A DNA stretch of 14,931 bases from an archaeon. Its GTDB lineage: Archaea > SpSt-1190 > DYHY01. The notes under the pieces were generated by a model that was given only the letters and a program-made list of their open reading frames with translations, did no database searches and had not been told where the DNA came from. Shown here piece by piece: positions 1 to 14,931 of the stretch. Location: NCBI GenBank assembly GCA_043803745.1, contig JAZDJS010000030.1:1-14931 (forward strand), given 5' to 3'. The position numbers and the translations under genes are program-made. Numbering within the stretch: position 1 is the first letter of the stretch; the number at the start of each line of letters is the position of its first letter.

Positions 1-2
1 AG

Positions 3-1706
3 ATAACTTCCCATTCAATAATCGGAAACATTGCAAGGGAAATGGCTGAAGTCGGGGCTTTCGGAGCAACAAGAAGGATAAACGACGCGGCTGCCGATGT
101 TGCCGGATATGAAGGCGGAGTTGCAAGGGCAAACAATCCGCACAACACAGTTCTCAAGCGCCTTGCGGCAGAGAAGAAAGTTGTCGCCCAGCTCAAGCGC
201 GATGCATCAGCAGCAAACTTCGACGCAGGCAATTTCGATGCAGATAACCCCTACAATACTGTCTTGAAGCGGCTCTCTTCTGAAAGCGCCGTTGTTGCGG
301 AAAGGCGCGCTAGGAGAGACGAGGCCAGAGCGCAATCACTGGAATCTCTCGCGCGCGGCAGGACTGCCCAGTACGACTCGCCGTCCACTTTCCTTTCAAG
401 GCTTGCTGCTGAAGCGGATTATGTTGCCAAGCACAGGTCGTCTGCAAGGAGAGCTCGCGCAGGAGCGACAGACAGGGAAAGCACAGTAAGGATGAACAAA
501 ATCACCCGCGGCGATACTTTCCTAGGACACCTTGCAGCCGAACGGAACTATGCTGACACGCAAAGAGCGGACGGAATGACCGCAATGGCTGGTGCGACAA
601 CGGCAAGGTCGAACGCCCAGCGCACGGTAAGCCACAATAAGATGGAAGGCATCCGTGACGGAGACACAATCAGAGGACACCTTGCAGCCGAACGGAACTA
701 TGCTGACACGCAAAGAGCGGACGGAATGACCGCAATGGCTGGTGCGACAACGGCAAGGTCGAACGCCCAGCGCACGGTAAGCCAAAACAGGATGAACAAC
801 CTCCGTGACGGAGACACAATCAGAGGACACCTTGCAGCCGAGGGAAGATATGCTGCCGAACAATATGACGCGCAAACAACTGCAAAGACTAATGCACGGG
901 AAACCCGGTCAACGGGAAGGATGGCTAGAATAACCCGTGGCGACACGCTTCCAGGAAGGCTCTCCCGCACTTTGGCTGACTATAAAGCTCGCCAGGTAGA
1001 AATCGCAGCTTCAAGGACTGCGGCAAAAGCGTCTGAATTGCAGGACATAAACGCTTTGGGTGAAACTTTGACAACTGACGAAGGGCGCGCAGGATACCGG
1101 GTAAGGCACCCTGTAAGGTATGGCGCGATGCGGGTTGGAGAGCTTTTCGATGCAGCTGGAGATAGGCTTGAGGAACTGCTCCGCGGACAAGTCCAGGGCA
1201 ACCAACAGCAGGGTCAACAGCCCGCTCCGGGTCGCGGAGGACAGCAGGGAGTGCCCAGGAGACCTGCTCCACAAAACGCTCAGAGGTCAATCTACCAAAA
1301 CGGAATGGTGCTTGAACGTCTTGACGCATCCTATGCTGGCGGAGATGCTGATGCGCGCAGAGGGGTGTTGCGGGTTGCAAGAGGGGTCGCTACCAGGGGC
1401 TCCAACTATCGCCCGCAAGCGGGAACTCCAGAGGTTGCTGCTGACCTTGTGAACTTTGCAGATGTCTACAAAAGGGCAGTTGAGGATGCTTCCCGCGGAG
1501 GCCCCGCAGTGGGAAACCACGGCTCTTTCGTCGTGCAACAGGTGCACGGGCAGCCGGTTACAGTCTCCTTCACAGATGCATACAACGTGCTAAACTCAGC
1601 TCAACAGGCAACAGGCGACACAAGATTGCAAGTTGAACAGTATGCAGGACCAGGTAGGGCAAGACCTGGAAGAGCAGCGCCCGGGCAGGCACAAGCGGGA
1701 CCTTAG
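3..1706 (+). CDS. Repeat-rich Ala/Arg/Gly/Gln-rich hypothetical protein, probably 5'-partial
   Basis: ORF track gives 42..1706. The same frame has no stop back to the window edge (ITSHSIIGNIARE-MAEV...), so the true start is probably outside the window. Seven degenerate helical repeats (e.g. NTVLKRLAAE, DTFLGHLAAERNYA) and a Q/G/P-rich linker. No family recognised. Confidence 0.75.
   Translation: MTSHSIIGNIAREMAEVGAFGATRRINDAAADVAGYEGGVARANNPHNTVLKRLAAEKKVVAQLKRDASAANFDAGNFDADNPYNTVLKRLSSESAVVAERRARRDEARAQSLESLARGRTAQYDSPSTFLSRLAAEADYVAKHRSSARRARAGATDRESTVRMNKITRGDTFLGHLAAERNYADTQRADGMTAMAGATTARSNAQRTVSHNKMEGIRDGDTIRGHLAAERNYADTQRADGMTAMAGATTARSNAQRTVSQNRMNNLRDGDTIRGHLAAEGRYAAEQYDAQTTAKTNARETRSTGRMARITRGDTLPGRLSRTLADYKARQVEIAASRTAAKASELQDINALGETLTTDEGRAGYRVRHPVRYGAMRVGELFDAAGDRLEELLRGQVQGNQQQGQQPAPGRGGQQGVPRRPAPQNAQRSIYQNGMVLERLDASYAGGDADARRGVLRVARGVATRGSNYRPQAGTPEVAADLVNFADVYKRAVEDASRGGPAVGNHGSFVVQQVHGQPVTVSFTDAYNVLNSAQQATGDTRLQVEQYAGPGRARPGRAAPGQAQAGP
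524..841 (+). repeat. Intragenic tandem repeat, 150-bp (50-aa) period, about 2.1 copies
   Basis: 524-634 is identical to 674-784 and 652-691 is identical to 802-841; only 635-651 vs 785-801 differ. Confidence 0.95.
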
Positions 1707-1726
1707 AAGAATAGTAATCACCATCG

Positions 1727-1766
1727 GGGGCGGGTAGAAGAAAAAGCCCGCCCCGCCATTTTTCTT
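1727..1766 (+). terminator. GC-rich hairpin followed by a T-tract, putative terminator
   Basis: GGGGCGGGT (1727-1735) pairs with GCCCGCCCC (1746-1754), then ATTTTTCTT, about 20 nt after the stop at 1706. Confidence 0.6.
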
Positions 1767-1854
1767 AAACTGTAAAGTTCCCCTTCTCCCCTTCCGGAAC
1801 TGAAAAAGCCCCGAAATGCAGTCCGGAATCTACATAGCCCCGGGAGATTATCGC

Positions 1855-1878
1855 TTCCCAAGGGAAAAGCTTAAATCC
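1855..1878 (+). promoter_or_regulatory. BRE/TATA promoter of the MNT-HEPN operon with an overlapping palindrome
   Basis: GGGAAAAGC-TTAAAT with TATA at 1871, 30 nt before ATG 1901. Palindrome TTCCC-AA-GGGAA at 1855-1866. Confidence 0.6.
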
Positions 1879-1900
1879 GCATGTTCCGTTAATGGAACGT

Positions 1901-2467
1901 ATGTTTCAAAAGTGGAACAATCCTACTTTCACGCTCCTCCTCTCGCTCTCCGAAGAGCCTTGCCATTTGCGTGACCTTTCCAGGAAAACGGGAATTCCGC
2001 CAGCAACCGCAAAGCGCCTCCTTGACACGCTGGTTTCGGCGGGAATCCTTGACGCCAAAAGGGAGGGCCTGAACCGGAAGTTTTTCATCAAGAACACTCT
2101 CTCGGCGAAGGCTGCGCTCCTTCTTTCCGAGCACTACAAGTCAATCCTGCTCCTTGAAAAATATCCTCTTCTCCTGAGGCCAATTGAGCAAACCCTTTCC
2201 ATGTGCGGGAAGGTTCCGCTGGTCGTCCTTTTCGGAAGTTATGCGGATTTCTCCGCAAAGGAAGACAGCGACATTGACATTTACATAGAGTCGGGGGATT
2301 CCGCCATCAAGAATGCGATTGAGGCAACTGATTCACGGCTCAGCGTCAAGATCGGAAAGTTCGAGCCTTCGGACGCCCTGATAAAAGAAATAATTAAGAA
2401 GCACGTAATACTGAAGGGGGCCGAACGGTTCTATGAAAGATCTGGACTTCTTGAAGAAGCTCGTTGA
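1901..2467 (+). CDS. HTH + minimal nucleotidyltransferase (MNT) protein, putative antitoxin
   Basis: N-terminal winged HTH (HLRDLSRKTGIPPATAKRLLDTLVSAGIL) and MNT motif GS-x10-DxD (LFGSYADFSAKEDSDIDI). Start 1901 preferred over 1892 from TATA spacing. Confidence 0.85.
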   Translation: MFQKWNNPTFTLLLSLSEEPCHLRDLSRKTGIPPATAKRLLDTLVSAGILDAKREGLNRKFFIKNTLSAKAALLLSEHYKSILLLEKYPLLLRPIEQTLSMCGKVPLVVLFGSYADFSAKEDSDIDIYIESGDSAIKNAIEATDSRLSVKIGKFEPSDALIKEIIKKHVILKGAERFYERSGLLEEAR

Positions 2468-2942
2468 GGAGGGAAAGATTTCTCCGATAGCGCCTTCGGG
2501 GAATTTGCACAGGGCATATATGAAAAAGTCCGAGGATTGCCTTTCCTCCGCGAAGGTTCTCCTCGAAAGGGGACTGTTCGAGAATTCGGTGACAATGTCC
2601 TACTACTCGATGTATAACGCACTTACAGCCGTCCTGCTGAAGGTTGGCGTGAAAAGCGAAAGCCATGCGGGCTCCCTTGCGGTTTTCAAGGAGCTTTTCA
2701 GGGACCAGAAAGAGCTCTACGAGCTGATTTCGGCGGCAAAGCGGGAGAGAATAGACAAGCAATACTACGTTTCAGCGGAAAGCTCCCGGGACGCAACAAG
2801 GAGGGATACGGAGAACCTGATTCTTGGGGCCGAGAATTTCCTGTCAATTCTGACGCCCTTGGCCGCGAAGCTCAGCACCGAAGAAGTCGAAGCAATGCGT
2901 AAAGGCCTGAACGAGAGAATCTTCGTGCGCAAAAGCACGTGA
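2433..2942 (+). CDS. HEPN domain protein (UPF0332/COG1895-like), partner of MNT
   Basis: Typical motifs YYSMYNALTAVL, SESHAG and R-x4-Y (RIDKQY). Overlaps the MNT gene by 35 nt. Confidence 0.85.
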   Translation: MKDLDFLKKLVEEGKISPIAPSGNLHRAYMKKSEDCLSSAKVLLERGLFENSVTMSYYSMYNALTAVLLKVGVKSESHAGSLAVFKELFRDQKELYELISAAKRERIDKQYYVSAESSRDATRRDTENLILGAENFLSILTPLAAKLSTEEVEAMRKGLNERIFVRKST

Positions 2943-3000
2943 CTGACGCGGTAACAGTTTTCCAAATAGCCGACTTTTTTTGAGCTTTTCCGGCAATTAA

Positions 3001-3285
3001 TTACCCGACCGTGAAATTCCCCTTCTCTTCCTCGGGAACGGAGAACGCGCCCAAGTGCAGGCCGGCGTCAACATAGCCCCAGGAGATCACCGCAGCCTCG
3101 AACGCCTCGACAAAAGCACCCCTTTCCAAAAAATGTTTCGAATCCGAGAAATAGAAATTCGCAAGGAGCAGGACCTTTTCAGCTTCCAGGTTCTCTGAAG
3201 CCAGTTTGACCTTCGGGATAATCCTTGCCATCCGGGAAATTTCCTTCCGGGCGGCTTCCTTGATGCCTATTCGAATCTGAACCAT
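3001..3285 (-). CDS. DUF357 family protein
   Basis: YFSDSKHFLERG...AFEAAVISWGYVDAG matches the archaeal DUF357 pattern. Directly downstream of dph5. Confidence 0.8.
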   Translation of the reverse strand: MVQIRIGIKEAARKEISRMARIIPKVKLASENLEAEKVLLLANFYFSDSKHFLERGAFVEAFEAAVISWGYVDAGLHLGAFSVPEEEKGNFTVG

Positions 3286-3968
3286 TTGAGAAACGCCTCC
3301 TCAGCGAAATGCAGCTTTGCGGGCACGATCAGGCAGTGCGGAGCCTTGCCGAAGTCTATTTCCTCAAGCTTCCCCGCCTCGCCCCAGGAAATCTTCATAT
3401 CGGGCCTGTTAGCCCGGGAAACCACGACGAACTCCGGAAAGAACGCCTTCAGATGCCTGATTGCCTCCTTCGGAGCCATCCCGATGTCAAGCAGAATCAG
3501 GGTGTGCAAATCTGCTGAAAGGTTCTTCTTCGTGTATTCGACAACCGAGGGGAATTCCCCGAACGAGGGGAGGGAGACGGTCCGCCCGAACTTGTAGAGC
3601 TGCAGGCCGGTCTTCCCGACCGCAGTGAAAATCGAGGGGGCTGAAACAACCTCTGCCGACACGCCCGCCTCCCGGGCCTCCTCCAAGAGCGACAGGTGCG
3701 TTGTTGCCGCAAGCGGGTCTCCCGAAACAAGGATTACGACCGAATCGTTCTTGGCCCGCCCGATTATCTCGGAGCTCCGGTTCTCAAGCTCCTCCCGGAC
3801 GGCCCGCTGGAATGTCCTGCCTGTGAGCTTTTCAAGATAGGAAACCTGCTCCTCGGAAATTATGTTCGTGTATTCCTCAAGATAGACCACATCCGCCTTT
3901 TTCACGGCATCGACGCCCTTCACGGTTATTTCCGCAATGTCAAGCCCCAGCCCCACAAGAGTCAGCAT
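3267..3968 (-). CDS. dph5: Diphthine synthase (diphthamide biosynthesis methyltransferase)
   Basis: MLTLVGLGL, VYLEEYT, GDPLAATTH, GLQLYKFGRTVSLP, LHTLILLD and PHCLIVPAKLHFAE are Dph5 signatures. Confidence 0.95.
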   Translation of the reverse strand: MLTLVGLGLDIAEITVKGVDAVKKADVVYLEEYTNIISEEQVSYLEKLTGRTFQRAVREELENRSSEIIGRAKNDSVVILVSGDPLAATTHLSLLEEAREAGVSAEVVSAPSIFTAVGKTGLQLYKFGRTVSLPSFGEFPSVVEYTKKNLSADLHTLILLDIGMAPKEAIRHLKAFFPEFVVVSRANRPDMKISWGEAGKLEEIDFGKAPHCLIVPAKLHFAEEAFLKWFRFE

Positions 3969-3992
3969 ATCCGCGCCCAGGCGAACCCCCTA

Positions 3993-5435
3993 TTAATTAC
4001 CTTCCATTTTCCGGACTTCATACCCTTCCCGCAAGAGGGCGTCTATTGTGTTTTTCCCGAGCAGTTTCATTTTCTCTTCGCAAGCTTTCAGGGCCCAGTA
4101 GTTGACTTTTCCGTCGCATTTCTCCGGAAGCGGTTCAAGGAGGCCCCTTGGTGGAAGCGGATAGACCGCCTGCAGGGAAAGCAGCGTTTTCCCGTCCGGA
4201 GAGAAAAAAACGTATTGGAAGGAATCGATGAAAAAGTTGATTTCATAGCTGTAAACGGTCTCATTGTATGCGCCTTTCAACGGAACCTCGCCAACCGCAT
4301 GCCTGCGGAACTCTTGCCTGAAAATGTTCCTGGATTCGGTCAAGTTTCTTCCCGCCCCGACGATTTCCTGTATCGTATAGTAAAGATCCTTCGTCGAAAC
4401 CGGTCCGGAGACAACCCGCCCAGAATGACCTGGAACGCGTATGATCAGAGGAACTGAGAGAACTTCGGGATGACTGCTCCCGTGACCAAATACGCTGTGT
4501 TCCCCAAGGGCTTCTCCGTGCTGGGACGTGAAGATTATCACGGAGCTTTCGTAAAGCCCGGTCTTCTTCAGCGTTTCAATAAGCCTTCCGAAGAGGAAAT
4601 CCGCCCTGCGCAACTTCCCGTCATAGCTGGCGATGATTTTCTGAATCTGGGCGTCGCTCAGTTCAGTTTGGCTGGTTCCGGTCCCGTTTCCGGTCCCGTT
4701 TCCGGTCCCGGTTTTTTCCAGCGAGAAAAGCAGCCATTTCCCTTCGATTTTTGTTATGCCAGTTTTTCCCCAGTCGAGGTCAACCCCGGAAATGTCAGTG
4801 TCTCCAAATTCCCCGAAAAAATAGTCGCTTCCGTTGCCAGTGTAGGGAGTGTGCAGGTCGTAGTTGCTCAGGAATAGGAATCCGGGCGACAGGCCTTTGT
4901 TCGACAGCCAGTCCTCGGCAAAGGGGACGATTTTGCCAAAGTCCAATCCTGCCTTTGCAGTTGAGAATCCAATGCTCTTGATCAAATCCTCCTCATATGC
5001 GAGGCCTCCATAGAACGCCGCGGTCGCGTAGTTCTCTTGGAGAAGACTCCTTGGAAGAAACTCGAACTCATCCGGGGCAATGGGCGACTGGAGTGTGAGG
5101 TCACCCAAAAAGAACCTTCGTTTCAGGTGTTCCGAAAACTTCTTTCCGGTGAAAAGACTGATGTCGGATTCGTATGTGAATGGGGTTGGGGAAACCGCCT
5201 CAGAAAAAACAAAGCTTTCCCGCGCAAAGGCGTCAATGTTGGGGGTGGTTTCCCGGGAATATCCGAAAAAACCGACGTGTTCTTTGTTCAGGCCGTCAAA
5301 TTCTACAAGTATTACGTTGCAGCCGGGGCAGGAAGGAACCTCGTTCTCCAGAGAAACGTAGCTGTGGAACGCGATGAGAGCCAATGCGAAGAGAACGAGC
5401 GCCGCCACGAAAGCGAAAACGAGATTTTTCCGCAC
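3993..5435 (-). CDS. Membrane-anchored sulfatase-like hydrolase/transferase (alkaline phosphatase superfamily)
   Basis: N-terminal TM segment; NVILVEFDGL, TPNIDAFA, PFTYESDISLFTG, YDLHTPY, YDGKLRRAD, IIFTSQHGE and VPLIIRVP. GTG start. Confidence 0.85.
   Translation of the reverse strand: MRKNLVFAFVAALVLFALALIAFHSYVSLENEVPSCPGCNVILVEFDGLNKEHVGFFGYSRETTPNIDAFARESFVFSEAVSPTPFTYESDISLFTGKKFSEHLKRRFFLGDLTLQSPIAPDEFEFLPRSLLQENYATAAFYGGLAYEEDLIKSIGFSTAKAGLDFGKIVPFAEDWLSNKGLSPGFLFLSNYDLHTPYTGNGSDYFFGEFGDTDISGVDLDWGKTGITKIEGKWLLFSLEKTGTGNGTGNGTGTSQTELSDAQIQKIIASYDGKLRRADFLFGRLIETLKKTGLYESSVIIFTSQHGEALGEHSVFGHGSSHPEVLSVPLIIRVPGHSGRVVSGPVSTKDLYYTIQEIVGAGRNLTESRNIFRQEFRRHAVGEVPLKGAYNETVYSYEINFFIDSFQYVFFSPDGKTLLSLQAVYPLPPRGLLEPLPEKCDGKVNYWALKACEEKMKLLGKNTIDALLREGYEVRKMEGN
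4676..4711. repeat. 12-bp tandem repeat TTCCGGTCCCGT x3, in frame in the sulfatase-like gene
   Basis: Units at 4676-4687, 4688-4699 and 4700-4711; encodes TGTGNGTGNGTGT on the minus strand. Confidence 0.9.
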
Positions 5436-5454
5436 AGCAAGGGCGTCCTCTGAA

Positions 5455-5502
5455 GCTTATTTATTGCTTTCCCGGTTTTGAGCGGGAGAAATCGTTATTA
5501 AT
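5455..5502. promoter_or_regulatory. Divergent BRE/TATA promoters for the sulfatase-like gene (-) and trm5 (+)
   Basis: Minus: GGGAAAGCA-ATAAATAA, 29 nt before 5435. Plus: GGAGAAATCG-TTATTAA, 28 nt before 5523. Confidence 0.6.
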
Positions 5503-5522
5503 CGGCTTTCCATGGGGAGAAA

Positions 5523-6605
5523 ATGGCTTCTCAGCTGGCTGTAAAGGTTGCCAAAAAAAAGGCGGAGCCCCTGAGAAGGAAGCTAGTTGCCGAGGGGATT
5601 TTCGACAGGAGCCGGCAGATTGCCCGAGAAGGGGAGTTCGTGATACTGCCCGTTCTTAAAAAACCGAAAGGCCTGAAAACCTTCCGGACGGAAAACCTTC
5701 AAATTCAAACGTCCCAGAATCAGTCCCTTGAACGGAGGCTTTCCTCAATCCTCCCGCCGGGTTCTTTATTCTCGAAATCATTCGACATTGTCGGGACCGT
5801 CGGAATCCTTGATGTCGGGAAGCTCTCCTCAGCAAACCAGGAATTCGCTGCGGAAGCGCTCCGGCAGGTTTACCCGTCCCTCACAGCGGTCTGCACACGG
5901 GCCGGAACGATTGAGGACGAGTTCAGGATTAGGCCGCTCAAGCTTCTTTGGGGAAAAACAACCGAGACAATCCATAACGAGAACGGAATCCGCCTGAAGC
6001 TCGACCCGGCGAAGGTCTATTTCTCTCCGAGGCAGGCTGCCGAACGCGTAAGGGTGAGCTCCCAAATCTGCCCGGGCGAGCAGATTCTCGTAATGTTCGC
6101 GGGATGCGGACCATATTCAACCCTGATTGCAAAGAACCATCCGGACTGCCGGGTTTTTTCAGTTGAGCTCAATCCCGCAGGCGTCAAATACCTTGAGGAG
6201 AACATTTCCCTCAACAAGGTCGGGAAGAACTCCAGAGCTTTCCTTGGGGATGTCCGAAAAGTGGTTCCGAAGCTCGGGCGAAATTCCTTCGACAGGATAA
6301 TAATGCCCCTTCCCAAGGATGCGGAAAACTTCCTCGAGCTTGCCGCTTCCGCAGCAAGGCCGGGCGCAATAATCAACTTCTATTCCTTCGGCAGGGATTT
6401 TTCAGAGGGGGAAAAAACAATTTCCGAAAGGCTCGGTGCCGGCGCGGCAATACTGAACCGGCAGAAGTGCGGCGACATTGCCCCGGGCAAGTTCAGGCTC
6501 GTCTTTGATATCAGGCTATCTTCCGGGAAACCCCTCAGGGAACCCCTCAGGGAATCCCTCAGGGAACCCCTCAGGGAATCCGGAAGAACTTGTTCGCATG
6601 AATAA
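5523..6605 (+). CDS. trm5: Trm5/Tyw2 (Met-10+) family tRNA (guanine-37-N1) methyltransferase
   Basis: SFDIVGTVGI, TETIHNENG, KVYFSPR..ERVR, SAM motif MFAGCGPY, ELNP and FDRIIMPLP. C-terminal tail made by a 12-bp repeat. Confidence 0.85.
   Translation: MASQLAVKVAKKKAEPLRRKLVAEGIFDRSRQIAREGEFVILPVLKKPKGLKTFRTENLQIQTSQNQSLERRLSSILPPGSLFSKSFDIVGTVGILDVGKLSSANQEFAAEALRQVYPSLTAVCTRAGTIEDEFRIRPLKLLWGKTTETIHNENGIRLKLDPAKVYFSPRQAAERVRVSSQICPGEQILVMFAGCGPYSTLIAKNHPDCRVFSVELNPAGVKYLEENISLNKVGKNSRAFLGDVRKVVPKLGRNSFDRIIMPLPKDAENFLELAASAARPGAIINFYSFGRDFSEGEKTISERLGAGAAILNRQKCGDIAPGKFRLVFDIRLSSGKPLREPLRESLREPLRESGRTCSHE
6526..6581 (+). repeat. 12-bp minisatellite GGGAACCCCTCA, about 4.7 copies (array 1)
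   Basis: GGAAACCCCTCA, GGGAACCCCTCA, GGGAATCCCTCA, GGGAACCCCTCA, GGGAATCC; encodes KPLREPLRESLREPLRES in Trm5. Confidence 0.95.
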
Positions 6606-6616
6606 TGTTTTAAATG
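6600..6616 (+). promoter_or_regulatory. TATA promoter of the phosphodiesterase gene
   Basis: GAATAATGT-TTTAAAT with TATA at 6609, 30 nt before ATG 6639. Confidence 0.55.
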
Positions 6617-6638
6617 AAAAAGTCCGGACTGCCGTGCG

Positions 6639-8675
6639 ATGGCGGCCAGGAAATCCGAGCTTCTGAAAATGGGAATCGTTGTTGCGCTACTTTCTTTGCT
6701 CGTTGCTGCAGCCGTTTATTTCCAATTCTCCGGGCCGAAAACCAGCCCGGTTCCTTCGAAGGTCTACTGGTTCGTCCCCGACGGGCTCCGCGCCGAGCCG
6801 GAGCTTTTCAAGCTCTACGAATGGGCAGAGGCCGGGGAGCTTCCTAACATCAAATGGATGATAGAGAACGGCGCATATGGGTATTCCCTTCCGGACTTTC
6901 CTTCCCACACCCCGGTCAACTTTGCAGCCCTCATGACCGGCGCTCACCCGAACGTCAACGGCGTTTCCGACGGGCCAATGCATGTCGAAGGCAAGCCCCT
7001 TGACAAGCCTGCCGTTTCCGGATTCTCCTCAGTTGCGAAAAAGGTCCCTCCGGTCTGGAAGACGCTCGAGGAGCAGGGAAAGCGCGTTTTCCTCCTTTCA
7101 ATCCCCGGTTCAACCCCTCCGGAACTTGAGAATGGCTGGACTGTCCGGGGAAGGTGGAGCGGCTGGGGCGCGGACACCCCCGCCATAAATTTCGAGTCAA
7201 TTGAGAAGCTTGAGGAATGGAAGAAGTACGGGCGCGCTTTCCGCCTCTTCTATCTCGGGCAGCCCCTTACCGTCTTTCTCGGGTCAACTAAGAAGCCGGC
7301 ACAGGTCCCGTCCGACCTTTCCGAATCCGAAGACGCGCCTTTGCTCGTGAACCTGTCGAATTACGGGACGGCAATCCAGGCGTTCCTCCTCTCGGATTCG
7401 GCCGGGAATTATTCCTCCGCCGAAATCTATTACGACGGAAAGAAGGTTTCCGATTTGCACCAGGGCGAGCGGACTGGCTGGTTCTCAGTCAACCTTTCCT
7501 TCAGCAACATGAGCTTCTCCTCCGAGGCATACGTGACGCTGATAAAGCTTGAGCCGGACGGGAAATTCCGCTTCAGGGTGTTCTTCAACAACGTCAACAA
7601 GTTCCTGACGGACCCGTTGGAGGTTGCGGAGGACCTGACCCGGAACGTAGGTCCCTCTGTCGATTTCGTGGACAACTGGCCGAACCAGCTTGTTTTCGAG
7701 CAGGAGGACAAGGAGGTTTTCTTCGCGGAGGCGATGGAATCACTTGACTGGCACAGGCGCGCAGCCGGGTACGTAATACAAAAGTATTCCCCCGACGTCT
7801 TCATACAGGACACATATACGCCGAACCAGTTCCTTGAGGCGCGCTGGTGGCATGCGAACGTTTACAACAACACTCCGAAATACGGCGGACCGGAAGCAGA
7901 GGCGGAGTCCTGGAAAGCAATCCTTGAGATGTACAAGGGGGTTGACAGGATACTTGGCGAGGCAAGGAAGGAGCTCCCCCCGAATTCGATGATAATCCTC
8001 TCATCCGACCACGGGATAGCTTTCCTCCAGAAGGAGGTCAAGATAAACAGCGTTTTCGCTGACAAGGGCTGGCTTTTCTTCAAGACGAATCCGACAACCG
8101 GAGAACCGACAATCGACTGGAACCGGAGCAGGGTGATTTTTCTGAAAATGAACCACGTTTACATAAACCCTGACGGACTTGGCGGAAACTACAAGCGCGC
8201 GTCGGGCCCGGAATATGAGGCGCTTCGGGAGGAGGTTTCCGAAACGCTCCTTTCCCTGAAGGACGAGGATGGGATTTCCCCGATTGTTTCAGTCAAGCTC
8301 GGCCCTGAAGACAATTCCGTTTACGAGCAGGTCGTTCCCTTCGACAGGGCTTCCGAGGTTTTCAGTCTTTATCCGGAAAGGGTCGGCGACCTTGTTTTCG
8401 AGCAGAGGCTCGGCTACCAGACAATCGAGGAAATGGATGACGGGCCTGTTTTCGTCCAGTCCCTTTCCTCCGGCTACAAGCAGGCAATCGACCCCAACAG
8501 TACAAGCCTCTGGACGCCGTTCATGATTGTCGGTCCCGGAATAAAGAAGGGCTACTTCCTTGAGAAGCCGATAAGCCACGTTGACCAGATGCCGACAATA
8601 CTCCACTCAATGAACCTGTCGATACCGAACCATGTCCAAGGGCGGGTGCTTTCCGAGATTTTCATTGCGGGTTGA
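6639..8675 (+). CDS. Membrane-anchored type I phosphodiesterase / nucleotide pyrophosphatase family protein (alkaline phosphatase superfamily)
   Basis: N-terminal TM segment; VYWFVPDGL, Thr nucleophile motif PSHTPVNFAALMTG, IILSSDHG, PFMIVGPGIK and SHVDQMPTIL...GRVL. Confidence 0.88.
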   Translation: MAARKSELLKMGIVVALLSLLVAAAVYFQFSGPKTSPVPSKVYWFVPDGLRAEPELFKLYEWAEAGELPNIKWMIENGAYGYSLPDFPSHTPVNFAALMTGAHPNVNGVSDGPMHVEGKPLDKPAVSGFSSVAKKVPPVWKTLEEQGKRVFLLSIPGSTPPELENGWTVRGRWSGWGADTPAINFESIEKLEEWKKYGRAFRLFYLGQPLTVFLGSTKKPAQVPSDLSESEDAPLLVNLSNYGTAIQAFLLSDSAGNYSSAEIYYDGKKVSDLHQGERTGWFSVNLSFSNMSFSSEAYVTLIKLEPDGKFRFRVFFNNVNKFLTDPLEVAEDLTRNVGPSVDFVDNWPNQLVFEQEDKEVFFAEAMESLDWHRRAAGYVIQKYSPDVFIQDTYTPNQFLEARWWHANVYNNTPKYGGPEAEAESWKAILEMYKGVDRILGEARKELPPNSMIILSSDHGIAFLQKEVKINSVFADKGWLFFKTNPTTGEPTIDWNRSRVIFLKMNHVYINPDGLGGNYKRASGPEYEALREEVSETLLSLKDEDGISPIVSVKLGPEDNSVYEQVVPFDRASEVFSLYPERVGDLVFEQRLGYQTIEEMDDGPVFVQSLSSGYKQAIDPNSTSLWTPFMIVGPGIKKGYFLEKPISHVDQMPTILHSMNLSIPNHVQGRVLSEIFIAG

Positions 8676-8678
8676 GAT

Positions 8679-9350
8679 TCAGCCGGGACAGAGCTTTTCC
8701 GGGTTCAGCGCCTCGGCAAGAAGTCTCCCCGAATAGTAGCCCCTGCGTGCGAAAGCCTTTACCTCGAAAACCTTCCCAATTCCCTCGCAATACACCAGAA
8801 CATATGTCGAGTTGTAGACGATTTCCTCCGGAAGGCATATCCCGTAATTGCGCCTGCTTCCCGCGCCAAGGAGGAAAGCCTGCGCATCCGGCTCGGAAAG
8901 AACCTGGACCGGGCGGGTTTCGTTAGCGCAGAAGAACTCCCTTGTTATTGCCCCGGGATACGGGGATGCGACCGGAAGGAAAACCGATTTCAGGAGGAGC
9001 GCCTTTGTCGCGATCAGGTCCTCGGCATAGGGCCGGTCGGCTTTCAGATATGCGTTGACAATGGCGTAATATCCGGTCCCGTTAACGCTTGCCGAAATCC
9101 GGTTTTCATCCCGCTGAATCTCGATTGAATTCTGTTGGAGCTCCTCAGGGAACCCCTCAGGGAACCCTCCAGGGAACCCCTCGGGGAAGAACGAGCTTTC
9201 CAGGATTCTTCCGGCAACGAGCTCGATTTCCTCCCGGTTCGCTTTCCGTTCCGACTCGCCCTGGAAGAGCAGGAAAGCCGCGAGGGAAACGACAAGAAGC
9301 AGGGCTGCGCCCAGAGCGAACGCCGAAGCAGGCCACTTCCTTTTTTTCAT
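8679..9350 (-). CDS. Hypothetical membrane-anchored protein (223 aa)
   Basis: Start reassigned to ATG 9350 (MKKRKW followed by a hydrophobic helix), with BRE/TATA about 33 nt upstream. The ORF-track extension to 9596 overlaps mscS and its promoter. Confidence 0.7.
   Translation of the reverse strand: MKKRKWPASAFALGAALLLVVSLAAFLLFQGESERKANREEIELVAGRILESSFFPEGFPGGFPEGFPEELQQNSIEIQRDENRISASVNGTGYYAIVNAYLKADRPYAEDLIATKALLLKSVFLPVASPYPGAITREFFCANETRPVQVLSEPDAQAFLLGAGSRRNYGICLPEEIVYNSTYVLVYCEGIGKVFEVKAFARRGYYSGRLLAEALNPEKLCPG
9141..9188 (+). repeat. 12-bp minisatellite GGGAACCCCTCA, about 4 copies (array 2)
   Basis: CTCCTCA, GGGAACCCCTCA, GGGAACCCTCCA, GGGAACCCCTCG, GGGAA; read as FPEGFPGGFPEGFPEE in the minus-strand gene. 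Confidence 0.95.
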
Positions 9351-9377
9351 TTGCTCGGAAGCGGCTTCAATCTCCGG

Positions 9378-9391
9378 GATAAATGCTTTCC
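9378..9391 (-). promoter_or_regulatory. BRE/TATA promoter of the 9350 gene
   Basis: Minus strand GGAAAGCA-TTTATC. Confidence 0.5.
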
Positions 9392-9393
9392 GC

Positions 9394-9435
9394 GGGAACC
9401 CCTCAGGGAACCCTCCAGGGAACTCCTCAGGGGAA
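9394..9435 (+). repeat. 12-bp minisatellite GGGAACCCCTCA, about 3.5 copies (array 3, intergenic)
   Basis: GGGAACCCCTCA, GGGAACCCTCCA, GGGAACTCCTCA, GGGGAA; lies between two divergent promoters. Confidence 0.95.
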
Positions 9436-9439
9436 TTTT

Positions 9440-9456
9440 GAAAAACCGTTATAAAC
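9440..9456 (+). promoter_or_regulatory. BRE/TATA promoter of mscS-GNAT
   Basis: GAAAAACCG-TTATAAA with TATA at 9449, 30 nt before ATG 9479. Confidence 0.65.
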
Positions 9457-9478
9457 TCCCTCGCGCAATTGGCAGGGA

Positions 9479-10486
9479 ATGGCCGTCTCCGCCCTTTTTG
9501 TGATTGCCCTCGAGATGATAGGGATGGCTGCAGCGGGCTACATTGTCGGAAAAACAGTCCACCTTCTCCTGCGGCTAATCCTGAACAAGATTGCAAAAAG
9601 GACCGAAACGAAGCTTGACGATTTCATTCTTGAGGAGCTTGACAAGCCTCTCGAGATAATAGCCGCCTTCGTAGTGATATACGAGCTTTCACGCCATCTT
9701 GAAAACCTTGTCGCCCTTCGGGAGGTGATCTCCAAGTATGCGCTTTCGATAATAATTTTCCTTTCAGCATACACTGCGGCGGAGGTTTTCGGCGCGTTCC
9801 TCCGCTGGTACTATCTTGAGGGCCGGGAGCAGCGCCACCTGAAGAACATCAAGGTTGACATTTCCCTCCTGCCTTTCCTTAGGAAGCTTTCCAAGCTCGT
9901 GATCGTTTCAATAGGGCTCACCGTGGCGCTTTCCTTCCTGGGCATAAACGTCACCGGATTTTTCGCGCTTGCGAGCGTCGTCGGGGTGATAATCGGTCTT
10001 GCCTCGCAGGAGACTCTTGCGAACATCTTTGCGGGGCTCGCCCTCCAGCTTGACAGGCCCTTCCTTTACGGGGAATATCTCAAGTTCTCGACCGGCGAGG
10101 TTGCGCGCTTGGTGAAGATAGGTCTCCGGAGCACAAGGCTCGAGGACCTGAACGGCAACATAATAATAATCTCCAACAGCGAGCTTGCCAAGCAGAAGAT
10201 AACGAATCTCTCCCGTCCGACTGACGAGTTCGGCTCATCTGTTGTCGCGGAGCTCCCCAATGATGCGAACCTGGATGCTTTCGAGGACTTCATGACGGTC
10301 CGCCTCGCCAAATCGACCATCCCGGGCCTCAAGAAGGACAAGATGAAGATTTACATCGAGAGGGTTGCGGACACTGGAACAACGGTTGCAATCGCTTTCG
10401 GCGTTACCGCGCACCCCCACCTGGCCGATGCCCGGGACTTTTTCAACCGGACCGTCCTGGAGTTTTTGAGAAAGAAGAAAAGCTGA
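9479..10486 (+). CDS. mscS: Small-conductance mechanosensitive channel (MscS family)
   Basis: Several TM helices, then IGLASQETLANIFAGLALQLDRPFLYGEYL...IGLRSTRL...IIISNSEL...ITNLS. Confidence 0.92.
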   Translation: MAVSALFVIALEMIGMAAAGYIVGKTVHLLLRLILNKIAKRTETKLDDFILEELDKPLEIIAAFVVIYELSRHLENLVALREVISKYALSIIIFLSAYTAAEVFGAFLRWYYLEGREQRHLKNIKVDISLLPFLRKLSKLVIVSIGLTVALSFLGINVTGFFALASVVGVIIGLASQETLANIFAGLALQLDRPFLYGEYLKFSTGEVARLVKIGLRSTRLEDLNGNIIIISNSELAKQKITNLSRPTDEFGSSVVAELPNDANLDAFEDFMTVRLAKSTIPGLKKDKMKIYIERVADTGTTVAIAFGVTAHPHLADARDFFNRTVLEFLRKKKS

Positions 10487-10487
10487 G

Positions 10488-10961
10488 ATGGCGCGGATAC
10501 GAAAATTCCGGCTCTGTGAGGACTCTTCAGAGCTAGGGCGCATGATACGGCGGACAATACAATCTTGCAACTCCCGGGACTATCCTCCGAAAGTTATCCA
10601 GTTGCAGAAGAAGCGTTTCACCGAAAAGAGACTCTCGGAGGGAAACTATCCCCGCTGGGTTGCAGTTGAAAAGGGAAAACTCGTCGGAACTGTTGCAGCA
10701 AAGGCTGAATCGGAGATTTCAGCCCTTTTCGTTCTCCCTTCTTATCAGGGGCAAGGAATCGGGGAACGGCTTTTGAAAACCGCGGAAAATCACATTTTCA
10801 GAAAATGTCCCAAGGCAAAGCTCCATTCGAGCCTGGGTGCTGCCGGTTTCTATCTTCTGAACGGCTACCGGAAGATCAAAGTGGAAACTATCGGGGCGAA
10901 GACCGTACGATTCAAGGTAGTTTTGATGGAGAAGGACGCGCCCAAACGCAGTTTCTCTTGA
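10488..10961 (+). CDS. GNAT family N-acetyltransferase
   Basis: Acetyl-CoA motif LFVLPSYQGQGIGERLL and AAGFYLLNGY. Confidence 0.9.
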   Translation: MARIRKFRLCEDSSELGRMIRRTIQSCNSRDYPPKVIQLQKKRFTEKRLSEGNYPRWVAVEKGKLVGTVAAKAESEISALFVLPSYQGQGIGERLLKTAENHIFRKCPKAKLHSSLGAAGFYLLNGYRKIKVETIGAKTVRFKVVLMEKDAPKRSFS

Positions 10962-10992
10962 GCGGTTTTTCCCTGGGAGAAAAGCAGTTCTG

Positions 10993-11057
10993 GTGTCTGT
11001 GCTGATACACGGACCTCACGTGAACGCTCGGCAGGAGGAGGTCGAAGCATCAGGCGC
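10993..11057 (+). ncRNA. Candidate structured RNA 'B' carrying blocks antisense to the adjacent tRNA-Leu (strand uncertain)
   Basis: Hairpin GTGTCTG/CAGGCGC, TGCT/AGCA, GACCTC/GAGGTC. 11007-11018 equals 11156-11167 and 11031-11041 equals 11118-11128. Two G-U pairs in the basal stem favour the + strand. Confidence 0.4.
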
Positions 11058-11085
11058 GATTTGGTTCTTTTACGCCCGTCAACGG

Positions 11086-11107
11086 ATTTTTTCTTACAAG
11101 AAAAAAT
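11086..11107. terminator. Bidirectional T-tract terminator (10-bp inverted repeat)
   Basis: ATTTTTTCTT-AC-AAGAAAAAAT gives a T6 tract on both strands, 10 nt past the tRNA 3' end. Confidence 0.65.
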
Positions 11108-11116
11108 GGGTTGGAG

Positions 11117-11200
11117 TGCAGGAGGAGGGACTCGAACCCACGAAGGCACTAAGCCACACGGACCTCAACCGTGCCCCTTTGACCGCTTGGGTACCCCTGC
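11117..11200 (-). tRNA. tRNA-Leu(GAG), intronless, CCA not encoded
   Basis: Minus strand: acceptor GCAGGGG/CTCCTGC plus discriminator A; D arm CCC-AAGCGGTCAAA-GGG; anticodon arm CACGG-TTGAGGT-CCGTG; long variable arm GGC-TTAGT-GCC; T arm GTGGG-TTCGAGT-CCCTC. Confidence 0.95.
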
Positions 11201-11226
11201 TTTTTTCTTCTTTCTTCGCTTTTCCC

Positions 11227-11300
11227 CAGGGGACCCCTTCTCGGTTGGCCGCTTGTGCTCCTCAGAGCATCTCCGGCGGATGCCTTCGAGGTACCCCTGC
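11227..11300 (-). ncRNA. Candidate structured leader/RNA 'A': interrupted copy of the tRNA-Leu 5' third
   Basis: Minus strand GCAGGGGTACC-[34 nt]-CAAGCGGCCAA-[6 nt]-AGGGG vs tRNA GCAGGGGTACC CAAGCGGTCAA AGGGG. Closed by CAGGGG/CCCCTG and starts at the predicted TSS. Confidence 0.45.
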
Positions 11301-11323
11301 GTTTCCTTGCTCTGCACGCAAAC

Positions 11324-11342
11324 CCTTTTTAATGCTTTTTTC
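11324..11342 (-). promoter_or_regulatory. BRE/TATA promoter upstream of element A and tRNA-Leu
   Basis: Minus strand AAAAAGCA-TTAAAAA with TATA starting at 11332. The ~30-nt spacing seen for other genes here predicts a start at about 11300-11302. Confidence 0.6.
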
Positions 11343-11346
11343 CCCG

Positions 11347-12537
11347 CTAATCCTTCCTTTTTGAAACGGTGACTGTTGTCCGGATCTCCTTTTTCTCGAA
11401 CCTTTCAATCCGGGAATTGTCAATTTCCCCTTCAATTATCATCCTCCGGAGGGCGAACTGGTTGAACTCCTCTACTTTCTCCCAAATCCCCTTTTCCTTG
11501 AGCAGGGCCACAAACTCGTCCCGTTCCTTCCCTTCCTTCGGGAAGCCGATTACTTCGTCTCTCCTGACTTTTGCAACGAACTCCCTGCCAAAAAGGTTGT
11601 CGACCTTGTTCTCCTCGGAGAACTTGAGGATTGCCTCCCTGATTTTCTCAAGCTCCTCATCAAGGAGCCTTGTCTGGCTTTTCAGCTTCGCATAGGAATC
11701 CGCAAGGTTCGAGCCGGTTTCGGAGAAGTATTTGTTCTCTTTCGTCGTCGTTCCGGACTTTTTTCCGGCGAAAAGGTGAGCCCGCTTCGGGCAGATTTCC
11801 TGGTATTCACAGTATGGGCAGAGGGCGCTTTCCTTTGCCGGAAAGTTCTTTTCCTTCTTGATTTTTTCAATCAGTCCTGCGGTTCTCTTCGCAAGAGCCT
11901 CGAGTTCCCCTTTCGTCCTCTCCGACCTCATTTCCCTGTCAAGGGCAAGGAAATGCCAGACAAGCCCTATTTTCTTCGCATCGGGGAACTGCTGACGTAT
12001 CCCGAGGGCGTAGAGGGCAAGCTGCCGGTCCCCGTCAAGCTCCTCCTGGCTTTTCAGTTTCTTGTTCGTCTTGTAATCGTGTATTTCGTAATTCCCATTG
12101 CCCGAGGAAACGAGCCTGTCGATGAAGCCAATCATCTGCTCCCCGCCAGGGAGGAGAACGAGGACCTTCGCCTCAAGCCCGAGCGTCTTGCCTTTATCGA
12201 AAGGGGAATAGCGGGAATAATACTCCCGGAGATATCTCTCCCCCATTTTCTTGTAGTTGTCCTTGGTTAATCCGCGCGCCTCGTCGACAATCAAAATCCC
12301 CTCTTCCCAGGTTTCTTCCCAGGTCTTGTTGTAGATAGAGAGAAGCTCCTCAATTGTCGGGATTTTCTCGAATTGGACTAGCGTGTAAAGCTCCTCAAGC
12401 GCGCTGTGGACGGTTTTCCCCAGGAACTGCTCAACTGTCTGGGAAACCTCTACCTCGACCTTGTCAATATACCTGAACTTGAACTTGAGCGGGCACTGCT
12501 CGAAAGCCGAAATCCGTGAATGGGAGAACATCTTCAC
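11347..12537 (-). CDS. PD-(D/E)XK nuclease family protein (RecB/AddB-like, Fe-S Cys motif) with C-terminal extension
   Basis: FSHSRISAFEQCP, GKTVHSALE, LEAKV, GFIDRL, IHDYKT, QLALY and CPYCEYQEICP. Start is GTG 12537 or ATG 12531. Confidence 0.88.
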   Translation of the reverse strand: MKMFSHSRISAFEQCPLKFKFRYIDKVEVEVSQTVEQFLGKTVHSALEELYTLVQFEKIPTIEELLSIYNKTWEETWEEGILIVDEARGLTKDNYKKMGERYLREYYSRYSPFDKGKTLGLEAKVLVLLPGGEQMIGFIDRLVSSGNGNYEIHDYKTNKKLKSQEELDGDRQLALYALGIRQQFPDAKKIGLVWHFLALDREMRSERTKGELEALAKRTAGLIEKIKKEKNFPAKESALCPYCEYQEICPKRAHLFAGKKSGTTTKENKYFSETGSNLADSYAKLKSQTRLLDEELEKIREAILKFSEENKVDNLFGREFVAKVRRDEVIGFPKEGKERDEFVALLKEKGIWEKVEEFNQFALRRMIIEGEIDNSRIERFEKKEIRTTVTVSKRKD

Positions 12538-12554
12538 CCGGAAGCTGCTCCGGG

Positions 12555-12570
12555 GAAATTTAACCCTTTT
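12555..12570 (-). promoter_or_regulatory. BRE/TATA promoter of the nuclease gene
   Basis: Minus strand AAAAGGG-TTAAATTT, 26-32 nt before the candidate starts. Confidence 0.55.
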
Positions 12571-12593
12571 GGTGAGTTTTCCGGTGCTCTCGA

Positions 12594-13949
12594 CTACTTA
12601 ACCTCGTCAATTCCTTCCCCGTCTTTACTGCTGTCCGAAACAACTTCGTCAAGCTTCTCCTGGCGTCCGGCCTGCTCTTTCTTCTGCTGCGGGACAACTG
12701 CTTTTTCCGGCTGTTTCTGTTTTCCCGGGAGACCCGGCTTCCTCTTCCCGCCGAACTTTCGGTATAACAGGAACGCGCCAAGACCGCCTGCGCCAAGGAC
12801 TAGACCAATCAGCCAGCCAATGCCGAGCTTTTTCAGGCCGGCCGTGTTGCAGCTCCCCAAGCTGGTTTCGCATTTGGTTACCTGGGCCTGCATGCTCTGC
12901 CTTGTCGAGGAAAGCGCGCCCTCATATGAGGAGATTGTCGCCGAAAGGTTTGACTGAAGAGCCGCCTTTTCGTTTGCAAGCGTCCTGTTGGCATACTCAA
13001 ATGCAATGTTCGCCGACTGGAGCTGGAGAACCTTTACCGCAAGTTCGGATTCGCTCTGTATCGAGAGCTCCCGGTTGCTTTTGTCGGAAAGCCAGTTTAT
13101 CACCGAAAGGCCGAACTTGTCGTTGTTGATTGACTCGTTGAAATAGTCCCTGTCGAAGATGTTCACATCCGAAAGCATGTCGAAATCCGAAAAGACGACG
13201 ACAGCCCCGTTCCCGAAGAACGCTCGGGCGGCAATCGGCGGCTCGCTCCCGACCGGGAACGTTCCCGTCTCAGTGTAGGAGAGGTTTGAGCCCGTTGCGA
13301 TGACCTTGGTCTTCCCTATCGGGGAGTTCACCCGGACCGACTCGACGAAAAGCGGATGCGCCTTGTAAATCGCGACTTTCGAGACGTCGGTCATGCTGGT
13401 GCCCTGGGGATCCGTCTTGTCGGGAAAAGTCCGCACAAGCGCGTAATATTTCCGGTCAGCTGCGGGAATCGCGATTCCGTCCGGGCCCGTTTCGTTGAAG
13501 GGGAAGCTTGAAGTGTCGACAAGCCAGGTCGTCGACTTGTCCATCAGGATTCCGTAGATTTGCCCGAGGTTGTTGACGCCGTCAGGCTCGTCGCCGTTAA
13601 TCAGAAGGCCTCCGCCCTGTACACCGACATACCATCTCAGGGCGAGGATTTCCTCAGTGTCGAGGGGGCGGACAAGCCCCTGCATTACGACGACATCGTA
13701 ATCCAAGAGCTTTTCCTGGGTGAGCTTGACTTCCGAGCTGCTGATTGACGCGGTTGAATAGCCGGTCCCTTGGAGAAGCCCGTTGAACCGGGTATAGCCG
13801 GTCCCGGTTATCCGCATTGTTGCCGGGGCCTGGACCTCGTAGAAAAGGATTTTTTTGGTTGCGGTTGCCGAATAGCCGCCTGAAAAGACAAGGATTCCGA
13901 AAATAAAAACCGCGAAAACAATTCCCAATAAGTTGCTGTTTCTGACCAT
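12594..13949 (-). CDS. Cell-surface protein: signal peptide, GldG/DUF4350 (GIFT)-like domain, coiled coil, C-terminal TM and charged tail
   Basis: LLDYDVVVM...EEILALRWYV..GGGLLING...NNL...G.G.VVVFSD..ML...N.KF...VINWL pattern; heptad-like region; GIGWLIGLVLGAGGLGAFLLY followed by RK. Confidence 0.7.
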   Translation of the reverse strand: MVRNSNLLGIVFAVFIFGILVFSGGYSATATKKILFYEVQAPATMRITGTGYTRFNGLLQGTGYSTASISSSEVKLTQEKLLDYDVVVMQGLVRPLDTEEILALRWYVGVQGGGLLINGDEPDGVNNLGQIYGILMDKSTTWLVDTSSFPFNETGPDGIAIPAADRKYYALVRTFPDKTDPQGTSMTDVSKVAIYKAHPLFVESVRVNSPIGKTKVIATGSNLSYTETGTFPVGSEPPIAARAFFGNGAVVVFSDFDMLSDVNIFDRDYFNESINNDKFGLSVINWLSDKSNRELSIQSESELAVKVLQLQSANIAFEYANRTLANEKAALQSNLSATISSYEGALSSTRQSMQAQVTKCETSLGSCNTAGLKKLGIGWLIGLVLGAGGLGAFLLYRKFGGKRKPGLPGKQKQPEKAVVPQQKKEQAGRQEKLDEVVSDSSKDGEGIDEVK

Positions 13950-13971
13950 TTTCCCTTGGAACGTCCTTTCG

Positions 13972-14078
13972 CATATTAAACGGTTATCTTCCTTTCCAGG
14001 TTTATTCGGCCGGAGGGGCTGCCCGAAGCGCGAAATCCGCGGAACGCATCCAGTTTCAAGCGGAAAGGGTTAAATATC
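13972..14078. promoter_or_regulatory. Divergent BRE/TATA promoters for the two surface-protein genes
   Basis: Minus: GATAACCG-TTTAATA (TATA 13980, 31 nt before 13949). Plus: GGAAAGGG-TTAAATA (TATA 14070). Confidence 0.6.
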
Positions 14079-14110
14079 GGGCGGAATTTCATTTTTGCGG
14101 GTAAAAACAG

Positions 14111-14931
14111 GTGGCAAGAAAAGCAACGCAGTCCGTTTTAGCCTTAGTTGTCTTTCTTCTTTTCGCAGTCTCCCTTTTTTTGGCAGTCCCGGCTTTCTCG
14201 GCAATTGAGGTCAATCTCACCTATCCGGAGAACAACACCTGGACTAACCTCGGGAACTCTTCGCTGAATTTCACATTCAACCACACGAGCGAATATGACG
14301 GGGCGGCCTGCTTCCTTTACCTGAACGACACCCTTGTCGGCTCCGCCAACGCAACCAACGGGACGGAGGCTAACATTTCCTCTGGAGCCGCATTCTCCCT
14401 TGGGGCGAACTCCTGGAAGGTCGGCTGCGTCAATTCGACGAGCGAGGCGAACTCGACCGCGAGGGTTTTGAATTATGATGATGTTGCTCCCGTGCCAAGC
14501 GTAGTCAGCCCGGTTGACAATTACAACACATCTTCCGTCAATGTTACCTTCGTTCTTTATGCAGCGGACACCCTGAATCTCTCGCGAATCGCCCTTTGGG
14601 GAAACTTCACCGGAAGCTGGCTTGCAAATTCAACTAACAATTCTTTTGTCAACGGAACGAACTGGACTGTGAACGTTTCCGGATTTTCCGAGGGCAGGTA
14701 TGTCTGGGGCGTTTTCGCAAACGATTCCGCCGGGAACGAAAATTTCTCAGCAGCCAACCGGACTCTTACAATAGACCTGACTGCGCCCTCAGTAACCCCT
14801 GCATTTGCAAATGCCACAACTCACAGGAACACGACAACTCCGACGTTCAGATTTTACCTTTCCGACGCCCTCACAAGCCCCTCCGCATGCAAACTCAAGA
14901 TAAACAACGGCACGGCAAACCTTTCCGAAGC
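14111..14931 (+). CDS. Secreted Ig-like repeat surface glycoprotein, 3'-partial (absent from the ORF track)
   Basis: Manual translation from GTG 14111: MARKATQSVLALVVFLLFAVSLFLAVPAFSAIEVNLTYPENNTWTNLGNSSLNFTFNHTS... Signal peptide, many N-x-S/T sequons and repeat ends YDDVAP / IDLTAP. No stop seen before the window edge. Confidence 0.85.
   Translation, partial: MARKATQSVLALVVFLLFAVSLFLAVPAFSAIEVNLTYPENNTWTNLGNSSLNFTFNHTSEYDGAACFLYLNDTLVGSANATNGTEANISSGAAFSLGANSWKVGCVNSTSEANSTARVLNYDDVAPVPSVVSPVDNYNTSSVNVTFVLYAADTLNLSRIALWGNFTGSWLANSTNNSFVNGTNWTVNVSGFSEGRYVWGVFANDSAGNENFSAANRTLTIDLTAPSVTPAFANATTHRNTTTPTFRFYLSDALTSPSACKLKINNGTANLSE

Follow-up and report, generated by a model that had tools for sequence, protein, structure and literature searches.

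The window analyzed here, a stretch of 14,931 nucleotides, corresponds to contig C30 of the archaeal MAG G000 (1.23 Mb in 51 contigs, 54% G+C, 90% complete). Diphthine synthase and Trm5b are encoded in it, which fits an archaeon. An intact tRNA-Leu(GAG) gene, called by ARAGORN, occupies positions 11116–11200 of the minus strand, and the Rfam family RF00005 matches it over the full model at 11117–11200 (47 bits, E value of 7e-9). When the whole window is searched at gathering scores, Rfam returns no match, not even the tRNA, which is recovered by an E-value run on sub-windows. The orthologous gene of G001, a sister species of the same genus, is 96.5–97% identical to it over 86 nt.

The gene is accompanied on both sides by four blocks of its own sequence, all of them on the tRNA strand, i.e., in sense orientation. 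On the upstream side, positions 11290–11300 (minus strand) repeat tRNA nt 1–11, which cover the 5′ acceptor strand and the beginning of the D arm (11/11 identical to 11190–11200), and positions 11245–11255 (minus strand) repeat nt 12–22 of the D arm (10/11 identical to 11179–11189). Both blocks together represent a single 22-nt copy (tRNA nt 1–22) interrupted after nt 11 by a 34-nt insert (11256–11289, minus strand), which bears a terminal tetraloop hairpin at 11256–11269. Between this copy and the gene extends the remainder of a ~100-nt upstream insertion (11201–11244, minus strand), in which no T-rich box was seen by reading. A TATA-like A/T-rich box (11326–11333, minus strand) ends ~25 nt upstream of the 5′ fragment; as read from the sequence and from known archaeal promoter features, it is the probable promoter now driving the fragment, the leader and the tRNA.

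On the downstream side, the gene is followed by a T6 run (11101–11106) and then by a trailer module (11065–11095, minus strand), which consists of an A/T hairpin plus a conserved GC-rich motif and is shared with other tRNA trailers. From its sequence and from known archaeal terminator features, this module is probably a terminator region. Beyond it lies a degenerate sense copy of the tRNA 3′ end (11027–11046, minus strand), which includes a T-loop-like TTCGA (11042–11046), an exact copy of tRNA nt 62–72 (11031–11041, 11/11 identical to 11118–11128) and the sequence CGAG, and which is directly preceded by a YTCRR junction motif. It is followed by a sense copy of the anticodon arm (11007–11022, minus strand) that spans tRNA nt 28–45 with a 2-nt deletion, includes the anticodon GAG, and contains an exact 12-nt core (11007–11018, 12/12 identical to 11156–11167). 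This copy overlaps an imperfect hairpin at 10992–11014 (minus strand), of a kind common beside tRNAs in this genome. The downstream element thus carries its tRNA pieces in permuted order, 3′ end first and anticodon arm second. Internal pieces of a tRNA are rare in its own flanks, being present at 3 of 43 tRNAs in G000 and at none of 41 in G001. A by-eye impression of a similar anticodon/variable-arm copy downstream of tRNA-Leu(TAG) was discarded, the match being 8 nt long and attained in 237 of 2000 shuffles.

The original prediction had claimed the four blocks at the positions given above, and all of them were borne out when the matches were re-read. They also exceed chance expectation. In 5000 dinucleotide-preserving shuffles of both 200-nt flanks, at least one sense block of at least 11 nt arose in 45 rounds and at least two arose in none, and the score of the longer anticodon-arm copy (16 matches with a 2-nt gap) was attained in 1 of 2000 shuffles. 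That the blocks are chance matches or an artefact of MAG assembly is hardly credible. A single 11-mer does appear in 45 of the 5000 shuffles, and several contigs of the MAG end within tRNA-linked tandem repeats; against this stand the absence of two blocks from every shuffle, the same pattern in four independently assembled genomes, and a downstream element at the same position in G001.

It had also been proposed that each flank folds as a hairpin. This is true of the upstream flank, which folds at −36.4 kcal/mol (z of −2.74, with 3 of 200 shuffles as good) into a rod-like structure closed by pairing of 11227–11232 with nt 2–7 of the fragment. It is not true of the downstream flank, since the fold of the whole element is no better than shuffles on either strand (z of −0.54 and −0.72, with 52 and 40 of 200 shuffles as good). 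The closest relative of the upstream element is a copy upstream of tRNA-Leu(TAG) in the same genome: the 57-nt fragment-insert-fragment unit is 89% identical to a unit located 201–257 nt upstream of that gene on contig C1. By eye, this homolog has the tip hairpin and lacks the other stem partners, so that it provides no covariation support for a long hairpin, and the long-hairpin model was dropped.

Comparison with G001 separates the histories of both elements. The region upstream of tRNA-Leu(GAG) is syntenic between the two species, with 55% amino-acid identity in a nuclease gene and 48% in the next ORF. No 5′ fragment is found in G001 upstream of either tRNA-Leu(GAG) or tRNA-Leu(TAG), and the gap between the final aligned codon of the nuclease gene and the tRNA measures 320 nt in G000 compared with 75 nt in G001. 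In addition, a 19-nt block around the TATA-like box matches, at 16/19 positions, a G001 block whose end lies 34 nt before the tRNA (a score attained in 17 of 2000 shuffles); this promoter-like 19-mer precedes the 5′ fragment in G000 and the tRNA itself in G001. Taken together, these observations indicate that the upstream element is an insertion of the G000 lineage. Positions 11201–11244 could not be aligned to the region preceding the G001 tRNA, the score being attained in 335 of 2000 shuffles. On the downstream side, the 18-mer at 11027–11044 is present in G001 at 18/18 positions and at an equal distance from the tRNA, and the hairpin at 10992–11014 is retained at 21/23 positions, the two differing ones falling in its loop; elsewhere the spacer cannot be aligned. 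Conservation of the flanks in relatives, which the original prediction had put forward as a check, is thus found in G001 for the downstream element and not for the upstream one. The anticodon block is not conserved as a match in G001: the anticodon stem of the tRNA has changed there and the flanking hairpin sequence has not, which means that the 12-nt block and the tRNA do not co-vary at this orthologous locus. A metagenome scan with the conserved downstream 18-mer matched 77 stretches, none of them near a tRNA-Leu 3′ end or the hairpin, and all were consequently taken as chance matches.

Two further loci illustrate turnover and retention between both species. At tRNA-Val(TAC), a 15-nt 5′ copy lies at −113 in G000 and G001, each copy carrying the substitutions of its own tRNA, and the inserts between copy and gene are unrelated; this pattern fits recurrent insertion at one site. 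At tRNA-Ala(GGC), on the other hand, the two species share an upstream element with 90% identity over 79 nt, more than the 80–84% of the coding DNA seen in this comparison.

These data bear directly on the proposal that the flanks encode guide, chaperone or decoy RNAs matched to the tRNA. Archaeal C/D sRNAs carry a C box (RUGAUGA) near the 5′ end and a D box (CUGA) near the 3′ end, which form a K-turn, and their antisense guides of 10–12 nt end beside a D or D′ box. Blocks of 11–12 nt resemble guides of this class in length, plus-strand transcription would yield RNA antisense to the tRNA, and CUGAUG-like strings adjoin some copies. However, all blocks are sense and cannot act as antisense guides, and no antisense block of at least 9 nt, and hence no guide of 10–12 nt, occurs on the tRNA strand within 200 nt on either side of the gene. 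The CUGAUG-like strings, which are found on either strand at the downstream element's 5′ side, have no D box at the 3′ side, and by eye neither strand presents a pair of C and D boxes at the ends. The search for an Rfam family that might account for the flanks, including snoRNA and sRNA families in E-value searches, returned significant matches limited to tRNA. Together with the lack of the upstream flank in G001 and with an anticodon block that does not follow its tRNA, this leaves the guide, chaperone or decoy reading unsupported. C/D-box antisense RNAs or other guides acting in trans against tRNA-Leu are accordingly regarded as very improbable, and the C/D-box candidate was rejected.

The flanking blocks are not peculiar to tRNA-Leu, as became apparent when every tRNA of the genome was scanned for self-matching sequence. 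The census in G000 started from 48 ARAGORN calls, of which 5 spanning more than 160 nt were removed, and used exact matches of at least 9 nt. Downstream sense copies drawn from the last 22 nt of the tRNA were found within 300 nt of 29 of the 43 remaining genes, and upstream copies of the first 25 nt at 12 of 43. The arrangement is polar, with tail copies upstream and head copies downstream both at 0/43, and mismatched pairs of tRNA and flank yielded 47/1714 (2.7%) of the downstream type and 24/1714 (1.4%) of the upstream type. In BLAST searches every flank copy has the orientation of the tRNA. Similar patterns are present in relatives, whose counts are not independent because the genomes are kin. 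G001 has 20 downstream and 6 upstream copies among the 41 of its 44 Rfam tRNA matches examined, G003 of the same family has 13 and 0 among 24 of 43, and G004 of the same order has 8 and 1 among 26 of 42; the complete genome of G019, an outgroup from another family, has none of either type among 23 of 42. Single tRNA-Leu loci in three other small archaeal genomes (G009, G020 and G027) have a downstream copy as well. A genome-wide 12-mer search for distant copies was dominated by chance matches.

The copies mirror the gene rather than the mature tRNA. They often run on into the non-tRNA trailer, for example over 77, 79 and 95 nt at 100% identity, and they contain CCA only if the gene encodes it, which makes an origin from mature tRNA and a role in primer binding unlikely. 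In addition, 4 of the 9 tandem repeats with a period of at least 25 in the genome abut a tRNA 3′ end, and 3 more lie at contig ends. At several loci the T-rich terminator module stands after the last copy and not after the tRNA, as expected if insertion at the gene end brings a replacement end with it. Copies and genes are separated by 75 and 100 nt at tRNA-Leu(GAG) and by 30–250 nt elsewhere, and the intervals hold hairpins, promoters and terminators and no genes or ORFs. It is well supported that the blocks originated through DNA-level duplication of the gene.

The sequences between copies and genes are themselves shared among loci. Recurring short hairpins make up the inserts, one of these modules having a stem that resembles 10995–11014. 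The trailer module at 11065–11095 is identical at 31/31 positions to the trailer of tRNA-Ala(GGC) on contig C19 and has partial matches at 4 further tRNA loci; its 8-mers are enriched downstream of tRNAs, and the A/T hairpin module is also found in another family. Non-tRNA modules at unrelated tRNA loci can be near-identical (31/31, 63/63 and 52/53). A strict version of the tetraloop-hairpin motif of 11256–11269 has five sites in the genome, none of them more than 222 nt from a tRNA, and a looser version lies within 300 nt of a tRNA at 18 of its 53 sites. Rfam assigns the modules to no family, the only significant matches being RF00005 at true tRNAs, with the rest far below gathering scores. 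In addition, the copies share a junction scaffold. Among 75 distinct downstream copies from G000, G001 and G003, YTCRR directly precedes the copy in 29 (background of 1.3%), GAYYTYR lies within 45 nt of it in 34 (background of 4.5%), and both are present in 27 (0.1% at random sites).

A different interpretation would regard the pieces as alternative exons, or as what is left of a tRNA-Leu that was split, permuted or interrupted by several introns, with inserts cut by the splicing endonuclease. The D arm and the T loop are known sites of non-canonical archaeal introns. The inserts described here fall at those same positions, the order of the downstream pieces is permuted, and the only tRNA-Leu(CAA) gene of G000 appears to hold a real D-region intron, the removal of about 31–37 nt yielding a Leu(CAA) call. 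However, the intact and high-scoring tRNA-Leu(GAG) gene is contiguous and needs no assembly from pieces, neither the 5′ acceptor strand nor the D arm is represented among the downstream pieces, and the T6 run lies between these pieces and the tRNA. The archaeal bulge-helix-bulge places its junctions in two 3-nt bulges with a 4-bp helix between them. In the single MFE/centroid fold viewed for the upstream element, the 5′ junction of the 34-nt insert lies inside a helix and its 3′ junction at the base of the tip hairpin, so that no bulge-helix-bulge is seen for this insert in that fold. A split or permuted tRNA-Leu is improbable. A link between the hairpin modules and the real tRNA introns of the genome was also considered and abandoned, as no clear module motif was seen by eye in the introns of the Tyr, Trp, "Ile-TAT" and Leu(CAA) genes.

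The best reading of the data is a miniature, order-wide variant of the process that forms tRNA-gene fragments. In particular, we consider it fairly likely that the blocks are footprints left in the DNA when the tRNA-Leu(GAG) gene was partially duplicated and sequence inserted, through a process that recurs within the order. Decayed duplicates or integration-type scars had been offered by the original prediction as a mundane alternative, and this turns out to fit better than the RNA-based readings; what is unusual about the footprints is that they are order-wide, miniature, polar and built on a shared sequence scaffold. In this model, short inserts bearing hairpins would enter or adjoin tRNA genes and duplicate the adjoining gene end, always leaving an intact tRNA. 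At least three events would be visible at the tRNA-Leu(GAG) locus. The first would be an old copy of the 3′ end, from T-loop-like sequence to acceptor strand, 75 nt downstream and common to the sister species. The second, specific to the lineage of this genome, would be the ~100-nt insertion after tRNA nt 22, which duplicated nt 1–22 and displaced the old promoter upstream. The third would comprise the 34-nt hairpin insert within the upstream duplicate and the anticodon-arm patch within the downstream hairpin. Nesting of this kind answers the objection that an att duplication gives one contiguous tRNA fragment, since the upstream copy is one fragment split by an insert.

The most likely mechanism would be single-crossover, Campbell-type recombination with small DNA cassettes bearing a tRNA-identical segment or, alternatively, templated insertion during repair. 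The polarity of the copies, the restored gene, the displaced promoter and terminator, the variable repeat length and the tandem units fit such a model of recombination or templated insertion. Subsequent unequal crossing-over, together with gene conversion, would preserve the identity of the copies and alter their number. As regards expression, the upstream insertion probably gives the pre-tRNA a structured leader of ~100 nt, so that the tRNA would be transcribed from the displaced promoter and the leader probably removed by RNase P; in this weak sense alone may the suggestion of an unusual precursor architecture hold. A full-length RNase P RNA (76 bits) and RNase Z (266 bits) are found in G000, making a long leader manageable by ordinary end processing, and missing processing enzymes were accordingly ruled out as a reason for the elements. 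The downstream copy, being located beyond the T6 run, would need no function. Tyrosine recombinase, resolvase, IS110 transposase, Y1 transposase, TnpB and Cas1 were searched for in the 90%-complete MAG with the profiles PF00589, PF00239, PF01548, PF01797, PF07282 and PF01867, respectively, and none was found; the proposed recombination therefore has no enzyme in hand.

The main competitor of the duplication reading proposes that the elements, or at least the downstream ones, are selected in cis and matched to their tRNA, having arisen by duplication. They might be end mimics for RNase P, RNase Z or the CCA-adding enzyme, affecting processing, stability or termination in the manner of plant-mitochondrial t-elements, or they might act at the level of DNA, for instance as decoy recombination targets. 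The conserved downstream 18-mer and hairpin of tRNA-Leu(GAG), kept at the same distance in a spacer that otherwise does not align, argue for this possibility. So do the GAYYTYR and YTCRR scaffold in front of the copies, the order-wide distribution of the trait (31–67% of tRNAs, compared with 0/23 in the outgroup), the identity of the copies to the tRNA end in both species, and a subset of copies that closes acceptor-like hairpins. Regarding the latter, 57 downstream copies were ranked for pairing with their own upstream sequence relative to mismatched partners; 9 of them fall within the best 10% and 23 within the best 25%. Nevertheless, the acceptor-like hairpin is not general, the median rank over the downstream copies being 0.36, and the tRNA-Leu(GAG) copy ranks at 0.96 and hence has no acceptor-like helix. 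Contiguous inverted runs averaged 5.8 with own sequence and 5.5 with controls, and the minihelix idea, according to which an inverted 3′-end copy lies upstream of each downstream copy, was given up because the overall signal is weak and absent at tRNA-Leu(GAG). Other observations also speak against a function in cis: the fold of the Leu downstream element does not surpass shuffles, the sister species differ in presence and number of copies, and tandem units of 100% identity point to recent churn. Moreover, there is no processing gap to fill, gene conversion from 30–130 nt away can maintain identity to the tRNA, and no Rfam family matches.

The conservation downstream of tRNA-Leu, the scaffold at 27 of 75 copies and the conservation upstream of tRNA-Ala(GGC) suggest selection on at least some of the elements. 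The missing recombinase, the small inserts, the recurring scaffold and the conserved elements all weigh against a simple scar model and keep a cis function under consideration, and we regard it as possible, if on the unlikely side. A bolder proposal is advanced here as doubtful. In this order of small-genome archaea, an active process specific to tRNA genes would put short hairpin cassettes into D-loop and T-loop regions, duplicating the gene end and apparently dispensing with any known recombinase, and would leave a scaffolded, tRNA-end-matched element beside most tRNA genes; conserved downstream elements would perhaps also have been recruited as 3′-end mimics or decoy recombination sites. 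If true, this would allow the origin of non-canonical tRNA introns, tRNA fragments and split genes to be watched in progress.

Several known systems can be compared with the arrangement described here. Like the att-type partial tRNA genes treated in PMC9897764 and PMC3293823, the copies are partial, lie in the same orientation beside a complete, restored gene, often begin in or near the T loop when they derive from the 3′ part, and vary in presence between relatives. In the cases described in the text of PMC9897764, the supplementary tables of which may list short-range fragments, integration leaves a partial tRNA 9–23 kb from the gene, and a case in PMC3293823 involves a distance of 1.8 kb. 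The latter source also ties integration to intron gain and scattered tRNA fragments. Two hallmarks of att sites are found here, namely direct repeats identical to part of the tRNA in gene orientation and insertion polymorphism among close relatives, since the upstream element of G000 is absent from the syntenic G001 locus and the downstream copy is common to both species. A kb-sized element with a present or past integrase between the repeats is not found, given intervals devoid of genes and six enzyme families unmatched in the MAG. Relative to the scars dealt with in those sources, the present copies differ in their spacing of 30–250 nt, with no ORF between and no integrase found, and in affecting both gene ends and two thirds of the tRNA genes, in forming tandem units, and in sharing a common junction scaffold. 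Inserts of 30–250 nt devoid of ORFs are far below known integrations in size, an observation that runs against a simple scar model.

Plant-mitochondrial t-elements are tRNA-like structures that serve as processing signals for RNase P and RNase Z. The copies resemble them as partial tRNA-derived sequences outside tRNA genes, a subset of which can form an acceptor-like helix beside a T-arm-like hairpin, and differ from them in that no downstream gene requires processing and that the fold is confined to this subset, being absent at the tRNA-Leu(GAG) copy. With non-canonical introns and split or permuted tRNA genes they share short hairpin-rich inserts at D-arm and T-loop positions, and the apparent D-region intron of tRNA-Leu(CAA) is a further likeness within this very genome. 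In contrast to those genes, the inserts sit in fragments and leave the functional tRNA-Leu(GAG) gene intact, the one fold viewed shows no bulge-helix-bulge, and no joining of pieces is required to obtain the tRNA. The likeness to archaeal box C/D sRNA guides is one of block length, and the sense orientation, the lack of a box pair and the lack of an Rfam match set the copies apart.

As a rule, partial tRNA genes are infrequent and are scars left by the integration of kb-sized elements. In the present case, miniature and polar duplicates of gene ends accompany two thirds of the tRNA genes of one genome and between a third and a half of the tRNA genes sampled from three relatives. The finding is relevant to annotation, because such fragments can pass for guide RNAs, split tRNAs or extra tRNA genes. 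The route by which introns arrive in tRNA genes is described as still open in a 2026 preprint (bioRxiv 10.64898/2026.10.13.758758). If the process is as it seems, this order would provide a tractable case for how intervening sequences and fragments reach archaeal tRNA genes.

Downstream of tRNA-Leu(GAG), window positions 11065-11095 hold a trailer module in which a T-run and an A/T hairpin are combined with a GC-rich motif that is conserved. This module is common to the trailers of the genes for tRNA-Leu(GAG), Ala(GGC), Ala(CGC), Val(TAC), Thr(GGT) and Ser(TGA), and the copies belonging to Leu(GAG) and Ala(GGC) are identical at 31/31 positions. On another contig of the same genome (C26:19634), the motif of the module is found in reversed orientation, with a two-hairpin insert at its centre. 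As for the tRNA gene itself, a search of the whole window against Rfam at the gathering threshold listed no match, tRNA-Leu(GAG) included, while an E-value-based run restricted to positions 10800-11500 recovered it at 47 bits (cut-off 29); its absence from the whole-window search is a filter effect.

On the 5′ side, tRNA-Ala(GGC) is preceded by a 79-nt element (contig C19, 3706-3784) that lies 92-14 nt upstream of the gene. Besides nucleotides 2-20 of the tRNA, it contains a TATA-like box, a hairpin and a stretch in antisense orientation to the D arm. The element has a counterpart at locus L032 of the same-genus relative G001, with which it shares 90% identity, whereas coding DNA in the same comparison is less similar (80-84%). 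Differences between the two genomes within the hairpin are confined to its loop.

Directly upstream of the tRNA-Leu(GAG) locus, a Cas4-like PD-(D/E)XK nuclease is encoded on the minus strand (window 11347-12537), and alignment with its G001 ortholog fails over the final 57 residues. Searches of the 90%-complete archaeal MAG found neither Cas1 nor any tyrosine recombinase of the PF00589 family, Xer-type included.

The window also carries a tandem repeat at 524-841 (period 150, 2.1 copies, 95% matches), which lies within a large ORF (3-1706) for which an NCBIfam search returned no match. Elsewhere in the genome, contigs break inside tandem units linked to tRNAs, at the starts of C24 and C19 and at the ends of C10 and C14; the Lys unit has a period of 44 and the His unit a period of 73. 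Such tRNA-linked tandem repeats limit the assembly of this genome.

Three homologous two-hairpin motifs are located at C8:28729, C12:11210 and C26:25315 (minus strand), away from tRNAs and with ATG codons about 15-25 nt downstream, and they may represent a 5′-leader element. Outside the window, positions 17898-18019 of contig C10 are called by ARAGORN as an intron-containing tRNA-Arg(GCG). Once approximately 31-37 nt of the D-loop region are taken out, the same stretch yields tRNA-Leu(CAA), the one leucine isoacceptor otherwise absent from the tRNA set of the genome. The insert, probably a genuine intron of the non-canonical kind, is rich in hairpins, and the start of the anticodon stem is repeated directly on either side of it over 8 nt.
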